A stretch of 64,000 nt of DNA from an uncultured virus (IMG/VR IMGVR_UViG_3300042878_001709). Taxonomy: Duplodnaviria > Heunggongvirae > Uroviricota > Caudoviricetes. Numbering within the stretch: the first letter of the stretch is position 1; each line of letters starts with the position of its first letter. Made by a program: the position numbers and the translations under genes. A model generated the notes under the pieces. The model worked only from the letters and a program-made list of their open reading frames with translations. It searched no databases and was not told the origin of the DNA. Below are positions 1-64,000 of the stretch, piece by piece. The DNA lies in the IMG/VR virus record IMGVR_UViG_3300042878_001709, positions 1-64,000 of that record; one strand, 5' to 3'.

Positions 1-108
1 AACACCACATAAAAGTTGGGATGTCTCTAAAATCATTTTAACAACATGTTTATCACAATGCATTTGTGCACATTTTTTTGTGTCGTAATCTAAAACAAAA
101 ATATTCAT
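1..108 (-). CDS. 5' part of a pyrimidine-dimer DNA glycosylase/endonuclease V-like protein (runs off window)
   Basis: Read by hand: MNIFVLDYDTKKCAQMHCDKHVVKMILETSQLLCGV, matching the MNIF.LD...HCDKHVVKMILE start of this phage family. Confidence 0.6.
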   Translation of the reverse strand, partial: MNIFVLDYDTKKCAQMHCDKHVVKMILETSQLLCGV

Positions 109-192
109 AAATTTTTTATTCGAAGTTAATAAAAAAAACAATATAAAAAAAATATATGTTGATTTTATTAAATAAATTTTTTATACTTACTT

Positions 193-612
193 ATGGAAAA
201 TGAATATCTAATTAATGCCTTAAAAAAACATTTAGGTAAAGAACATACTTTAGATGAGGAATACTTAACTACTTTACGTAAAAAAATAAATGATATTAAG
301 GATCAAAGAGTCAATATTGATCACATTTTTGATCAATTAAAAGTTAGCATTATAAAGAGTAGTTCCCACTTATTAATAGAAAAAGTACATAGAGGGGATA
401 AAGAAGGTCCATTAATTATATTAAATAATACTAGAGATAGAACTGTATTTTATGATTTTGTGGAGTTAATGAATAATCTACTAGTGTCATATGAAAGTTA
501 TTATCAGAATTATGAAATGAATAGTTCGGAACTTTTAGAGTGTAAAGAAAGGTTGGGACTGAATGATCATAAATTACATAAATTAATTAATGAAATAAAT
601 TTGGATAATTAG
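193..612 (+). CDS. hypothetical protein
   Basis: 139 aa ORF, no motif recognised. Confidence 0.6.
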   Translation: MENEYLINALKKHLGKEHTLDEEYLTTLRKKINDIKDQRVNIDHIFDQLKVSIIKSSSHLLIEKVHRGDKEGPLIILNNTRDRTVFYDFVELMNNLLVSYESYYQNYEMNSSELLECKERLGLNDHKLHKLINEINLDN

Positions 613-631
613 AAAATTATTTTTATATTTG
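600..631 (+). promoter_or_regulatory. Bacteroidota sigma70-type promoter
   Basis: TTTG 600-603, 20-nt spacer, TATATTTG 624-631. Confidence 0.65.
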
Positions 632-647
632 TCTAAAACCTTTTGAT

Positions 648-1578
648 ATGGATGTTCTTAATCTTAAAAATATGGATAAATTTTTGGATAATAATTTTAT
701 CCCTTTGTTTGACAATAATGGGTTACCTTCAAAAATAAAAATGTCTTTGACAGAAGAAACATTTGATATTACTACACAGTTTGGTAGAAATATATTAATC
801 AGGTTAATAAATCGTGATCTTTCTAATTTAGGGATACACCAATCTTACTGTATAACAATTTCAAACTTATATGTGACAAAATTATATGAGGGGTATAAAA
901 AATTAGTTTTGGCATTATGAAAGATTTTTATGTTAGTAATGGGGACGATCAAAAAATTTTTCTTCAAGATAATAAATGGTTAATATGTTCATTAATTGTA
1001 GAGGGTGTTAAAAAATCAATAGAGGAGAATTTAGAGTCTTTAATTATTTTTAGAGTAATTAACCCTTTAGAGAATACTATGTTAACAACAGAACTAAAAA
1101 AGAGTGACTGGACGAATAGTTTAAATAAATGTCTATCTTATTACGAATCTATAGAAGAATATGAAATGTGTGATAAGATAATAACATTATTAAAAATAAT
1201 TGAAGATGGAACTTCTTAAACAAATAGAGGCAAAACAGAAATGTGTTTCGGTGATACAGAGTTGTGTGAAAGAGTGCCATTTTGAATCCGCCAAAAATTA
1301 TGTGAATCTTTATTATATAAAATTTGAGGATTTTTTAGGTTACAATGAATTAATAAGAATGATAAACAAAAAGTATGAGTAAAGAAAAAACAATTAGAGT
1401 GTGTACGGGTATCGGAATGAATATGTTCTTTCCTGATTATGTAGAAATCAAAATTCCAGCAAGTAATGGAGTTTTTGAAGAAATGAGAATGATATTTCCA
1501 GCAAACGTTGAAGGAAGTGAAGAATTCAATGGTACAAATAAAAAAGTAAAACGTAAAAAAACTAAAACAGATGAGTAA
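648..1578 (+). other. run of four small overlapping hypothetical CDS (648-920, 917-1219, ~1206-1382, 1375-1578)
   Basis: ORF track; overlapping start/stop; 917-1219 ends in an EEYEMC..I motif also seen in 17623-17841. Confidence 0.55.
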
Positions 1579-1718
1579 AATATTATTTTGGGGGTTAAAA
1601 ATAATTTCTGTTATATTTTTAATTATACCTATAATATTATGTTTACCTGGTGTAATATTTCATGTCTTATCGGAAGAGTGGGGCGAATATATATCAGAAA
1701 ATAACAATGAAAAAATGA

Positions 1719-2828
1719 TTGAATAAAATGAAAAGTCAGGATAAATTAAAAGTGGAAAAATCTTTAACATATGACGATGTATTATTAGTTCCTAAGTACT
1801 CAGACATTAGTAGTAGATCACATATTAGATTAGAAACTAAAGTTAGTAGAAGATATGGTTTATTAACACCTTATGTCGCATCTTGTATGGATACAGTATG
1901 TGAATCTGAAATGGCAATTAAAATGGCAGAACTAGGTGGTGTAGGTTGTATTCATAGATTTATGACAGTAGAGGAACAATGTGAAGAAATCAAAAAAGTT
2001 AGGAAACATTTTAGAGATAATTCGATATATGAAGAGTGGGGAGTTATGTACGATGATTGGCACACAGAAATTAAGGACATTCCTGTTATGGCAGCGATTG
2101 GGGTAATGTCTTCAGATATTATTAGGGCAACTAAATTGGTTGAGAGTGGTGCAAATATATTAATTATTGATGTTGCGCACGGTCACCATCTTAATGTTAA
2201 AAATATGATTTCTGAGTTAAGGAAATGTTTACCCTCACATGTAGATATCATTGCAGGTAACATATCTACTACGAGATCAGCTATGGATCTTTGTGAATGG
2301 GGTGCTGACGGTTTAAGAGTCGGTATCGGTGGAGGTAGTCTGTGTACAACAAGAATAAAAACTGGTCATGGGGTACCAAATGTAACATCAATTAATGATT
2401 GTGTAGTAGGTTCAAATATATCTATACCTGTGATGGCAGATGGTGGAATTAGAAATAGTGGTGATATTGCTAAAGCTTTAGCTGCTGGTGCAAATTGTGT
2501 GATGTTAGGTTCGTTATTGGCAGGTACCAAAGAATCTCCTGGTAAGATTGTGGAAAAAAATAATGGATCATTATATAAAAGATATAGAGGTTCCGCTAGT
2601 TTAGAAACTAAATCAAGTCACGGTCAAGTGGAGAGACATATTGAAGGCGAATCAACATTGATACCATTCAAAGGAGGAGTTAGTTTTATAATTGAAGGTT
2701 TAAATGATGGAGTTAAATCCGCATTATCTTATAGTGGTTGTAGAACTATATCAGAGTTCAATGAAAATGCAACTTTTGTAGAAATAACTAATTCTGGTAT
2801 AGTTGAGTCGAAAGCTCACTTATTATAA
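1719..2828 (+). CDS. guaB: IMP dehydrogenase / GMP reductase family (no CBS domains)
   Basis: LTYDDVLLVP, MDTV, IDVAHGH, GIGGGSLCTTR (catalytic Cys), ADGGI, YRGSAS; guaB versus guaC not resolved. Confidence 0.9.
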   Translation: MNKMKSQDKLKVEKSLTYDDVLLVPKYSDISSRSHIRLETKVSRRYGLLTPYVASCMDTVCESEMAIKMAELGGVGCIHRFMTVEEQCEEIKKVRKHFRDNSIYEEWGVMYDDWHTEIKDIPVMAAIGVMSSDIIRATKLVESGANILIIDVAHGHHLNVKNMISELRKCLPSHVDIIAGNISTTRSAMDLCEWGADGLRVGIGGGSLCTTRIKTGHGVPNVTSINDCVVGSNISIPVMADGGIRNSGDIAKALAAGANCVMLGSLLAGTKESPGKIVEKNNGSLYKRYRGSASLETKSSHGQVERHIEGESTLIPFKGGVSFIIEGLNDGVKSALSYSGCRTISEFNENATFVEITNSGIVESKAHLL

Positions 2829-3248
2829 TTCTTCTATTTTTATAACATTACTACCATAACCCTCATTTTTGAGGGTTATTTCTTTTTCATGAGGGTATAA
2901 AATGTTATTGGATAATGTCTCCATAACATTTATCAAAGAGTTGTCCGCAGTCACAGTCAATATGAAAACCTTCTCACCTCTACAATCTCCCGCAATACTA
3001 CCTCTTCTATAATGATTATTTGTTAGATTTTTTTTATCTAATGAATAGTGTGATCCTACCTTTGTAATGTTTATTTCTTCTATACTATCAGAACAAATTA
3101 TTCTATATAAAGTTAAAGGAGATTTTAAATTGTTGAAGTATGAAACTAAATCTACTAAATCATCTTTTGCGGATTCTTCATCGTAACCCATATATTCGTA
3201 ATCTGATAAAAGACTACCTATCTCTTCTTTAGTTAATTTATATTTCAT
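2823..3248 (-). CDS. hypothetical protein
   Basis: 141 aa ORF with GTATTTAT upstream on the minus strand. Confidence 0.6.
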   Translation of the reverse strand: MKYKLTKEEIGSLLSDYEYMGYDEESAKDDLVDLVSYFNNLKSPLTLYRIICSDSIEEINITKVGSHYSLDKKNLTNNHYRRGSIAGDCRGEKVFILTVTADNSLINVMETLSNNILYPHEKEITLKNEGYGSNVIKIEEL

Positions 3249-3307
3249 ATTTGTAGAATAATACTTTATTTTATATTAATAAATACTTATAATTATAAAA
3301 AAAATTT

Positions 3308-3886
3308 ATGGCAAAGTTATACTTTAGATATTCAACAATGGGTGCAGGTAAATCATTAGATTTATTAAAAACTGCGTTTAATTACGAAGAAAGAGAAAGG
3401 AACATTATATTATTTACATCTAATTTAGATGATAGATATGGTAAAAATAAAATTACTTCTAGAGTAGGTATAAGTAGAGATGCGTATTCTTTTGATCAAT
3501 CCACTAATCTTTTTGAGTTTGTATCAGAAAATTGTTTTGGTTGTGACTGTATTTTTGTTGATGAGTCTCAGTTTTTAACTAAAGAACAAGTTTGGCAATT
3601 AACTGATATTGTTGATGAATTAGATTGTGATGTTATTGCATATGGATTAAGATCAGATTTTAAGGGTGAACCCTTTGAGGGGTCAATTTATCTTATGACA
3701 TTATCCGATGATATAGAAGAACTAAAATCTATTTGTAAGTATGATGAGAAGGCGATTATGAACATGAGGACTATTAATGGGATACCTACATTCGATGGGG
3801 AAAAAGTTATGATAGGTGGAAACGATTCTTATGTTCCTGTTGGTAGAAAACAATATAAGAAAAAGAAAAAAGAAATATATGAATGA
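3308..3886 (+). CDS. tdk: thymidine kinase
   Basis: YSTMGAGKS P-loop, FVDESQF, AYGLRSDF, FEGS, IGGNDSY. Confidence 0.95.
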   Translation: MAKLYFRYSTMGAGKSLDLLKTAFNYEERERNIILFTSNLDDRYGKNKITSRVGISRDAYSFDQSTNLFEFVSENCFGCDCIFVDESQFLTKEQVWQLTDIVDELDCDVIAYGLRSDFKGEPFEGSIYLMTLSDDIEELKSICKYDEKAIMNMRTINGIPTFDGEKVMIGGNDSYVPVGRKQYKKKKKEIYE

Positions 3887-4274
3887 TTTTAATTTAATTT
3901 CCACTCACCCAATAAAGAAGTCTGACTTAGGGTTTCATGGGAATTTATTTGGTGGAAAATTATTGGCGTGGTTAGACGCTGCGGGTGCTGCATATGCGAT
4001 GGAGGTATCTGATACACCCAGAATGGTTACAGTTAAAATAGATGAATGTTTATTTAAGAAACCTGCCAAAGAAGGACAATTAATAAAAATATATGGTAAA
4101 GTTTTAGGTGTTGGTAATACATCCCTAACTTTACATTTAGAGGCTAGATCCCACAATGTTTATTCTGGTACACAAAATGTGGTTTTAAGTACAAACATAA
4201 AATTCGTTAGGATTGATGAGAACGGTGATCCAATACCTATTTCAGAAAAAGTTAAATCTAAATATACTTTTTAA
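3879..4274 (+). CDS. HotDog-fold acyl-CoA thioesterase (YciA-like)
   Basis: HGNLFGGKLLAWLD, VTV, VGNTSL; start moved to ATG 3879. Confidence 0.85.
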   Translation: MNDFNLISTHPIKKSDLGFHGNLFGGKLLAWLDAAGAAYAMEVSDTPRMVTVKIDECLFKKPAKEGQLIKIYGKVLGVGNTSLTLHLEARSHNVYSGTQNVVLSTNIKFVRIDENGDPIPISEKVKSKYTF

Positions 4275-4275
4275 A

Positions 4276-4740
4276 TTATTTTTTTAATTTATAAAACTTC
4301 CACATTAAAATAGTATTATATAAACATAACACTATTATTGCGTGAACCTCAGCCCAAAATAAATCTGGTAACCATATTAAGGATAAAAGATATGGTATTG
4401 TTAATACTCTATATCTTTTTATTGATAATAATGGGTATAGATTTGAAACAAAAAATCCTATTGCAAATATATTATGTAAACTAAGGTGATATTCTACAGA
4501 GAATATTGTTAATAGAAATAATAATAATGCGGATATTCTCCATTTAGGTAAAGTTATAAAAATATAAGTAGTTAATGCATTTGTTATTATAAATAGTGGT
4601 TGAAATGGTGTCTCCCAGTAAGAAGATATTGACCCTAATTTACCATAAAAAAAAAGCATAATAAATGGGGTTAGAAATGATAGGATTAATATACCAAATC
4701 TAATTAAATAATTATATTTATAACTTAATTTAATACCCAT
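4276..4740 (-). CDS. multi-pass membrane protein
   Basis: Several hydrophobic segments. Confidence 0.65.
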   Translation of the reverse strand: MGIKLSYKYNYLIRFGILILSFLTPFIMLFFYGKLGSISSYWETPFQPLFIITNALTTYIFITLPKWRISALLLFLLTIFSVEYHLSLHNIFAIGFFVSNLYPLLSIKRYRVLTIPYLLSLIWLPDLFWAEVHAIIVLCLYNTILMWKFYKLKK

Positions 4741-4908
4741 TATAGTTAGTTTATTAAATAAATATCATAATAAAATTATAATATATGTGAAAATATTCAT
4801 TCAAACAGTATGTATGATAAATGACATAGGTATTTTGTTGAAATTTATTGAATTTCATGAAAAAATCCCTATATTTATTATATATAACGATATTTAATAA
4901 CCAATTAT

Positions 4909-6894
4909 ATGAAAAAACTATTATTAATTTTATCATTACTATTTTATTCTGGGGTAAAATCACAATGTAATCAATATTTAATTTATGAAAGTTTTACTAA
5001 TACATTAACAACACAAGGTGGAACTTGGGCGGTTAATTCCATCCTAGCTTCAACAACTGTTAGAACTGGTGGATATTCTGCTGGATTTAATGGATCTGGT
5101 GATTGGATTAGGACCCCACAAATTACAAATCCAAGTATCCTTTCTTTTTGGTACAGAAGAAGTACCAACACAACTGCTTGGACTCTTAATGTACAAACTT
5201 CACCTAATGGGACAACTTGGACAACAAGGGGTACAGTAACATCCCCAACAACAACCTATCAACAATATACTCTAAATATCGGAGCTTTAGGTTTAACAAA
5301 TGTGTTTATTAGATTAATTGACGCAAGAGCCTCTGGGGCACAAGAAAGATACATTGACGATTTAGGGATAACATCTACCGTAACAAATCAAAACACACTA
5401 ATACCATTTTTAGGAAATTGTAGTCAAACTTTAACATCATCACTTACATATACAATAACTGATGCAGGTGGACCTACTGATACCTATAACAATAATTTAG
5501 ATCAAACAGTAACTTTAACACCGTCTGATAATACAAAAAAATTACAATTAAATTTTACGTCATTTAATTTAGAGGCAAGTTATGATTATCTATATGTTTA
5601 TGATGGTCCAAATACAAGTTCTACTTTATTGGCTACATTAAATGGAACATCTTTACCATCAACAATAACTGCAGAAAATGCGTCAGGACAACTAACTTTA
5701 AGATTCACTTCAGATGTTAATGGTATTAGGGTTGGGTTTCAGGCAACAGTAACATCGGTAACAGTTTGTACAACTCCGACAAATGGAGGAACATTAAGTT
5801 CAGATAAAATTTTAACAACAGTGAATGATGCCGTTTCTTTAACTACTACAGGTAATGGTGGAACAATTACAAAAATTGAATTCTCTTATGATAATTTTGG
5901 TACGGTTAGTAATACATTCGTTACCCCAACTAACCCTTTTAATATTCAATTAAACGTACAACAACCAAACATCTATTTTAGAACAACATCTAAAGATGGT
6001 ACTTGTCCCTCTGGTACATCAAATATTGTAAATGTAACATTAAAAAGTGCACCACCATATTCATCAGGAATTGTTGACGGTGATCATATTACTAATGTAA
6101 CTTTTAGTGACATTAATAATACAACTACTAATGATGGTGATGCCTATTCTGATTACACCTCTATCATTGGGAATGTCACAAAAGGTGAACCTTATAATTT
6201 ATCTGTTACTGCATCAAATACATTATCACCAGGTCAAGGTTATGGTGCTTGGATCGATTGGAATGGGGATGGTATATTTCAGACATCTGAGAATGTTTTA
6301 TTAACACCAACTGCAAATTCAACATCACAATCAATAACAATTCCCTCAGATGCCGTAACAGGAGATGCCATTATGAGAGTCCTTTCAGTTTGGAATTCAA
6401 CTCCAAACGTTGATGCATACTATTCAACTGGTTATGGATATGGTGAAATTGAGGAGTATACTATAAGAATATCTAACCCTATATCATTACCTGTAGAGCT
6501 AATTGAATTTGTGGGACACCCTTATCAACAATATAATGTGATAAAGTGGACAACTGCATCTGAACATAATTCTAGTTACTTTGATTTGGAAATGAGTTTA
6601 GATGGGGTTATTTGGAAAACCATTTCAATTAAAGAGGCGGCGTATAATAGTAACACAGAAATAAAATATTCTTTCATTGATTACAACCTAAACGAATTAA
6701 CTTATTATAGATTAAACCAATATGATATAGACGGTCAATTTAAAGTATATGAACCAATAACTGTATTTAGACAAATCAAAGATAAAAAAATTGTCAAATA
6801 TATAAATTTATTAGGTCAAGAAGTTGATCAACAAACTAAAGGTTTATTGTTAGAAATTTACGATGACGGAACAATTAGAAAAATAATTAATTAA
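4909..6894 (+). CDS. secreted protein with signal peptide, CUB and GEVED domains and Bacteroidota T9SS-cargo-like C-terminus
   Basis: MKKLLLILSLLF; FNLEASYDYLYVYDG (CUB); AWIDWNGDG...GEIEEY (GEVED); LPVEL...WTTASE..YYRLNQYDIDG; NLLGQEV..YDDG. Confidence 0.8.
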   Translation: MKKLLLILSLLFYSGVKSQCNQYLIYESFTNTLTTQGGTWAVNSILASTTVRTGGYSAGFNGSGDWIRTPQITNPSILSFWYRRSTNTTAWTLNVQTSPNGTTWTTRGTVTSPTTTYQQYTLNIGALGLTNVFIRLIDARASGAQERYIDDLGITSTVTNQNTLIPFLGNCSQTLTSSLTYTITDAGGPTDTYNNNLDQTVTLTPSDNTKKLQLNFTSFNLEASYDYLYVYDGPNTSSTLLATLNGTSLPSTITAENASGQLTLRFTSDVNGIRVGFQATVTSVTVCTTPTNGGTLSSDKILTTVNDAVSLTTTGNGGTITKIEFSYDNFGTVSNTFVTPTNPFNIQLNVQQPNIYFRTTSKDGTCPSGTSNIVNVTLKSAPPYSSGIVDGDHITNVTFSDINNTTTNDGDAYSDYTSIIGNVTKGEPYNLSVTASNTLSPGQGYGAWIDWNGDGIFQTSENVLLTPTANSTSQSITIPSDAVTGDAIMRVLSVWNSTPNVDAYYSTGYGYGEIEEYTIRISNPISLPVELIEFVGHPYQQYNVIKWTTASEHNSSYFDLEMSLDGVIWKTISIKEAAYNSNTEIKYSFIDYNLNELTYYRLNQYDIDGQFKVYEPITVFRQIKDKKIVKYINLLGQEVDQQTKGLLLEIYDDGTIRKIIN

Positions 6895-6950
6895 AATTCT
6901 TCTTTTATTAAATTATTTTTACTATATTTGTCTATTAATACTATTTATTT

Positions 6951-7475
6951 ATGGATTTAAATACAGTAATCGAAGGTTGTTTAAAAGGTGATAAACTTTC
7001 ACAATCAGAAATGTATCGATGTTATAGGAAAATTGCGTATACTACAGTAAAGAGGTATATAAAAAATGATATGGATGCGGAAGACATATTACAAAACGGT
7101 TTTATAAAACTTTATAGTTGTATTAATAAGTATGACGGTAAAGGTAGCTTTGATGGTTGGATATATAGAATTTTTAAGAATATGTCTATAGATTTTTTAA
7201 GGAAAAAAAAGTATCCTATTGAGTATTGTGACAATATAGATATGCCTGTTGAAGAAGATGTTGATAATGAAGAAAAATTAAATGATATAACGTTAGTTTT
7301 AGAGACATTACCCGCATCACATAAAACCGCAATAATTATGTATTACTATGAGAATTTAACCCATAAAGAAATATCTGATAGATTAAATATACATGAAGGG
7401 ACATCTAAATCAAACCTCCATAGAGCTAAAAATAATATAATAAAAAAATTAAAAAACAAAGTATATGAATCGTAA
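6951..7475 (+). CDS. ECF-type RNA polymerase sigma factor
   Basis: DAEDILQNGFIK, SFDGWIYRI..N.SID (region 2); HKEIS.RLNI.EGTSKSNLHRAK (region 4); TATATTTG at 6923-6930. Confidence 0.9.
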   Translation: MDLNTVIEGCLKGDKLSQSEMYRCYRKIAYTTVKRYIKNDMDAEDILQNGFIKLYSCINKYDGKGSFDGWIYRIFKNMSIDFLRKKKYPIEYCDNIDMPVEEDVDNEEKLNDITLVLETLPASHKTAIIMYYYENLTHKEISDRLNIHEGTSKSNLHRAKNNIIKKLKNKVYES

Positions 7476-7599
7476 AATAGTTTACTTATTAATCCTTACA
7501 TTAATGATTGTAATTAGTTGTAAAACTACTAAAAAGGCTGATTGTGATGCCTATGGTAAAACACATTATAAAAAAATAGAAAAAGTTTCTAAAAAATAA
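7465..7599 (+). CDS. small putative lipoprotein (44 aa, not in ORF track)
   Basis: MNRKIVYLLILTLMIVISCKTTKKADCDAYGK...; basic N-terminus, hydrophobic core, lipobox-like VISC. Confidence 0.6.
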   Translation: MNRKIVYLLILTLMIVISCKTTKKADCDAYGKTHYKKIEKVSKK

Positions 7600-7603
7600 A
7601 ATT

Positions 7604-7843
7604 ATGTTAGATAAGATTTTAGAATGGTTTCCTGAAGATGAGATACTTAAAGCAGATGGCTTTGATGATGCAATAATAGGTATCGACCAACACTCTATGA
7701 GGTTAATTTATTCTGTTAGTAAGTGTATTGAGATACTATCCATTGAGATGACAGAAGAAGAGGCATTAGAATATTTTCATTTTAATGTTATGGATGCTTA
7801 TGTTGGAGAAAAAACACCTATATGGTGTCTTGATGATCTTTAG
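7604..7843 (+). CDS. phage hypothetical protein
   Basis: ADGFDDAIIG...AYVGEKTP motif typical of a widespread small phage protein. Confidence 0.7.
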   Translation: MLDKILEWFPEDEILKADGFDDAIIGIDQHSMRLIYSVSKCIEILSIEMTEEEALEYFHFNVMDAYVGEKTPIWCLDDL

Positions 7844-7927
7844 AACAGACGTAACTATTAAATGGTATATAGTTTTACATATTCTGCAATATTTATATAA
7901 TAATAATAAAGAACTAAAAATAAAAAA

Positions 7928-8098
7928 ATGAGTAAAGAACAAATTTTAGGTTTAATTAGACATTCACTAACCGCAATTGGTGGTGCAGTAGTTATGTTAG
8001 GTTATTTTGACGAAGCTTTAGTAACTGAAATTACAGGTGGAATAATGACTGCAGTAGGTTTTATATGGTCATACATTGATAAAGTTAAAAAATCCTAA
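7928..8098 (+). CDS. small 2-TM putative holin (56 aa, not in ORF track)
   Basis: MSKEQILGLIRHSLTAIGGAVVMLG...GGIMTAVGFIWSYIDKVKKS; ATATTTAT upstream, terminator downstream. Confidence 0.6.
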   Translation: MSKEQILGLIRHSLTAIGGAVVMLGYFDEALVTEITGGIMTAVGFIWSYIDKVKKS

Positions 8099-8118
8099 TA
8101 TCTTATTTGATTAAATAA

Positions 8119-8145
8119 AGATCCATACATTGTATGGATTTTTTT
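8119..8145 (+). terminator. intrinsic terminator
   Basis: ATCCATACA/TGTATGGAT inverted repeat plus T-run. Confidence 0.75.
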
Positions 8146-8182
8146 ATGTCCATTTTTTTAAGAAAACAATATATTTATATAT

Positions 8183-8713
8183 ATGAAAAATACTATCAAA
8201 AAAATATTAAAAGAAGAGGTTGATAATAGAAAAGAAAAATTAGAAAAATATATTATCAAAACATTAAAATCTGAGGGGTTTGAAGTACATACTCCATATA
8301 GTAGTGTTATTGCTTTTATAAATAAAAACTTCGGTTTTTCAGGTGTAGATGCATTTGAACTTTATCAGTTATTTAAAGACAATTACTTCAAAGATGAGTA
8401 CGATGAGTTGATGAGAACTGATATAACTAAAAAAAGAGTTGCTACTAGTAATAAAACAGGTAGAGATTTAGTTATGGCTAAGGTACCATTTAAAGGTAGT
8501 AATACCCATTCCCAATATGAAAATAGGGCATACGTAGTATATTCATATAATTGGTACCCTATTTTTGTTTTTAAAGATGGGCAGTGGTTCGAAAACGATA
8601 GTAGGTATTCGATATCAACTGCAAAACAAATGAGTCAATTAAGACCGAGAGAACAAGGTGAGATACTAAAAGTATCAAAAGGGAAACTTGAAGAAATTAT
8701 ACATGGTAGATAA
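8183..8713 (+). CDS. leader-tagged hypothetical protein
   Basis: MKNTIKKILKEE leader; ATATTTAT just upstream. Confidence 0.7.
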   Translation: MKNTIKKILKEEVDNRKEKLEKYIIKTLKSEGFEVHTPYSSVIAFINKNFGFSGVDAFELYQLFKDNYFKDEYDELMRTDITKKRVATSNKTGRDLVMAKVPFKGSNTHSQYENRAYVVYSYNWYPIFVFKDGQWFENDSRYSISTAKQMSQLRPREQGEILKVSKGKLEEIIHGR

Positions 8714-8721
8714 TTTTATTG

Positions 8722-9207
8722 ATGAAAAATTTAAATGAGGAAATAAAAAAAATTAGACTTCTTATTGAATACAGTAAGGGTGATTCTTCTGTTATGGAAA
8801 AAGAATATAAACTCTATGTAGATATGGGTGGAGTTCTATTTACAAAAATGGGGGCGGATGAAGGTGGATTAGGAGATAAAACTGAATATATAGGAAATAA
8901 GTTGTGGGAAGGTATTAAAAAATACGAACCAACTATTTTATCTGCCACAGGTAGTAAGAATGTAGATAACTCAATAGAAACCAAAAGAAATCAAGTTAAG
9001 GTTTATTTAGAACCAATACCGACTATTAAATTTGTTGTGTTAGGTAAAGATAAAGGTAAAGAGTATGCAAACGAAAATTCAATATTAATCGATGATAGTC
9101 AAACCAATATAGATTCTTGGGTTAATAATGGAGGTATAGGTATTAAACATAGTTCCGATAATGTTGCAAAAACATTGGATAAATTAAAATCTATTAGGGA
9201 AAAATGA
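8722..9207 (+). CDS. leader-tagged HAD-family 5'(3')-nucleotidase-like protein
   Basis: LYVDMGGVL, ILSA, LIDD...NI..W...GGIGI.H; second Asp of DxD replaced by Gly. Confidence 0.65.
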   Translation: MKNLNEEIKKIRLLIEYSKGDSSVMEKEYKLYVDMGGVLFTKMGADEGGLGDKTEYIGNKLWEGIKKYEPTILSATGSKNVDNSIETKRNQVKVYLEPIPTIKFVVLGKDKGKEYANENSILIDDSQTNIDSWVNNGGIGIKHSSDNVAKTLDKLKSIREK

Positions 9208-9497
9208 GATTATTAATTAAGAAAATATTAAAAGAGGAAACTTCTAAAAAGAAAGATATTTGTAATATTATGAGTGTTGATACATATGAAGAGGGTATTG
9301 AATTGTTAAAAAATCATATAGGTGGAATGAAAGAAAATCCTGAGATGTGGGATGAAATAAAAAAACCTTTGAGGATGTGGAAAGAAGCTACAATCGAAAT
9401 TAGAAGTGAATTAGATGATTACGGAATGACTGGTGATTCAGAAGTTGATGAGTCAGACACTTGGTGGTCAGCAATACAAAGTACGATTTGTAAATAA
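9204..9497 (+). CDS. leader-tagged hypothetical protein
   Basis: MRLLIKKILKEE. Confidence 0.65.
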   Translation: MRLLIKKILKEETSKKKDICNIMSVDTYEEGIELLKNHIGGMKENPEMWDEIKKPLRMWKEATIEIRSELDDYGMTGDSEVDESDTWWSAIQSTICK

Positions 9498-9515
9498 AGT
9501 ATAAGTGAATAACAT

Positions 9516-10949
9516 ATGAAAAATTTACGGGAAGAGATACAAAAAATTAAAAAGATGATGGGTATTATCAACGAAGATAATAACTCACGTAATAATTTAA
9601 TTACTGAATCTAACGCAATCGAAATGTTAAAACCTACAGGTAGTGACAAATTAGAGTGGCCTAAATGTAAAGAAGGACAATACTGGGATATTGTTAAAAA
9701 AAAATGTGTTGACTATGGGTTTAGTGAGGACGAAACACCTAAAAATTATAAAGATACATATAGTGGTATAGATGATTCATTTGAACAACAACAAAAATTA
9801 TTTTATCAAGAACTTAATGATAAGAAAAATTCTGATAGGGTAAAAATTACCCCACTATTAGAAAGGGCAAAAACTTGGTGGAGAAAATGGTTAAGTGATC
9901 CAAAAACTAAAGAAAAACATATGGAAATGTTCGGTTTAAGTATGTCTGAAGTGGAAACTAAATTTAAAAATTATTTAAAGGTTATTGATAATGTTGAATT
10001 GGTTATGATAGATAGATATGGTCGTAGAAAAAGTGTTTTTGCATTTGTTTCGGATGCTTATATTGATTCTGATTTATCATATTCCAGTTTGGGACATATT
10101 TTTGACAAAGAATATGATGTACTCATACAAAATGGGAGTAATGAAATAACTGCGTGGTTAGGTTCATTAGTGTCAACAGTTTCGGGAGGTAATGAGATAA
10201 ATGATTGTAGGCTTTTTGTACCGTCTCCTTTACTTGGTGAATTACAATACTACGAACAAACTTTTGCACATGAAATACAACATTTATTGGAAAATAGGGT
10301 TGGTTTATTAACATCTACAGAAGTGGTATCCAAATCGTTTCCATCTAAAAAAGAGGGGAATGATAAAATTGGTTTGGAAGATTTAAAACAATCTTTTGAG
10401 GTTTTAAACAACTATAAAGATAAGGAATCTGATGAAGAATCCGTTAATTTGGAAATACCTGAAGAATTGAAATTAGATTTAGATAAAGGTATAAAAGATT
10501 TATCATCTATATATAAACCAAAATACGGAAAAATTAGTGAAAAGAAGTCGAAAGAAAGGATAAAGGATTTGATAGATATGTTGATTCTAAATTCAAATAA
10601 TTTGACTTATAATTGCGATTATTCAGAAAAAACTGCAAATCTTACAGAAATTAGGAATAAACTGAATCTTAAACCTGGAGAAAAAATGGATTGGATTGGG
10701 GTTCTTTTTTCATATTGGAATGAGGGTTGGGTTAATGAAAAACAACAAATAGAAACACTTCCCGTATATAGAACTTTAGCTTGTTGGATTTTAAATAATT
10801 TCTCACCAGATTTGAAAACTTTGTTTGAGAATTTAGATAATTTTGTAATGAATAATGAAAAAAATATGGTAAACCCAACTAATCCAAATAATGATAAAAA
10901 TTTAGATTTGGCACATACTATTAAAAAATTTAATAAAATGATAAAGTAA
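9516..10949 (+). CDS. leader-tagged protein with HExxH motif (possible metallopeptidase)
   Basis: MKNLREEIQKIKKMMGIINE; AHEIQH. Confidence 0.55.
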   Translation: MKNLREEIQKIKKMMGIINEDNNSRNNLITESNAIEMLKPTGSDKLEWPKCKEGQYWDIVKKKCVDYGFSEDETPKNYKDTYSGIDDSFEQQQKLFYQELNDKKNSDRVKITPLLERAKTWWRKWLSDPKTKEKHMEMFGLSMSEVETKFKNYLKVIDNVELVMIDRYGRRKSVFAFVSDAYIDSDLSYSSLGHIFDKEYDVLIQNGSNEITAWLGSLVSTVSGGNEINDCRLFVPSPLLGELQYYEQTFAHEIQHLLENRVGLLTSTEVVSKSFPSKKEGNDKIGLEDLKQSFEVLNNYKDKESDEESVNLEIPEELKLDLDKGIKDLSSIYKPKYGKISEKKSKERIKDLIDMLILNSNNLTYNCDYSEKTANLTEIRNKLNLKPGEKMDWIGVLFSYWNEGWVNEKQQIETLPVYRTLACWILNNFSPDLKTLFENLDNFVMNNEKNMVNPTNPNNDKNLDLAHTIKKFNKMIK

Positions 10950-10979
10950 TATATAAAATAATTTTACTATGACAATTTA

Positions 10980-11047
10980 AAAATCCCTCTTTTTTAATTA
11001 AATGAGGGATTTTTATTTGTTAATTAAATATATTATCATTAATTTTG
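10980..11047 (+). promoter_or_regulatory. terminator followed by Bacteroidota-type promoter
   Basis: AAAATCCCTC/GAGGGATTTT hairpin; TTTG 11016-11019, N20, TAATTTTG 11040-11047. Confidence 0.6.
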
Positions 11048-11066
11048 TTTAAATAATAAATTATAT

Positions 11067-11972
11067 ATGGGATTAACACAATACCAAAAGAAGTACATTC
11101 ATGATAAGTACAATGAATTAAAAAATGACGAACAAACTCTTGGTGAGATATTGGAAGTAGTCGTTGATGATTGTCTTGATAATTATATCATTGACTTATC
11201 TGATGATGAGGATGGTGACCTTTATGAGGAGTTTACAAATAACGTGTGGGATTTTCTAGAAACTATTAACAATGTTTAAGTTAATATATGATTTTTTTAG
11301 ATTGTTGTTTAAATGGGGTAGTGTTAAGGAAGCGTGGGAAGATGCCAAATTCATAAACGATAAAAAGATTCAAAAGGAACTGGAAGAACAGGGATACGAA
11401 ATAGAAGAAATGTTAGAAAAATTAAATAAAGAAGATGAATAGAGAAGAATTAGAAGATCAATTGGAACATTGGTTAAATGTCAATTACAGGATGGATAAT
11501 GAAGGTTTCGAATATTGTTTTAAACATTATAGTTCTTTTAGTGAAATAAAGGACGAAGAATTCCATAACCTTAGATTGTCAATGTTATCTCAAATGGAGA
11601 ACATGCGAAAATTAGTAAGTGATAAAATAGGTGATATTGAGAACACAATAGAAGAGTTAGAGGATGAGTAATATAAAAAAAATAATATTAAATTACTGGT
11701 CACCTAAAGACGAATCAGTTGTAACGGAAAATGGTTTTTGTTATAGGGACATGAGTTCAGTTATTAAATATAATAAAGAAATAACTGATGAAACTGAGAT
11801 TGGGTTATTTGAACAATTCTATAATCTAAATAACAAACTTAGATACTGTAATGGTAGTCACTACACATTTCAAGATAAGTTGTTCGAATTAAAGTATAAA
11901 GAATGGTTAAAGTCAGATGATTATAATAAAAAAAGTTTTGACTTATATTATGGTAATGGTGTTGTAGATTAA
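11067..11972 (+). other. cluster of small untagged hypothetical CDS (11067-11279, 11435-11671, 11664-11972)
   Basis: ORF track; behind host-type promoter. Confidence 0.55.
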
Positions 11973-12225
11973 TTAAACTAAATAATATGAGTATAAAAAG
12001 AGAAATGACTTGGGAAGAAAGAATCCAATGGGTTATGAGAAACACTGATGTTGAATGGGAAAATCTATATATTACAGAAGAGGTTTATAAAGAAACTACC
12101 CCAACACATATAGTAACCTTACAAGTGGGTGAAGAAATTATTACTACATATGAAAGAGAATAGTTTTATATTGTTATTAAATCATTAACAAACCTAACTA
12201 CAAAAAAATATACATATTTATTAAT

Positions 12226-12924
12226 ATGATATCAAGTTTTGTAACAGTAATTATACCTAGTAAAAATGAGGAGAATTATATAGGTAAAACACTATTATCA
12301 CTAAACAATCAAAAAAACATAGAAGGTACAAAAGTTATTATATTAGACGGTGACTCCACTGATAATACCATTGATGTAATAAATAACATTAAGAAAAAAG
12401 TTAATTATGAAATTCTTATTGAGAAAGGTGGTAAAGTTTCGTACGCACGTAATAAGGGTGCAACTATGGTTAATACAAAATATGTATTATTTTTGGATGC
12501 TGATGTAACATTTACTGATAATGATACCATATTGTCAACCCTAAATGAATTAGAAAATGGATACGATTTAATTACGTGTAAGTTAAAAAGTAGATCTGGT
12601 TTCCCACTTAACTTAGGATTTTATTTATTCAACATAATACATTCAAAACTAAAAACTTCTTTTTCTATGGGTGCATACTTTATGACATCTATAGAATCAT
12701 TTAATGGTTATGGTGGGTTTGATGAGACGATAAAACAAAGTGAAGATTTTATCTTAAGTAAAAAATACCCAATAGATAAATTTAAAATCATAAACAGATA
12801 TGTCACACAAGATGATAGAAGGTTTAAAAAGATGGGATATTGGTTCTACGTTAAATTTTTAATTAAGAATTATAAAAAAAGAAATGATGAAAATCATTTT
12901 AGAAAAGAAATAAATTATTTTTAA
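12226..12924 (+). CDS. family 2 glycosyltransferase
   Basis: VIIPSKNEE, DGDSTDNT, ARNKGA, FLDAD, GGFDE..SED, RRF. Confidence 0.9.
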   Translation: MISSFVTVIIPSKNEENYIGKTLLSLNNQKNIEGTKVIILDGDSTDNTIDVINNIKKKVNYEILIEKGGKVSYARNKGATMVNTKYVLFLDADVTFTDNDTILSTLNELENGYDLITCKLKSRSGFPLNLGFYLFNIIHSKLKTSFSMGAYFMTSIESFNGYGGFDETIKQSEDFILSKKYPIDKFKIINRYVTQDDRRFKKMGYWFYVKFLIKNYKKRNDENHFRKEINYF

Positions 12925-13626
12925 ATGAAAGTAGACGCATTATTTATATCGGATGTACATTTAGGTAGTAAGGGATCCAATGCCGAATTACTATTGGAGA
13001 TGTTAAAAGAATATGAACCTAAAGAATTAATCATAGTAGGTGATTTTATAGATGGTTGGTTATTGAAGAAGAGACATTATTGGAATCAATCCTTTTCTAA
13101 TGTTATTCGTAAGATTTTATCATACACAAAGAAGGGAACTAAGGTAACTTATATCACTGGTAATCATGATGATTTTTTAAGGAGTTATATTCCATTATAC
13201 TTTGGTGAGAATATTACTGTAGTGAATGAGATGATATGGGAAGATTACTTTATAACACATGGGGATTTATACGATGGTATAGTACAAATGAAATGGTTGG
13301 GTAAATTGGGATCATTTGGTTATGAACTGGCAATTAGTTTAGATATGTTAATGAAGAGGTTTGGATATAAGAAATCATTAAGTAAATTCTTAAAAAAGAA
13401 AGTAAAAGATGCGGTTAAATTCATAACTAACTTTGAAGATCAATTGGTGTACCAATCGAAAAAAAGAAATTGTAAGGGTGTTATTTGTGGACACATACAT
13501 ACACCAGAAAATAAATTCGTAGATGGAATACATTATCTAAACTGTGGGGATTGGATTGAGAACAATAGTTATATTGTCTACGATAAGGGTATATGGGAAT
13601 TAAAAGAAATGATTAAACCAATGTAA
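12925..13626 (+). CDS. PlcP/LpxH2-like metallophosphoesterase
   Basis: FISDVHLG, GDFIDGW, GNHD, HGDLYD, ICGHIH, NCGDWIE. Confidence 0.85.
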   Translation: MKVDALFISDVHLGSKGSNAELLLEMLKEYEPKELIIVGDFIDGWLLKKRHYWNQSFSNVIRKILSYTKKGTKVTYITGNHDDFLRSYIPLYFGENITVVNEMIWEDYFITHGDLYDGIVQMKWLGKLGSFGYELAISLDMLMKRFGYKKSLSKFLKKKVKDAVKFITNFEDQLVYQSKKRNCKGVICGHIHTPENKFVDGIHYLNCGDWIENNSYIVYDKGIWELKEMIKPM

Positions 13627-13779
13627 CCATAACAATTTCATAATATATAAAGGTTACACAATATAGATTATCATACTATATATACGATATGATTATATTA
13701 ACTATTGTAGGTATATCGTTTCTGATGGTAACGGTACTTAAAGACAGAAAAGACTATTTCGATTATTATGGAAAAAAAT

Positions 13780-13808
13780 AAATCCTCACCTCATCAGTGG
13801 GGATTTTT
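13780..13808 (+). terminator. intrinsic terminator
   Basis: AAATCCTCAC/GTGGGGATTT hairpin plus T-run. Confidence 0.65.
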
Positions 13809-13832
13809 ATTATATACGATATATTTATATGT

Positions 13833-14768
13833 ATGAATTCACAAAACAATATAAGAAGAATATTACTCGAAGAAACGGAACCAAAAGTATTAAACGAATG
13901 TGTAATTGCAGGAGTTAAATTAAAAGATACCATTGTTTTAGCAAAAAATAGGGATAGAGGTTACAAGGCGAAAATTGAATTGGTTCACGAAATAGTTGAC
14001 GGTGTTGAAATTGCCTATTGGAGAGATACTGATACTGATTGGAGTGAGGGAATGAATGAGTATGGAATCAGTATTGTAAATTCTGCATTATCAACCGCTG
14101 CCGATGAAAAAGAAGGTGAAAAAGTACTTAAACAACGAAAAATTAAAAACGATAAAACTGAAAAGAGGGTATACTCAAAAGATGGGCAAAAAATAAGAGA
14201 AGCTCTCACAAAAAAAGATATGAGATCCGCAGTAAAGTCATTAATTGAGTTTACTGGGTCAAAAAGTAAATGGGGTTTAAGAGGTGAGACATTTGTATCA
14301 GATGGTAAAGATATTTATGTGATTGAAATGACATCTAAACATGCACCAATAATTAAAAAATTAAAAGAGGATTCTAAAATAGTTGTTAGATCAAATCATG
14401 GGGTATATCAAAAAGATGCGGGATACACTACGGGTGAAAAAAGAAAATCATCTGTATCTAGAATGGAATTGGCGAAAAAACATTTAAAAGATGCCAAAAC
14501 AGATATGGATGTAATTAATACATTAAAACAAAAATATGATGACGATCCATTCTTAAATCCATATAGGACTAAAAATATGTATAATATGCATACTGTTGGA
14601 CAAATTATGATGAACATAAAAGAAAAACAAATTGTTATAAGAATGGATAATGAAATGGGGGAATTTGAAGGGATCAATAATAAATTACCTAAAGGTTATT
14701 CACCAAAAATAAAGATAAGAATAGAGAATGAGAAAACTCATCACAAAGGGAAAAAATTGCCAACATAA
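13833..14768 (+). CDS. leader-tagged Ntn-hydrolase (NRDE/C45-like)
   Basis: VLNE then CVIAG...LAKNRD; EGMNEYGI; RSNH; start moved to ATG 13833 behind ATATTTAT. Confidence 0.65.
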   Translation: MNSQNNIRRILLEETEPKVLNECVIAGVKLKDTIVLAKNRDRGYKAKIELVHEIVDGVEIAYWRDTDTDWSEGMNEYGISIVNSALSTAADEKEGEKVLKQRKIKNDKTEKRVYSKDGQKIREALTKKDMRSAVKSLIEFTGSKSKWGLRGETFVSDGKDIYVIEMTSKHAPIIKKLKEDSKIVVRSNHGVYQKDAGYTTGEKRKSSVSRMELAKKHLKDAKTDMDVINTLKQKYDDDPFLNPYRTKNMYNMHTVGQIMMNIKEKQIVIRMDNEMGEFEGINNKLPKGYSPKIKIRIENEKTHHKGKKLPT

Positions 14769-14769
14769 T

Positions 14770-15318
14770 ATGAACCTACAAGAAGAAATAAAAAGAATGA
14801 GACAAATGATGGGATTGAGTGAGCAATCAAAAAACCCATTAGGGTTTTTAACAGATCCAAATCATATGGATTATAATAAGTTTAATTACAATCCAAAAGA
14901 AAAAGAATTAAATGTTAATAAAGACCAACCAAAAAATATTACTATTGATTGGGTAGATTCGTTTGATAAAATACAGGTTAAGGATAGGAAAAAAAATATA
15001 TTTTTATATCTTACCGCCAAAAGTTGTTCAATTTGTAAAATCTTAGAAAAAGAATTTTTTAACACACAAGAATTTTATGATTTTATAAAAACAAAAAATG
15101 TAAACTTAGTAAAAATAGATATTTTTAAATACAAAGATATTGGAGAAAAGTTTAATACAAATTCAGTTCCTGAAGTTTTTTTAACTGATTACAATATTAC
15201 CTTTCAAAAGAGATTAAAGACGATTGAAAATCCTTTTATATATAATGAGGGTCGTATGCCAGACCTCTATACTGATGTCAATAAGACAATTAAGGTATTA
15301 GATAAAGAAATAAAATAA
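14770..15318 (+). CDS. leader-tagged thioredoxin-fold protein
   Basis: MNLQEEIKRMRQMMGLSE; TAKSCSICK (CxxC), SVP. Confidence 0.7.
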   Translation: MNLQEEIKRMRQMMGLSEQSKNPLGFLTDPNHMDYNKFNYNPKEKELNVNKDQPKNITIDWVDSFDKIQVKDRKKNIFLYLTAKSCSICKILEKEFFNTQEFYDFIKTKNVNLVKIDIFKYKDIGEKFNTNSVPEVFLTDYNITFQKRLKTIENPFIYNEGRMPDLYTDVNKTIKVLDKEIK

Positions 15319-15327
15319 AAAACTAAT

Positions 15328-15384
15328 ATGAACCAACAATAACTAATATTTGAACCTCTATAGTGATATAGGGGTTTTTTGTTT
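15328..15384 (+). repeat. 57-bp mini-ORF plus terminator repeat, copy 1
   Basis: atgaaccaacaataactaatatttgaacctctatagtgatataggggttttttgttt. Confidence 0.9.
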
Positions 15385-15392
15385 TAAAAATA

Positions 15393-15424
15393 TTTGATTA
15401 TGTGATATAAAAATCATATATTTG
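15393..15424 (+). promoter_or_regulatory. Bacteroidota sigma70-type promoter
   Basis: TTTG 15393-15396, N20, TATATTTG 15417-15424. Confidence 0.7.
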
Positions 15425-15615
15425 TTTATTATTTTAATAAACTGATAGTATGACACCAGAACTTTATGTTTGGTTAGAAGAAGTATTTTATAAAGATAAC
15501 CACAAAAAGTATCATAAGTATTTTGAGGAATGGGTTATCAATATAACTGAACGTCAGATACAAAGTTTTAGTAAGATGGAACAAAATAGAAATATATACG
15601 AAAAACAAAATTAAA

Positions 15616-18319
15616 ATGATAATAGAGGTAACAAAAGATTGTTTGTGTGAACATTACCTTCACGAATTATTGAATTACTATAGATCTGGACTTGTGGAGA
15701 AAAAATTTAGACAGGGAGAACAGTTTGAGGTTGTTAAAGATTGGTCAAATTTTTATGGTTCCTATTACAGAGTAATAGTTGATGGAAAATCGCACGACAT
15801 TAGTAAAGATAATTGTAAAATAATATCAAGATGAGTAAACAAATTAAAATAGAACTTTCCTTTACTATGGAGGAAATGGAGGACTTTCTTCTATACAACT
15901 ACCCCAAAAATTATCATTGGAAAGATAGGGTTAAGAAAGATGTGATGGTGTACGGTAACGATATCGTTGTTGAAGACATAAAAGAAGAATTCGTTAAGTG
16001 TTTCAAACAAACATTATTAAGTCAGAAACTTAACGGATCAAGACAAACAGTATACAGATGAGTAAATTAGAAATCAAAAAATGTGTTTTAGAGATAATTG
16101 ATGTTCTTTATGTTAGATGGGGATTCGATGATTGGTGGGATAATTTGGGTGATGACATTGAAAATGAAATAACCACAGAACTTGAATCTATAATTGAAAG
16201 GAGATTTAATAAAGAAGAAAAGGATAATAGAATAAAAGAACTTGAGGAATTTCTTGAAGATGTTATTGAACATCCTTATATGTGTGGATCGTCAATATGG
16301 GAAGAAGGTCGTAAATTACTAAACAAAGATGAAGATGACGAATAAAATGAAAGAGTTTCTTGATAAAGTGGATAAAATTTGTTGGGAATATCGTTATGAA
16401 ATAAAACCCACCCATCCTGTTCCAGATGATGAATATCCCACTTTAACAATTATAGGTGATGGTGAAACGGTAAAGTTAATATACCTTGACGGAGAGGGAA
16501 TTGGTATTAAATAGTAAAAGAAAGATGAGTAAAGAAGAATCTATTGTTGGTGATGAACTTAAATCAGAATATGTGGGTGAAGAAGAATACATAGGAAAAG
16601 AAACGACAATTGATTTTGGGGGAGATTTAAGAATGTCACAACCTTGGAGAAGTTATAAAAACGAAGAAATCTTTACCATTATGAGAAAAACCAAATCAGG
16701 GTTGTATATGGTTAGAGATTCAAAAGGTAATGAACATCCAATATCTAAAAGACATATAAATTATTTTAAATAAACAAAGATGAGTAAAGAATTAGAAAAT
16801 GATGATTGGTGCCACTATTCTGATTTACCATCACCAATTAGTTATATGAGTAAAGAAGAATGGACTGAGGAACCAGATCCAATAATGGATGAGTTTGATA
16901 AGACATTAAAAATGTTACACGAATCAACTCACGATGAAAAAATTAGAGAATCCATATTGTTGGTACAAAGATATAAAACAGAATACTTAGATAATATAAA
17001 ACAAAGATGAAAAGATTAAATGTAAGATTAATTAAATGGTTCTCAAATAAATTGGGGTTTAAAATCGTTATGGTTAGAATTGGTAATGGTAGTATAGATA
17101 TCGAAGGAGATAAAGAGTTACTGAGGTATACAGATATAACAGGATACTCATTTAAGAAAGAGCCATTAAAGAGAGAACAAAAGAAATAGTATATGGAAAT
17201 AAAAGATTTACCACCAACTGAACTCATCTCACTAAAAAGATACTTTGAAAGTAACTATGAGAAATTAGATCCGAAATATTGGTACAGTGAGAAAAGGGCG
17301 ATGGAAGTTGTTAAGAAGATTGAATCAATATTAGATGAAATGGGTGAAAGACTAATGAATTAAAATAAGATTATGACAGTATTAAAAGAAAATTTCGGTA
17401 CCATTTATGACATCATACAAGAGTTAAAGAAGGTAGAGGTCGATGGAGAAACAATGGAGTATATATTAAAACAAGTAGGGATGGAATATCAAATGTTAAG
17501 ACAATTAATGTTAACTCTACCCATAGAAGAAATAGAGAATTTAATAGAGGAACGTAAAGAGTTAAAAAAATATTGTGTGGTTGACACTATCAAGAAATAC
17601 ACAGGAATTAAAATAAAATAAGATGGGAGAGATATTTGATACCGAAATATTGTCAAAATCAATGTGGGAAACCTATAGTATAATGAAAACCGATAACTTC
17701 AAATTTGAAGGTTATTCCACGGATGATATTAATATGATGATAAACCACATATTACCTTACTTTGGAAAAATAGAAGAATATGAGATTTGTGCAGAGTTAA
17801 AAAAATATTGTGTGGTAGACACTATCAAAATAAATGAGTAAAATAAGTAATGAGAGTAATAGTGATTTATTAAATAAATTATTAGAGAAAGAAAAAAATG
17901 TTGGTAAGGTTGTTAATAGGTTTCTAAGAATGAAACTTAAGAGAAGGATCAAGAAATACACAGGAATTAAAATAAAATAAGATGGAAGAGATATTAAAAG
18001 AATTTGGAGAAGTGGGTTCACCTAGTATGTATGAGATTACTAAATTAGTGTATGAATTAAAATATGGATCAGATGAAAGAGATTCAGTAAAAGATAAGGA
18101 CAGTGAGATATTATGAAATTTATATTAATACTTTTACTATTAGTTTCTTGTTCGGTTAATTATAGTGTACATGAAAGGAATATGAAACTCCAACACGATG
18201 GGATGATTAAACAGGATCTGATTATGAAAAGTAAGATGATAAAGATTAGGAAACAAGGTGTTAGATCTTATTCTAAAGTTAAGAAGGTACATAATATATC
18301 GAATAGAAAATTTATATGA
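15616..18319 (+). other. array of at least 10 small untagged hypothetical CDS (early-gene-like)
   Basis: Closely packed ORFs of about 48-95 aa behind a host-type promoter; 18113-18319 has a lipobox-like LVSC. Confidence 0.6.
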
Positions 18320-18372
18320 ACCTACAATAACTAATATTTGAACCTCTATAGTGATATAGGGGTTTTTTGTTT
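18316..18372 (+). repeat. 57-bp mini-ORF plus terminator repeat, copy 2
   Basis: atgaacctacaataactaatatttgaacctctatagtgatataggggttttttgttt. Confidence 0.9.
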
Positions 18373-18394
18373 ATAACATATATTTATATAATAT

Positions 18395-18916
18395 ATGAAA
18401 AATCTACAAGAACAAATATATAGAATACAATCAATGATGGGGATAATCAAAGAAGGATTACATGACACATCTTGGCAAAATGATGAGGGTGACAAAATAA
18501 CCCTTATGGATTTATTAAATGCTACAGAAGATATTCCCGTAGAAAGAGTTTCAGTAGAAGAATTAAAACCACACTTATTAACTTGGGATGAAGATGAGAT
18601 TAGAAAAATAGAGAGTGCCGATCTACAATATCCAATATTAATATTTGTTGATAATGATGGTGAATTCATATCAATTATAGATGGACACCACAGAGCACAA
18701 AAGGCGGTGAGAAAAGGTATGGAAACAATTAAGGCAAAGGTAATACCAATTAACGATTTACCCAAAGATATAAGAAAAGTATTTAGTCATATGGGTAGAC
18801 AAGAAGAAATGAAAGAAGGTATGATTACTGAAAAATGTTGGAGAGGTTATACTCAAAAAGGTATGAAAACTATGTTTGGTAAAAAATACCCTAACTGTAT
18901 AAAGAAATCAAAATGA
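18395..18916 (+). CDS. leader-tagged ParB/Srx-like protein with C-terminal CWxGY..PNC module
   Basis: PILI...IIDGHHRAQKA; ITE then KCWRGYTQKGMK...PNC. Confidence 0.65.
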   Translation: MKNLQEQIYRIQSMMGIIKEGLHDTSWQNDEGDKITLMDLLNATEDIPVERVSVEELKPHLLTWDEDEIRKIESADLQYPILIFVDNDGEFISIIDGHHRAQKAVRKGMETIKAKVIPINDLPKDIRKVFSHMGRQEEMKEGMITEKCWRGYTQKGMKTMFGKKYPNCIKKSK

Positions 18917-19479
18917 ATTTACAAGAACAAATAAGAAAGGTATTAAGGAAAGAACTTAATGAAATCAGAGTCCCTAGAGATGAAAGGGTTGAGTTATATA
19001 AGGACGATAATATTATCGTTGTAGTTCCGTTAACACATAGAGCCTTACAGAAATATGCCCACAGATGTCAGTGGTGTATTAATGATGATAAGGGTGAGTG
19101 GGAAGATTACCATAAAGGATTACATGCGGTTATTATTCAAAGAAATCCTAAGAAACCAAAGGTAGGCATAACAGGACAACCTGTTCCGTCAGAAATATTC
19201 CTATTAGCAAAGTGGGATAACGGTGAGTCAAGTTTTGAGGATGTATGTGATATGTTGGGATATGAATTCAAAAATAATATAGAGATGGCGGATTATTATT
19301 TAACAATTTCAAACGATATTAATAACTTCGCAACCAATATTGTTTATTACTCACCTGAAAATGGTATTTATGATATGGAGGATAATTTCTTATGGAACTA
19401 CCATTTTGAAATATCAGACATACCAAATGTAACCGATGAAGTAATTAAGATAATGGATGACTACCTTCAAGAAGAATGA
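18913..19479 (+). CDS. leader-tagged hypothetical protein
   Basis: MNLQEQIRKVLRKELNE; Y.D...V.PLT...WC motif shared with 55585-57213. Confidence 0.65.
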   Translation: MNLQEQIRKVLRKELNEIRVPRDERVELYKDDNIIVVVPLTHRALQKYAHRCQWCINDDKGEWEDYHKGLHAVIIQRNPKKPKVGITGQPVPSEIFLLAKWDNGESSFEDVCDMLGYEFKNNIEMADYYLTISNDINNFATNIVYYSPENGIYDMEDNFLWNYHFEISDIPNVTDEVIKIMDDYLQEE

Positions 19480-19533
19480 ACCTACAATAACTAATATTTA
19501 AACCTCTATAGTAATATAGGGGTTTTTTTGTTT
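19476..19533 (+). repeat. 57-bp mini-ORF plus terminator repeat, copy 3
   Basis: atgaacctacaataactaatatttaaacctctatagtaatataggggtttttttgttt. Confidence 0.9.
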
Positions 19534-19585
19534 ATATACCCACAAGAAGGGTTGGGATGATCAAACAAAAGGGTTATCAAAAGGT

Positions 19586-19616
19586 TTTGTTATTTTAATT
19601 TAAATTATTATCTTTG
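19586..19616 (+). promoter_or_regulatory. Bacteroidota sigma70-type promoter
   Basis: TTTG 19586-19589, N19, TATCTTTG 19609-19616. Confidence 0.7.
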
Positions 19617-19620
19617 TGGT

Positions 19621-21075
19621 ATGGAAAAGAAAGTATGTACCAAATGTAAGGAAGAAAAAGAATTATCTGAGTTTTATAGTAGTGATAAAAGTTCTTGTAA
19701 GGTATGTCTTAAAGAAAAATTAAAAGAAAGGGGTAAAGAATATAAAAAAGAAGATTATAAAATAAAAAATGAATTACTTATTAATGAAGGTAGAAAAATA
19801 TGTTCCAAATGTAAGGAAGAAAAAGAATTATCTGAGTTTTATAGTAGTAAAAAAGTTAAGTGCGGGTACAATGGGCATTGTAAGGGATGCGATAGTAAAA
19901 GAGTTAGGGTATATATAAAAAAAGATACTGAGTATACTAGATTTATTAATGAAAGAAAAATTCTTATGTTAGAAGGTAAATGTAGATGTTATAAATGTAA
20001 AAAAATTAAACCACTAACAAGTTACCTAAAAGGAAGATATAATCGTTGTAAAGATTGTATTAATGAAAAAGTTATAAAAAAACGGATAGAAAATGATCCC
20101 CAATATTATATTAAAAAAGAAGAAAAATTAAAATTAAAAAAAGAAAAAGAATACAAAAAATTATTATTAATAGAAGGTAAGAAAAAGTGTTTAAACTGTA
20201 ATCATATATTACCAGTAAAAAATTTCCTATCTATATTAAAACATTATTGTATTAAATGTGATGAAGAAAAAAAATTAAATCATAATAAAAAAGAAACTTT
20301 TATTATTTGTGGTAAATGTAATCTATCTAATAAAAAAAATAATTTTATTACTTATGGTAATGAAAAGTATGGAAAGATTACAATATGTAAAGATTGTTAC
20401 ATTAATAAAACAACAAAGGTTTGTAATGATTGTGGTGTAGATAAATCTTTGGATGAATATTATTGCAATCAAAAAAAAAGTGAAAAATCAAATAGAAATA
20501 GTATATGTAAAGTATGTAGTAATAGTAGACATAAACTTAGATTAAAACATAAATTAAAGGATCAAGAATATCTTATAAAATTTAGAGAAAGAAAGGCGAG
20601 AGAGAAAAGAAATAAACGTAAGAGGGATAGAGGACAATTAGGAATTAAAATACCTAAACTAAAAAAAGTAACTGAAAGAAAATATAGTATTAAAGATAAA
20701 GAAAGACAAAAAGAAAGAAAAAAAGAAAGATATAAAACTGACATACTTTATAGGGTAAAAACTAAAATGAGAGAAAGAATTAGAAGAGTTATTAGAGAAA
20801 ATGGGTATACAAAAAAATCTACAACCTATGAAATATTAGGAATTACATTCGAAGAATTTAAAACATATATAGAATCACAATGGGAAGAATGGATGAACTG
20901 GAACAACTATGGTCTATATAACAAAGAAGAAAAATACGGATGGGATTTTGATCATATAATTCCGTTATCATCAGGTAAGTGTGAAGAAGATTTAATTAGA
21001 TTAAATCATCATAGTAATATACAACCACTGTGTTCTTATATTAATAGAAATGTAAAGAGAGATAAAATAATATAA
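19621..21075 (+). CDS. HNH homing-endonuclease-like protein with repeated CxxC modules
   Basis: Many CxxC pairs (KCKEEKELSEFYSS twice); WDFDHIIPL...NHHSNIQPLCS..N..K. Confidence 0.8.
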   Translation: MEKKVCTKCKEEKELSEFYSSDKSSCKVCLKEKLKERGKEYKKEDYKIKNELLINEGRKICSKCKEEKELSEFYSSKKVKCGYNGHCKGCDSKRVRVYIKKDTEYTRFINERKILMLEGKCRCYKCKKIKPLTSYLKGRYNRCKDCINEKVIKKRIENDPQYYIKKEEKLKLKKEKEYKKLLLIEGKKKCLNCNHILPVKNFLSILKHYCIKCDEEKKLNHNKKETFIICGKCNLSNKKNNFITYGNEKYGKITICKDCYINKTTKVCNDCGVDKSLDEYYCNQKKSEKSNRNSICKVCSNSRHKLRLKHKLKDQEYLIKFRERKAREKRNKRKRDRGQLGIKIPKLKKVTERKYSIKDKERQKERKKERYKTDILYRVKTKMRERIRRVIRENGYTKKSTTYEILGITFEEFKTYIESQWEEWMNWNNYGLYNKEEKYGWDFDHIIPLSSGKCEEDLIRLNHHSNIQPLCSYINRNVKRDKII

Positions 21076-21296
21076 GTCTACAACCTAATAATCATACAAT
21101 ATAAGGTTACAACCTAATAATGAATTTAAGACCGTCTGAGACACTATAACATCTGTATGGTATAGGAAGATATTTCTTAAAAGATAGTTTATTAGAGTGT
21201 ACCAGAAACCACCACAATTAATTCTATAAACTGTACCTATACATATAAATGTGTTTGCCTCATTAAAATAGACTATATTTTATAATCGATGTATAA

Positions 21297-21493
21297 AGTG
21301 GTAAAAAGTGGGATATTGAATAAGGTTTAAAGAGAAAGGGTAAAATAACATTGCGTAGTGCGTTAATTCTCCCTATAATATTTCTGAAATTTTCAAAAAC
21401 CTATATACAAATATACGGAAAAAATATGTAAAAATCAACTATTTAGGTAAAAAAGTTATTAACAAAACTAGTACCTTACCACTTTTTACCACT
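21297..21493. repeat. perfect 15-bp inverted repeat in a ~510-bp gap
   Basis: AGTGGTAAAAAGTGG 21297-21311; CCACTTTTTACCACT 21479-21493. Confidence 0.85.
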
Positions 21494-21587
21494 ACGTATA
21501 TTTATTTATATGGAAGATGAGATAGAAGTAGTAGAATGGGAACATGGTGATAACATTACATTCAACTGTTAACATATATTTATAGGT

Positions 21588-22640
21588 ATGGATAAAAAGT
21601 ATTTAAATAAGATAGTGGAGTATTTGTTAGAGGATATTGAAATAAATTATCTTCATGATACGGTAGAGATATTAGATGGATCTAATAGAACCTATGATGT
21701 AGAGTTTCTTTCAAATGGATTCTTCAGTACGGTATGGGATATATTAGAGTTTGACTATGGTTTAAACAGTGATGATTGTTTATATGTCTATGGTAATCTT
21801 TTATTTCAAATTAATAAAAAGATTAAACTTCCAGGATCCATTAATGAGTCAGTAGACAATAAAGAAATATATCTAGATAAGATTGTAGACTATATGGTAG
21901 AGGATACAACTATAACCCCAAAAGAAATTCTTTTTCCGTTTATGACAAAACCTTATCTGAGATCACCATATGGTAAACCTGAAAACTTTCCCTTCCATTT
22001 CTTCTATGAGGTATTTACCCAATACTGTAGTGATAATTATGGTTTAACTGAGAATGAATCATATAGTGTATGGGAAAAATATAAAACAATATTAATTGGT
22101 AATAAACTTATCAATGAGTCAGTAGACAATAAAGAAATATATCTAGATAAAATTGTACAGTATATAATAGATGATACAGAGATAGATTACAATAAGAATC
22201 TATGTAAACTACCATATCTATATAATCCCATTCCTATTATTCCACCCTTTATAATACCTTCTCCTTACTACTATTCTTTTCTTAAATATTGTAAAGATAT
22301 ATATGGATTGACAGGTGACGAAATTATATATGTGTGGGAAAAATATAAATCTATTGTTGACGATAAAGGATCTATTAATGAATCTGTAGACAGTAAAAAA
22401 ATATACTTAGATAAAATTGTACAGTATATAATAGATGATACTATTATAGATTATGAAGAGAGAGAAATTAAATATCCATACTTTAGTAATATACTCCTAC
22501 TTACTCCTAACAAACAACAACATCTTCCAGTACATTCCTTCAGGGCGTTTTCTATATATTGTGAAAATATGTATGGGTTACATATAGAAGAAATACAATA
22601 TGTGTGGCATCATTATATAAAAAATAGTGAATTATTTTAG
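21588..22640 (+). CDS. repeat-domain protein, 4 units joined at INES
   Basis: YLDKIV..DT...YC...YGL..E...VW..Y units; 38-bp identical junctions 21843-21880 and 22113-22150. Confidence 0.85.
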   Translation: MDKKYLNKIVEYLLEDIEINYLHDTVEILDGSNRTYDVEFLSNGFFSTVWDILEFDYGLNSDDCLYVYGNLLFQINKKIKLPGSINESVDNKEIYLDKIVDYMVEDTTITPKEILFPFMTKPYLRSPYGKPENFPFHFFYEVFTQYCSDNYGLTENESYSVWEKYKTILIGNKLINESVDNKEIYLDKIVQYIIDDTEIDYNKNLCKLPYLYNPIPIIPPFIIPSPYYYSFLKYCKDIYGLTGDEIIYVWEKYKSIVDDKGSINESVDSKKIYLDKIVQYIIDDTIIDYEEREIKYPYFSNILLLTPNKQQHLPVHSFRAFSIYCENMYGLHIEEIQYVWHHYIKNSELF

Positions 22641-22671
22641 GATATGTCGATTATTATTACTACCTTTGTTA

Positions 22672-22839
22672 TGTTGGTGGTAATACTGAAACAGGCGTAC
22701 ATATAGATATATAGTATGAAGAGATCAGAGGTCGGTTGATCATAGGTGAACTAATTATAAATATATAAGACAGGTCGGAGTCCACCCTCTTAGAGAAGAA
22801 CTTGTTTCTCTGACCCGTCTCGGTTATGAACCATTGACA
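22672..22839 (+). ncRNA. candidate structured RNA 1
   Basis: Behind TACCTTTG 22661-22668; ends pair (22672-22681 with 22830-22839); several internal hairpins. Confidence 0.45.
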
Positions 22840-22899
22840 ATATAAATTTACGGATCATTTCTGACATATCCTAATATTTATTAATATATTATTAAAGAA

Positions 22900-23931
22900 A
22901 TGAAGGTAACCATTAAAGGTATTGTTAAAGAGAATAGAGAGGATCTATTAGTGGATAGAGTTGTAGAGAGTCTACTGGGTGATACTACATATGAAGTCTA
23001 CCATAGGTTTATGGGTGAGATAATATGTGAGGTAAAATATCCAATGTATAATTATCTAATATATTTAAATGAGAGTGAAATTAAATCTCATCTAAATGAT
23101 TTTAAAGAGAAAGGGGTGGATGTAATCTTTTTTAATTTATATGATTATAACTATATGGATGACAACTATAGTATAAAAGATGAAACCATTCTAGAAAAAA
23201 TATATTTAAAGTATTATACAATCTTATTTACAAACATATTAAACGACTTTGATAATTATGAACGTAAACCAATGAATGAATCTAAAGAGAATAAGGAAGA
23301 TCTATTAGTAGATAAGATCTCACAGTATATGTTAGATGATACTGAATATGAATTTATTCCTACGATGGAAAGGGTGATAATCTTTTATCCATTCTATACT
23401 ATTGAGAACTATTACTCCACTGATAAAGTATTACCTATACTATTAAAAAGAGGTTATGATTTAGATTTTGTTAATTATGTTCAATCTACATATAGTATAA
23501 AAGACTGGAACCTTATTACTAATATATCTCAAAGGTATTATTCTTTATTATATGATAAAGTAAAAGAACTGTTAGGATCATCTAATAACCCTATGAATGA
23601 ATCTGTAGAGAGAAAAGAAGATACACTTAATAAAATAGTAGACTTTATGGTACAAGACTCTTCATGGTATATCTTTATGGATATGGGTGATGACGATGGA
23701 TCAGAACATGTAAGAGTGGAGATAACTTTCCCTAGTGGTGATACAGATGAATTCCAAATGGATGATATGGAAGTAGAATGGGATCAGTTCTTTATGAATG
23801 AAACTGATAAAGATTATTTAGAAGATCAATTTGGTATAACTGAAAGATGGATTACACAAGAACTATATAATAGATATATAAATAAACTACGTCCTATTAT
23901 ATATGAAAAAATGATAAATTATAATAGATAA
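22900..23931 (+). CDS. repeat-domain protein, 3 divergent units joined at MNES
   Basis: DRVV/DKIS/NKIV..DT.Y...YP units; leader MKVTIKGIVKE. Confidence 0.8.
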   Translation: MKVTIKGIVKENREDLLVDRVVESLLGDTTYEVYHRFMGEIICEVKYPMYNYLIYLNESEIKSHLNDFKEKGVDVIFFNLYDYNYMDDNYSIKDETILEKIYLKYYTILFTNILNDFDNYERKPMNESKENKEDLLVDKISQYMLDDTEYEFIPTMERVIIFYPFYTIENYYSTDKVLPILLKRGYDLDFVNYVQSTYSIKDWNLITNISQRYYSLLYDKVKELLGSSNNPMNESVERKEDTLNKIVDFMVQDSSWYIFMDMGDDDGSEHVRVEITFPSGDTDEFQMDDMEVEWDQFFMNETDKDYLEDQFGITERWITQELYNRYINKLRPIIYEKMINYNR

Positions 23932-23969
23932 CTATTGACTTTTTAAAATAATATATTTAATATTGTATC

Positions 23970-24190
23970 ATAGTTGTTTGATTTAGTTATGTGGGATCCT
24001 TTCCTCTTCTCCTCCCCACCCTTATGGAGAAGATAGTGTAGAGAATGACAAGTTCTTCTTATACATGAATGGAAGGTTAACACATAAAGTCTCCTCAGAG
24101 TTCATAGACTGAGTAGAGACGAATAAGAAGGAGGTAATATAATCATCGGATACGTTAAAAGATTCGAAAAAAATTATCTCCTTTTTTTAT
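23970..24190 (+). ncRNA. candidate structured RNA 2
   Basis: Stems TTATGTG/CACATAA, TCTTCTCC/GGAGAAGA, GTCTC-CTCAG/CTGAG-GAGAC, terminal AAGGAGGTAAT/ATTATCTCCTT plus T-run. Confidence 0.45.
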
Positions 24191-24199
24191 GCCCCATAA

Positions 24200-24231
24200 T
24201 TTGATTTTCTAATATATTATTCGTATATTTG
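24200..24231 (+). promoter_or_regulatory. Bacteroidota sigma70-type promoter
   Basis: TTTG 24200-24203, N20, TATATTTG 24224-24231. Confidence 0.6.
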
Positions 24232-24270
24232 TAGTATGAAATGAGATAGATATATACATATAATCCTAAT

Positions 24271-24530
24271 GGGGAGGGGGTCTTTGATAAGAGACACAAT
24301 AAACCCCCCTCCTATAGAGTAAGAGGGAGGGTCCCCCAGACACCCCCCATCGTATCCCCCCTTCCCTCTGGGTATGTTTTGGTTGTGGTAGGGGAGGCGA
24401 TATTGTCCATGAATTTTCCAGGAAATTTTTAAGTTTAGGTTCGAACCTTTTTTTATTTCATCTCCCCAAATGTCGACCTAGTTTTGATTTCACTTCAATA
24501 CCCAAAAAATTTTTCAAGTAAATTTTTAAT
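24271..24530. other. G/C-run-rich non-coding element with hairpins and palindromes
   Basis: GGAGGGGG/CCCCCTCC and GAGGGAGGG/CCCTTCCCTC arms; palindrome AGGTTCGAACCT 24437-24448. Confidence 0.6.
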
Positions 24531-24571
24531 TTTGAGAATTTAAGTGTATTTATATAATAAAAAATTATAGT

Positions 24572-24961
24572 ATGAAAAAGATAGTTAGATTAACAGAAAC
24601 AGATTTAAGAAGAATCGTAAGAAGGGTATTAATGGAAGACGAAAACCAAAACGTTTTTGATGATAATTATTTTACCACAAATAAAAAAGGAAAAATAGAA
24701 TTTAATCCTTCTGTTGGGTATCCGAGTGTATCCAAAGTAAATGGTTTATCCGCTTTGGATATGTCATCAAAAAATACAGAACCATTTGATGAGTACTGGG
24801 AAGTACAGTCAAATCCTGAAAATATTAGTTCAATAAAAGGCAATAACCAATTTGATTATACATATGATGGTGACTTTATTAATTTAATACCAAGTTCAAC
24901 AAATCCTGGTTTAAAAAATTGGAAGAAGGATTCAATGTCAATTAGGTATTACCCAAAATAA
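24572..24961 (+). CDS. leader-tagged hypothetical protein
   Basis: MKKIVRLTETDLRRIVRRVLME. Confidence 0.7.
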   Translation: MKKIVRLTETDLRRIVRRVLMEDENQNVFDDNYFTTNKKGKIEFNPSVGYPSVSKVNGLSALDMSSKNTEPFDEYWEVQSNPENISSIKGNNQFDYTYDGDFINLIPSSTNPGLKNWKKDSMSIRYYPK

Positions 24962-24980
24962 TATTTTTAAAATTTATATT

Positions 24981-25012
24981 ACCCCCATTCCTAATAAGAG
25001 TGGGGGTTTTTT
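24981..25012 (+). terminator. intrinsic terminator
   Basis: ACCCCCATTC/GAGTGGGGGT plus T-run. Confidence 0.8.
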
Positions 25013-25154
25013 ATTCTTCAATATATAGGTTTGTTCAGTGACAATGAACACCCATTTCTGGTGAACGGTGTATAGGGCTAAAAAATTTTTCAAGTAAATT
25101 TTTTAGTTTCAAATATTTTATCTACATTTGTTCTATATAGTATATTTATTTAAT

Positions 25155-25469
25155 ATGAAAAATGTGATAAAAAAAATATTAAAAGAAGAGGTAGATAATA
25201 GAATCTCTAGAGAAGATTATTTAAACAAGATTTTAGATATTCTTGTAGATGATACTATCATCGATTTTGATGAAAATCAAATGATATATCCATTCCTTCC
25301 TCTCCATCGTTTCTTCCCCTCTCTCCTTCTTCCCCTTTCCCTCTCTCTCCCCCACTTCCCCTTCTCAAAATATTGTAAAGATAGTTATGGGTTAACTGAG
25401 AATGAAATAGATTATGTGTGGGAAGAATACAGAAATATAATAAATGAAAAAATTAAAAATAGACATTAA
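25155..25469 (+). CDS. leader-tagged single-unit repeat-domain protein with C/T-rich variable insert
   Basis: MKNVIKKILKEE; insert 25289-25366. Confidence 0.85.
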   Translation: MKNVIKKILKEEVDNRISREDYLNKILDILVDDTIIDFDENQMIYPFLPLHRFFPSLLLPLSLSLPHFPFSKYCKDSYGLTENEIDYVWEEYRNIINEKIKNRH

Positions 25470-25557
25470 TGAATCTATGACGAATAAAGAAAAAAGTAAG
25501 GGGGGTGTGATTATAAAAAAAATTTGTCAGTTTAAAAATTATAGTATATTTATATAA

Positions 25558-26127
25558 ATGAAAAGGATTATTAGGGAAATATTAAAAGAAGAGGTAGATA
25601 ATAGAATCTCTAGAGAGGATTATTTAAACAAGATTTTAGGATATCTGGTAGAAGATACAATTATAGATTTTAAAGAAAATGAAATTTTATTTCCCTCCTT
25701 ACCCTCCTCTTCTCTCCTCTTATCTTCTTTGTTTCTCTTCCCCTCCTCACCCTTCTCTGAATATTGTAGAGATAATTATGGTTTAACTGAGAATGAAATA
25801 GATTATGTGTGGAAAGAATACAGAAATATAATAAATGAAAAAATGGAAAACTCGAATTCCATTAATGAATCTATGGGTAGAAAATCTGATTATTTAAACA
25901 ACATTGTTGGGTACATTGTGGATGATACAATTATAGATTTTGATGTAAATCAAATGCGATTTCCCTTTTACTCTCAACTCTATCCCCTCCTCGTTCCCCG
26001 TCTCTCTCCCACCACATCCTTCTCTGAATATTGTAGGGATAATTATGGATTAACAGATGAAGAGATAGATTATGTGTGGAAAGAATATAGAATTATAATA
26101 AATGAAAAAATAAGTGAACTCACATAA
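25558..26127 (+). CDS. leader-tagged two-unit repeat-domain protein with C/T-rich variable inserts
   Basis: MKRIIREILKEE; inserts 25690-25758 and 25960-26025. Confidence 0.85.
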   Translation: MKRIIREILKEEVDNRISREDYLNKILGYLVEDTIIDFKENEILFPSLPSSSLLLSSLFLFPSSPFSEYCRDNYGLTENEIDYVWKEYRNIINEKMENSNSINESMGRKSDYLNNIVGYIVDDTIIDFDVNQMRFPFYSQLYPLLVPRLSPTTSFSEYCRDNYGLTDEEIDYVWKEYRIIINEKISELT

Positions 26128-26128
26128 T

Positions 26129-26185
26129 AGTTGTCCGACCGAACTGTTCCTTCACCCCAACCCCTCTAAATGAGATTTTTTATTT
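26129..26185 (+). repeat. 57-bp intergenic direct repeat, copy A
   Basis: 52/57 identical to 29723-29779. Confidence 0.9.
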
Positions 26186-26218
26186 TATTATATATTTATA
26201 TAATAATAAAATTATAAT

Positions 26219-26632
26219 ATGAAAAAGATAGTAAGATTAACAGAAACAGATTTAACAAGAATTGTTAGAAGAGTTATAAAAGAAAATGAAATGTATTCAG
26301 ACTTTGGTGATTTATCTGGAGATGAACTTGATTCTCATATGAGAAGGGAAATGGAAGATAGGGTTAAGGGTGATGAATACACTTATTATGATCCTACAAG
26401 GGGGGAACATCCTTATGGTGGAAGATATGTTAATGACAGTGGATGGTGGGACACACATAACCGTCCAGAGTATTCGGGTGAATGGGAGGATTATGAGTTT
26501 GGTGATTTCACCGAATTAAAAAGAAGTGATATTCCGAATGAAAATTTTAGAAAATTAAGAACCAGAAGAGATTTTGATACAATGAAAAATCCTGATACTG
26601 GTAAAGTTCATATTAGAAAAAGAAGATATTAA
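26219..26632 (+). CDS. leader-tagged hypothetical protein
   Basis: MKKIVRLTETDLTRIVRRVIKE, nearly the leader of 24572 on an unrelated body. Confidence 0.7.
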   Translation: MKKIVRLTETDLTRIVRRVIKENEMYSDFGDLSGDELDSHMRREMEDRVKGDEYTYYDPTRGEHPYGGRYVNDSGWWDTHNRPEYSGEWEDYEFGDFTELKRSDIPNENFRKLRTRRDFDTMKNPDTGKVHIRKRRY

Positions 26633-26681
26633 AATAATTACAAAGTAGAAAAATGTAAACTTTAGTTATTTCAAATTTATT

Positions 26682-26709
26682 ACCTCATCAGAAATGGTGG
26701 GGTTTTTTT
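26682..26709 (+). terminator. intrinsic terminator, near-identical to 36881-36908
   Basis: acctcatcagaaatggtggggttttttt. Confidence 0.75.
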
Positions 26710-26750
26710 ATTTTAATTTTTAAGTTTCTAAATATATTAATATTTATATT

Positions 26751-29291
26751 ATGAATATGGAGGATAATAAAAAAATATATTTAGATAAGATTCTTAAGTG
26801 GTTTGTTGATGATACTATAATTAGATATGAAACGGGTGTTATAATATATCCTTTTTCTCCGATAGGTCCGAATGGTAAACCTTTACCTAGTTTTATCGAT
26901 GATTTAAAAAATAAACTTTCGTGGGGTATGCCTTCAGATGTTCAGATAACTTGTAGGGATACATATGGTTTAAATTACGATGAGACAAAATATATATGGG
27001 ACAACTATAAAACCATTATTAAGGATAGATATAATAAAGAATCTATTATGTATGATCTTAAACCCATTAATGAATCTATGGATAATAAAAAAAGATATTT
27101 AGATAAGGTTGTAGATTTTCTTGTAGAGGACACTAAAGTGGACCATGAAAATAGGATGATATTTTTTCCTTTTACATATAAGAGATCACTTAGACAAGGT
27201 AGTCGTAATCTCACACCTTTTCACAGACTTCTTTTTGATACATATATCCCTATAGACGGTTTTATGGAATACATTGATGAATCATTTGGAATTACTTCAG
27301 AAGAGGGTATTGTTTATGTATGGGAGTCCTATAAGGTTATTATGAGGGATATTGTATTTGGTAATAGTGCCAGTCCACTCTACTTTAACGAATCAGTGGA
27401 TAAAATTTCTAAAGGTGAATATATAGATAAAATTATAGATTACCTTGTGGATGATACTATGGTGGATCAAAAGAATAAAGTGTGGAATCCACCTTTTCCT
27501 ACTGATCACGCTAAACCTACTTTTAATCATTTCTATGGTCTAATACCTATGGCAGATCATTTAGAATTAAAATTTCTTATTGGTAATTCTTATGTAAGAA
27601 ACTTTTTTAACTATTGTAAAGACACGTATGGATTGACAGATGATGAGGAAATAAGAAAATTATGGAAAAGATATCTTAAAGTTTTAACTCCTAAAATTAA
27701 TGGGTTTTCTATCATTAATGGTATACCCACCATTAATGAATCTGTAGATAGAAAATCTGATTATTTGGATAAGATTGTGGAATTTCTTGTAGTTGATACG
27801 GAAATATCTATGGGAGAAGGAGATTTTGGAATTTTTAAACCATCGTTTGCATCTATATGGTTTTCTACAGTCTACTTAAAAAAAATATCTGATGATATGT
27901 TGGAAAGAAACTTTTTTAACTATTGTAAAGATAGTTATGGGTTAACTAATTCAGAAGTAAAAAGGGTGTGGAGTAAATATAAAAAAAATATCCTTAATAT
28001 ATTTAAAGTCCCCATTAATGAATCAGTGGATAGAAAGGATGATCTAATAGATAAGATTTCTGATTATATGGTAGACGATACCGAATATGAACTTAGTATT
28101 TCCCAATATAATGTCGATTCTACAGAAATTTTTGTCTATATAAGGTATCCTTATTCTGCACAAGACTCTGGATTCCCTTATACTATATATGAGGTATCTA
28201 CTATTAAGGAATCGAGTGAATATATCCTTAATAGAGTGGAGATTGAATATATGTGGGATGTGTACAATATACGTAGTGTAAAAACCATAGAAGATATATT
28301 TAAAAAATACACTGAGAAATTATTCACTAAAATATACGATGATATGTTAAGGGTTAAAGGTAATAATATAAATGAATCTGTAGATAGAAAATCTGATTAT
28401 TTGGATAAGATTGTAGATTTTATGATAGACGATACCGAATATAATATTTACATTAATAGGTTTAGTGATCATTCAGAAACTAAAGTAGAAATATGGTACC
28501 CTTTTACTAATCCTGATGAGGATGTGGATGCATATGATTATAGTATATATGATATTTATGATTGGTCAAATGGTAGTGGTTTTAATTTAGATGAAGGAGA
28601 AGATATAGATTATATTTGTAACACTTATAGTATATGTGATATAGATACTGTACAAGAGTTATATGATAGATACATACAAAAATTATCTACTATTATATAT
28701 GAAGAAATGTTATTAAAAAAGAATGGTGATAGACTTAATGAATCTGTGAATAGAAAAGATGAATATCTGGATAAGATTGTGGAGTTTCTTGTAACTGATA
28801 CAAAAGTTTTGGTTAATGACGATGTATTCTTCGCACCTTTTTACCGTCTATCTTCTTTAAGTTTTAATTTACTTTTTTATAAAGGTGATTATCCCGCTTC
28901 TTTTCATAGGTATTGTAGAGATGTGTATGGAATAAATAGTGATGATATTAAATATGTATGGGATACATATAAAAATATAATTAAAGATAAATTTAATAAT
29001 TCTGGTAATATTAATGAATCTGTGGATAGAAAAGATGAATATCTAGATAAGATTGTGGGATTTATTGTAGATGATACGGAAATAACTATAGAAAAGAATG
29101 ATAAAAGTTTTAAACCACCGTTTACATCTGTATGGTTTTCTCCATTATACTTAAAATTAATGAGTGACTCTCAGTTGGAGATTAATTTTTTAACCTATTG
29201 TAAAGATACTTACGGGTTAACTAATTCAGAAATAAAAGTTGTGATCTCTAAATATAGAAAAACTATCCTTAATAAATTTAAAGGTTCTTAA
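26751..29291 (+). CDS. repeat-domain protein, 8 units joined at (I/L/F)NES
   Basis: Eight (L/I)DK(I/V)...DT units; 44-bp identical junctions 27735-27778 and 28371-28414. Confidence 0.9.
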   Translation: MNMEDNKKIYLDKILKWFVDDTIIRYETGVIIYPFSPIGPNGKPLPSFIDDLKNKLSWGMPSDVQITCRDTYGLNYDETKYIWDNYKTIIKDRYNKESIMYDLKPINESMDNKKRYLDKVVDFLVEDTKVDHENRMIFFPFTYKRSLRQGSRNLTPFHRLLFDTYIPIDGFMEYIDESFGITSEEGIVYVWESYKVIMRDIVFGNSASPLYFNESVDKISKGEYIDKIIDYLVDDTMVDQKNKVWNPPFPTDHAKPTFNHFYGLIPMADHLELKFLIGNSYVRNFFNYCKDTYGLTDDEEIRKLWKRYLKVLTPKINGFSIINGIPTINESVDRKSDYLDKIVEFLVVDTEISMGEGDFGIFKPSFASIWFSTVYLKKISDDMLERNFFNYCKDSYGLTNSEVKRVWSKYKKNILNIFKVPINESVDRKDDLIDKISDYMVDDTEYELSISQYNVDSTEIFVYIRYPYSAQDSGFPYTIYEVSTIKESSEYILNRVEIEYMWDVYNIRSVKTIEDIFKKYTEKLFTKIYDDMLRVKGNNINESVDRKSDYLDKIVDFMIDDTEYNIYINRFSDHSETKVEIWYPFTNPDEDVDAYDYSIYDIYDWSNGSGFNLDEGEDIDYICNTYSICDIDTVQELYDRYIQKLSTIIYEEMLLKKNGDRLNESVNRKDEYLDKIVEFLVTDTKVLVNDDVFFAPFYRLSSLSFNLLFYKGDYPASFHRYCRDVYGINSDDIKYVWDTYKNIIKDKFNNSGNINESVDRKDEYLDKIVGFIVDDTEITIEKNDKSFKPPFTSVWFSPLYLKLMSDSQLEINFLTYCKDTYGLTNSEIKVVISKYRKTILNKFKGS

Positions 29292-29661
29292 ACATACCTT
29301 TTGGTATCATATCTAAAAATGGATATAAATAATTGGTACCATAGTTATCACTCAGTTCTTTTATTAAATACTTTATAAAACTTACAGGTAAATCATTAAT
29401 GTTAAAACCGTATTGGTATTGAAATCCATCAGGTATACTCATCGCATCTTCATAACTACCATATCCTTCGTCTCCGTCAAGAGTAAAAAGATCTATAACA
29501 ACACGTTTTGTATCGAATTGTATTTCTGTAAGACTGGCAACATCATTTTCATAAAATAATTTAATTCCCAGTTCCTCTAAAAAATGTGGGGGAATAATTC
29601 CACCCATATATTCTGTTTCGGTTAGTTCTTCCTTTAAAATTCTTTTAATGGTTCTTTTCAT
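29278..29661 (-). CDS. leader-tagged hypothetical protein
   Basis: MKRTIKRILKEELTE; GTATTTAT upstream on minus strand. Confidence 0.7.
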   Translation of the reverse strand: MKRTIKRILKEELTETEYMGGIIPPHFLEELGIKLFYENDVASLTEIQFDTKRVVIDLFTLDGDEGYGSYEDAMSIPDGFQYQYGFNINDLPVSFIKYLIKELSDNYGTNYLYPFLDMIPKGMFKNL

Positions 29662-29722
29662 ATTAAATAAATACTTTGGTATAATAAAATATTTTTCGTA
29701 ATATGATATCTTCTATTTAATC

Positions 29723-29779
29723 AGTTGTACGACCGAACTGTTCAATCACCCCAACCCCTCTTGATGAGATTTTTTATTT
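29723..29779 (+). repeat. 57-bp intergenic direct repeat, copy B
   Basis: 52/57 identical to 26129-26185. Confidence 0.9.
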
Positions 29780-29831
29780 GGAGCATAAAAAAAGGTCCCT
29801 AAGAACCTTTTATTATTTAATGTTGGTAGAT

Positions 29832-30431
29832 TTATTTAATGTCGTTAGATTTAATTAACGTATAACTAAATGAGTTACCATGAATCGCTTTGGCTTTTCT
29901 ACAAATTTTCATAAATTCTTCGAAGTCTGCAGACTTTTTAAATACTTGACATCCTTCGGACCAATTCTCAACGTATGTTGAATCGGCACCTGCTTTGTGG
30001 ATGTTTATACCAAATACTCCTTCGGCAATTTTTTTCTCATCATAGATTAAATCTTTGTTTGCGTCTCTATATACTTTAACGTTTTTTTGTTGACCTAACG
30101 CTTCATATTTACCTTGATGTAATCTAATTGTGTGAGATCCTCTATATTGACCCTCAACCAATCTTGCAACACCATCTTTATTATGGTATTCCATAACACC
30201 TTTTTTACCTGGGTCAGTAGTTGCAGGCCATTCGTGATATTTCCATGTGTTGGTTTCATCTTTATAACTTAACGTTAATAAGTCATCAAACACGTTAGTC
30301 ACTTTTTGACCAGTACTATAATTTCTAATACCGATAATGTTTACATCATACCCTTTGTTGTTTGAGTCCTCAAACCAAACATAACCTTTGGCTTTCACGG
30401 CAGCCTCAACCTGTTCTTTTGTATAGTTCAT
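29832..30431 (-). CDS. YkuD/L,D-transpeptidase-like putative peptidoglycan enzyme
   Basis: GINIHKAG...NWSEGCQV resembles the H...SxGC catalytic motif. Confidence 0.55.
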   Translation of the reverse strand: MNYTKEQVEAAVKAKGYVWFEDSNNKGYDVNIIGIRNYSTGQKVTNVFDDLLTLSYKDETNTWKYHEWPATTDPGKKGVMEYHNKDGVARLVEGQYRGSHTIRLHQGKYEALGQQKNVKVYRDANKDLIYDEKKIAEGVFGINIHKAGADSTYVENWSEGCQVFKKSADFEEFMKICRKAKAIHGNSFSYTLIKSNDIK

Positions 30432-30507
30432 AATTTTAATTTTTTTATAAATATGAAAAAATTAATTAAAGTAAATAGTTTTTAATATTTTTTCCATATT
30501 TATTTGT

Positions 30508-32127
30508 ATGAATTATCGTTTAAGAATAAAAATAACATTAGCCATCGCATCCATTTTAATGGTTGCTTATATGTGTGTTAAAATTGCAGTCCTTTCAGGG
30601 TTACGAGAATCTACAGAAACTACACGATGGATAGAATTTTTTGGTGTTATTTCACTTATTCCCATATCTATATTATTAATTAAAGACTTTATTAATTCCA
30701 CTAAAGATTCAGTATCTAAAGAATCAGTAGATAAGTTGGTTGAATTAGAAAATTTCTTAAATTCTTCTTCCATTATATCTAAAGCCGATGCAAAAGGAAA
30801 GATTACATACGTAAATCAAAAATTTACCGAAATTTCAGGTTATTCATTAGAAGATGTTATTGGTAAAGATCACAATATTGTAAATTCTGGAACACACCCA
30901 CGAGAGTTTTGGTCTAATATGTACAAAACTGTTGTTGTGGATAAGGGTCTTTGGAATGAGGTTTGTGTCAATCGGGCAAAAGATGGAAGTCTTTATTATG
31001 TGGATACTTTTATTAAATGTAGTTTTGATGAAAACGGTAAACTGTTAGAGTTTATGTCAATTCGTCAAGACTTGACTTCTTTAAAAAAGACTGAACAAGA
31101 AATATCAAATAGAATGAATGCAATTAACAGATCAAATGCTGTTATTGAATTTGACTTAGAGGGTAACATAAAATTTGCAAATGATTTATTCTTAAGTACT
31201 TTAGGTTATGATTCGCACGATGAACTTGTTGGAAAACACCATAGTATATTTGTTGAAGATGAGTTAAAAGACTCTGAAGGATATTTGAATTTTTGGAACA
31301 CTTTAAAAGATGGACATTTCTTTATGGGTGAAATCATTAGAAAGAAAAAAGACGGATCTTTAATATATCTCCAAGCAACATACAATCCTATCATAGGTAC
31401 AGACGGTAAACCCTATAGAGTAATGAAAATTGCTACTGACATCACCCAAAGTATTAATCAACAAATGGAAATTGAAAAGAAAAATACCTATTTAGAACAT
31501 GCAGCAAAGATATTAAGACACGATATGCATTCAGGTATCAATACTTATATGCCAAGAGGATTGAGTTCTTTAGAAAGAAGATTAACTCCTGAAGATATTA
31601 AATCATTAAAAATTGAAGCACCAATTAGAATGATTAAAGAAGGTTTAAAACATTCTCAAAAAGTATATAAAGGTGTTTATGAGTTTACCAATTTAGTTAA
31701 AAAAGACGTTGTTTTAAATAAATCGGAGTGTAACCTAAAAAGTATACTTATTGATTACCTATCATCCACTGCATATATTAGTCAAGTTATTATTGATGAG
31801 TTACCGATTATCGAGGTAAATGAAGCTTTATTCTGTACTGCAGTTGACAACTTAATCAGGAATGGTTTAAAGTACAATGATTCTGACACTAAGTTTGTTA
31901 AAATATATTCTGATGAGAATACTGTTTACATTCAAGATAATGGTAGGGGGTTAACACAAGAAGATTTTGATTACCTATGTAAACCATATACAAGAAAAGA
32001 AGGACAAAAAGAATCAGGTACTGGTTTGGGATTAAATATTTGCGTTGCAATTTTGGAAGAACACAAGTTTAAAATTACTTGTGAGAAAAATGAAATAGGA
32101 ACTAAAATGAAAATAAAAATAAAATAA
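30508..32127 (+). CDS. membrane PAS-PAS sensor histidine kinase
   Basis: Two N-terminal TM; PAS (GKITYVN..F...SGYS; NAVIEFDLEG...ATYNPI); RHDM H-box; NLIRNGLKY, DNGRG, GTGLGL. Confidence 0.92.
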   Translation: MNYRLRIKITLAIASILMVAYMCVKIAVLSGLRESTETTRWIEFFGVISLIPISILLIKDFINSTKDSVSKESVDKLVELENFLNSSSIISKADAKGKITYVNQKFTEISGYSLEDVIGKDHNIVNSGTHPREFWSNMYKTVVVDKGLWNEVCVNRAKDGSLYYVDTFIKCSFDENGKLLEFMSIRQDLTSLKKTEQEISNRMNAINRSNAVIEFDLEGNIKFANDLFLSTLGYDSHDELVGKHHSIFVEDELKDSEGYLNFWNTLKDGHFFMGEIIRKKKDGSLIYLQATYNPIIGTDGKPYRVMKIATDITQSINQQMEIEKKNTYLEHAAKILRHDMHSGINTYMPRGLSSLERRLTPEDIKSLKIEAPIRMIKEGLKHSQKVYKGVYEFTNLVKKDVVLNKSECNLKSILIDYLSSTAYISQVIIDELPIIEVNEALFCTAVDNLIRNGLKYNDSDTKFVKIYSDENTVYIQDNGRGLTQEDFDYLCKPYTRKEGQKESGTGLGLNICVAILEEHKFKITCEKNEIGTKMKIKIK

Positions 32128-32139
32128 AAAAAGAAAAAA

Positions 32140-32577
32140 ATGATTGATTCAATTTTATTGGTGGATGACGAGGATTTATTCCATTTAGTATTTGAAGATG
32201 CTTGTTCATTACTTGACATAAGTTTGTCTTTAAATGCGTTAAATAGTTCTGACGAAGCAGCAAAACTATTTCAAAATTGGTTCCAAAGTGGGGACGATAA
32301 TGATAAACCTGAATGTGTGTTTGTTGATTTAAATATTATTGGTAGTTCTTTTGATGGGATAGAATTAATTAGAAAAATTAATTTTGAATACGGTAATCAC
32401 GTAGTTGTTGGAATTATTTCATCATCAAACGAACCAGAAGAACAATCAAAGGCAGTTCAAGCGGGAGCTCAGTTTTGGATTATCAAATCTGACGACATTG
32501 AGCCACGTTTAGAGGAGTTCAGAAAAGATTATGAAGGTTATAAAAATAGAACCTTACCTTTCAAAGTATATAAATGA
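32140..32577 (+). CDS. single-domain response regulator (receiver only)
   Basis: LLVDDED, VFVDLN (phospho-Asp), DGIELI, ISSS, IIK. Confidence 0.9.
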   Translation: MIDSILLVDDEDLFHLVFEDACSLLDISLSLNALNSSDEAAKLFQNWFQSGDDNDKPECVFVDLNIIGSSFDGIELIRKINFEYGNHVVVGIISSSNEPEEQSKAVQAGAQFWIIKSDDIEPRLEEFRKDYEGYKNRTLPFKVYK

Positions 32578-33254
32578 TAAAGTTAGATAAAAATAGTGAA
32601 AACAATTTAATTAAACTCTTTGAGTCCAAGAATATCGGACTTGAAGGAAACATTATTAAGTTGTTTGAATCGGACAACGATTTGTTTAAAGACTATTTAA
32701 AAAAATGTACGGATAAAGATAAAGATTCTAGACGTAAACGTTTGGAGGTAACCAAACAGGTTCAGGTTCAGAACAAAGATTTGACTATACTCAACGATGA
32801 AAACCAAAGAATGGTGGAGGAACTCCAAAATACTTTAACCAGTATGGAGGATCAAAACAATCGGATTGAAAGTCAAAACTCTGAACTTCTTGAATGGAAA
32901 CTAGAGAATGAAAAAATAAGTGCCGAACTGGTTGAGGCTATGAAACAATCTGAACAGGCAAGAGTCGTTGCAGAAAATGCCAAAAATGAGGCAGAAAACA
33001 ATTTAGATTTAATTCAAAAGAAAACTCAGTTTGAGTTGATTAATAATATTGTTAAGGTTGCACTTTATGTAATTATAGGTGTTGGGTGTGTCACAACGGG
33101 AATATATGTTTATTCTATGACAATAGGAAAGGATACTGAGATTATTGGATCCACTTGGAGTAATATGTTTGGTATTCTGTTAACAAATAGTTTCAGTATA
33201 GTGGGGACAATACTTGGGGTAAAATATGGTGCAAGTCCTAACAAAGATAAATAA
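32574..33254 (+). CDS. coiled-coil protein with two C-terminal TM helices
   Basis: Q/E/N-rich heptads, then VALYVIIGVGCV and MFGILLTNSFSIVGTILGV. Confidence 0.75.
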   Translation: MIKLDKNSENNLIKLFESKNIGLEGNIIKLFESDNDLFKDYLKKCTDKDKDSRRKRLEVTKQVQVQNKDLTILNDENQRMVEELQNTLTSMEDQNNRIESQNSELLEWKLENEKISAELVEAMKQSEQARVVAENAKNEAENNLDLIQKKTQFELINNIVKVALYVIIGVGCVTTGIYVYSMTIGKDTEIIGSTWSNMFGILLTNSFSIVGTILGVKYGASPNKDK

Positions 33255-33263
33255 TAAAAAAAA

Positions 33264-33746
33264 ATGAAAAAAATGGTAAGTAGATTAAAAAAAATGTTAT
33301 TCGGGGAAACTCCTTATGTTAAAGTGGAGGATAAAAATCGTTTCTATTATATGTTGCAACAAATGCAATCTAATAGATGGAAGATTACAGGGATTATTTT
33401 ATTCTTGTTTTTCTTCATTATTTTTGGTATTAATATGGCAGTTATGTTTCAAATTGAAATTGCAGAAAACTGGAAAGAAATGTTGTTAATTTTATTCGGG
33501 GCCTTCGTAGGTAATCTTAATAAAGTTGTTGATTATTGGTTCAACTCTGAAGACAGAGATAAGATGTTAATTCAGAAAGTTGATGAGGAAGACGGAAATA
33601 GTTTTTCTAATGTTGCGGAATATCCGACAACACCAAGACCACCACAAGGATCAACTGTTGTAGATACACAAGTTAAAGAAGAAACTCCTTTGGTTGTTGA
33701 GGAGTACCCTACAGAAGAATCATCGGTAGATGGTGAAATAAACTAA
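33264..33746 (+). CDS. 2-TM membrane protein, holin-like
   Basis: Two TM, FGAFVG...VVDYWFNS, acidic tail; directly upstream of the endolysin. Confidence 0.55.
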   Translation: MKKMVSRLKKMLFGETPYVKVEDKNRFYYMLQQMQSNRWKITGIILFLFFFIIFGINMAVMFQIEIAENWKEMLLILFGAFVGNLNKVVDYWFNSEDRDKMLIQKVDEEDGNSFSNVAEYPTTPRPPQGSTVVDTQVKEETPLVVEEYPTEESSVDGEIN

Positions 33747-33774
33747 GAAGATGAGAATATTTAATTAAAATAAG

Positions 33775-33802
33775 AACCCAGTTAAAATACTGGGTTTTTT
33801 TT
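33775..33802 (+). terminator. intrinsic terminator closing the kinase operon
   Basis: AACCCAGT/ACTGGGTT plus T-run. Confidence 0.8.
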
Positions 33803-33868
33803 ATTACATATATTCACTAAAAAAAGATTTAAAATATTTTTAGAATATTTATTATAAAATTAAAGGTT

Positions 33869-34693
33869 ATGTTATTAAAAAATGGGTCTAAAGGAGAAGA
33901 CGTAAAAAAACTCCAAACAAAATTAGGTCTTACTGCGGATGGATCATTCGGACCCGGAACAGAAAAAGCGGTAAAAGAATGGCAATCGGCTAATGGATTA
34001 ACCTCAGATGGTGTTGTTGGTGACGGAACATGGTTAAAAATGTTTGGGTCAACCGTAATAATAAAAGAAGATGTTGTAATTCCTTCAGGTGGGTCATTAA
34101 ATATTGAAAAATTAAAGGGTCATATACCTGATTCTGTCATTGCACAGATTCCTGAGACTGCAAAAAAGTTTAATATTACAAATAACTTACGTTTAGCTCA
34201 CTTTTTAGCTCAATGTGGTCACGAATCAGGTGGTTTTAAGGCAGTTTCAGAGAATTTAAACTATTCTGCGGACGGTTTGAAGAAAATATTTGGTAAATAC
34301 TTTCCAGGTAACTTAAATGAGTCATATGCACGTCAACCTGAGAAGATTGCGGCTCGTGTTTACGCAAGTAGAATGGGTAATGGTGACGAAACTACCAAAG
34401 AAGGGTTTAAATTTAGAGGTAGAGGGTATATTCAGTTAACTGGTAAGTCAAATTACACTAATTTTACCAAATTTATCGGTGAAGATTGTGTTTCTAACCC
34501 TGATTTGGTTGCGACTAAGTATCCATTGGCATCTGCGGCGTTCTTTTTTGATTCTAATAAGTTATGGAGTATCTGTGACAAAGGTGCGGACGATTCAACA
34601 GTAACCGCAGTCACAAAAAGAGTAAATGGGGGTACAATTGGTTTACCTGATAGAATAAAACACTTCAAAGAGTACTATAACTTACTTAAGTGA
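33869..34693 (+). CDS. endolysin: peptidoglycan-binding domain plus GH19 domain
   Basis: GSKGEDVKKLQ..DGSFGPGT..WQ..GL..DGVVG; AHFLAQCGHESGGF, FRGRGYIQLTG, VNGG..GL.DR. Confidence 0.92.
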   Translation: MLLKNGSKGEDVKKLQTKLGLTADGSFGPGTEKAVKEWQSANGLTSDGVVGDGTWLKMFGSTVIIKEDVVIPSGGSLNIEKLKGHIPDSVIAQIPETAKKFNITNNLRLAHFLAQCGHESGGFKAVSENLNYSADGLKKIFGKYFPGNLNESYARQPEKIAARVYASRMGNGDETTKEGFKFRGRGYIQLTGKSNYTNFTKFIGEDCVSNPDLVATKYPLASAAFFFDSNKLWSICDKGADDSTVTAVTKRVNGGTIGLPDRIKHFKEYYNLLK

Positions 34694-34716
34694 TGTTTAT
34701 ATAAAAACAAAATATA

Positions 34717-35040
34717 ATGAAAATTATTATATCGGAAAATCAATTCAAAAGACTTATTAACGAAAATTTCGTTTTATATGGTGCAACATTTAAAGTAAAT
34801 AATGACGGAACTGTTTCTGTAAGTACTGATGATAGAACTACTATAATTAGATTCTCCAAATATTATATGGATATAAATGTTGCGGATATCTCCAAAACAA
34901 GTGACGGTGGATGTATTGTGAAAAGTAAAAATGGTAGGGAGGAAACTTTAACTAAAGAAAATATAACTTCAGTTATCGGTTTTGTGAAAAGTCCCAAAAC
35001 TGAGGGTAGTGTTAGTGGGGTTGACATGAAAAAGGTTTAA
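34717..35040 (+). CDS. leader-tagged hypothetical protein
   Basis: MKIIISENQFKRLINE. Confidence 0.65.
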   Translation: MKIIISENQFKRLINENFVLYGATFKVNNDGTVSVSTDDRTTIIRFSKYYMDINVADISKTSDGGCIVKSKNGREETLTKENITSVIGFVKSPKTEGSVSGVDMKKV

Positions 35041-35049
35041 GGTGTTGGC

Positions 35050-35367
35050 ATGAATAAAGAGATATATTTAAATAAAATTGTGGAATATCTTGTGGATGAT
35101 ACTGAAATAGGTGGTATTTGGTTTAACCCTCCTTATTATATTGGTAATGGTAGAAGTACTGCTGGTAGAACAGGATTTAGATCAATTTTTAAACATACAT
35201 TTGGTTTACTAGATAACACTGCATATAGTGGGTTAGATTCTCACTTAATTTATTTTGATCATTATTGTAAGGACACCTATGGTCTTACTGGACAGGAGTG
35301 TCTTATTGTTTGGAGACTATATATGCAAAAATTATATGAAATACAAGATTGGGGATTTTTAAAATGA
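35050..35367 (+). CDS. single-unit repeat-domain protein
   Basis: YLNKIVEYLVDDT...YCKDTYGLT..E...VW..Y. Confidence 0.8.
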   Translation: MNKEIYLNKIVEYLVDDTEIGGIWFNPPYYIGNGRSTAGRTGFRSIFKHTFGLLDNTAYSGLDSHLIYFDHYCKDTYGLTGQECLIVWRLYMQKLYEIQDWGFLK

Positions 35368-35816
35368 AGATTATAATAACAGAAAGTAAAATGATTAGTA
35401 CCATAGAGAGAGTACTAGATATTGAATACCCTAATTTAACTGATTCATGGATGGATTGGGCGGAATACAACTGTGGTATGGGGATTTGTTGTGACCCTTA
35501 CGCAATTGGTTTTGTATTACCCGAATCTGATAATCATGATGATTATCTTTTTAAACTTGTGAGGAAAGGATATAGGGGGGATGGTAATTACCCTAAAGAA
35601 CTTTCCGATGAACTACCAGAACCTTGTTATGAAAGACCAGATATTACATATGCTATGGACCCTAATTTTGATATGATTGTTATTAGTGAAGAGATGATGG
35701 AGACTTTAAACAATTATTTTAATAAGACTAAATTATGGGAATCTGAATTAGTATCTATATTGAATAAAAAATTTGGTTTTAACGCCACTAAATTCGGTGG
35801 GTTCAGTTGGTGGTAA
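35364..35816 (+). CDS. leader-tagged hypothetical protein
   Basis: MKIIITESKM; start moved to ATG 35364. Confidence 0.65.
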   Translation: MKIIITESKMISTIERVLDIEYPNLTDSWMDWAEYNCGMGICCDPYAIGFVLPESDNHDDYLFKLVRKGYRGDGNYPKELSDELPEPCYERPDITYAMDPNFDMIVISEEMMETLNNYFNKTKLWESELVSILNKKFGFNATKFGGFSWW

Positions 35817-35861
35817 ATATTTTACTATTTACAATAAAATAAAAATACCTTATATTTATAA

Positions 35862-36873
35862 TTGAAACCTTGTTACTGGGTTCCGAGTGTCCTTGTGTCA
35901 TTTGAGTTGGAAAAGATACCAACAAATCGGAGTTCAATAATAATAAAAATAAAATAAGGAAAATGAATTACAATTTAAACAATGATGTACCATGTGCGTA
36001 CATCACAAAAGAAAAACAAAGAGTTAAACAATTCGGTCAGAGTGTTTATCTAAAGGACGGATCGGAGTTCGAAGTAGAACTTTATAACCCATCAAAAAAA
36101 AACGTCCTATCAAAAATCAAAATTAACGGAGAATTTATTAACGGTGGTGGTATTATATTACGACCAGGTGAAAGAGTATTTCTTGAGAGGTACATTGATG
36201 TCCCTAACAAATTTAAGTTCGAAATTTACACAGTGGACTCAACGAATGAAACAATGAATGCAATTGCAAACAATGGAGATGTTGAAATTTTATTTTATGA
36301 GGAAGAAGAACAAATCGAAGTTAGGTTAAACTCATTTACGACTTATCCAACTTATAACCCAACCTATATTAATAACAATTTAACGGCACCAATTGGTAAT
36401 AACTTTTACAGTTCAAATCTTAACTATACATCACAATCCAATATTGATGTAAGTTTAACTAGTACTAATGACACATTAAGTTTTAGTAATAATATACGAT
36501 CAAATAAATTTGAACAACAACCAAGAAGTAGAAGTTTAACAAAAAAATCTAAATCTGTGGAGACAGGTAGAGTGGAAAAGGGTTCTGAAAGTGATCAAAC
36601 ATTTAAAACAGTAAATAAGAATTTTAATATATGGACTGTATCTACTTCAGTGTGGAAGATTTTACCCGAATCTCAAAAACCGATAGAAAAAAGGGACTTA
36701 GTTGAGAGATGTTCAAGATGTTTAACAAAACTTAAAAAGTCTTCTTGGAAGTTTTGTCCTGAATGTGGGAATGAATTAAAAGAAGAAACATATGAAGAAC
36801 AATTAAGTAATCTCTCAAAAGAAGAACTAATAGAACTTCTAAAAAATAAATAAAATAAACAACAAGGTTTCAA
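35862..36873. repeat. perfect 13-bp inverted repeat bracketing one gene
   Basis: TTGAAACCTTGTT 35862-35874; AACAAGGTTTCAA 36861-36873. Confidence 0.85.
35963..36853 (+). CDS. hypothetical protein with C-terminal zinc ribbon
   Basis: CSRC...WKFCPECG. Confidence 0.7.
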   Translation: MNYNLNNDVPCAYITKEKQRVKQFGQSVYLKDGSEFEVELYNPSKKNVLSKIKINGEFINGGGIILRPGERVFLERYIDVPNKFKFEIYTVDSTNETMNAIANNGDVEILFYEEEEQIEVRLNSFTTYPTYNPTYINNNLTAPIGNNFYSSNLNYTSQSNIDVSLTSTNDTLSFSNNIRSNKFEQQPRSRSLTKKSKSVETGRVEKGSESDQTFKTVNKNFNIWTVSTSVWKILPESQKPIEKRDLVERCSRCLTKLKKSSWKFCPECGNELKEETYEEQLSNLSKEELIELLKNK

Positions 36874-36880
36874 AAAACTA

Positions 36881-36908
36881 ACCTCATCAGAAACGGTGAG
36901 GTTTTTTT
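36881..36908 (+). terminator. intrinsic terminator
   Basis: acctcatcagaaacggtgaggttttttt. Confidence 0.8.
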
Positions 36909-36932
36909 ATTTATAGTAATATTTATTATATA

Positions 36933-38549
36933 GTGGATAATAGAAAAAAAGAATATTTGGATAAAATAATTATGTATCTTTTTGAAGATACGGATTTTGA
37001 ATATATACCTGAAGACAAAGAATGTAGTATTGTAGTAGATACTCATTTCACTACAGATTGTTTTGATGATTGGAGATGTTATGATCACACTCTAATTCAA
37101 GATTTTTGTGTGGAAGATTATGGGTTAACAGTAGATGAAGTTAAATACGTGTGGAGGGAATATAATAAAATGATTTACCATAAAGTAGGAGAGATAGTAG
37201 TTAATAATACTAATAGAAATATTAATGAATCTATAAATGATGATAATTACTCCCAAAAGGTAGTAAGTGTTATGAAACCCCCTTATATTGAGGACTTAAG
37301 GATGTTCAAAATACCTACCGATAAATGGTTAGATGTATTTTCATTACTTTTTAATAAAGATAAAAATTTTTTAGAAATAGATAGAAATATAAATAGTGAG
37401 GCAACAATTATATCTATTAATATCCCTACTAACCCACCTAAACTTCCTTTATACGTTGAGTGGGATAATGGTCCGTGGACATTAAGAGATTACGATGAAA
37501 TGGGGAATATGATATATTATGAAGAGAGTGATGGGTACTGGGAAAAATATGAATATAATGATAAGAGTGTGCCCACATATTATGAAAACTCTGATGGTTA
37601 TTCAGATGATTACATTGAAAATAATCTTAACGAATCTATAAGTGATAAAGAAAATTTTATAATAGATAAGATTGTAAATTTTATGTTAGAAGATACTAAC
37701 TATAAAATTAAAACTATTAAAGACGAACCAGTTGTTAGAATAGTATATCCCTTTTATGGGGAAGAACAAGTTTATACTGAGGATCGGAACGGAATAGATT
37801 ATCATTTAATTTTTATGGATGGTTGGTCAGTTGGTACTGATGACTATACATATATGAACGATCAATTCGGTATTACCAATAAAAATATTATACAAGAGAT
37901 TTTCAATAAGTATAACTTAGTATTATTTACTCAATTGAAAAAAGAAATAGAAGGTAAGATGGGGAGAAGTAATATTAACGAATCAGTAGAAATTAATAAC
38001 AGATTTTTAGATAAGGTTGTAGAATCTTTAATTGGGGGTACAAGTATTGTCCCTAAATTACAAATGATAGTGTACCCATCGATAAATTTTTATTCTTCAC
38101 GTATGTCTTTATTATTACCAAGTAAAGTATTTTATAATGAATTTTCAGACTACTGTGAGAAACATTATGGTACAACTTCAGATGAATTTGATATTATATG
38201 GAAAAAATATAGTAAGATTATGTTCGATAAATTTGACAAAGGGGAGAATATTTTAAAAGAATCTGATGATAGGAGAAAAAATTATTTAGATAAAGTTTTA
38301 GAGTTTATTTTATCTGACACACATATTACTTCTTATACTTCTTGGGAGTGGGTGAATATAGAAGTACCGTTTACTGATTTACAATATAGTAGAATGAGAC
38401 ATTTTGATCTCTTTAACTTTGTTAATTATTGTAGAGATAACTACGGATTAACTAAAGACGAATCATATAGTGTATGGGAAGATTACATTAACGAAATAAA
38501 TCAAACACTAATCAATGAATGGGGTGTACAGGATCCCATATATCATTGA
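36933..38549 (+). CDS. mixed repeat-domain protein (4 type-A units plus 1 type-B unit)
   Basis: Junctions INES, LNES, INES, LKES; type-B unit KPPY...YYEESDGYW. Confidence 0.85.
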   Translation: MDNRKKEYLDKIIMYLFEDTDFEYIPEDKECSIVVDTHFTTDCFDDWRCYDHTLIQDFCVEDYGLTVDEVKYVWREYNKMIYHKVGEIVVNNTNRNINESINDDNYSQKVVSVMKPPYIEDLRMFKIPTDKWLDVFSLLFNKDKNFLEIDRNINSEATIISINIPTNPPKLPLYVEWDNGPWTLRDYDEMGNMIYYEESDGYWEKYEYNDKSVPTYYENSDGYSDDYIENNLNESISDKENFIIDKIVNFMLEDTNYKIKTIKDEPVVRIVYPFYGEEQVYTEDRNGIDYHLIFMDGWSVGTDDYTYMNDQFGITNKNIIQEIFNKYNLVLFTQLKKEIEGKMGRSNINESVEINNRFLDKVVESLIGGTSIVPKLQMIVYPSINFYSSRMSLLLPSKVFYNEFSDYCEKHYGTTSDEFDIIWKKYSKIMFDKFDKGENILKESDDRRKNYLDKVLEFILSDTHITSYTSWEWVNIEVPFTDLQYSRMRHFDLFNFVNYCRDNYGLTKDESYSVWEDYINEINQTLINEWGVQDPIYH

Positions 38550-38588
38550 TTTAATAAAAAAAAATTTTTACCTTTATATAAAATAAAC

Positions 38589-38837
38589 ATGACAGAAAGA
38601 GAAATACAACTATTGGGTTTTAGTAAAGAAGAAATGAAAGAACATGATGAAGATGATACCTATTACTATGCGTTGGACATAGTAGATGGTTTGACATTCA
38701 TTACTAGATCAAATGACGAAATAATAACTGATGAGTGGTATGTTGATGTTTTTAATACTGATCCAAATATTAGATTCTATTCTTTTGAGGAGTTACAAAG
38801 TCTGATTAATTTATTAATTAGTAGAATTGTAAAATAA
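38589..38837 (+). CDS. hypothetical protein
   Basis: 82 aa ORF. Confidence 0.6.
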   Translation: MTEREIQLLGFSKEEMKEHDEDDTYYYALDIVDGLTFITRSNDEIITDEWYVDVFNTDPNIRFYSFEELQSLINLLISRIVK

Positions 38838-38899
38838 TAAATCTATTCGTATCTACATTTATATTTTTGTTTTTATACGATATTTATTTAAAAACATAT

Positions 38900-39613
38900 A
38901 TGAGTGTTAGAAACATACAATATTTGAATAGGATTGTTGATTTTTTAGTAGATGATACTGAAATTGTCTATAATCATAGACAGTTTTTTATCTCTGGTGA
39001 TGGTGATAAAAAAATTATGAACACCCCATTTGGTGCTTTAGGTTGGGAATATTTTTTAAGGAATCAAGGAACACCTTACATTTTATTTGTAGAATATATT
39101 GAAAATAATTATGGGGTTGCCCGATCAGAGGTTAGATATGTATGGGATAGGTATGTTTCAAAATTAAAAGATAAAAGGTATGGCGGTAATATAGAAACTA
39201 TTACTGAAAGTATTACCTCACATCACCAATGGATGATGGGTAACCCATCAGATTTTTTAAAACTTGATGGTGTTAGTGAGGATCTAAAACAAAAATTAAT
39301 TAAAATTATATATCAAACTGTTGGTAGTATTTTAGAAAGTATGACATATGAACTAGATGAACAAAATCCAACTTTATATGTAGTAAAAATACATGATTTT
39401 CAAAATTCATATGGGTTATACTTAGAAAATGATGGTACTGTATCGTCATTTGAGAAATTTTGTAACACATATATGGATTATATCCTTAAAGAAATGTTAG
39501 CAATATTTAGGGAGTATACATATAAAAATCCTTCGATAGTAACAAGTTTTGGTTTAGGGTCAACGGTTTTATTAATGAATAAGATGGGAGAAATTTTTAT
39601 AAATGAACAGTAG
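38900..39613 (+). CDS. repeat-domain protein (type-A unit plus second domain after ITES)
   Basis: YLNRIVDFLVDDT...YGV..EVRYVWDRY; start moved to ATG 38900 behind ATATTTAT. Confidence 0.75.
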   Translation: MSVRNIQYLNRIVDFLVDDTEIVYNHRQFFISGDGDKKIMNTPFGALGWEYFLRNQGTPYILFVEYIENNYGVARSEVRYVWDRYVSKLKDKRYGGNIETITESITSHHQWMMGNPSDFLKLDGVSEDLKQKLIKIIYQTVGSILESMTYELDEQNPTLYVVKIHDFQNSYGLYLENDGTVSSFEKFCNTYMDYILKEMLAIFREYTYKNPSIVTSFGLGSTVLLMNKMGEIFINEQ

Positions 39614-40211
39614 AATAGAAAAATATTTAAATTATATCATTAATGATTTAATTGCCAACACGAAATTTCAAGAATCTCAATCTCTTGCCGATACGACATT
39701 CTTATTATTTTTTAAGTTACCTTGGAGTAACAGTAGAGCATTTACCGAAGCAAATATGAAAGGGATTTTACGATACGGTTCTATACCACTGGGATTAGTA
39801 GATTACCTCTATAATAATTATACGTTAGAAGATGATAATCAAATCGATTATGTATGGGAAAAATATAAAGATTTTTTAATAGATATTGTTTATAATAAAA
39901 AAACTATTAACGAATCGGACGATAGAATGGTTACGTATTTAGATAAGATATTAAATATTCTTGAAGATGATACCTATCAAGTTAACTCTTCAGTATTAAA
40001 GGTACCTTTTTTTGTCAATAGTATTTCGTTAAGATATAGTAGTAATGAGAATATAGATATCCTATATTTATTAAACCTAGAAACCCCACCACCAAAATTC
40101 GTTAGTTATTGTTTCGATATGTTTAATATTGAGGGTAAAAATCTTAAAATATTATGGGATAACTATAGATTATTCTTAGGTGATTTTGTCACTAATAATA
40201 CAAGATATTAA
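39603..40211 (+). CDS. two-unit repeat-domain protein
   Basis: YLNYII...YVWEKY; INESDD..YLDKIL..DDT...YC. Confidence 0.75.
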   Translation: MNSRIEKYLNYIINDLIANTKFQESQSLADTTFLLFFKLPWSNSRAFTEANMKGILRYGSIPLGLVDYLYNNYTLEDDNQIDYVWEKYKDFLIDIVYNKKTINESDDRMVTYLDKILNILEDDTYQVNSSVLKVPFFVNSISLRYSSNENIDILYLLNLETPPPKFVSYCFDMFNIEGKNLKILWDNYRLFLGDFVTNNTRY

Positions 40212-40218
40212 AATTATT

Positions 40219-41040
40219 ATGAATTTACAAGAAGAATTAAATAGGATAAAAGATATGATGCGTATTGTGTCTGAATCAAAAGATGATTCACCAAATACCG
40301 CAAGTTTTAGAAACCTTAAAAAAACAATAGATGAGTTAAAGAAAAAAAAGAAAGTTTTATTACTTTCTTGTTCTAATAGATATCAGTTCGATGATAATAA
40401 TATCGATATACCTAAATCTAGATTAATTGCCTTATACATAAAAGAAGAGTTAGGTGATATTGCAGAATTTATGGATGTAACAGAAATGAAAATATTACCT
40501 TGTGAGGGTAACGTATCAAGAAAAGATGGGAACAGTTGTGGTATACTAAAGGCAATGTTAAAGGATAAGTCTAAAAATCCTTCTGGTTTTCATAGGTGTT
40601 GGGTGAATATAAATGAACCTTCCGATGAACTATGGAAAATTAGTAAGGAGTTATTTGAATCAGATGCGGTGGTATTCTTTTCATCTGTAAGATGGGGACA
40701 GGCAAATATGTACTACCAAAACTTAATGGAAAGACTTACATGGATTCAAAATAGACACACAACGTTAGGTGAATCTAATTTAATTAAAAATATTGAGTCT
40801 GGGTATATTTGTACGGGACAGAACTGGAATGGTAATAACGTTGTTGACACACAAAAAGAAAGTCATGAGTATTATGGGTTTAAGATAAACGATTCACTTT
40901 ATTGGAATTGGCAGTTCACCAAAGATTCGGATGATGAAACACAAAAATCTTATAAGGGGTCTCACAAAAAGTTTTTAAAAGATACAGGTATTAAAGAATC
41001 ATTTGTAGAGGATCAGAGTAAGGACATTAAGAAATCCTAA
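40219..41040 (+). CDS. leader-tagged flavodoxin-fold protein (NADPH-dependent FMN reductase-like)
   Basis: MNLQEELNRIKDMM; LSCSNR..KS, PCEG, SDAVVFFSSVRWG..LMERL. Confidence 0.65.
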   Translation: MNLQEELNRIKDMMRIVSESKDDSPNTASFRNLKKTIDELKKKKKVLLLSCSNRYQFDDNNIDIPKSRLIALYIKEELGDIAEFMDVTEMKILPCEGNVSRKDGNSCGILKAMLKDKSKNPSGFHRCWVNINEPSDELWKISKELFESDAVVFFSSVRWGQANMYYQNLMERLTWIQNRHTTLGESNLIKNIESGYICTGQNWNGNNVVDTQKESHEYYGFKINDSLYWNWQFTKDSDDETQKSYKGSHKKFLKDTGIKESFVEDQSKDIKKS

Positions 41041-41089
41041 TATAATTTGATTTTATTATTTTCTTTTCTCCTCTATATTTATTATTATA

Positions 41090-42253
41090 ATGGAAAAAGA
41101 AAATATATATAATAAAGTCGCAAAGATAATTCAAAAACCGTATTTTAAAGATTTATCGGAAATGGGGTTTCACGATAAAAAAAGTCATGATCAAATATTA
41201 TCTATTGTTTTTAATAAACCTGTTTACATAACTGATAATTGGAATGAGGTTTTAGATAAAAAAGATAATAATCCACTATATTATGAAACACCTGATGGGT
41301 ATTGGGAACTTTACCGTTGGGATAATGATCACCTTACATATAAAGAATACCCGAATGGAGATTATCTTAGGAAGGTATATGATAACTATGGTAATTTAAT
41401 TGAACATGAGGAGTTAGATATGGGAAACCTATCTATATATAGGTACGATCAAAATGAAAATCAAATATACTACGAAAATAATGGTTTTTGGATAGTAAGT
41501 GAATTTAATTCCAATAACGAATTAATTTATCGAGAAAAATCAGATGGTGATATATATGATATTAGATCGAAAAAAAATATTACAGAATCAGTAGAAGATA
41601 AAAATTCATACTATAAAAAAATAATTCCTTTATTGAAAAAACCTTATATGGTTGATTTCCATAATTTCAATATCCCTATAGAAGAATGGGGTGATATATT
41701 TAAAATGATTTATGGGTGGAGATCAACAATCCATATGTCCCAATCTTTTGGATTTGGGGGGGTTTCATTACCACAATATGTGCAGGTAATGTTAGAAATT
41801 CCCCACACTGGTAAAGAATTGTTGGTGTATTATGAAGATGAAGATGGGGATTGGGTAGAAAAAGAATATGATACTAAAACTGGTAAATTAATAGGATTTG
41901 AAGATGGGGATGGTAAAAGTTACGTTACAGAATCAGTAGATAGAAAACAAAAGTTCTACGATTACATTGTAAAAACAATGTTAGAAGATACTGAATACGA
42001 AATATTGGATAAAAATTATGGGGGTACTATGTCAGAAAAAATTGCCTCAGTAAAGTTTCCTATGTATCCTTGGGAAGAATACACTTATAAACCTTGGGAT
42101 GTACATAGATGGAAGAGCGGATGGATGATGGGTTCAATGGATATTGATTATGTCGTAAATAATTTTGGTGTGGATGAGGAATTGGCAGAAATTATTTTTA
42201 AAAAATATATTAAAGAATTATCGTTAGAGATATCAGAAAAAATGCCTTTTTAG
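41090..42253 (+). CDS. mixed repeat-domain protein (2 type-B units plus 1 type-A unit)
   Basis: KPY...YYE..DG.W units; junctions ITES, VTES. Confidence 0.8.
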   Translation: MEKENIYNKVAKIIQKPYFKDLSEMGFHDKKSHDQILSIVFNKPVYITDNWNEVLDKKDNNPLYYETPDGYWELYRWDNDHLTYKEYPNGDYLRKVYDNYGNLIEHEELDMGNLSIYRYDQNENQIYYENNGFWIVSEFNSNNELIYREKSDGDIYDIRSKKNITESVEDKNSYYKKIIPLLKKPYMVDFHNFNIPIEEWGDIFKMIYGWRSTIHMSQSFGFGGVSLPQYVQVMLEIPHTGKELLVYYEDEDGDWVEKEYDTKTGKLIGFEDGDGKSYVTESVDRKQKFYDYIVKTMLEDTEYEILDKNYGGTMSEKIASVKFPMYPWEEYTYKPWDVHRWKSGWMMGSMDIDYVVNNFGVDEELAEIIFKKYIKELSLEISEKMPF

Positions 42254-42281
42254 GTTATAGAAATATATTTATTGTTATAAT

Positions 42282-42887
42282 ATGAAAGAAATAATACGGA
42301 GAATATTAAAAGAAGAATACAAAAAAATGTCATCTCTACCTAGAAATATTATAATTTCCATATATGATGATATGAATATATCATTGTATGACTTTGTTAA
42401 CGGTGAAATTTTAGGATTTGTAGGATTATCTAGAAATATAGATGGTACCTATTATTTCCCAATGATTGCGGCAGAAAAAGGATTTGGTCCTACAGTATTA
42501 GAAGTGGCATTAATGTTTTGTCATCCTAATGGGTTGATGGTTTCTAGAGATGGGGATATTAGGGGTGATGCCTTTAATGTTTGGGAAAAAATGTATAAAA
42601 GAAAGGATGTTATAAAAGAAACATTACCTTTGAGTGATAAAAACTTTAATTTCGCAATTATCACTGGTGACGATCAAGAAACATATGAAAGTGAATTCGA
42701 AAAAATATCAGAATTTGAATATTTTATAGAAGACGGATTTAAAGAAAATATTTTAATTTATAACAGTAAAATGTCTATAATACCTACAAAAGATTATGGA
42801 CGACTGGTAAGTGATGGATCATTATTGGATCATCATGAAATATATTTAAATGGTAGAGATTTTTTCACACTAAAATATAATAATTAA
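42282..42887 (+). CDS. leader-tagged hypothetical protein (possibly GNAT-like)
   Basis: MKEIIRRILKEE; KGFGP...A.NVW. Confidence 0.55.
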   Translation: MKEIIRRILKEEYKKMSSLPRNIIISIYDDMNISLYDFVNGEILGFVGLSRNIDGTYYFPMIAAEKGFGPTVLEVALMFCHPNGLMVSRDGDIRGDAFNVWEKMYKRKDVIKETLPLSDKNFNFAIITGDDQETYESEFEKISEFEYFIEDGFKENILIYNSKMSIIPTKDYGRLVSDGSLLDHHEIYLNGRDFFTLKYNN

Positions 42888-42894
42888 AAATTTA

Positions 42895-43287
42895 CTATTT
42901 TCCGATTAAATCGGATAATAAATTCTTATATACCCCTACCCTATTTTCTTCTTGTATTATATATTCACTAATAGATTTTATCACCCAAAAGTGTTCACAC
43001 AATAACGTTACTTCATTATTTTTACCTACTGGTGTATCAGTATGGATTGTAAGGGTGTTACTAACATAATATTTTTTCCTATCTCGTAAATAGGATTCTA
43101 AAACAATATAATCTTCCCTAAAATCGATATTTTGGATAGAGAACAACTTTCTATTTTTAGACTTATATTCTTTTTCTAACTCACTATTATTTTCAAAATT
43201 ATATTTATCAGTAATAGGGGTTTTACCATATTTTTTCTCCATAAGTTTTTGGTGTAGTTCCCAGTTATTTATACTATTGTTATCCAT
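42895..43287 (-). CDS. hypothetical protein
   Basis: 130 aa ORF. Confidence 0.55.
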   Translation of the reverse strand: MDNNSINNWELHQKLMEKKYGKTPITDKYNFENNSELEKEYKSKNRKLFSIQNIDFREDYIVLESYLRDRKKYYVSNTLTIHTDTPVGKNNEVTLLCEHFWVIKSISEYIIQEENRVGVYKNLLSDLIGK

Positions 43288-43334
43288 ATTTAAAAATACT
43301 GAAATTAATTTTAAAAGTAAAATATTTATAATAA

Positions 43335-43420
43335 AAGATATTAAAGATAAAACGGATTAGGACCGTTGTTGTCTACGGACAAAATAAACCCATCAGGTTC
43401 GCTACCAAGATGGGTTTTTT
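43335..43420 (+). ncRNA. candidate small RNA (two hairpins plus terminator)
   Basis: ATATTTAT 43322-43329; AACGG/CCGTT; TTGTC-tacg-GACAA; AAACCCATC/GATGGGTTT. Confidence 0.4.
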
Positions 43421-43706
43421 ATTTTTGAGCTAACTCGATATTTCTAATATCCTCAGTTCTAATATTTTTTAGATTGAGTGTCCCTTTTGATAGTTTAGAA
43501 AAATATCCTATACTTTGGTAATGCATTAAAATGTAGTAAAGATAATCAGGAACAAGTATATCGGTTCTAATAACTTTAATACCTATATTTTCATCATTAA
43601 ACTCTTTGGTAGGGGTACCAACGGTATCTACACTACCTTTTCGTTGCAACCAAAAATCGGCATCACCAAAATTGGTTCTTATTTCGCAAATGTCACTTAG
43701 TTTCAT
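43419..43706 (-). CDS. small type I restriction S-subunit-like (TRD fragment) protein
   Basis: MKLSDICEI, RKGS..VG, PDYLYY.L, SKGT...NI...DI.NIEL. Confidence 0.55.
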   Translation of the reverse strand: MKLSDICEIRTNFGDADFWLQRKGSVDTVGTPTKEFNDENIGIKVIRTDILVPDYLYYILMHYQSIGYFSKLSKGTLNLKNIRTEDIRNIELAQK

Positions 43707-43864
43707 TTCTTTCTTATTTGAATCCATTCACCGTCAACGTAATCTTCGTGTATTGTCACAAATGTTAACCATTGTAGTTTACCTTTAATAAATTCAGGGA
43801 TGAACAAAAATTTAGTTACCTTTCTGTCTGTACCATTTAGATTTCTAATTACCATAGTTTTCAT
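43703..43864 (-). CDS. small hypothetical protein
   Basis: Start moved to ATG 43864; TTTG-N19-TATATTTG promoter on minus strand, 43914 to 43884. Confidence 0.55.
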   Translation of the reverse strand: MKTMVIRNLNGTDRKVTKFLFIPEFIKGKLQWLTFVTIHEDYVDGEWIQIRKK

Positions 43865-43947
43865 AGTCGATTGTTTTATGATACAAATATATATATTATT
43901 TTTTAATTGGCAAAATTTTTTATCATAAATTTTAATATTTATTCCAT

Positions 43948-44463
43948 ATGAGTATCTATACAAAAAAATTAATAGGGTATTTCTCAAATACCGAACATCG
44001 GTTAAGAAGACGATCTGAATTGTCAGATTTTGCATTAGATGAAGAAGAATATTTTAATAATTTTTTAAAATATGAAGTATCGTTTTTAAATAAACTAAAA
44101 ATAAGTGATTTTCATACCTCAGATTATCCTGATACTGGTACTTATGATTTTCATTTTGGTATACATTCTGTTCAGGTAGTGAGAAATGGTTTCTATGAAG
44201 ATTCGGTACATGACGAGACAGTTAGACTTTACGTTGATATTTCACCTGGAGGAACGGTAGATATGTACGCAGATGAAGATGCTGAAGTAGTATCACATTA
44301 TATCACTGATTCATTAATTTCTAATCACAAAGATGGGTGGGAGATAAATAACGAAATATTAGATATAATTAGAGATGTGATTCTATTAGAGTTACCTAAG
44401 TTTGTAGATAACACTCGTTTATTTGATATAATAGAGTTATATATTAATTATCCATTAGATTAA
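43948..44463 (+). CDS. hypothetical protein
   Basis: 171 aa, ATATTTAT upstream. Confidence 0.65.
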   Translation: MSIYTKKLIGYFSNTEHRLRRRSELSDFALDEEEYFNNFLKYEVSFLNKLKISDFHTSDYPDTGTYDFHFGIHSVQVVRNGFYEDSVHDETVRLYVDISPGGTVDMYADEDAEVVSHYITDSLISNHKDGWEINNEILDIIRDVILLELPKFVDNTRLFDIIELYINYPLD

Positions 44464-44503
44464 TATTTTTTTCAAATAATGATATATTTATTATATAAAA
44501 GAA

Positions 44504-44770
44504 ATGAGCAGACTGTTAAAAATAAAAAGACAAGTTATTTTAGAGGCAAATAGAAAATTGCTTAATGAATCATTAATCGATGTAGATAATGTTTTAGAAA
44601 TAATGAAATTTAAATTCGGGTGGGGAGATTTATCTCCTTTAAGGGTTGAGGAATTTGAATCTTGGTTGGGAGAGGTAAAAGATAATATGTCTGAGGAAGA
44701 GTACTCAACACTTTTTAATGAGTGGTTAGAGACAGGAACAATAGAAGGATATAACAATGAAATGTATTAA
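44504..44770 (+). CDS. leader-tagged hypothetical protein
   Basis: MSRLLKIKRQVILEANRKLLNE. Confidence 0.6.
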   Translation: MSRLLKIKRQVILEANRKLLNESLIDVDNVLEIMKFKFGWGDLSPLRVEEFESWLGEVKDNMSEEEYSTLFNEWLETGTIEGYNNEMY

Positions 44771-44776
44771 ATTTAT

Positions 44777-45550
44777 ATGAAAAAAAGAATAGTTAGATTA
44801 ACAGAAAGTCAATTAAGTAAGATAGTTAAAAGTGTCTTAAATGAGGCTTACACTGGTATTATACAAATAGGTGATGATTTATGTGAAATAATATGTAAAA
44901 GAAAGTTAGCAATGTACGGATCAAACGGTGACGTTGTTAAAATGATTCAACATTTATTATATGTAAACCAATTTAATACTAAGTACAGTGGTGGTGGTAT
45001 GAATGGTGATTGGTGTTATTCTGATTGGACGAAATGTGATGGAGTATTTAAAAACCAAACTAAAGGGGCAGTAGAAGAGTTTCAAAACAAATTTGGGTTA
45101 ACTGCTGACGGTAAAGTCGGGTTTAATACTTGGCAAATGATGTGTAAAAAATTGTCATTTTCTAAATCACTACCTAAACCAAAATTTTGTACTGAATGTA
45201 ATTGTCAAGATGACAAAGATTGGCAAGATGACAAAGATTGGCAAGATGATTATATTATCGATCCCATAAAAATTATAGATTCAGTTGATTGTGAAAATTT
45301 AAAAGACTGTGTTAAAAAATATATATTTAGTGTTACAGCTCCTGATTTTAAAGGATTTGAGTTTTGTTTAAGAGGTAATAAAAAAGAAAGTGGAAAAGAT
45401 TTATCTTGTAGTCTTTGTAGTAAAACATTTACAACTGGAGATATTAATAAAATGCCTTCTACAGGTATACCTACTGAGGAACAAAAAAGAATTAAAGCTT
45501 TAGGTGATTGGTGTATCAAAAATTGTGATGGGTATAAAGCAACATACTAA
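44777..45550 (+). CDS. leader-tagged Cys-rich protein with peptidoglycan-binding domain
   Basis: MKKRIVRLTESQL; GDVVKMIQ..L; DG.F..T..AV..FQ..GLTADGKVG..T; 18-bp tandem repeat (QDDKDW). Confidence 0.75.
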   Translation: MKKRIVRLTESQLSKIVKSVLNEAYTGIIQIGDDLCEIICKRKLAMYGSNGDVVKMIQHLLYVNQFNTKYSGGGMNGDWCYSDWTKCDGVFKNQTKGAVEEFQNKFGLTADGKVGFNTWQMMCKKLSFSKSLPKPKFCTECNCQDDKDWQDDKDWQDDYIIDPIKIIDSVDCENLKDCVKKYIFSVTAPDFKGFEFCLRGNKKESGKDLSCSLCSKTFTTGDINKMPSTGIPTEEQKRIKALGDWCIKNCDGYKATY

Positions 45551-45551
45551 G

Positions 45552-45791
45552 ATGAAAAAAATTATTATATCAGAAGCCCAACTAAAAAAAATTATAAATG
45601 AATCATTTTATGATTCAAATAAATTATACAATAAACAATATGTCGAAAATGTGACTATGAAGGCACCTAGAGACATTAAAAATATTGTAAGGGGTTTGGA
45701 GGTTATTGGTTGTTATGATTCGAATGGTAATATGAGTCAGTGTGTGAGAATACCTGAAGTCTTATTTATATATATAAACGGTAAATATTAA
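45552..45791 (+). CDS. leader-tagged hypothetical protein
   Basis: MKKIIISEAQLKKIINE. Confidence 0.65.
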   Translation: MKKIIISEAQLKKIINESFYDSNKLYNKQYVENVTMKAPRDIKNIVRGLEVIGCYDSNGNMSQCVRIPEVLFIYINGKY

Positions 45792-45792
45792 G

Positions 45793-46494
45793 ATGAAAAT
45801 TAAAATAACTGAAAATCAGTTTAATAAGTTAATCCTTAAAGAAGACTACTATAAATGTGGTGGGGAATGGAATCCTGTTTGTGCGAAAAGTACCCAAAAT
45901 GGTGACACGTTAGTTTATAAAAATGAGTGTGTTGCAGAAACATCTGCTTCAGAAGTTATATATGTTTTTGGTGATACCCAAAGAGAGGTAGTGAAAGAGG
46001 GAGATTTTTGTTCTTCTTCATCGAAGGTTGAGGAGAGTGTGGTACTCGACGAATTTATTGAGGATATTATAGAAGAACTTAGAGAATTTCAAACAAAACT
46101 GACTAAAGATAAAGAACAAGTGTGTCTGTTTTTAAAAAATGTTTGTTACGGATTAGAGGGTGGTGGTAAAACCATAAAAAAACAAACACAATCTACAATC
46201 GATTGTGCCGCAGATGAAACTGACGTATTAGGTAGTAGTATCATTAGAAAAGGTTGTTATAACAACCTAGTAGGTGAAATACAAACTATGTTAATTAAGA
46301 TGGATTATTTTATCGGTAAATTTGGTCCAAAAAAAGATGGGGTAGATTCTAAATACGGTAAATTTACTATGGATGCCATAAGAAAATTCCAAAAAGAGAA
46401 TGGATTAAATCCTAATGGGATAACTGAAAAAAATACGTATACAAAACTTATAGAAAAAATTAAAGAATTGGATCAGGGAGATATTAAAATATAG
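45793..46494 (+). CDS. leader-tagged Kazal-like plus peptidoglycan-binding protein
   Basis: CGGEWNPVC...YKNEC.A...GDFC; D.KYG..T..AI..FQ..NGL...G. Confidence 0.65.
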   Translation: MKIKITENQFNKLILKEDYYKCGGEWNPVCAKSTQNGDTLVYKNECVAETSASEVIYVFGDTQREVVKEGDFCSSSSKVEESVVLDEFIEDIIEELREFQTKLTKDKEQVCLFLKNVCYGLEGGGKTIKKQTQSTIDCAADETDVLGSSIIRKGCYNNLVGEIQTMLIKMDYFIGKFGPKKDGVDSKYGKFTMDAIRKFQKENGLNPNGITEKNTYTKLIEKIKELDQGDIKI

Positions 46495-47090
46495 TTTTAT
46501 TCCCTATACATTGGAACTTTGGGAAATCGTCCCAAAGTTTAAACTCTCTACCTTTTATCAACATATGACAATTATGTTTCTTCTTCCATTTTTTAGAGTG
46601 TTCGACTATTGAGTCATTATTTTTATTCCTAATATCCCAAGGACATTCTTTACAACATTTAATTTTATTTTCCATACCACTAACTGATAATTTCCCACAC
46701 AAAGTAGACACACTTATCTGAACAATCCCAAGTGTCTAATAGTTTACCACAATCCAATACAGACACATGTTTTGATACTCTAATAATAAATCTACTGTTA
46801 GGGTTCAACATAGACAGTTCTTTACCTGTCATTCTATTTTGTCCTTTCACACCAGGAAAGGAAATTCTTTTAAATTTAAATCCTAATTCATCAAGAGTTT
46901 TAGTAATTTGTTCCTCCCATTTACCTTTAGACGAACCCCTAGAAGCTCTCCATCCGTGACCATACATAATTTTATGTACTTTATTATAATCTTCTTTAGT
47001 GATATTAGTTACTGCTCTAACCATACAATCACCATTACATTTAATGTCTTTCTCACCTTTAGGTTGCGTATACTTAAAAATCATAGTCAA
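46484..47090 (-). other. two untagged hypothetical CDS (46680-47090 and ~46484-46675)
   Basis: TATATTTG on minus strand at 47104-47111; GDCMVRA..HV..DTWD in the first, C..CPW..CH..C.G in the second. Confidence 0.6.
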
Positions 47091-47175
47091 TTAATTTATT
47101 TTACAAATATACGAAAAATTTATCAATAAAAAAAATTTTTCTTAATAAGAATATATTTATTAAATAAAATAGGTT

Positions 47176-47571
47176 ATGAAAATCAAAAAAAATGGTAAGG
47201 TTATAGAACTTTCTAATAGTGAATTAAAAAGAATAGTCGAAAATACTGAAAACACTAATGAAGGTTTAATATCATCAATTAAGGGTATCGGTGGTATGTT
47301 TAAAGGAACAGGATATAATTATACTAAATATGTATACGAATTGACAGGATCGATTAAAGACTTAAATGAGGAGTTGGAGGAAACAATGGGTGAACTAGAA
47401 AAGATAATGGACAAATCTAATAGATCTAATATGAGTAATGTCTCTTTTGATAGATTATCTAAACATATTGCGGACGCATTAGAAGCTTATCAAATGGCAA
47501 TTGACACAAATGAAATAATAGTAGAAGATTTAGAAAATTCTATAACTTCTGAAAGAGAGAGAAATAGATAA
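47176..47571 (+). CDS. leader-tagged helical protein
   Basis: MKIKKNGKVIELSNSELKRIVE. Confidence 0.65.
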   Translation: MKIKKNGKVIELSNSELKRIVENTENTNEGLISSIKGIGGMFKGTGYNYTKYVYELTGSIKDLNEELEETMGELEKIMDKSNRSNMSNVSFDRLSKHIADALEAYQMAIDTNEIIVEDLENSITSERERNR

Positions 47572-47573
47572 CA

Positions 47574-47843
47574 TTATTCTATAATTTCATAATAAAAATA
47601 GATATCATTACCGTCAACCCCCACATAAAGTTGACGGTATTTTTTTTTAGATAACTCTTCTTTTCTGGTTACATCTCCCACTTTATATCTAATTATTTTC
47701 CCACTAACACCTTTAACCTTCTCCCATTTTACTTTACTGTCATTAGAAACACTTTTAATGATGGTTTTTTTCTCTTCCACAACCTCTCTTTTTTTGAAGT
47801 CATCGTTTTTGATGGTTTCAGTTTTCACTTTTTTTCTTTCCAT
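47574..47843 (-). CDS. basic hypothetical protein
   Basis: TATATTTG on minus strand 47848-47855. Confidence 0.6.
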   Translation of the reverse strand: MERKKVKTETIKNDDFKKREVVEEKKTIIKSVSNDSKVKWEKVKGVSGKIIRYKVGDVTRKEELSKKKYRQLYVGVDGNDIYFYYEIIE

Positions 47844-47902
47844 TCTACAAATATAGAAATATTTTATTATAATTTAAGTATATTTATATAAAAATAATAA
47901 GA

Positions 47903-50064
47903 ATGAATTTCAAAATAAAGAAGATATTAAATGAATTTGCTCAAGAAGGTATTATAAAGAGAATTTATAATATGATTAAGGATGATTTTTTTTTGGAGAA
48001 CGGAAAAGTAAGAACAACTATTATTGATTTAGACGGTAAACCAATAATTCCAGATAGTAGAAGTGGTTTATATATTCAACTAGCTAAAAAAAATACATTT
48101 GCAGAAAGAATTGTAGAACATATACAACATTCTTTTGGGTTGTCCGCTACTGACGCTGAGAAAGTTTATGATTTAGTCTCATTTAATCTGAAAAAAGATA
48201 ATTTTATTGACTATATACCTGAAACAGTATATGAAGATTTTTTTTCATATAGTGATCAACCTTTTATTATTGACATGACTAAACATAGTGGAGAAATACA
48301 AAGAAAATTAGATATAAGGAAAGTTGGGGATTTTATGGAATTCATAAAATGGTATGGGTTATATAGTTATGACGCACATGATGATACAAAATTAAGTTTT
48401 GAGGGTCATTTAACTGATGAAGATTATCTATATATGCAAGATGGATTAATAGAAAAAATAGAATATAATGAAGGGTACAATTAGAAAAATATTATTAGAG
48501 TTTGGTGATGACTCTACGGATGAGGACATTGATAAATTTGGGGAATTATTTCCTGAAAATGTTTATAATAGATTATTTAAGATATTTGATTCTGATCCAG
48601 AAAAATTTATGAGATATACCCTAAAAGATTTATCCCTAAATTCAACGGAGAAAGAATTTAATATCATTTATAAATATTTAACTGAATATAAGAATAGGAC
48701 ACCTTACTATATACCTGTTATATTTACCGCAAATGATATTATGGGTTATTTTAATGACGGTGAGTATGGTATACAAACAATTGTGAAAAATTTTTTAGGA
48801 GGGGATTGGGATTATGGGTATGACTATGAATGTTTTGATGTTGATGATTGGTTGATAGATAAAATTGATCAAAATAATATGAAAATATTAAAAGAAAAAT
48901 ATTTAGAGAATTTAGATGGGGAAGAAAACGAAGAAGATTTTAAAGAGTTTATAGAATCAGAGTATGGTAGTGATATTGGTTGTGCCGCAGGAGACGCTCA
49001 ACACAGTGCAGATATCAACTCATTACATTCAGATATCTTAGATGAGATAAATGATTATTTGAGTAGATTTAACGGTAAACTAACAAATAAAGTAGATAAT
49101 CAAGGTAAAGTGTTTGATGAATTACAATATGAAGGTGTAATAGAGTTAGGTGAATTAACAGATAATTCATATTTTGATGAAGTTTTAATAGATGAACTAG
49201 AATCAAGTTACCCATCACCCGAGGAAATTTTATGGAAGATCGCAGAACAAGAGAATTATTATGGTGGTGCAGATAACCCAATATTACCAGATGAAAAAAT
49301 AAGAATAAATGAAGATAGACATTTCAGATATGGTGGGAATGGAGACATAGACTGGGATCAGTTTAACGAAACTTTACTTGATAAATTGTCTTACTGAATA
49401 AAATAAGTGATATTTATATTATATGAGAACTAAAGATAAAAGAATTAATATAGGGAAGGTAAATCTATTAATGGAGATGAGAGATAGATTACTAAATGAA
49501 ACACCACCTTGGCACTCAGGAATGTCAGATCCAGTTATTGCGTCAAAGGCACAACACGGTTATTTAGAAGGTGGATCACCTGAACTAGTAGGTAAAGAAA
49601 TATGGTTTCACACTAACAGACATAATATTAAACATAATAAAAATGGTGCCTTTGGTGTTTATGGTAGGACCAAAACAGGAAGAAAAAACCAAACTGCAGG
49701 AATTATTGGGTATACTAATGACATTCTTTTGGGTGGGGATATTAATTTTGATATTAGTATGGGGTACCATAAAATTATGAGAACTACTAGAGATGAAGGT
49801 GAAATGTCATCTAGAGAGCAAGTAGTTGGTGTTGGTGGTATAGTGCAGGAATTACCAAATGATCCGATTACATTAAAAGGTATGGCGGAAGAAATAAAAT
49901 ACAATCCGTTTGTTTCAGATTATTTTCATACTTCCGATGGACAAAATAAAGTATTAGGGGCAGAATTTGTTTATGCAGAATATCGTCCAGATGGTAGTTA
50001 CTCGTTACACGCAATTAATCCTATTTTAGAACCATTTAAAATGGGTGAATATAATCCTATTTAA
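47903..50064 (+). other. three leader-tagged hypothetical CDS (47903-48484, 48468-49397, 49423-50064)
   Basis: MNFKIKKILNE; MKGTIRKILLE; ...RDRLLNE. Confidence 0.65.
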
Positions 50065-50065
50065 T

Positions 50066-50524
50066 ATGAAAAGAAAATCGTATATTGATAGAATATTGAA
50101 TTTTTTAAACAATGATTATAATAAAGAAACTATTTTCAGTTTTGATTTATTTTCTGATATTGAAAAGGTTATAAAATATAATATTGACGATGATTTAGTA
50201 TCTAATTACGGTATAGAAAAAGGGAGTGATGAATACTCATACTTAATAGAATCTTGGATTAGAAAAAATTATGGTAATGGTAATGAGGCATTATTTGGTG
50301 ATACTGTCGTTCTTATAGAAATGCCAGATGATCCTGATCCTATAGAAAAAGGTACTAAAGGTAAAATTATTGATATAAATTCACTATTGATGTTCAAAGA
50401 AGATCATTTAATTGTACATTGGGAAAACGGTAGAAAACTAAATTTGATAAGGGGTATTGATAAATACGATGTTATTCAAAACGAGAATAATAAGTATTTA
50501 AATTTAAAAATTAAAGGATTCTAA
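50066..50524 (+). CDS. protein with DUF4314-like C-terminal domain
   Basis: GDTVVLIEMPDDPDPIEKGTKG...VHWENGRKLNLI.GID; start moved to ATG 50066. Confidence 0.6.
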   Translation: MKRKSYIDRILNFLNNDYNKETIFSFDLFSDIEKVIKYNIDDDLVSNYGIEKGSDEYSYLIESWIRKNYGNGNEALFGDTVVLIEMPDDPDPIEKGTKGKIIDINSLLMFKEDHLIVHWENGRKLNLIRGIDKYDVIQNENNKYLNLKIKGF

Positions 50525-50525
50525 T

Positions 50526-51521
50526 ATGAAAAGAATAATTAGACATATATTAAAAGAAGAAACAAAAAACCAAAATATCGAAAGGTTTTTAGATTATATA
50601 GTTAATAATTTTTTAGATAGTTTAGTCTTAAAAGACGACATTCCAGAAGGATCTTTTGATTCTATTAGTGAAATGTTGGATTTAAGTATATTAACTGATG
50701 AATATGATCAATTAATAACTAATCCCGAACTATTTGGTAAATACGGATGGGTTCACATATATGATGAGGAAGAAGGTGAAGATTATTATTATCATAAAGA
50801 TAATGGTAATAACCCAGAAAATTATCTTAGTAGTGATGAGTGGCATTATGAAGTAGGTTATGATTGGTTAGGTGATATGGTTGATACGGGTGATTTAGGG
50901 TGGGATGACGAAAGGGAGTTTTGGTTTTTAACTCATCCAGACATACTAGTTAAAACTAAAGATAATAAATTTTCATTTCCTTTATATTGGAGTCCATTTA
51001 AAAGGAAATATGAGGCACCATACATAAACAACCCCAATAATAGAATTCATATAATGAGGTTTATTGAGAGTTATGGTGTAGAAAGTAGTAACCATATGTA
51101 TGATATTCTTGAGTTAATTCTCGAAAGAATACCTGAGAAGGTAGATAGTCTACTTAAAGAAAATAATTTAATAACCGAAAGTATAATTGACAATTTTATT
51201 GATTTTGGTAAAAACTATTTATCATTACCAGATGATTTTAAAGTAATTTTAACAGATAAAAAAGAGGGTATCGAGACATTAGCGAACTATGATATGGGGG
51301 ATAAAACGATAAAAGTATTATCAAAAAATAGAGCAATACCTGATATAATAAGATCTATCGCACATGAAATGGTACATCACCAACAAAACGATAGGGGGGA
51401 TTTAGAAGGAAAACCTGAAGAGGGTGAAGAAGGTTCCCCTTGGGAAGATGAAGCCAATGCAAAGGCAGGTACTTTAATTAGAAAGTTTGGTAAGGAGAAT
51501 CCTGAAATTTACGATCTATAG
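50526..51521 (+). CDS. leader-tagged two-domain protein, C-terminal HExxH metallopeptidase-like domain after LITES
   Basis: MKRIIRHILKEE; IAHEMVH.QQ...WEDEANA. Confidence 0.65.
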   Translation: MKRIIRHILKEETKNQNIERFLDYIVNNFLDSLVLKDDIPEGSFDSISEMLDLSILTDEYDQLITNPELFGKYGWVHIYDEEEGEDYYYHKDNGNNPENYLSSDEWHYEVGYDWLGDMVDTGDLGWDDEREFWFLTHPDILVKTKDNKFSFPLYWSPFKRKYEAPYINNPNNRIHIMRFIESYGVESSNHMYDILELILERIPEKVDSLLKENNLITESIIDNFIDFGKNYLSLPDDFKVILTDKKEGIETLANYDMGDKTIKVLSKNRAIPDIIRSIAHEMVHHQQNDRGDLEGKPEEGEEGSPWEDEANAKAGTLIRKFGKENPEIYDL

Positions 51522-51910
51522 ATTTTATTACCTATAGAGATATTATTAGTTTTACAGAATCCATCATTTACTTCTAAATTACCATTAGAATTAACTGACG
51601 GACTAATGATAGTTTCGTCATTAGGTAACGCTCTTTTAATTTCTACGATGGTATCGTCATCTATAAAAATCATTTCTATAGGGAATTTAACATTCTTCAT
51701 CCAAAAACCACCACTGACATAATCATAAAAAACTCCACAGTAATCACATAGATTATCTCTATACATTAACCCAGTTGACTTTTCTTCCTCACTTTTAGGT
51801 AATTCACAATCTACCTTAATTCTATCCCTTAAATCGTTCTCTATCTCTATCACCATTTGATTTGGGAATGGTACTGATACATCTTCTAATATTAAATCCA
51901 ATAATTTCAT
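51509..51910 (-). CDS. DUF192-like protein with short leader
   Basis: GLMYR, FWMKNVKFPIEMIFI, LEVN.G; start MKLLDLILE behind ATATTTAT. Confidence 0.75.
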   Translation of the reverse strand: MKLLDLILEDVSVPFPNQMVIEIENDLRDRIKVDCELPKSEEEKSTGLMYRDNLCDYCGVFYDYVSGGFWMKNVKFPIEMIFIDDDTIVEIKRALPNDETIISPSVNSNGNLEVNDGFCKTNNISIGNKIYRS

Positions 51911-52137
51911 ATTAATAAATATTTGACATTTCAATAAAAAATATTTATCATTAGATATAAATTAATGATATTATGCCAAAGAGTAAACACAGAAAAAATC
52001 AAAAACAAAAAGCTAACGCTAGAACTCAAAGAATTAAAACAGAACAAAATTTTATTCAGAAAAAATTTAAAGAATACTTTACACAGGAGATGGATAAATT
52101 AAAGGATAGGGATTTAGAGATAAGTGAGGTAGAAAAC

Positions 52138-52157
52138 CCCGATGAATAGTCATCGGG
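52138..52157. terminator. hairpin between convergent genes
   Basis: CCCGATGA/TCATCGGG. Confidence 0.65.
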
Positions 52158-52158
52158 T

Positions 52159-52656
52159 TTATTTTTTTGGATAAAAATATACATCTCCACAAACACTAAC
52201 ATCTGACATATTTATTGATTCAAAATACTCCGTATATTTAAAAATATGATTATTCAAATCAACAAATATACTAACGGACTTATCATCTTCTTTAATTTTA
52301 AAAACTAATACATTATTTTTAACACTTACCTTTGAGAAATTGAGTGTATAAACCATATTCCTGTTTTGTACTACGGTGATTTTTTTATTTTTAATATCAA
52401 AGAAGTAATAATACTGATCGTTAGTCTCACCTGAATTCATATACATGTCCAAACCACACAGAGATTTTTTGATATTAACTTTTTCCTTATATACATAATA
52501 ACTTGGTTGACTAAATGACATTGCAAAACCTTGTTTTTTTGCTTCATTAATATCAATTGTTTCATCTGCAATCGGCCATTCAAAAAGAGACTTTTTTTGC
52601 GAATAACTTACAAATGTTAAAGTTAAAGAAGATAGTAAAATTAAAATAGTTTTCAT
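52159..52656 (-). CDS. secreted hypothetical protein
   Basis: MKTILILLSSLTLTFVSYSQ signal peptide; TATATTTG on minus strand 52675-52682. Confidence 0.65.
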   Translation of the reverse strand: MKTILILLSSLTLTFVSYSQKKSLFEWPIADETIDINEAKKQGFAMSFSQPSYYVYKEKVNIKKSLCGLDMYMNSGETNDQYYYFFDIKNKKITVVQNRNMVYTLNFSKVSVKNNVLVFKIKEDDKSVSIFVDLNNHIFKYTEYFESINMSDVSVCGDVYFYPKK

Positions 52657-52745
52657 TTTGTTTGTTTTATAATACAAATATAATAAAAAATATTTAATAT
52701 CAAAATATTTTAAGTAAAAAAATGATATTTATTTAGAAATATAAT

Positions 52746-54248
52746 ATGAAAATTATAATTAAAGAGAGTCAGTTGAAGAGGTTGATGAATGAGATAGGTG
52801 GGTATGACGATACAGAACTTATGAGTCAACATGCTGGTGAGATACAATCTAAGTTATTAATTATATTTACTGAAACTACTAATATATTAGCCAATTTTTT
52901 AAATGAAGCAAGAGAAGGTAACCTTAGTAAAGAAAATTATTTAGCGTTTACTCAAAATATGTCATATAAAGTAGAAAACGACTTACATATAATAGATACA
53001 TTAATTGATGAGATATACATTGATGTTGATTACAAAGAATCAATTCTAAACTATAGAAAAGCTTTACAAATGTTCCAAAATAAGTTAAGATTAATATATA
53101 ATGATGGTTTAGGTTTAGGATTAGATATGACTAAAAATGAATTATCTCAAATAATAATAGAAGAAATAGATAAGTTGAGTACTTTAATGGAACCATTAGC
53201 TATTTTATTCCAACAAATTCATAGAAGGTTTAGAAACAGACTAGGATTTAATTAAATAATAAAGTTTTAAAAATTAAAATTATGCATAACGATCAAAAAG
53301 CACAAATGTATCACACCCTATTACTAACTCACGATAAATTAGATGGGCAAATTGCGGATATCAAATCAGAAGCCGCAGGAATGGAATTAAATAAAGAGCA
53401 AAAAAGTAAATTATCTCTATTAGAAGCTCAGAAATTGGATGTAGTCGAGAAGGCTAAGAAACTTTTTAATGTTTAATGATAGAAAAAATATCAAACTTAT
53501 ACTAAAAGAAGAAGAAAAAAGATATCTTCACGATAGAGGTGCGAAAGCAATACTACAATTAAGACATAATACCGTTTATAACTACGCTTTAGAGAGATAT
53601 GGTTATGAATGGATGGAAGAAAATAAATGGCCTGGGTCTTTCGATGAGTATATAAATCGAATAAAAAATGATTTCCCCAGTCAAGACGGTACAATGGAGT
53701 TATCTAGAATTTGTAACTCTAGTGATAACCCATTAGCAGAGGGTATCGGTGAGGATTATTGTCTTAGAATTGTTTCTAATTATATATTAAATTATGGGAC
53801 AGAAAAGAAAGTCTATTACGATGTAATTAATGTAGATGATATCGGTATATTTTTAGAAGATAATTTTTTTACTTGTAATGAACAATTTTTTGAATTTGTT
53901 TGGGATAATGTCCTTAATGAACGAAATAGATGGGGTATAATAACCAAAGAAAGTATGTGGGATGAAATTCTACCTGAAGTAGAAGAAAAAATGGAAGATG
54001 AGTCGTTTATTGAGGATAATATGGTTGAATTTGAATCCTTAGATAGAGAAAAATCATATTTTCTTAGTTATTGGCACTATCCATTACAAAGTTTAGGTTG
54101 GACAAAAGAATCTTTATGTGAATGGTATGTTGATACCATAGGTAAAAGTAAATTATATGATATACTAAAAAATGAAAAACTGTCTGATTTTGCAAAGATT
54201 TTTGGTAGGAATAATTATTACATTTTTAAGAAAGATTTATTTTATTAA
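52746..54248 (+). other. three hypothetical CDS (52746-53255, 53282-53476, 53469-54248), first and last leader-tagged
   Basis: MKIIIKESQLKRLMNE; ...NIKLILKEE. Confidence 0.65.
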
Positions 54249-54644
54249 CCTTTTTATTTTACGTAAGGACTTCAATGAGTCACTTGTGATAGTAGATCCT
54301 TTCCTAATGTTCTCCTCAAAAGGGATAAAACGTAGGTTTTTGATGTTACCTATCTTTTCAGGTGATATATTTTCTTTAAACCCCATAGAAATTGGGTAAA
54401 TGTGATCCAAATGATAACTTTTCCACCCTCTTTTATCAGAATTCTCTAAAATATATAGTGGCTGACTCTCAGTTACCTCCCAAACCATCGCATAATACAA
54501 TTTTTTGTCTAAATCTTTAAGATTTTTGATTTTTTGCTTGATTTTTGGGTATTTTTTACAAATAATTTTAATTTCTTTTTTTATTTTTTCAGAAATATTG
54601 TCTTTATTTATAATTTTTTTCTTAATTTTGAGGGGTCTATTCAT
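54237..54644 (-). CDS. small HNH-like protein
   Basis: YHLDHIYP...NLRFI...EN.RKG. Confidence 0.6.
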   Translation of the reverse strand: MNRPLKIKKKIINKDNISEKIKKEIKIICKKYPKIKQKIKNLKDLDKKLYYAMVWEVTESQPLYILENSDKRGWKSYHLDHIYPISMGFKENISPEKIGNIKNLRFIPFEENIRKGSTITSDSLKSLRKIKRLIK

Positions 54645-54687
54645 AAAAGATAGTATATTGTTATATTTATATAATAAATAGTTAGAA

Positions 54688-55542
54688 ATGCGTATAATTA
54701 TAACGGAAGCACAACTTAAGAGAGTGTTATTAAATGAAACTAAACAAGAGGTTATAACTGATGAATACCTAAATAAGGCAGTTAGTATAGTTAAAAAACT
54801 TAATTCTAGAGGATTTAATGCGGATCAATCTTGTGCAATAGCAGGTAATATGTGGGCAGAATCCCAATTTGACGCTACAATAGAGAGCTCTAATGGTGCA
54901 ATAGGATTAATACAGTGGTTAGGTGATAGAAAAAAGGCATTAATTAACTTTGCAACACATAAAGAATCTAAATGGTCAAATGAGAATACACAATTAGATT
55001 TCATAAAACTAGAATTAGTGGATGGGTATAAATTAAGTAATGGTAAACATATGCCTAATTTACCTAAAGATATAAAATCTTCCGATGAATATGAAGTTAA
55101 TAACTTCAATTCGGCAATGAAAGCGGACACAATACCAAAAAAGGCAGTTAAATTTGCGGAATTAGTAGAAAGATGTGGTGGTTGTGGAGGTACTATTGAT
55201 ATAAGGAAGTTATCAGCGAAAAGAATTCACGATTATATTGCAGGTAGTTATGTACCTACAAATAAAAAAGAAACTAAACCAGTAGAGAAAAAACAAAGTA
55301 GTGGTTCTAATAAAGTAGGTACCGTAGTATACCCTAAAAAAAGTGGTGATGGTTATGTAAACGTTAGAGCAAAAGGTAATAGAGATAGTGAGAGAATAGT
55401 TAAGATATCTACTCCCAGTAAAGTTGGTAAGGTTACCGAAGAAAAAACTGATGGTGAAGGGAAAAAATGGTATAAGGTTACTTTGGATAAAAAAGTAGGT
55501 GATTATGCGAGCGGATGGGTAAGATCCGATATGGTAGAATAA
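54688..55542 (+). CDS. leader-tagged phage tail-type lysozyme plus SH3b-like domain
   Basis: AIAGNMWAES..GAIGLIQW.GDR..QLDF; YVNVR...WYKV...GWV. Confidence 0.8.
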   Translation: MRIIITEAQLKRVLLNETKQEVITDEYLNKAVSIVKKLNSRGFNADQSCAIAGNMWAESQFDATIESSNGAIGLIQWLGDRKKALINFATHKESKWSNENTQLDFIKLELVDGYKLSNGKHMPNLPKDIKSSDEYEVNNFNSAMKADTIPKKAVKFAELVERCGGCGGTIDIRKLSAKRIHDYIAGSYVPTNKKETKPVEKKQSSGSNKVGTVVYPKKSGDGYVNVRAKGNRDSERIVKISTPSKVGKVTEEKTDGEGKKWYKVTLDKKVGDYASGWVRSDMVE

Positions 55543-55584
55543 TTTTTTAAAAAAATCTAATATTTATTAATAAATAAAATTTTT

Positions 55585-57213
55585 ATGAAAATAATAATTA
55601 AAGAAAGTCAATATAGAGTTCTATTAAGAGAAGATAGAGTTCAATTTTTGAAAACACAAAATGTTATCGACCCTAAGATGTTGGATGCATCGGTAGAGGG
55701 GTCTGACGAAAAGGATGATGTTAGAAAACCAGGTGGTATGGACCCTAACAAACCTACAATAGAGCCGATTGAGGATCATAATGGTATTGATATTGCATAC
55801 TTAGTAAAAAGTAAAAAAGGAAAACAATCAGTTAAATTAAGTGAAGAAATTTTTAACGATATCGTAGCTGCGGATCCATCACCAAACAAACAATATGTTC
55901 AATGGATGATTCAAGTATTTATGAGACATATTAATGAGGGAGATAATGAACAAGCAATTAGATTTTTAAGTGAAGATTTACCTGAGGCTAATGAATTTTT
56001 AACTGTATTTGATTCAGTTAAAAATAAAAAAGTATTTAAAAGATCGGCACCTAATAGACCTAACGCACCACAAGACGTTACAAATATCAACCAATATAAT
56101 GATTTATCTCATTTATATTCGGTAGTGAGCCCATTTATAGGTGCAGAAGACGATGAGGAAGGTGGAGAAGGCGAAAGTAAATTATGGAAAAAATTAAAAA
56201 AATATGTTGACTTAGGTGAAGCTAAATTAGCATATAGAGATAATGATGTTTTAATCTATACACCGTTAACAATAGAATCTAGTTGTGACCCTTTAGGTCC
56301 ACTAGCATCTTGGTGTACTAGAAGGGAAGGTAATAGTTATTTCGATTCTTATAGAAGAAATAACCCAAAACCTGATGGTAGTTTATCTGATTACTATGTG
56401 ATAATGCCAAAAAAATTATTTGATGGGGATGATGAGGGTGGTTTATATCCACTACAATTTCATTTTGAGTCTAACCAAATACATGATAAAGGTAATTCTT
56501 CTATCGAAAGATCAGGAAAATTAACACAAGTACTTGATAGATTTTCAGGAATGAAAACATTCTTCCAAAAGGAACTAGGTAAACTAGTTGAGATGGACAT
56601 TAGAAAGGGTACTGGTTTAATGGATAGTCATTATATTAAGTATTTAAATATGTTTGGTGGAAAAGTTCAGGATCATGTTAGTGGTGAAGCGTATAGTGAA
56701 GGTGTTGTTAACATTAAAAAATTAGCGTCTCAAACAACTGGACCATTACAATCTAACAAATACTTACAATGGTTAATGCAAAATACTGAGGGGGTAGTTA
56801 TTACAGATTATTTAGATACTGAAAATACTAAAGCTTTAGATTTTTCTAATCTATCGTTGAAGAGGTTACCAGATTTATCTAAATTTTCTTCTTTAGAAAG
56901 AATTACCGCTAATAGTTGTGGTTTAGAATCCTTGCCACCAATCAATCATTTACCTATTGATAGTAAATTAAATGTTATCATTGCTAAAGATAATAACATT
57001 AAAGAAGCTCCTCTAACTGGATACGAAAAATTGACAGACTTATTCTTATTGAATTTGTCTAACAACCCAATTAAAAAATTCAATAAAGATATTGCAATAG
57101 AAATGTTTGGTAATGGGTTGGTGATGTTAACTATCGATCAAGATAAATTAGATGGACAGAGTGCAAAAGATTTTTTAGAATTTACGGAAAAAACTAAAGA
57201 TGGTTTACTATAA
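55585..57213 (+). CDS. leader-tagged protein with C-terminal leucine-rich repeats
   Basis: ADPSPNKQYVQWM, SWCT, QFHFESNQ; LDFSNLSLKRLP, LNLSNNPI. Confidence 0.7.
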   Translation: MKIIIKESQYRVLLREDRVQFLKTQNVIDPKMLDASVEGSDEKDDVRKPGGMDPNKPTIEPIEDHNGIDIAYLVKSKKGKQSVKLSEEIFNDIVAADPSPNKQYVQWMIQVFMRHINEGDNEQAIRFLSEDLPEANEFLTVFDSVKNKKVFKRSAPNRPNAPQDVTNINQYNDLSHLYSVVSPFIGAEDDEEGGEGESKLWKKLKKYVDLGEAKLAYRDNDVLIYTPLTIESSCDPLGPLASWCTRREGNSYFDSYRRNNPKPDGSLSDYYVIMPKKLFDGDDEGGLYPLQFHFESNQIHDKGNSSIERSGKLTQVLDRFSGMKTFFQKELGKLVEMDIRKGTGLMDSHYIKYLNMFGGKVQDHVSGEAYSEGVVNIKKLASQTTGPLQSNKYLQWLMQNTEGVVITDYLDTENTKALDFSNLSLKRLPDLSKFSSLERITANSCGLESLPPINHLPIDSKLNVIIAKDNNIKEAPLTGYEKLTDLFLLNLSNNPIKKFNKDIAIEMFGNGLVMLTIDQDKLDGQSAKDFLEFTEKTKDGLL

Positions 57214-57250
57214 TAATAGATTAAATAATATAAAATAAAAAATATATAAA

Positions 57251-57403
57251 ATGGGAAGAAGTAAAAAAACAATTAGATTAACTGAATCAGAAATGGTTAA
57301 TCTTATAGAGACTATTGTTAATGAAGTTAAAAGAGAAAAAATAAATCAAATTTCAGAATCTAGAAAATTTTCAGGAAGAAGAACTAATAGAAGAAGTTAC
57401 TAA
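57251..57403 (+). CDS. 50-aa protein consisting mostly of the leader motif (not in ORF track)
   Basis: MGRSKKTIRLTESEMVNLIETIVNEVKREKINQISESRKFSGRRTNRRSY. Confidence 0.6.
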   Translation: MGRSKKTIRLTESEMVNLIETIVNEVKREKINQISESRKFSGRRTNRRSY

Positions 57404-57408
57404 GATTT

Positions 57409-58659
57409 ATGAAAAAAAATTTACCGATAACTTTAAATGAAGAAATTAATAGGATAAAAAGACTTATGGAATTTACCATAAGTGAAAATTCACATGATGT
57501 TTTATCTGAACAAACTAAAGTATCTTCCGATGTATACGGTAAAGAATCAGGTAGTTATAATAGAACTGAATTACCTGGAATAGTAGGTAAATATACCCCA
57601 ACGTCAGGATTTTTAGTAATTAAAGATGGTAATCCTTGGTTGGCGGGACAAAGAGCAATTAGTTTATCTAAATTTCTAGCAGATAACGTAGAAAAACAGA
57701 CAGGTGTAAAATTTAATGAAAAGGAAGTTAAAATTTTAGAAACATCTGTATCAGAAAGTAAAGGTGCCGAATACCAATATGTAGAAGGTACTCTATACGC
57801 AATTTTAGAAAGTCCTCCAGAACCAGATGAAAAATATGCATTTGACTTACTTTATAATTTTTATGAAATAGGTGACATACCTCATATAGTGGTGACTAAA
57901 CCAGGTATGGGGTCACCTGTAAAAGTTGCAAATGATAAAAAAGATTCCTTTATACCTAATTTAGAAAAAACTGGTTCAGAGGCAATTAATGAGGGTGGAT
58001 TCGTAGTATTTCAGCAAGCTTCAGGACAAGAGGGTAACATTGGTATACTGGTTCCTATTCCTAAAACATATATTAATAGAATAGGAAGTAGATTATATTT
58101 TAAAGACGAAGAAAGTCTTAATAGTATGAGAACATTCATTGAAAAATATACAGACGGTAAAGATATATTTGGTAGGGATCCCGAATCTAGTTATCTAAGT
58201 TCTAACTGGACACAAACAAAAGGTGGTGGTGGAAACTACATATTCGGAAAAGAAAGTGGTGCAAATGCAATTATATCATCAGGTGATGATAAAAATAAAA
58301 AAACTATAATTAAAAGAACTTATTTTAAAGAAACTGGAAGGGGTGGTGCCCCTATTGTGGGAACAGGTAAAAAAGGAGAATGGGTTAAAATAGGTGACTT
58401 TAATTTAAGTAAGTCGGAAGGTGCATTTGCAGATAACATGATAAAAATCCAACAAGGATCATATCAAAAGGTATTTGATGAACTTAAAAAATCGATAGAG
58501 GAATATACTGAAAAAAATAAAGATTTAAGAATAACTGAAATATCTGCATCAGTTAAAGGATTTGCGTCAGCAGATAGATCAACGAATAGGACAAACATAG
58601 GGAAACCCGATCACGATTGGGGTGTCGGATTCCCTACAGATAAATGGATTACAAAATAA
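57409..58659 (+). CDS. leader-tagged hypothetical protein
   Basis: TLNEEINRIKRLME..ISE..LSE. Confidence 0.7.
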   Translation: MKKNLPITLNEEINRIKRLMEFTISENSHDVLSEQTKVSSDVYGKESGSYNRTELPGIVGKYTPTSGFLVIKDGNPWLAGQRAISLSKFLADNVEKQTGVKFNEKEVKILETSVSESKGAEYQYVEGTLYAILESPPEPDEKYAFDLLYNFYEIGDIPHIVVTKPGMGSPVKVANDKKDSFIPNLEKTGSEAINEGGFVVFQQASGQEGNIGILVPIPKTYINRIGSRLYFKDEESLNSMRTFIEKYTDGKDIFGRDPESSYLSSNWTQTKGGGGNYIFGKESGANAIISSGDDKNKKTIIKRTYFKETGRGGAPIVGTGKKGEWVKIGDFNLSKSEGAFADNMIKIQQGSYQKVFDELKKSIEEYTEKNKDLRITEISASVKGFASADRSTNRTNIGKPDHDWGVGFPTDKWITK

Positions 58660-59166
58660 TCACTGAAAACTTCTGAACTGGGCAACGAAGTATTGACACT
58701 TTTGTCCTTTGACATTAACCATTTGGTATGATCCCACCCCAATATATAGATTGGTTGGATCCAAAATGTTATTACTATGTGCTTCAGAGTGTTTCCATGA
58801 ACCAACAACACTTTTAGATAGTTTAGTATGGGTATCCCACAAATAGATACTTCTATATCTCATACAATTCTCCGCAAAGTTATAATATCTATGTTCACCC
58901 CAATAAGGTGTTCTTTTATCACTTGTATGACAGTAGATTTCATTTTCCGCCATCCATTTGGTGTGTCTGTTTGATAATCTCATAAGGGTGGTGTCCACAA
59001 TAAACTTCGGCAGATCGTGTTCAGCACGATACAAGTTCATCTCCTCAATCATCAGAAGATTCATTGTCTCCACATCAAAGAATGTTTCAGTAATGGTATC
59101 ATTACGATGAGTTTGTCCGAATACGGAGACACTGAATAATACAAAAAGGATAAGAATATTTTTCAT
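58660..59166 (-). CDS. secreted CAP/SCP-domain protein
   Basis: Signal peptide; NLYR..H.L, HT..MA, AEN, W.HS.AH..NIL, IGVG. Confidence 0.8.
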   Translation of the reverse strand: MKNILILFVLFSVSVFGQTHRNDTITETFFDVETMNLLMIEEMNLYRAEHDLPKFIVDTTLMRLSNRHTKWMAENEIYCHTSDKRTPYWGEHRYYNFAENCMRYRSIYLWDTHTKLSKSVVGSWKHSEAHSNNILDPTNLYIGVGSYQMVNVKGQKCQYFVAQFRSFQ

Positions 59167-59227
59167 TTATCTTTTAATTATTCTACGAATATAAGTAAAA
59201 TATTTTAAATAAACAAATAAAATTTAT

Positions 59228-61708
59228 TTATTCACTCTTAACTACAATATCTTCTTTAGATTTAATATAACTAACTTTTATAGTTTGACCCTTTTTAACT
59301 CTACCACTTAAAATTTCTTCTGAAACTGGATCTTCAATATACTTTTGTATAGCCCTATTCAGAGGTCTGGCACCATATTCTTTATCGTAACCTTGTTCTA
59401 CTAAATAATCTTTAGCGGTTTTATTAATTTGTAAGGTAAACCCTATTTCAGAAACCCTATCTACTAATTTATCAATTTCTAACTCAACAATTTTAGAGAT
59501 TTGTTCTTTGGTTAATGTTTTGAAAATAACTACGTCATCTAACCTATTTAAAAATTCTGGTGGAAATTGTTTTTTAAGTTCATCTAATAACATCCCATCC
59601 TTAATAGATTCTTCTCTTTCTATTTTTGATTTGGTGCCGAATCCGACACCAGTACCAAAATCAGACAATTTTTTAACACCTACATTAGATGTCATAATAA
59701 CCATACAATTTTTAAAATTTACTTTTCTACCTGAACTATCAGTTAACTGTCCATCATCTAATAATTGTAGAAGTGTATTGTAAATCTCTTTATTAGCCTT
59801 TTCTATCTCATCAAATAATACAATTGAATATGGTCGTCTCCTAACTTTTTCAGTTAATTGTCCACCTTCTTCGTGTCCTACATATCCTGGAGGTGATCCG
59901 ATAAGTCTAGATATTGAGTGTTTTTCTTGAAATTCTGACATATCAAGACGTATCAAAGAATCCTCATCCCCAAACATGTACTCTGCTAATTTCTTTGCGA
60001 TATGTGTTTTACCAACACCTGTTGGTCCTAAGAACATAAATGAACCTATTGGTTTCTTAGGGTTTCTTATACCTACTCTATTTCTTCTTAATGATTTAGC
60101 TATTTTTTCTAATGCGTCATCTTGTCCGATAATTTGTTTCATCATTTCTGATTCCATCTCTAACATTTTTCTACCTTGATCACCACTAAGTCTTTTTAAC
60201 GGGATACCTGTCATAATAGAAACAACTTCATTAACATCTTCAGGTGTAATTTTTTTACGATCCTTGTTGATAGTTTCTAACCACTTTTCTTTTTCATACT
60301 CTAATTTATCATTAACTTCTCTTTCTTCATCTCGTAATTTAGCAGCCTCCTCATATTTTTGTTTTTTAACTACATTACTTTTTCTTTCTTTAATTTCGTT
60401 AATTTTGTCTTCTAAATTATTTATAGTTTTAGGTGGTTTAGCGTTAACTTGTGTTCTAGACCCTACCTCATCTAAGATATCTATAGCCTTATCAGGAAAT
60501 TCTCTATCTGTAAGATATCTATCCGCCATTTTAACACACTGTTCGATAGTTTCTTGTGGGTAATATACTTTGTGATAGTTTTCATACGAAAATTTTATTT
60601 TATTTAAAATCTTAATAGTATCTTCTACTGAAGGAGGATTAATTAATACTTGTTGAAATCTTCTTGCCAATGCACCATCCTTTTCAATGTTTTCTCTAAA
60701 TTCATCTAATGTAGTTGCACCAATAACTTGAATATCACCTCTAGCGAGTGCAGGTTTTAATACATTCGCCGCATCCATTGATCCTGACGCATTACCCGCA
60801 CCTACAATCGTATGTAATTCATCAATGAATAAAATGACATTATCTACATTCATAAGTTCATCTACCACACCTTTAATCCTCTCTTCGAATTGCCCCCTAT
60901 ATTTAGTACCTGCAACTAATGAAGTAATATCTAAAGAAATAATCCTTTTATCTAATAATGTTCTAGGTGCATCACCTTGAATTATTTTTAACGCCAAACC
61001 CTCAACGATGGTAGTTTTACCAACTCCAGGATCACCAATTAAAACGGGATTATTTTTTTTCTTCCTCGCCAATATTTGGGCAACTCTTTGAATGGATTCA
61101 TCTCTACCGATTACTGGATCAATTTTACCTTCTGACGCTCTTTTGGTTACGTCAATAGAAAAATTATCTAATATCGGTGTTTCATTAGTCTTATTTGATT
61201 TTTTATTTAATTTTTTACTATCTCTAAATATATTTTCATCATCACTATCTATAGGATCGATACTATTTTGTATTAAATTTTTTTCCATATGTTTTTTAAC
61301 CATTGTATAATTAATCTTAAATCCCTTTAGAAAACTACCGACACTATTTCTCACTTTTAATGTTGATAATAACAAATGTTGGGTATCTAGGAAATCATCT
61401 CCCATATTATCACATTCGTTTTCCGATCCTTTTAATATTTTTTCTGCAGTAACTTCTAACGGTAATTCTTTATTTTTTGTTGAAATTTGTTCTTTTTTTT
61501 CTTTTAATAACGACATTTCTATTTTTTTATGGAGTATATCTACATCTACCCCTAAGTCAGTCAGTATTTTAATTGCATTATTATTATAATCATTTATTAA
61601 AGATATGACTATATGTTCAATCCTTATTTCTATATCACCATACATTTTGGCTTGTATAAGTGACATATTAATCACTTTTTTTACTTTAGGCAAGACTTTT
61701 TTCATCAT
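59228..61708 (-). CDS. clpC: ClpC-type AAA+ chaperone
   Basis: Clp-N repeats; GDPGVGKT and [11 protein letters not shown]-like [12 protein letters not shown] ClpP-docking loop; GARPL. Confidence 0.93.
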
Positions 61709-61710
61709 TA

Positions 61711-61742
61711 TTTGTTTTTTCTTATAAATATCATTATCTTTG
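61711..61742. promoter_or_regulatory. overlapping divergent promoters
   Basis: Plus: TTTG 61711-61714, N20, TATCTTTG 61735-61742; minus: ATATTTAT upstream of clpC. Confidence 0.6.
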
Positions 61743-61764
61743 TATCAAATTTAATTATTATATA

Positions 61765-62688
61765 ATGGAAAGTCAATACAAATTATTTTTAGGTGACACA
61801 AAAGATGTGTTAAAACAAATGATAACCAAAGGAGAGAAGGTAGATATGATTTTTACATCTCCACCTTATTTCTCTATGAGAAAAAATTATAGTGGTAATG
61901 ATGATGGTGAGGTGGGTTCAGTACATGTCGATGAATATGCCGACTGGTTTTTAGAATTTACTGATTTGTTTTTAAAAGTTTTAAAACCCAACGGTAGTTT
62001 TTTCTTAAATATAAACGATAAAATTAGTGATGGTGTAGTTCATCCAGTTTTAGATGAGTTAAAATATAAGATGAGGAAACAAGGTTGGAATTTAGTGGCG
62101 AAACCTTATATATGGTTTAAAAAAAACGCAATGCCGACTAATTGTAAATATAGATCAATTGATAGGTATGAATACGTATTCCATTTCTCCAATTCAAATA
62201 AACCTAAATTTAGGGCAGATAATTGTAGGACTGAACATTCTGAGGTAACTAAAAAAAGATTTAAAAAACCTGTCACCACTATTAACTCTAGAGATGGTGT
62301 TTACGACTCTCAGATGAAAGAACTCAATGTAAATGGGTCATTACCTCACAATGTTGTGATAGCGGCAGCAGAATCCAATTCAAGTATCCTACATCCCGCA
62401 CCCTTTACTGTTGAGTTGGCAGAATGGTTTGTTAAAATAGGTAGTGATGAAAATGATACTATATTAGATCCCTTCGCAGGATCTTCTACAACAGGAATTG
62501 CATCATTAAAAAATAATCGGAAATATATCGGTATAGATTTAGTAGATTTTAATATCATATTCGGTAAAAAAAGAATGGATCATTTTTTAGAGACAGGTGA
62601 AACATATATATCTAAAAATTTATTAGAGGAAAAAGAAATAGATGTTAACTACTATAAAATAAAAGGTAGACATATTAACAACCCTTAA
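61765..62688 (+). CDS. N4-cytosine/N6-adenine DNA methyltransferase (beta class)
   Basis: TSPPY precedes HPAPF and DPFAGSSTTG; no adjacent restriction gene. Confidence 0.9.
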   Translation: MESQYKLFLGDTKDVLKQMITKGEKVDMIFTSPPYFSMRKNYSGNDDGEVGSVHVDEYADWFLEFTDLFLKVLKPNGSFFLNINDKISDGVVHPVLDELKYKMRKQGWNLVAKPYIWFKKNAMPTNCKYRSIDRYEYVFHFSNSNKPKFRADNCRTEHSEVTKKRFKKPVTTINSRDGVYDSQMKELNVNGSLPHNVVIAAAESNSSILHPAPFTVELAEWFVKIGSDENDTILDPFAGSSTTGIASLKNNRKYIGIDLVDFNIIFGKKRMDHFLETGETYISKNLLEEKEIDVNYYKIKGRHINNP

Positions 62689-62755
62689 AAACTTTACATG
62701 TTGTATTTTTTTTCTATATTTAATTGTTAAATAATGATTTTTTAAAATTTATGAG

Positions 62756-62980
62756 ATGATAGCATCAGCACCCAAATTTAGTAAGATAATTTTACTACTT
62801 AAAGACAGTGAAGGGAAACCTTCAAATAAAATAGAATATTTAGATTCTGCAATGATAATAACAGGTAATTATGTTATCATTACTGAAGAAGAAAGTTCTA
62901 ATGTAAATGATCCAGCAATTATAGACGGAAAAATATATGAAATGAAAGACATATATTCATATAGATTATTTAAAAATTAA
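62756..62980 (+). CDS. hypothetical protein
   Basis: 74 aa ORF. Confidence 0.55.
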   Translation: MIASAPKFSKIILLLKDSEGKPSNKIEYLDSAMIITGNYVIITEEESSNVNDPAIIDGKIYEMKDIYSYRLFKN

Positions 62981-62983
62981 ATT

Positions 62984-63280
62984 ATGGTATTATTAAAACA
63001 CGAAGAAGACGATTTTATTGAATGTCTGTACGATTCCTCTAATGTTTTGGGGTCAAAATTCTTAAAAAAAGAAAAAAAATTGGCGGTTATTTTTAAATCA
63101 GGAACCCAGTATGTCTATAACAATGTAACAAATGAGGATTACAAACAATTTGAGTCTAGTGATAGTCAAGGTAAATTACTTAATACAGTAATTAAAAAAT
63201 ATACTTTTGAGAAATCTAAAAATATTATAGACGTTACACCAATGTTAGAACAAATAAATGTTATTAAAAATAATATATGA
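62984..63280 (+). CDS. KTSC-domain protein
   Basis: SSNV...L.VIFKSG.QY.Y.NV...Y..F...SQGK..N..IK. Confidence 0.8.
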   Translation: MVLLKHEEDDFIECLYDSSNVLGSKFLKKEKKLAVIFKSGTQYVYNNVTNEDYKQFESSDSQGKLLNTVIKKYTFEKSKNIIDVTPMLEQINVIKNNI

Positions 63281-63397
63281 ACGATAAAGTTAAAAAAAGA
63301 CACTTGATTCAAGTGGACCTAAGTGGTTGTAAAAACATGAAGGAATGTATGAAGGTAATTGATGTGGTTACGTCAGGCAAAGTTAAAATTACAGTCA

Positions 63398-64000
63398 ATG
63401 AATAATTTAGATAAACAATACACAGACCTACTTCAAGATATCATAGATAACGGAGTAACCAAACAAGATAGAACAGGAACGGGTACACTATCTGTATTTG
63501 GTAGACAAATACGTCATAAGATGTCAGATGGATTTCCTTTACTGACAACAAAGAAAATGACATTCAAACTTATATCAACAGAGCTGATGTGGTTTCTACG
63601 TGGTGATACAAACATTAAGTTCCTTGTTGATAACGACTGTCATATTTGGGATGGTGATGCGTACCTTAATTGGAGAAATAAAGGTAGAGATTTTTGGGAA
63701 GAACAAGTGGATGGAATGTTTACAAATGAATTAGGTGAAGAAGAGGTAGATAAAATATCAAAAGAGTGGTTCATCAACAAAATCAAAACAGATGATGAGT
63801 TTGCAAAGAAGTGGGGTGATTTAGGTCCAATTTATGGTAAACAATGGAGAGCGTTTGGTGGTTATAATAAAGTTCCATCTGGATGGGATCATGGTTCAAT
63901 AACGTCTTTTAAAGATGTGTCAAAATGTGATCAACTTGAAAACCTAATCAATGATATTAAAACAAATCCAGATTCACGAAGATTAATGGTTACCGCATGG
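63398..64000 (+). CDS. thyA: thymidylate synthase, 5' part (runs off window)
   Basis: Read by hand: DRTGTGT, GFPLLTTKK, ELMWFLRG.TN, DLGPIYGKQWR, NPDSRRLMVTAW. Confidence 0.95.
   Translation, partial: MNNLDKQYTDLLQDIIDNGVTKQDRTGTGTLSVFGRQIRHKMSDGFPLLTTKKMTFKLISTELMWFLRGDTNIKFLVDNDCHIWDGDAYLNWRNKGRDFWEEQVDGMFTNELGEEEVDKISKEWFINKIKTDDEFAKKWGDLGPIYGKQWRAFGGYNKVPSGWDHGSITSFKDVSKCDQLENLINDIKTNPDSRRLMVTAW

Follow-up and report, generated by a model that had tools for sequence, protein, structure and literature searches.

A candidate phage-encoded phosphorelay with a coiled-coil membrane output that may adjust lysis time to the state of the host cell

Control of lysis timing has, to our knowledge, been described mainly for lysis inhibition of the T4 type, in which an antiholin answers superinfection. 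In the LytSR–LrgAB/CidAB and SrrAB-dependent lysis of staphylococci, a two-component system that reads the energy state of the cell controls lysis and holin-like membrane proteins; the host encodes these systems, which work at the level of transcription by means of DNA-binding regulators. T4 lysis inhibition (holin T, antiholins RI and RIII) sets lysis timing post-translationally and in a signal-dependent manner at the membrane (PMC11413866), and TeaA/ArrA of ICP1 is a phage-encoded, post-translational control of lysis time (PMC7182436). In these systems, a periplasmic antiholin binds the holin upon superinfection, and no kinase or phosphorelay is known to take part (PMC11413866, PMC7182436). 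The locus described here would share with the staphylococcal systems a path from energy state through a two-component system to holin-like membrane proteins and lysis, and with T4 and ICP1 a control of lysis time that is phage-encoded, acts post-translationally at the membrane and depends on a signal. In contrast to the former, it is phage-encoded and its receiver is bare; unlike the latter, its two membrane proteins, here called CC and TM, show no similarity to the holin and antiholin families searched. CC also departs from the T4 pairing of a periplasmic antiholin with a holin periplasmic domain, as its inter-helix loop has only ∼14 residues, its soluble part is N-terminal and searches of Pfam, PHROGs and Foldseek linked its hairpin to no known holin. 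A literature search of main texts, in which coverage of subscription papers was thin, found no description of a phage-encoded two-component system.

The window, a stretch of 64,000 nucleotides from an uncultured Caudoviricetes virus (IMG/VR IMGVR_UViG_3300042878_001709), probably belongs to a large phage with a host in the phylum Bacteroidota. Six open reading frames were confirmed at the places given by a first-pass annotation of the sequence. Four of them, on the plus strand, encode a histidine kinase (30508–32127; 539 aa), a single-domain receiver (32140–32577; 145 aa, net charge −15), CC (32574–33254; 226 aa) and TM (33264–33746; 160 aa), separated by 12 nt, an ATGA overlap and 9 nt. This block is flanked, as annotated, by a divergent YkuD-motif gene (29832–30431, minus strand; 199 aa) and a GH19 endolysin gene (33869–34693, plus strand; 274 aa), both preceded by the late-type promoter motif ATATTTAT (30447–30454, minus strand, and 33845–33852, plus strand). 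The kinase operon carries the same motif at 30496–30503 (plus strand), one base from the start at 30497 reported earlier, and ends, as had been read, at a terminator-like hairpin (33772–33799, plus strand, with T-runs on both strands); a second such hairpin closes the YkuD-motif gene (29790–29811, minus strand). Sharing of the motif does not speak for co-regulation with lysis. Of 150 ORFs, 48 are preceded by ATATTTAT, where shuffles gave 6.0, and the motif is also found ahead of the terminase, portal and prohead protease genes; it is thus a genome-wide, late-type promoter mark and not that of a lysis regulon. Matches to sigma-70 promoters were at chance level (27 vs 28). Among distinct relatives, TATTTAT precedes the first kinase in 36 of 42, the receiver in 1 of 49 and CC in 0 of 47.

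The kinase combines two hydrophobic segments, two PAS domains (PAS-A, with a flavin-type pocket, and PAS-B), a helix carrying H338 and a HATPase_c domain (PF02518, E 3e-14). Across 117 related kinases, H338 and the N, G1 and G2 boxes (N452, D477-N-G, G506-L-G-L) show at least 95% conservation, and PDB matches to kinase cores span residues 358–531. The receiver contains PF00072 alone; all 55 sequences compared keep its residues D9, D10, D63, S94 and K116, and its C-terminal tail F141-K142-x-Y144 is invariant. The conservation of H338 and D63 bears out the reading of the His and Asp sites as intact. In its H, N, G1 and G2 boxes, and in a receiver that keeps all catalytic residues without an output domain, the pair resembles bacterial histidine kinases with CheY-like receivers. 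It differs in an atypical H-box (RHDMHSG), with no match to Pfam HisKA in the kinase, in a fixed third gene with two undescribed domains, and in the occurrence of the unit on viral or phage-like contigs. What is new is this third gene, encoding CC; kinase and receiver are ordinary.

PAS-A is closest to the FAD-binding PAS domains of MmoS (3EWK), NifL (2GJ3, 9QQ6) and Aer (8DIK), which were its best PDB matches (E 3e-24 to 4e-13). A study of Aer places H53, M69, N85 and R115 in the isoalloxazine pocket (PMC9668731), and PAS-A, aligned to 8DIK and 3EWK, retains all four as H122 (61/62), M138 (62/62), N155 (62/62) and R186 (60/62). However, the Trp on helix Fα, diagnostic for FAD-binding PAS domains and equivalent to Aer W70 according to a preprint (bioRxiv 2023.04.23.537977), is replaced by Tyr139 in 62 of 62 sequences; in PAS-B, this Trp is present and the Asn is missing. 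Unlike MmoS, NifL and Aer, moreover, this sensor is encoded by a phage, and its pathway leads neither to a transcription factor nor to chemotaxis. No single signal can be assigned to the family, because a PAS match is lacking in 34 of the 117 related kinases and sensors are freely swapped.

CC consists of an N-domain (residues ∼1–70), a heptad-phased coil and a two-helix membrane hairpin. Of 80 metagenome loci selected by the N-domain, 76 have a receiver gene immediately upstream, and the other four are cut at the contig start with <90 bp upstream. Each of 80 viral loci selected by the receiver, in turn, contains the N-domain. Covariation between receiver and CC over 55 paired sequences was noise, with top pairs scattered over all CC regions, and mirror-tree correlations (0.54 vs 0.48) did not separate N-domain and hairpin. 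In 53 of 55 aligned sequences, the coil between these two parts differs in length only by multiples of 7 residues; among 92 rows, 74 were matched by motif, and 73 of these show the same spacing. In hairpin helix 2, N197, T204, N205, S208, G211, T212 and G215 are invariant and share one polar/small face. A Foldseek search with the CC model gave nothing at E ≤ 0.001.

Both parts of CC also occur in other combinations. The N-domain takes the place of the input domain in HisKA-HATPase kinases (P0250, P0252, P0271–P0273), and the hairpin behind PAS or GAF domains (P0181, P0182, P0270, P0144). These swaps make it likely that the N-domain serves as an input that reads the receiver, with the hairpin as the output to a lysis cassette. 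The genomic context of the N-domain–kinase fusions was not found in GTDB, and a metagenome search returned only triads of kinase, receiver and CC. Longer fusions of CC residues 1–110 (397–2000 aa) were searched for and none was found, and a viral scan with the divergent P0136 was empty. CC parts joined to FecCD, RNA polymerase, GT2, TsaD and SOUL (P0195, P0124, P0172, P0184, P0152) are single representatives and probable assembly chimeras; P0162, a singleton, was given no weight.

At all 79 PAS–hairpin loci, N-domain and receiver are both absent. An M15 or GH19 lysin lies within 1.2 kb at 73 of the 79 (55 of 59 distinct proteins), a small holin-like gene is present at 67, with two of its four families being Phage_holin_4_1, and these loci occur in several phage backgrounds. 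Beside triads, the lysin classes are GH19, YkuD-motif and GH108, and one further triad locus, L243, has an M15 peptidase upstream. GH19 is the commonest triad neighbour (18 of 29 lineages), mainly placed divergently upstream (9) or downstream (7). The adjacency of triads and lysins is partly inherited synteny, because DnaK (labelled by eye; 12 of 29 lineages) and a metallophosphoesterase (10 of 29) flank triads too. A Pfam scan of 60 of the 81 neighbours of 11 lysin-less representatives found a lysin in one, and in a divergent phage-like contig a lysozyme lies ∼50 kb away from the triad.

Locus anatomy, intact catalytic sites, purifying selection, receiver/N-domain pairing, heptad phasing and fusions are all read at the sequence level; flavin binding, phosphotransfer, receiver–CC binding and hairpin action are inferred. 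The PAS domains of the kinase likely read the redox or energy state of the infected cell, and phosphate likely moves from H338 to D63 of the receiver. The receiver is predicted to bind the N-domain of CC, which would shift the phase-locked coiled coil; the membrane hairpin would switch with it, likely bringing lysis forward or holding it back. Most likely, the hairpin would be a gated pinholin-like depolariser or a holin-binding regulator. Lysis itself would be carried out by the GH19 enzyme and a separately encoded holin of the Pam3-gp28 family (PF23987; 7928–8098, plus strand; 56 aa; 56.4 bits, cut-off 27), which lies 22 kb from the block, has ATATTTAT ahead of its gene and is a candidate downstream target of the hairpin. 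Gene neighbourhood and domain fusion suggest lysis control by this relay; that kinase, receiver and CC together adjust lysis time to host cell state is a proposal we consider evenly balanced between holding and failing. The first-pass annotation had placed lysis under control by protein contact with the membrane proteins. Comparative evidence upholds the core of this reading, contact signalling from the bare receiver to a lysis-tied membrane protein; the partner, however, is CC alone, and a holin role of TM lacks support, so that the reading as a whole is partly supported. If the proposal is true, the virus measures host physiology and chooses the moment of lysis by a logic that differs from that of the T4 type. 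More tentatively, the output of the phosphorelay in large phages might be a new, signal-gated membrane channel: with the receiver docked to the N-domain, the coil would twist and the hairpin open, collapse the membrane potential and fire the holin, with a one-piece PAS–hairpin version in smaller phages. These aquatic phages would then actively set lysis time according to the redox or energy state of the host, and the N-domain, in use by kinases too, would be a new kind of input module that reads receivers. The small soluble parts and the one-gene PAS–hairpin versions make the proposal testable.

The same wiring could, however, serve a hairpin that runs another late membrane function, such as superinfection exclusion, ion or proton-motive-force upkeep in the infected cell or export of envelope proteins encoded by the phage; its nearness to lysins would then reflect the clustering of late membrane genes. 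This is rather unlikely in our judgement, although 9 of 29 triad lineages are without any of the three lysin types searched, unrelated genes are common neighbours as well, and ATATTTAT is common to all late-type genes. In its favour as well, TM accompanies one CC subtype and otherwise sits in an exported-protein cassette, and at 10 of 40 distinct loci the operon also includes another type of kinase, whose start resembles a signal peptide, and a small exported-looking protein. Against such a function, PAS–hairpin genes keep their place among lysin and holin genes in different phage backgrounds, with different lysin classes filling the position beside them. Alternatively, the signal might run backwards or sideways. 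Anchored in the membrane, CC would then serve the receiver as modulator, sink or phosphatase, and the actual output would be a host protein, for instance in two-component or motility circuits. The higher mean column identity of the receiver (77% vs 54% for CC) could reflect more partners, kinase alleles have been exchanged between near-identical phages, and the conserved polar residues T60, Q64 and N67 of the N-domain helix may resemble those of receiver-phosphatase helices. Nonetheless, we regard this arrangement as decidedly unlikely: the hairpin is the sole possible output in PAS–hairpin fusions, the N-domain stands at the input position in N-domain–kinase fusions, heptad phasing and an invariant helix face would be needless for a mere anchor, and no close receiver relative was found in the 151 genomes of the phylum searched.

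A fixed four-gene module, as first annotated, would make TM the holin and CC a receiver-controlled antiholin. The four-gene anatomy holds in this genome, TM and its CC allele entered it together, and the TM core shows at least 95% conservation, with a polar helix at its end, while the protein has an acidic tail; among 57 distinct TM proteins, 21 lie behind CC and 5 behind a YkuD-motif lysin. However, TM follows CC at only 7 of 40 distinct CC loci and is absent from 33, leaving kinase, receiver and CC as the conserved unit, and 36 of the 57 TM proteins lie elsewhere, mostly in the exported-protein cassette (cohesin + T9SS tail). A lysin is present within the 3-kb flanks at 14 of 57 distinct TM loci. 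The description of TM as a holin-like two-helix protein was not confirmed, as its first hydrophobic segment is strong (Kyte–Doolittle 2.78) but its second marginal (1.32), no holin family matched in Pfam, PHROGs, NCBIfam or ESM Atlas, and the genome has its PF23987 holin at 7928. A dual-start reading was rejected, with an MKKM dual-start-like beginning in 1 of 57 TM proteins. All this renders the four-gene module quite improbable. Homology between TM and the CC hairpin was not detectable (BLAST E 0.88; hhalign probability 2.5%). Scarcely credible, and largely refuted already, is a captured bacterial operon carried as a passenger without a phage role, even though N-domain–kinase fusions of bacterial look exist. 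The relay is widespread in uncultured phages: by IMG/VR estimates, ∼650 viral stretches match the receiver and ∼960 the hairpin, and ESM Atlas clusters of CC are 94–100% viral. In contrast, GTDB yielded only 8 MAG contigs, whose gene content we judge phage-like, and none of the 401 genomes searched in the phylum yielded the N-domain, in line with a block that is not common in bacterial chromosomes. CC and receiver had no match in cultured phage records. The genes are, as judged from dN/dS (0.03–0.27 in 27 of 34 pairs), under purifying selection, and they carry the phage promoter motif.

The GH19 endolysin was confirmed, with PG_binding_1 (PF01471) and GH19 (PF00182) domains and a match to phrog_181 (E 2e-66). 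A CsgG label given by eye to the exported-protein cassette was not confirmed. The YkuD catalytic motif is His...Ser-x-Gly-Cys. The divergent gene, annotated as YkuD-like, encodes a putative peptidoglycan peptidase with a corresponding L,D-transpeptidase-like motif (H145...S158-x-G160-C161; invariant in 5 of 5). No match was found in Pfam, NCBIfam or PDB, and its single-sequence fold model (pLDDT 42) was too poor for structure search; the putative assignment draws on the motif, on PHROG matches (phrog_3000; phrog_33083, endolysin, E 1e-10) and on a relative fused to PG_binding_1. Like TM, this gene is an optional neighbour, present at 10 of 40 distinct CC loci.

The six open reading frames (ORFs) of the block, their tight packing, the terminator and three copies of the motif ATATTTAT (30496-30503 and 33845-33852 on the plus strand, 30447-30454 on the minus strand) described in the first-pass annotation were all found in the window. 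They are a YkuD-motif gene (29832-30431, minus strand), a kinase (30508-32127), a receiver (32140-32577), the coiled-coil protein CC (32574-33254), the membrane protein TM (33264-33746) and a GH19 endolysin (33869-34693). The kinase is built as 2TM-PAS-PAS-His helix-HATPase_c, and the His and Asp sites look intact, as annotated: in a set of 117 related kinases, conservation reaches at least 95% at H338 and in the ATP-binding boxes, and every catalytic residue of the receiver, which has no output domain, is invariant in 55/55 sequences. dN/dS was 0.03-0.27 in 27 of 34 gene pairs; the other seven were three saturated pairs, two identical pairs, one paralogous kinase (0.40) and one near-identical pair (0.72). 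ATATTTAT stands upstream of 48 of the 150 ORFs, compared with 6.0 in shuffles, and is absent ahead of DNA polymerase and thymidine kinase; we infer that it is the phage's late promoter. The motif is shared with the flanking lysin genes but has no special tie to lysis, as terminase, portal and protease genes also lie behind it, and it assigns the operon to the late class and nothing narrower.

Comparison of related loci indicates that the conserved unit comprises three genes, kinase, receiver and CC (the triad). Viral loci picked by the receiver (n=80) carried the N-terminal domain (N-domain) of CC in 80/80 and its two-helix membrane hairpin in 79/80. When metagenome loci were picked by the N-domain (n=80), a receiver lay directly upstream in 76, and the remaining four begin <90 bp from a contig end. 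Where 2.5 kb was available on either side of CC (40 distinct loci), a GH19 or peptidoglycan-binding gene was near CC in 26, a YkuD-motif gene was present in ten and a second kinase in ten, and TM followed CC in only seven, which argues against the four-gene block first proposed. The sensor part differs among relatives (2TM-PAS-PAS, GAF-PAS-PAS, TPR or exported sensors), and the window's block is a mosaic: locus L008 matches it near-identically in CC, TM and lysin and at 71% in the kinase, and L009 and L016 match it at 92% in the kinase and 65% in CC and have no TM. The second kinase type (L037:3466-4785, L038:6019-6663, L210:2990-4423) begins with what looks like a signal peptide and carries an outer sensor, which in one case is a TPR; an exported-looking coiled-coil protein usually stands ahead of this kinase, which may read the envelope or superinfection. 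In L042/L048, L180 and L228, extra ORFs sit between kinase and receiver; the 155-aa insert of L042/L048 resembles, by eye, a homing-endonuclease fragment.

The new part of the system is CC, which gave no significant family in Pfam, PHROG or NCBIfam and whose Atlas clusters are 94-100% viral. In its model (pLDDT 86, pTM 0.35), the small N-domain is accompanied by two helices, a long one at 36-184 and another at 188-219, and no fold match was found in the PDB. The coil that links N-domain and hairpin spans 23 to 79 residues, and its length changes by multiples of seven in 53/55 sequences; a motif-based count, which matched 74 of 92 rows, agreed in 73. Such a pattern would fit a signal-carrying coiled coil rather than a plain spacer. 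One face of the second membrane helix is invariant and made up of polar and small residues (N197, T204, N205, S208, G211, T212, G215), which would suit it to line a pore or to pack tightly.

On the input side, the nearest relatives of PAS-A are MmoS, NifL and Aer, and it retains the pocket residues named in the accessible part of PMC9668731, making flavin-based redox sensing likely. Its membership of the FAD-PAS group is not clean: Tyr occupies, in 62/62 sequences, the position of the Trp reported as the key FAD residue in the available text of bioRxiv 2023.04.23.537977. PAS-B belongs to the type that is joined to hairpins in other loci; it has the Trp but not the Asn.

Domain swaps suggest a direction for the signal. 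The N-domain also heads HisKA-HATPase kinases, in the input position (five 90% clusters, 10 sequences); those of P0250, P0252 and P0271-P0273 have a bacterial look. The hairpin is also found behind PAS or GAF domains. Its PAS fusion occurs naturally, in 79 viral loci that encode 59 distinct proteins, and the fetched flanks of all 79 lack both N-domain and receiver. A lysin of the M15 or GH19 type lies no more than 1.2 kb away in 73/79 loci, and a small holin-like gene is present in 67/79. The surrounding genes form several backgrounds that differ from the window's, and in some the portal belongs to a different family. From the swaps, lysin neighbours and backgrounds together, the hairpin would be an output housed in lysis cassettes, and the N-domain would serve as an input that requires the receiver. 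The predicted wiring, in which the receiver would contact the N-domain and the signal would pass through the coil to the membrane hairpin, has good comparative support but is not proven.

Lysis timing is the most likely output of this relay, at about an even chance; the main rival, some other late membrane function, is distinctly less probable. In 29 lineages (102 loci with full flanks, grouped at 75% CC identity), GH19 was the top neighbour of the triad (18 lineages), most often upstream and divergent (9) or else downstream (7); GH19, M15 or a YkuD-motif gene was near in 20. Because DnaK (12 lineages) and a metallophosphoesterase (10) are also near, the adjacency is partly inheritance. Against the rival stand the PAS-hairpin loci, whose lysin neighbours recur across several backgrounds. 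Among 11 lysin-less representatives, one had a GH108 lysin, and none was found for the other ten among 60 of 81 neighbours scanned; in one divergent contig a lysozyme lies about 50 kb from the triad. Judged from gene neighbourhoods, the hairpin family has a good link to lysis and the triad a moderate one. L014:10233-10841 and 12 relatives encode a protein of 200 aa that starts with a TM helix and has, by eye, a GAF-looking domain, near GH19 and holin genes; its layout recalls T4 holin T, a Pfam search gave no match, and it was not found in the window's viral contig.

A holin identity for TM, annotated as holin-like, was not supported: no holin family matched and its second helix is marginal. 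Among 57 distinct TM homologues, 21 lie behind CC and 36 elsewhere, mostly within an exported-protein cassette with a cohesin/T9SS-tail gene; a lysin lies within 3 kb in 14/57, in four of these just upstream of the cassette. The cassette is itself conserved (L322:711-2609, L325:2624-2956, L293:3366-4085, L285:3344-4828) and also includes uncharacterised exported proteins. A short PF23987 holin (Pam3-gp28 family), missed by a 70-aa ORF cut-off, lies at 7928-8098 on the plus strand behind the same motif, ATATTTAT; in several related loci (e.g. L004, L009, L014, L028, L076), a homologue comes immediately after the GH19 gene.

The triad does not appear to be a bacterial operon. Had the block been common in bacterial chromosomes, the lysis reading would have suffered; a hairpin pattern scan of the whole GTDB returned only eight MAG contigs (four triads, four PAS fusions), judged phage-like by gene content although no capsid gene was identified on them, and the N-domain profile found 0/401 genomes in the phylum of a Flavobacteriales MAG (positive controls, 3/3). 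Two of these contigs have 48% and 66% GC, so the triad extends past AT-rich phages. G004:C9 (L407-L411) carries PrkA-SpoVR-DUF444, GroEL, UvdE and sigma-70, and in the 66% GC contig G003:C75 (L412) many genes share a repeated N-terminal peptide. Against GenBank phages, CC, receiver and TM had no match and the kinase only partial matches (<60% identity). By sequence comparison, the triad is a genuine signalling unit that is specific to phages, is under selection and contains two undescribed domains. Lysis inhibition in T4 and ICP1 is a functional analogue of the proposed relay, although, in the accessible parts of PMC11413866 and PMC7182436, both use antiholins without kinases, whereas the window's phage has kinase and receiver. 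The available part of a jumbo-phage survey (PMC7824862) describes only a divergent receiver, never alongside kinases, and a search of openly accessible main texts yielded no description of a phage-encoded relay running from kinase through receiver to membrane.

The window covers the first half of a viral contig of 126,589 bp (29% GC) encoding terminase, portal, prohead protease, major head protein and DNA polymerase, whose PHROG families we take to be T4-like. As the contigs of close relatives reach 322 kb, it is part of a large phage. The host is likely Bacteroidota. T9SS-tail proteins occur in relatives, and Shine-Dalgarno words are not enriched. TAnnTTTG, a promoter element in the accessible text of PMC6847099, stands upstream of 21/150 ORFs (shuffles: mean 8.8, maximum 16; opposite strand: 14). 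Elsewhere in the window, 4909-6894 (plus strand) encodes a protein of 661 aa that looks exported and contains CUB and GEVED domains; by eye, the gene after it is ECF-sigma-like. Many genes in 24572-29291 and 36933-40211 share the N-terminal motif type MKxIIRxILKEE, and several proteins there (846-aa, 538-aa) are tandem copies of a YLxKIxxFLVxDT...YCxDxYGLT unit; a family search with the 846-aa protein gave no significant match. A further gene, 10 kb from the block at 44777-45550 (plus strand), has PHROG endolysin matches and a segment that resembles a peptidoglycan-binding domain.
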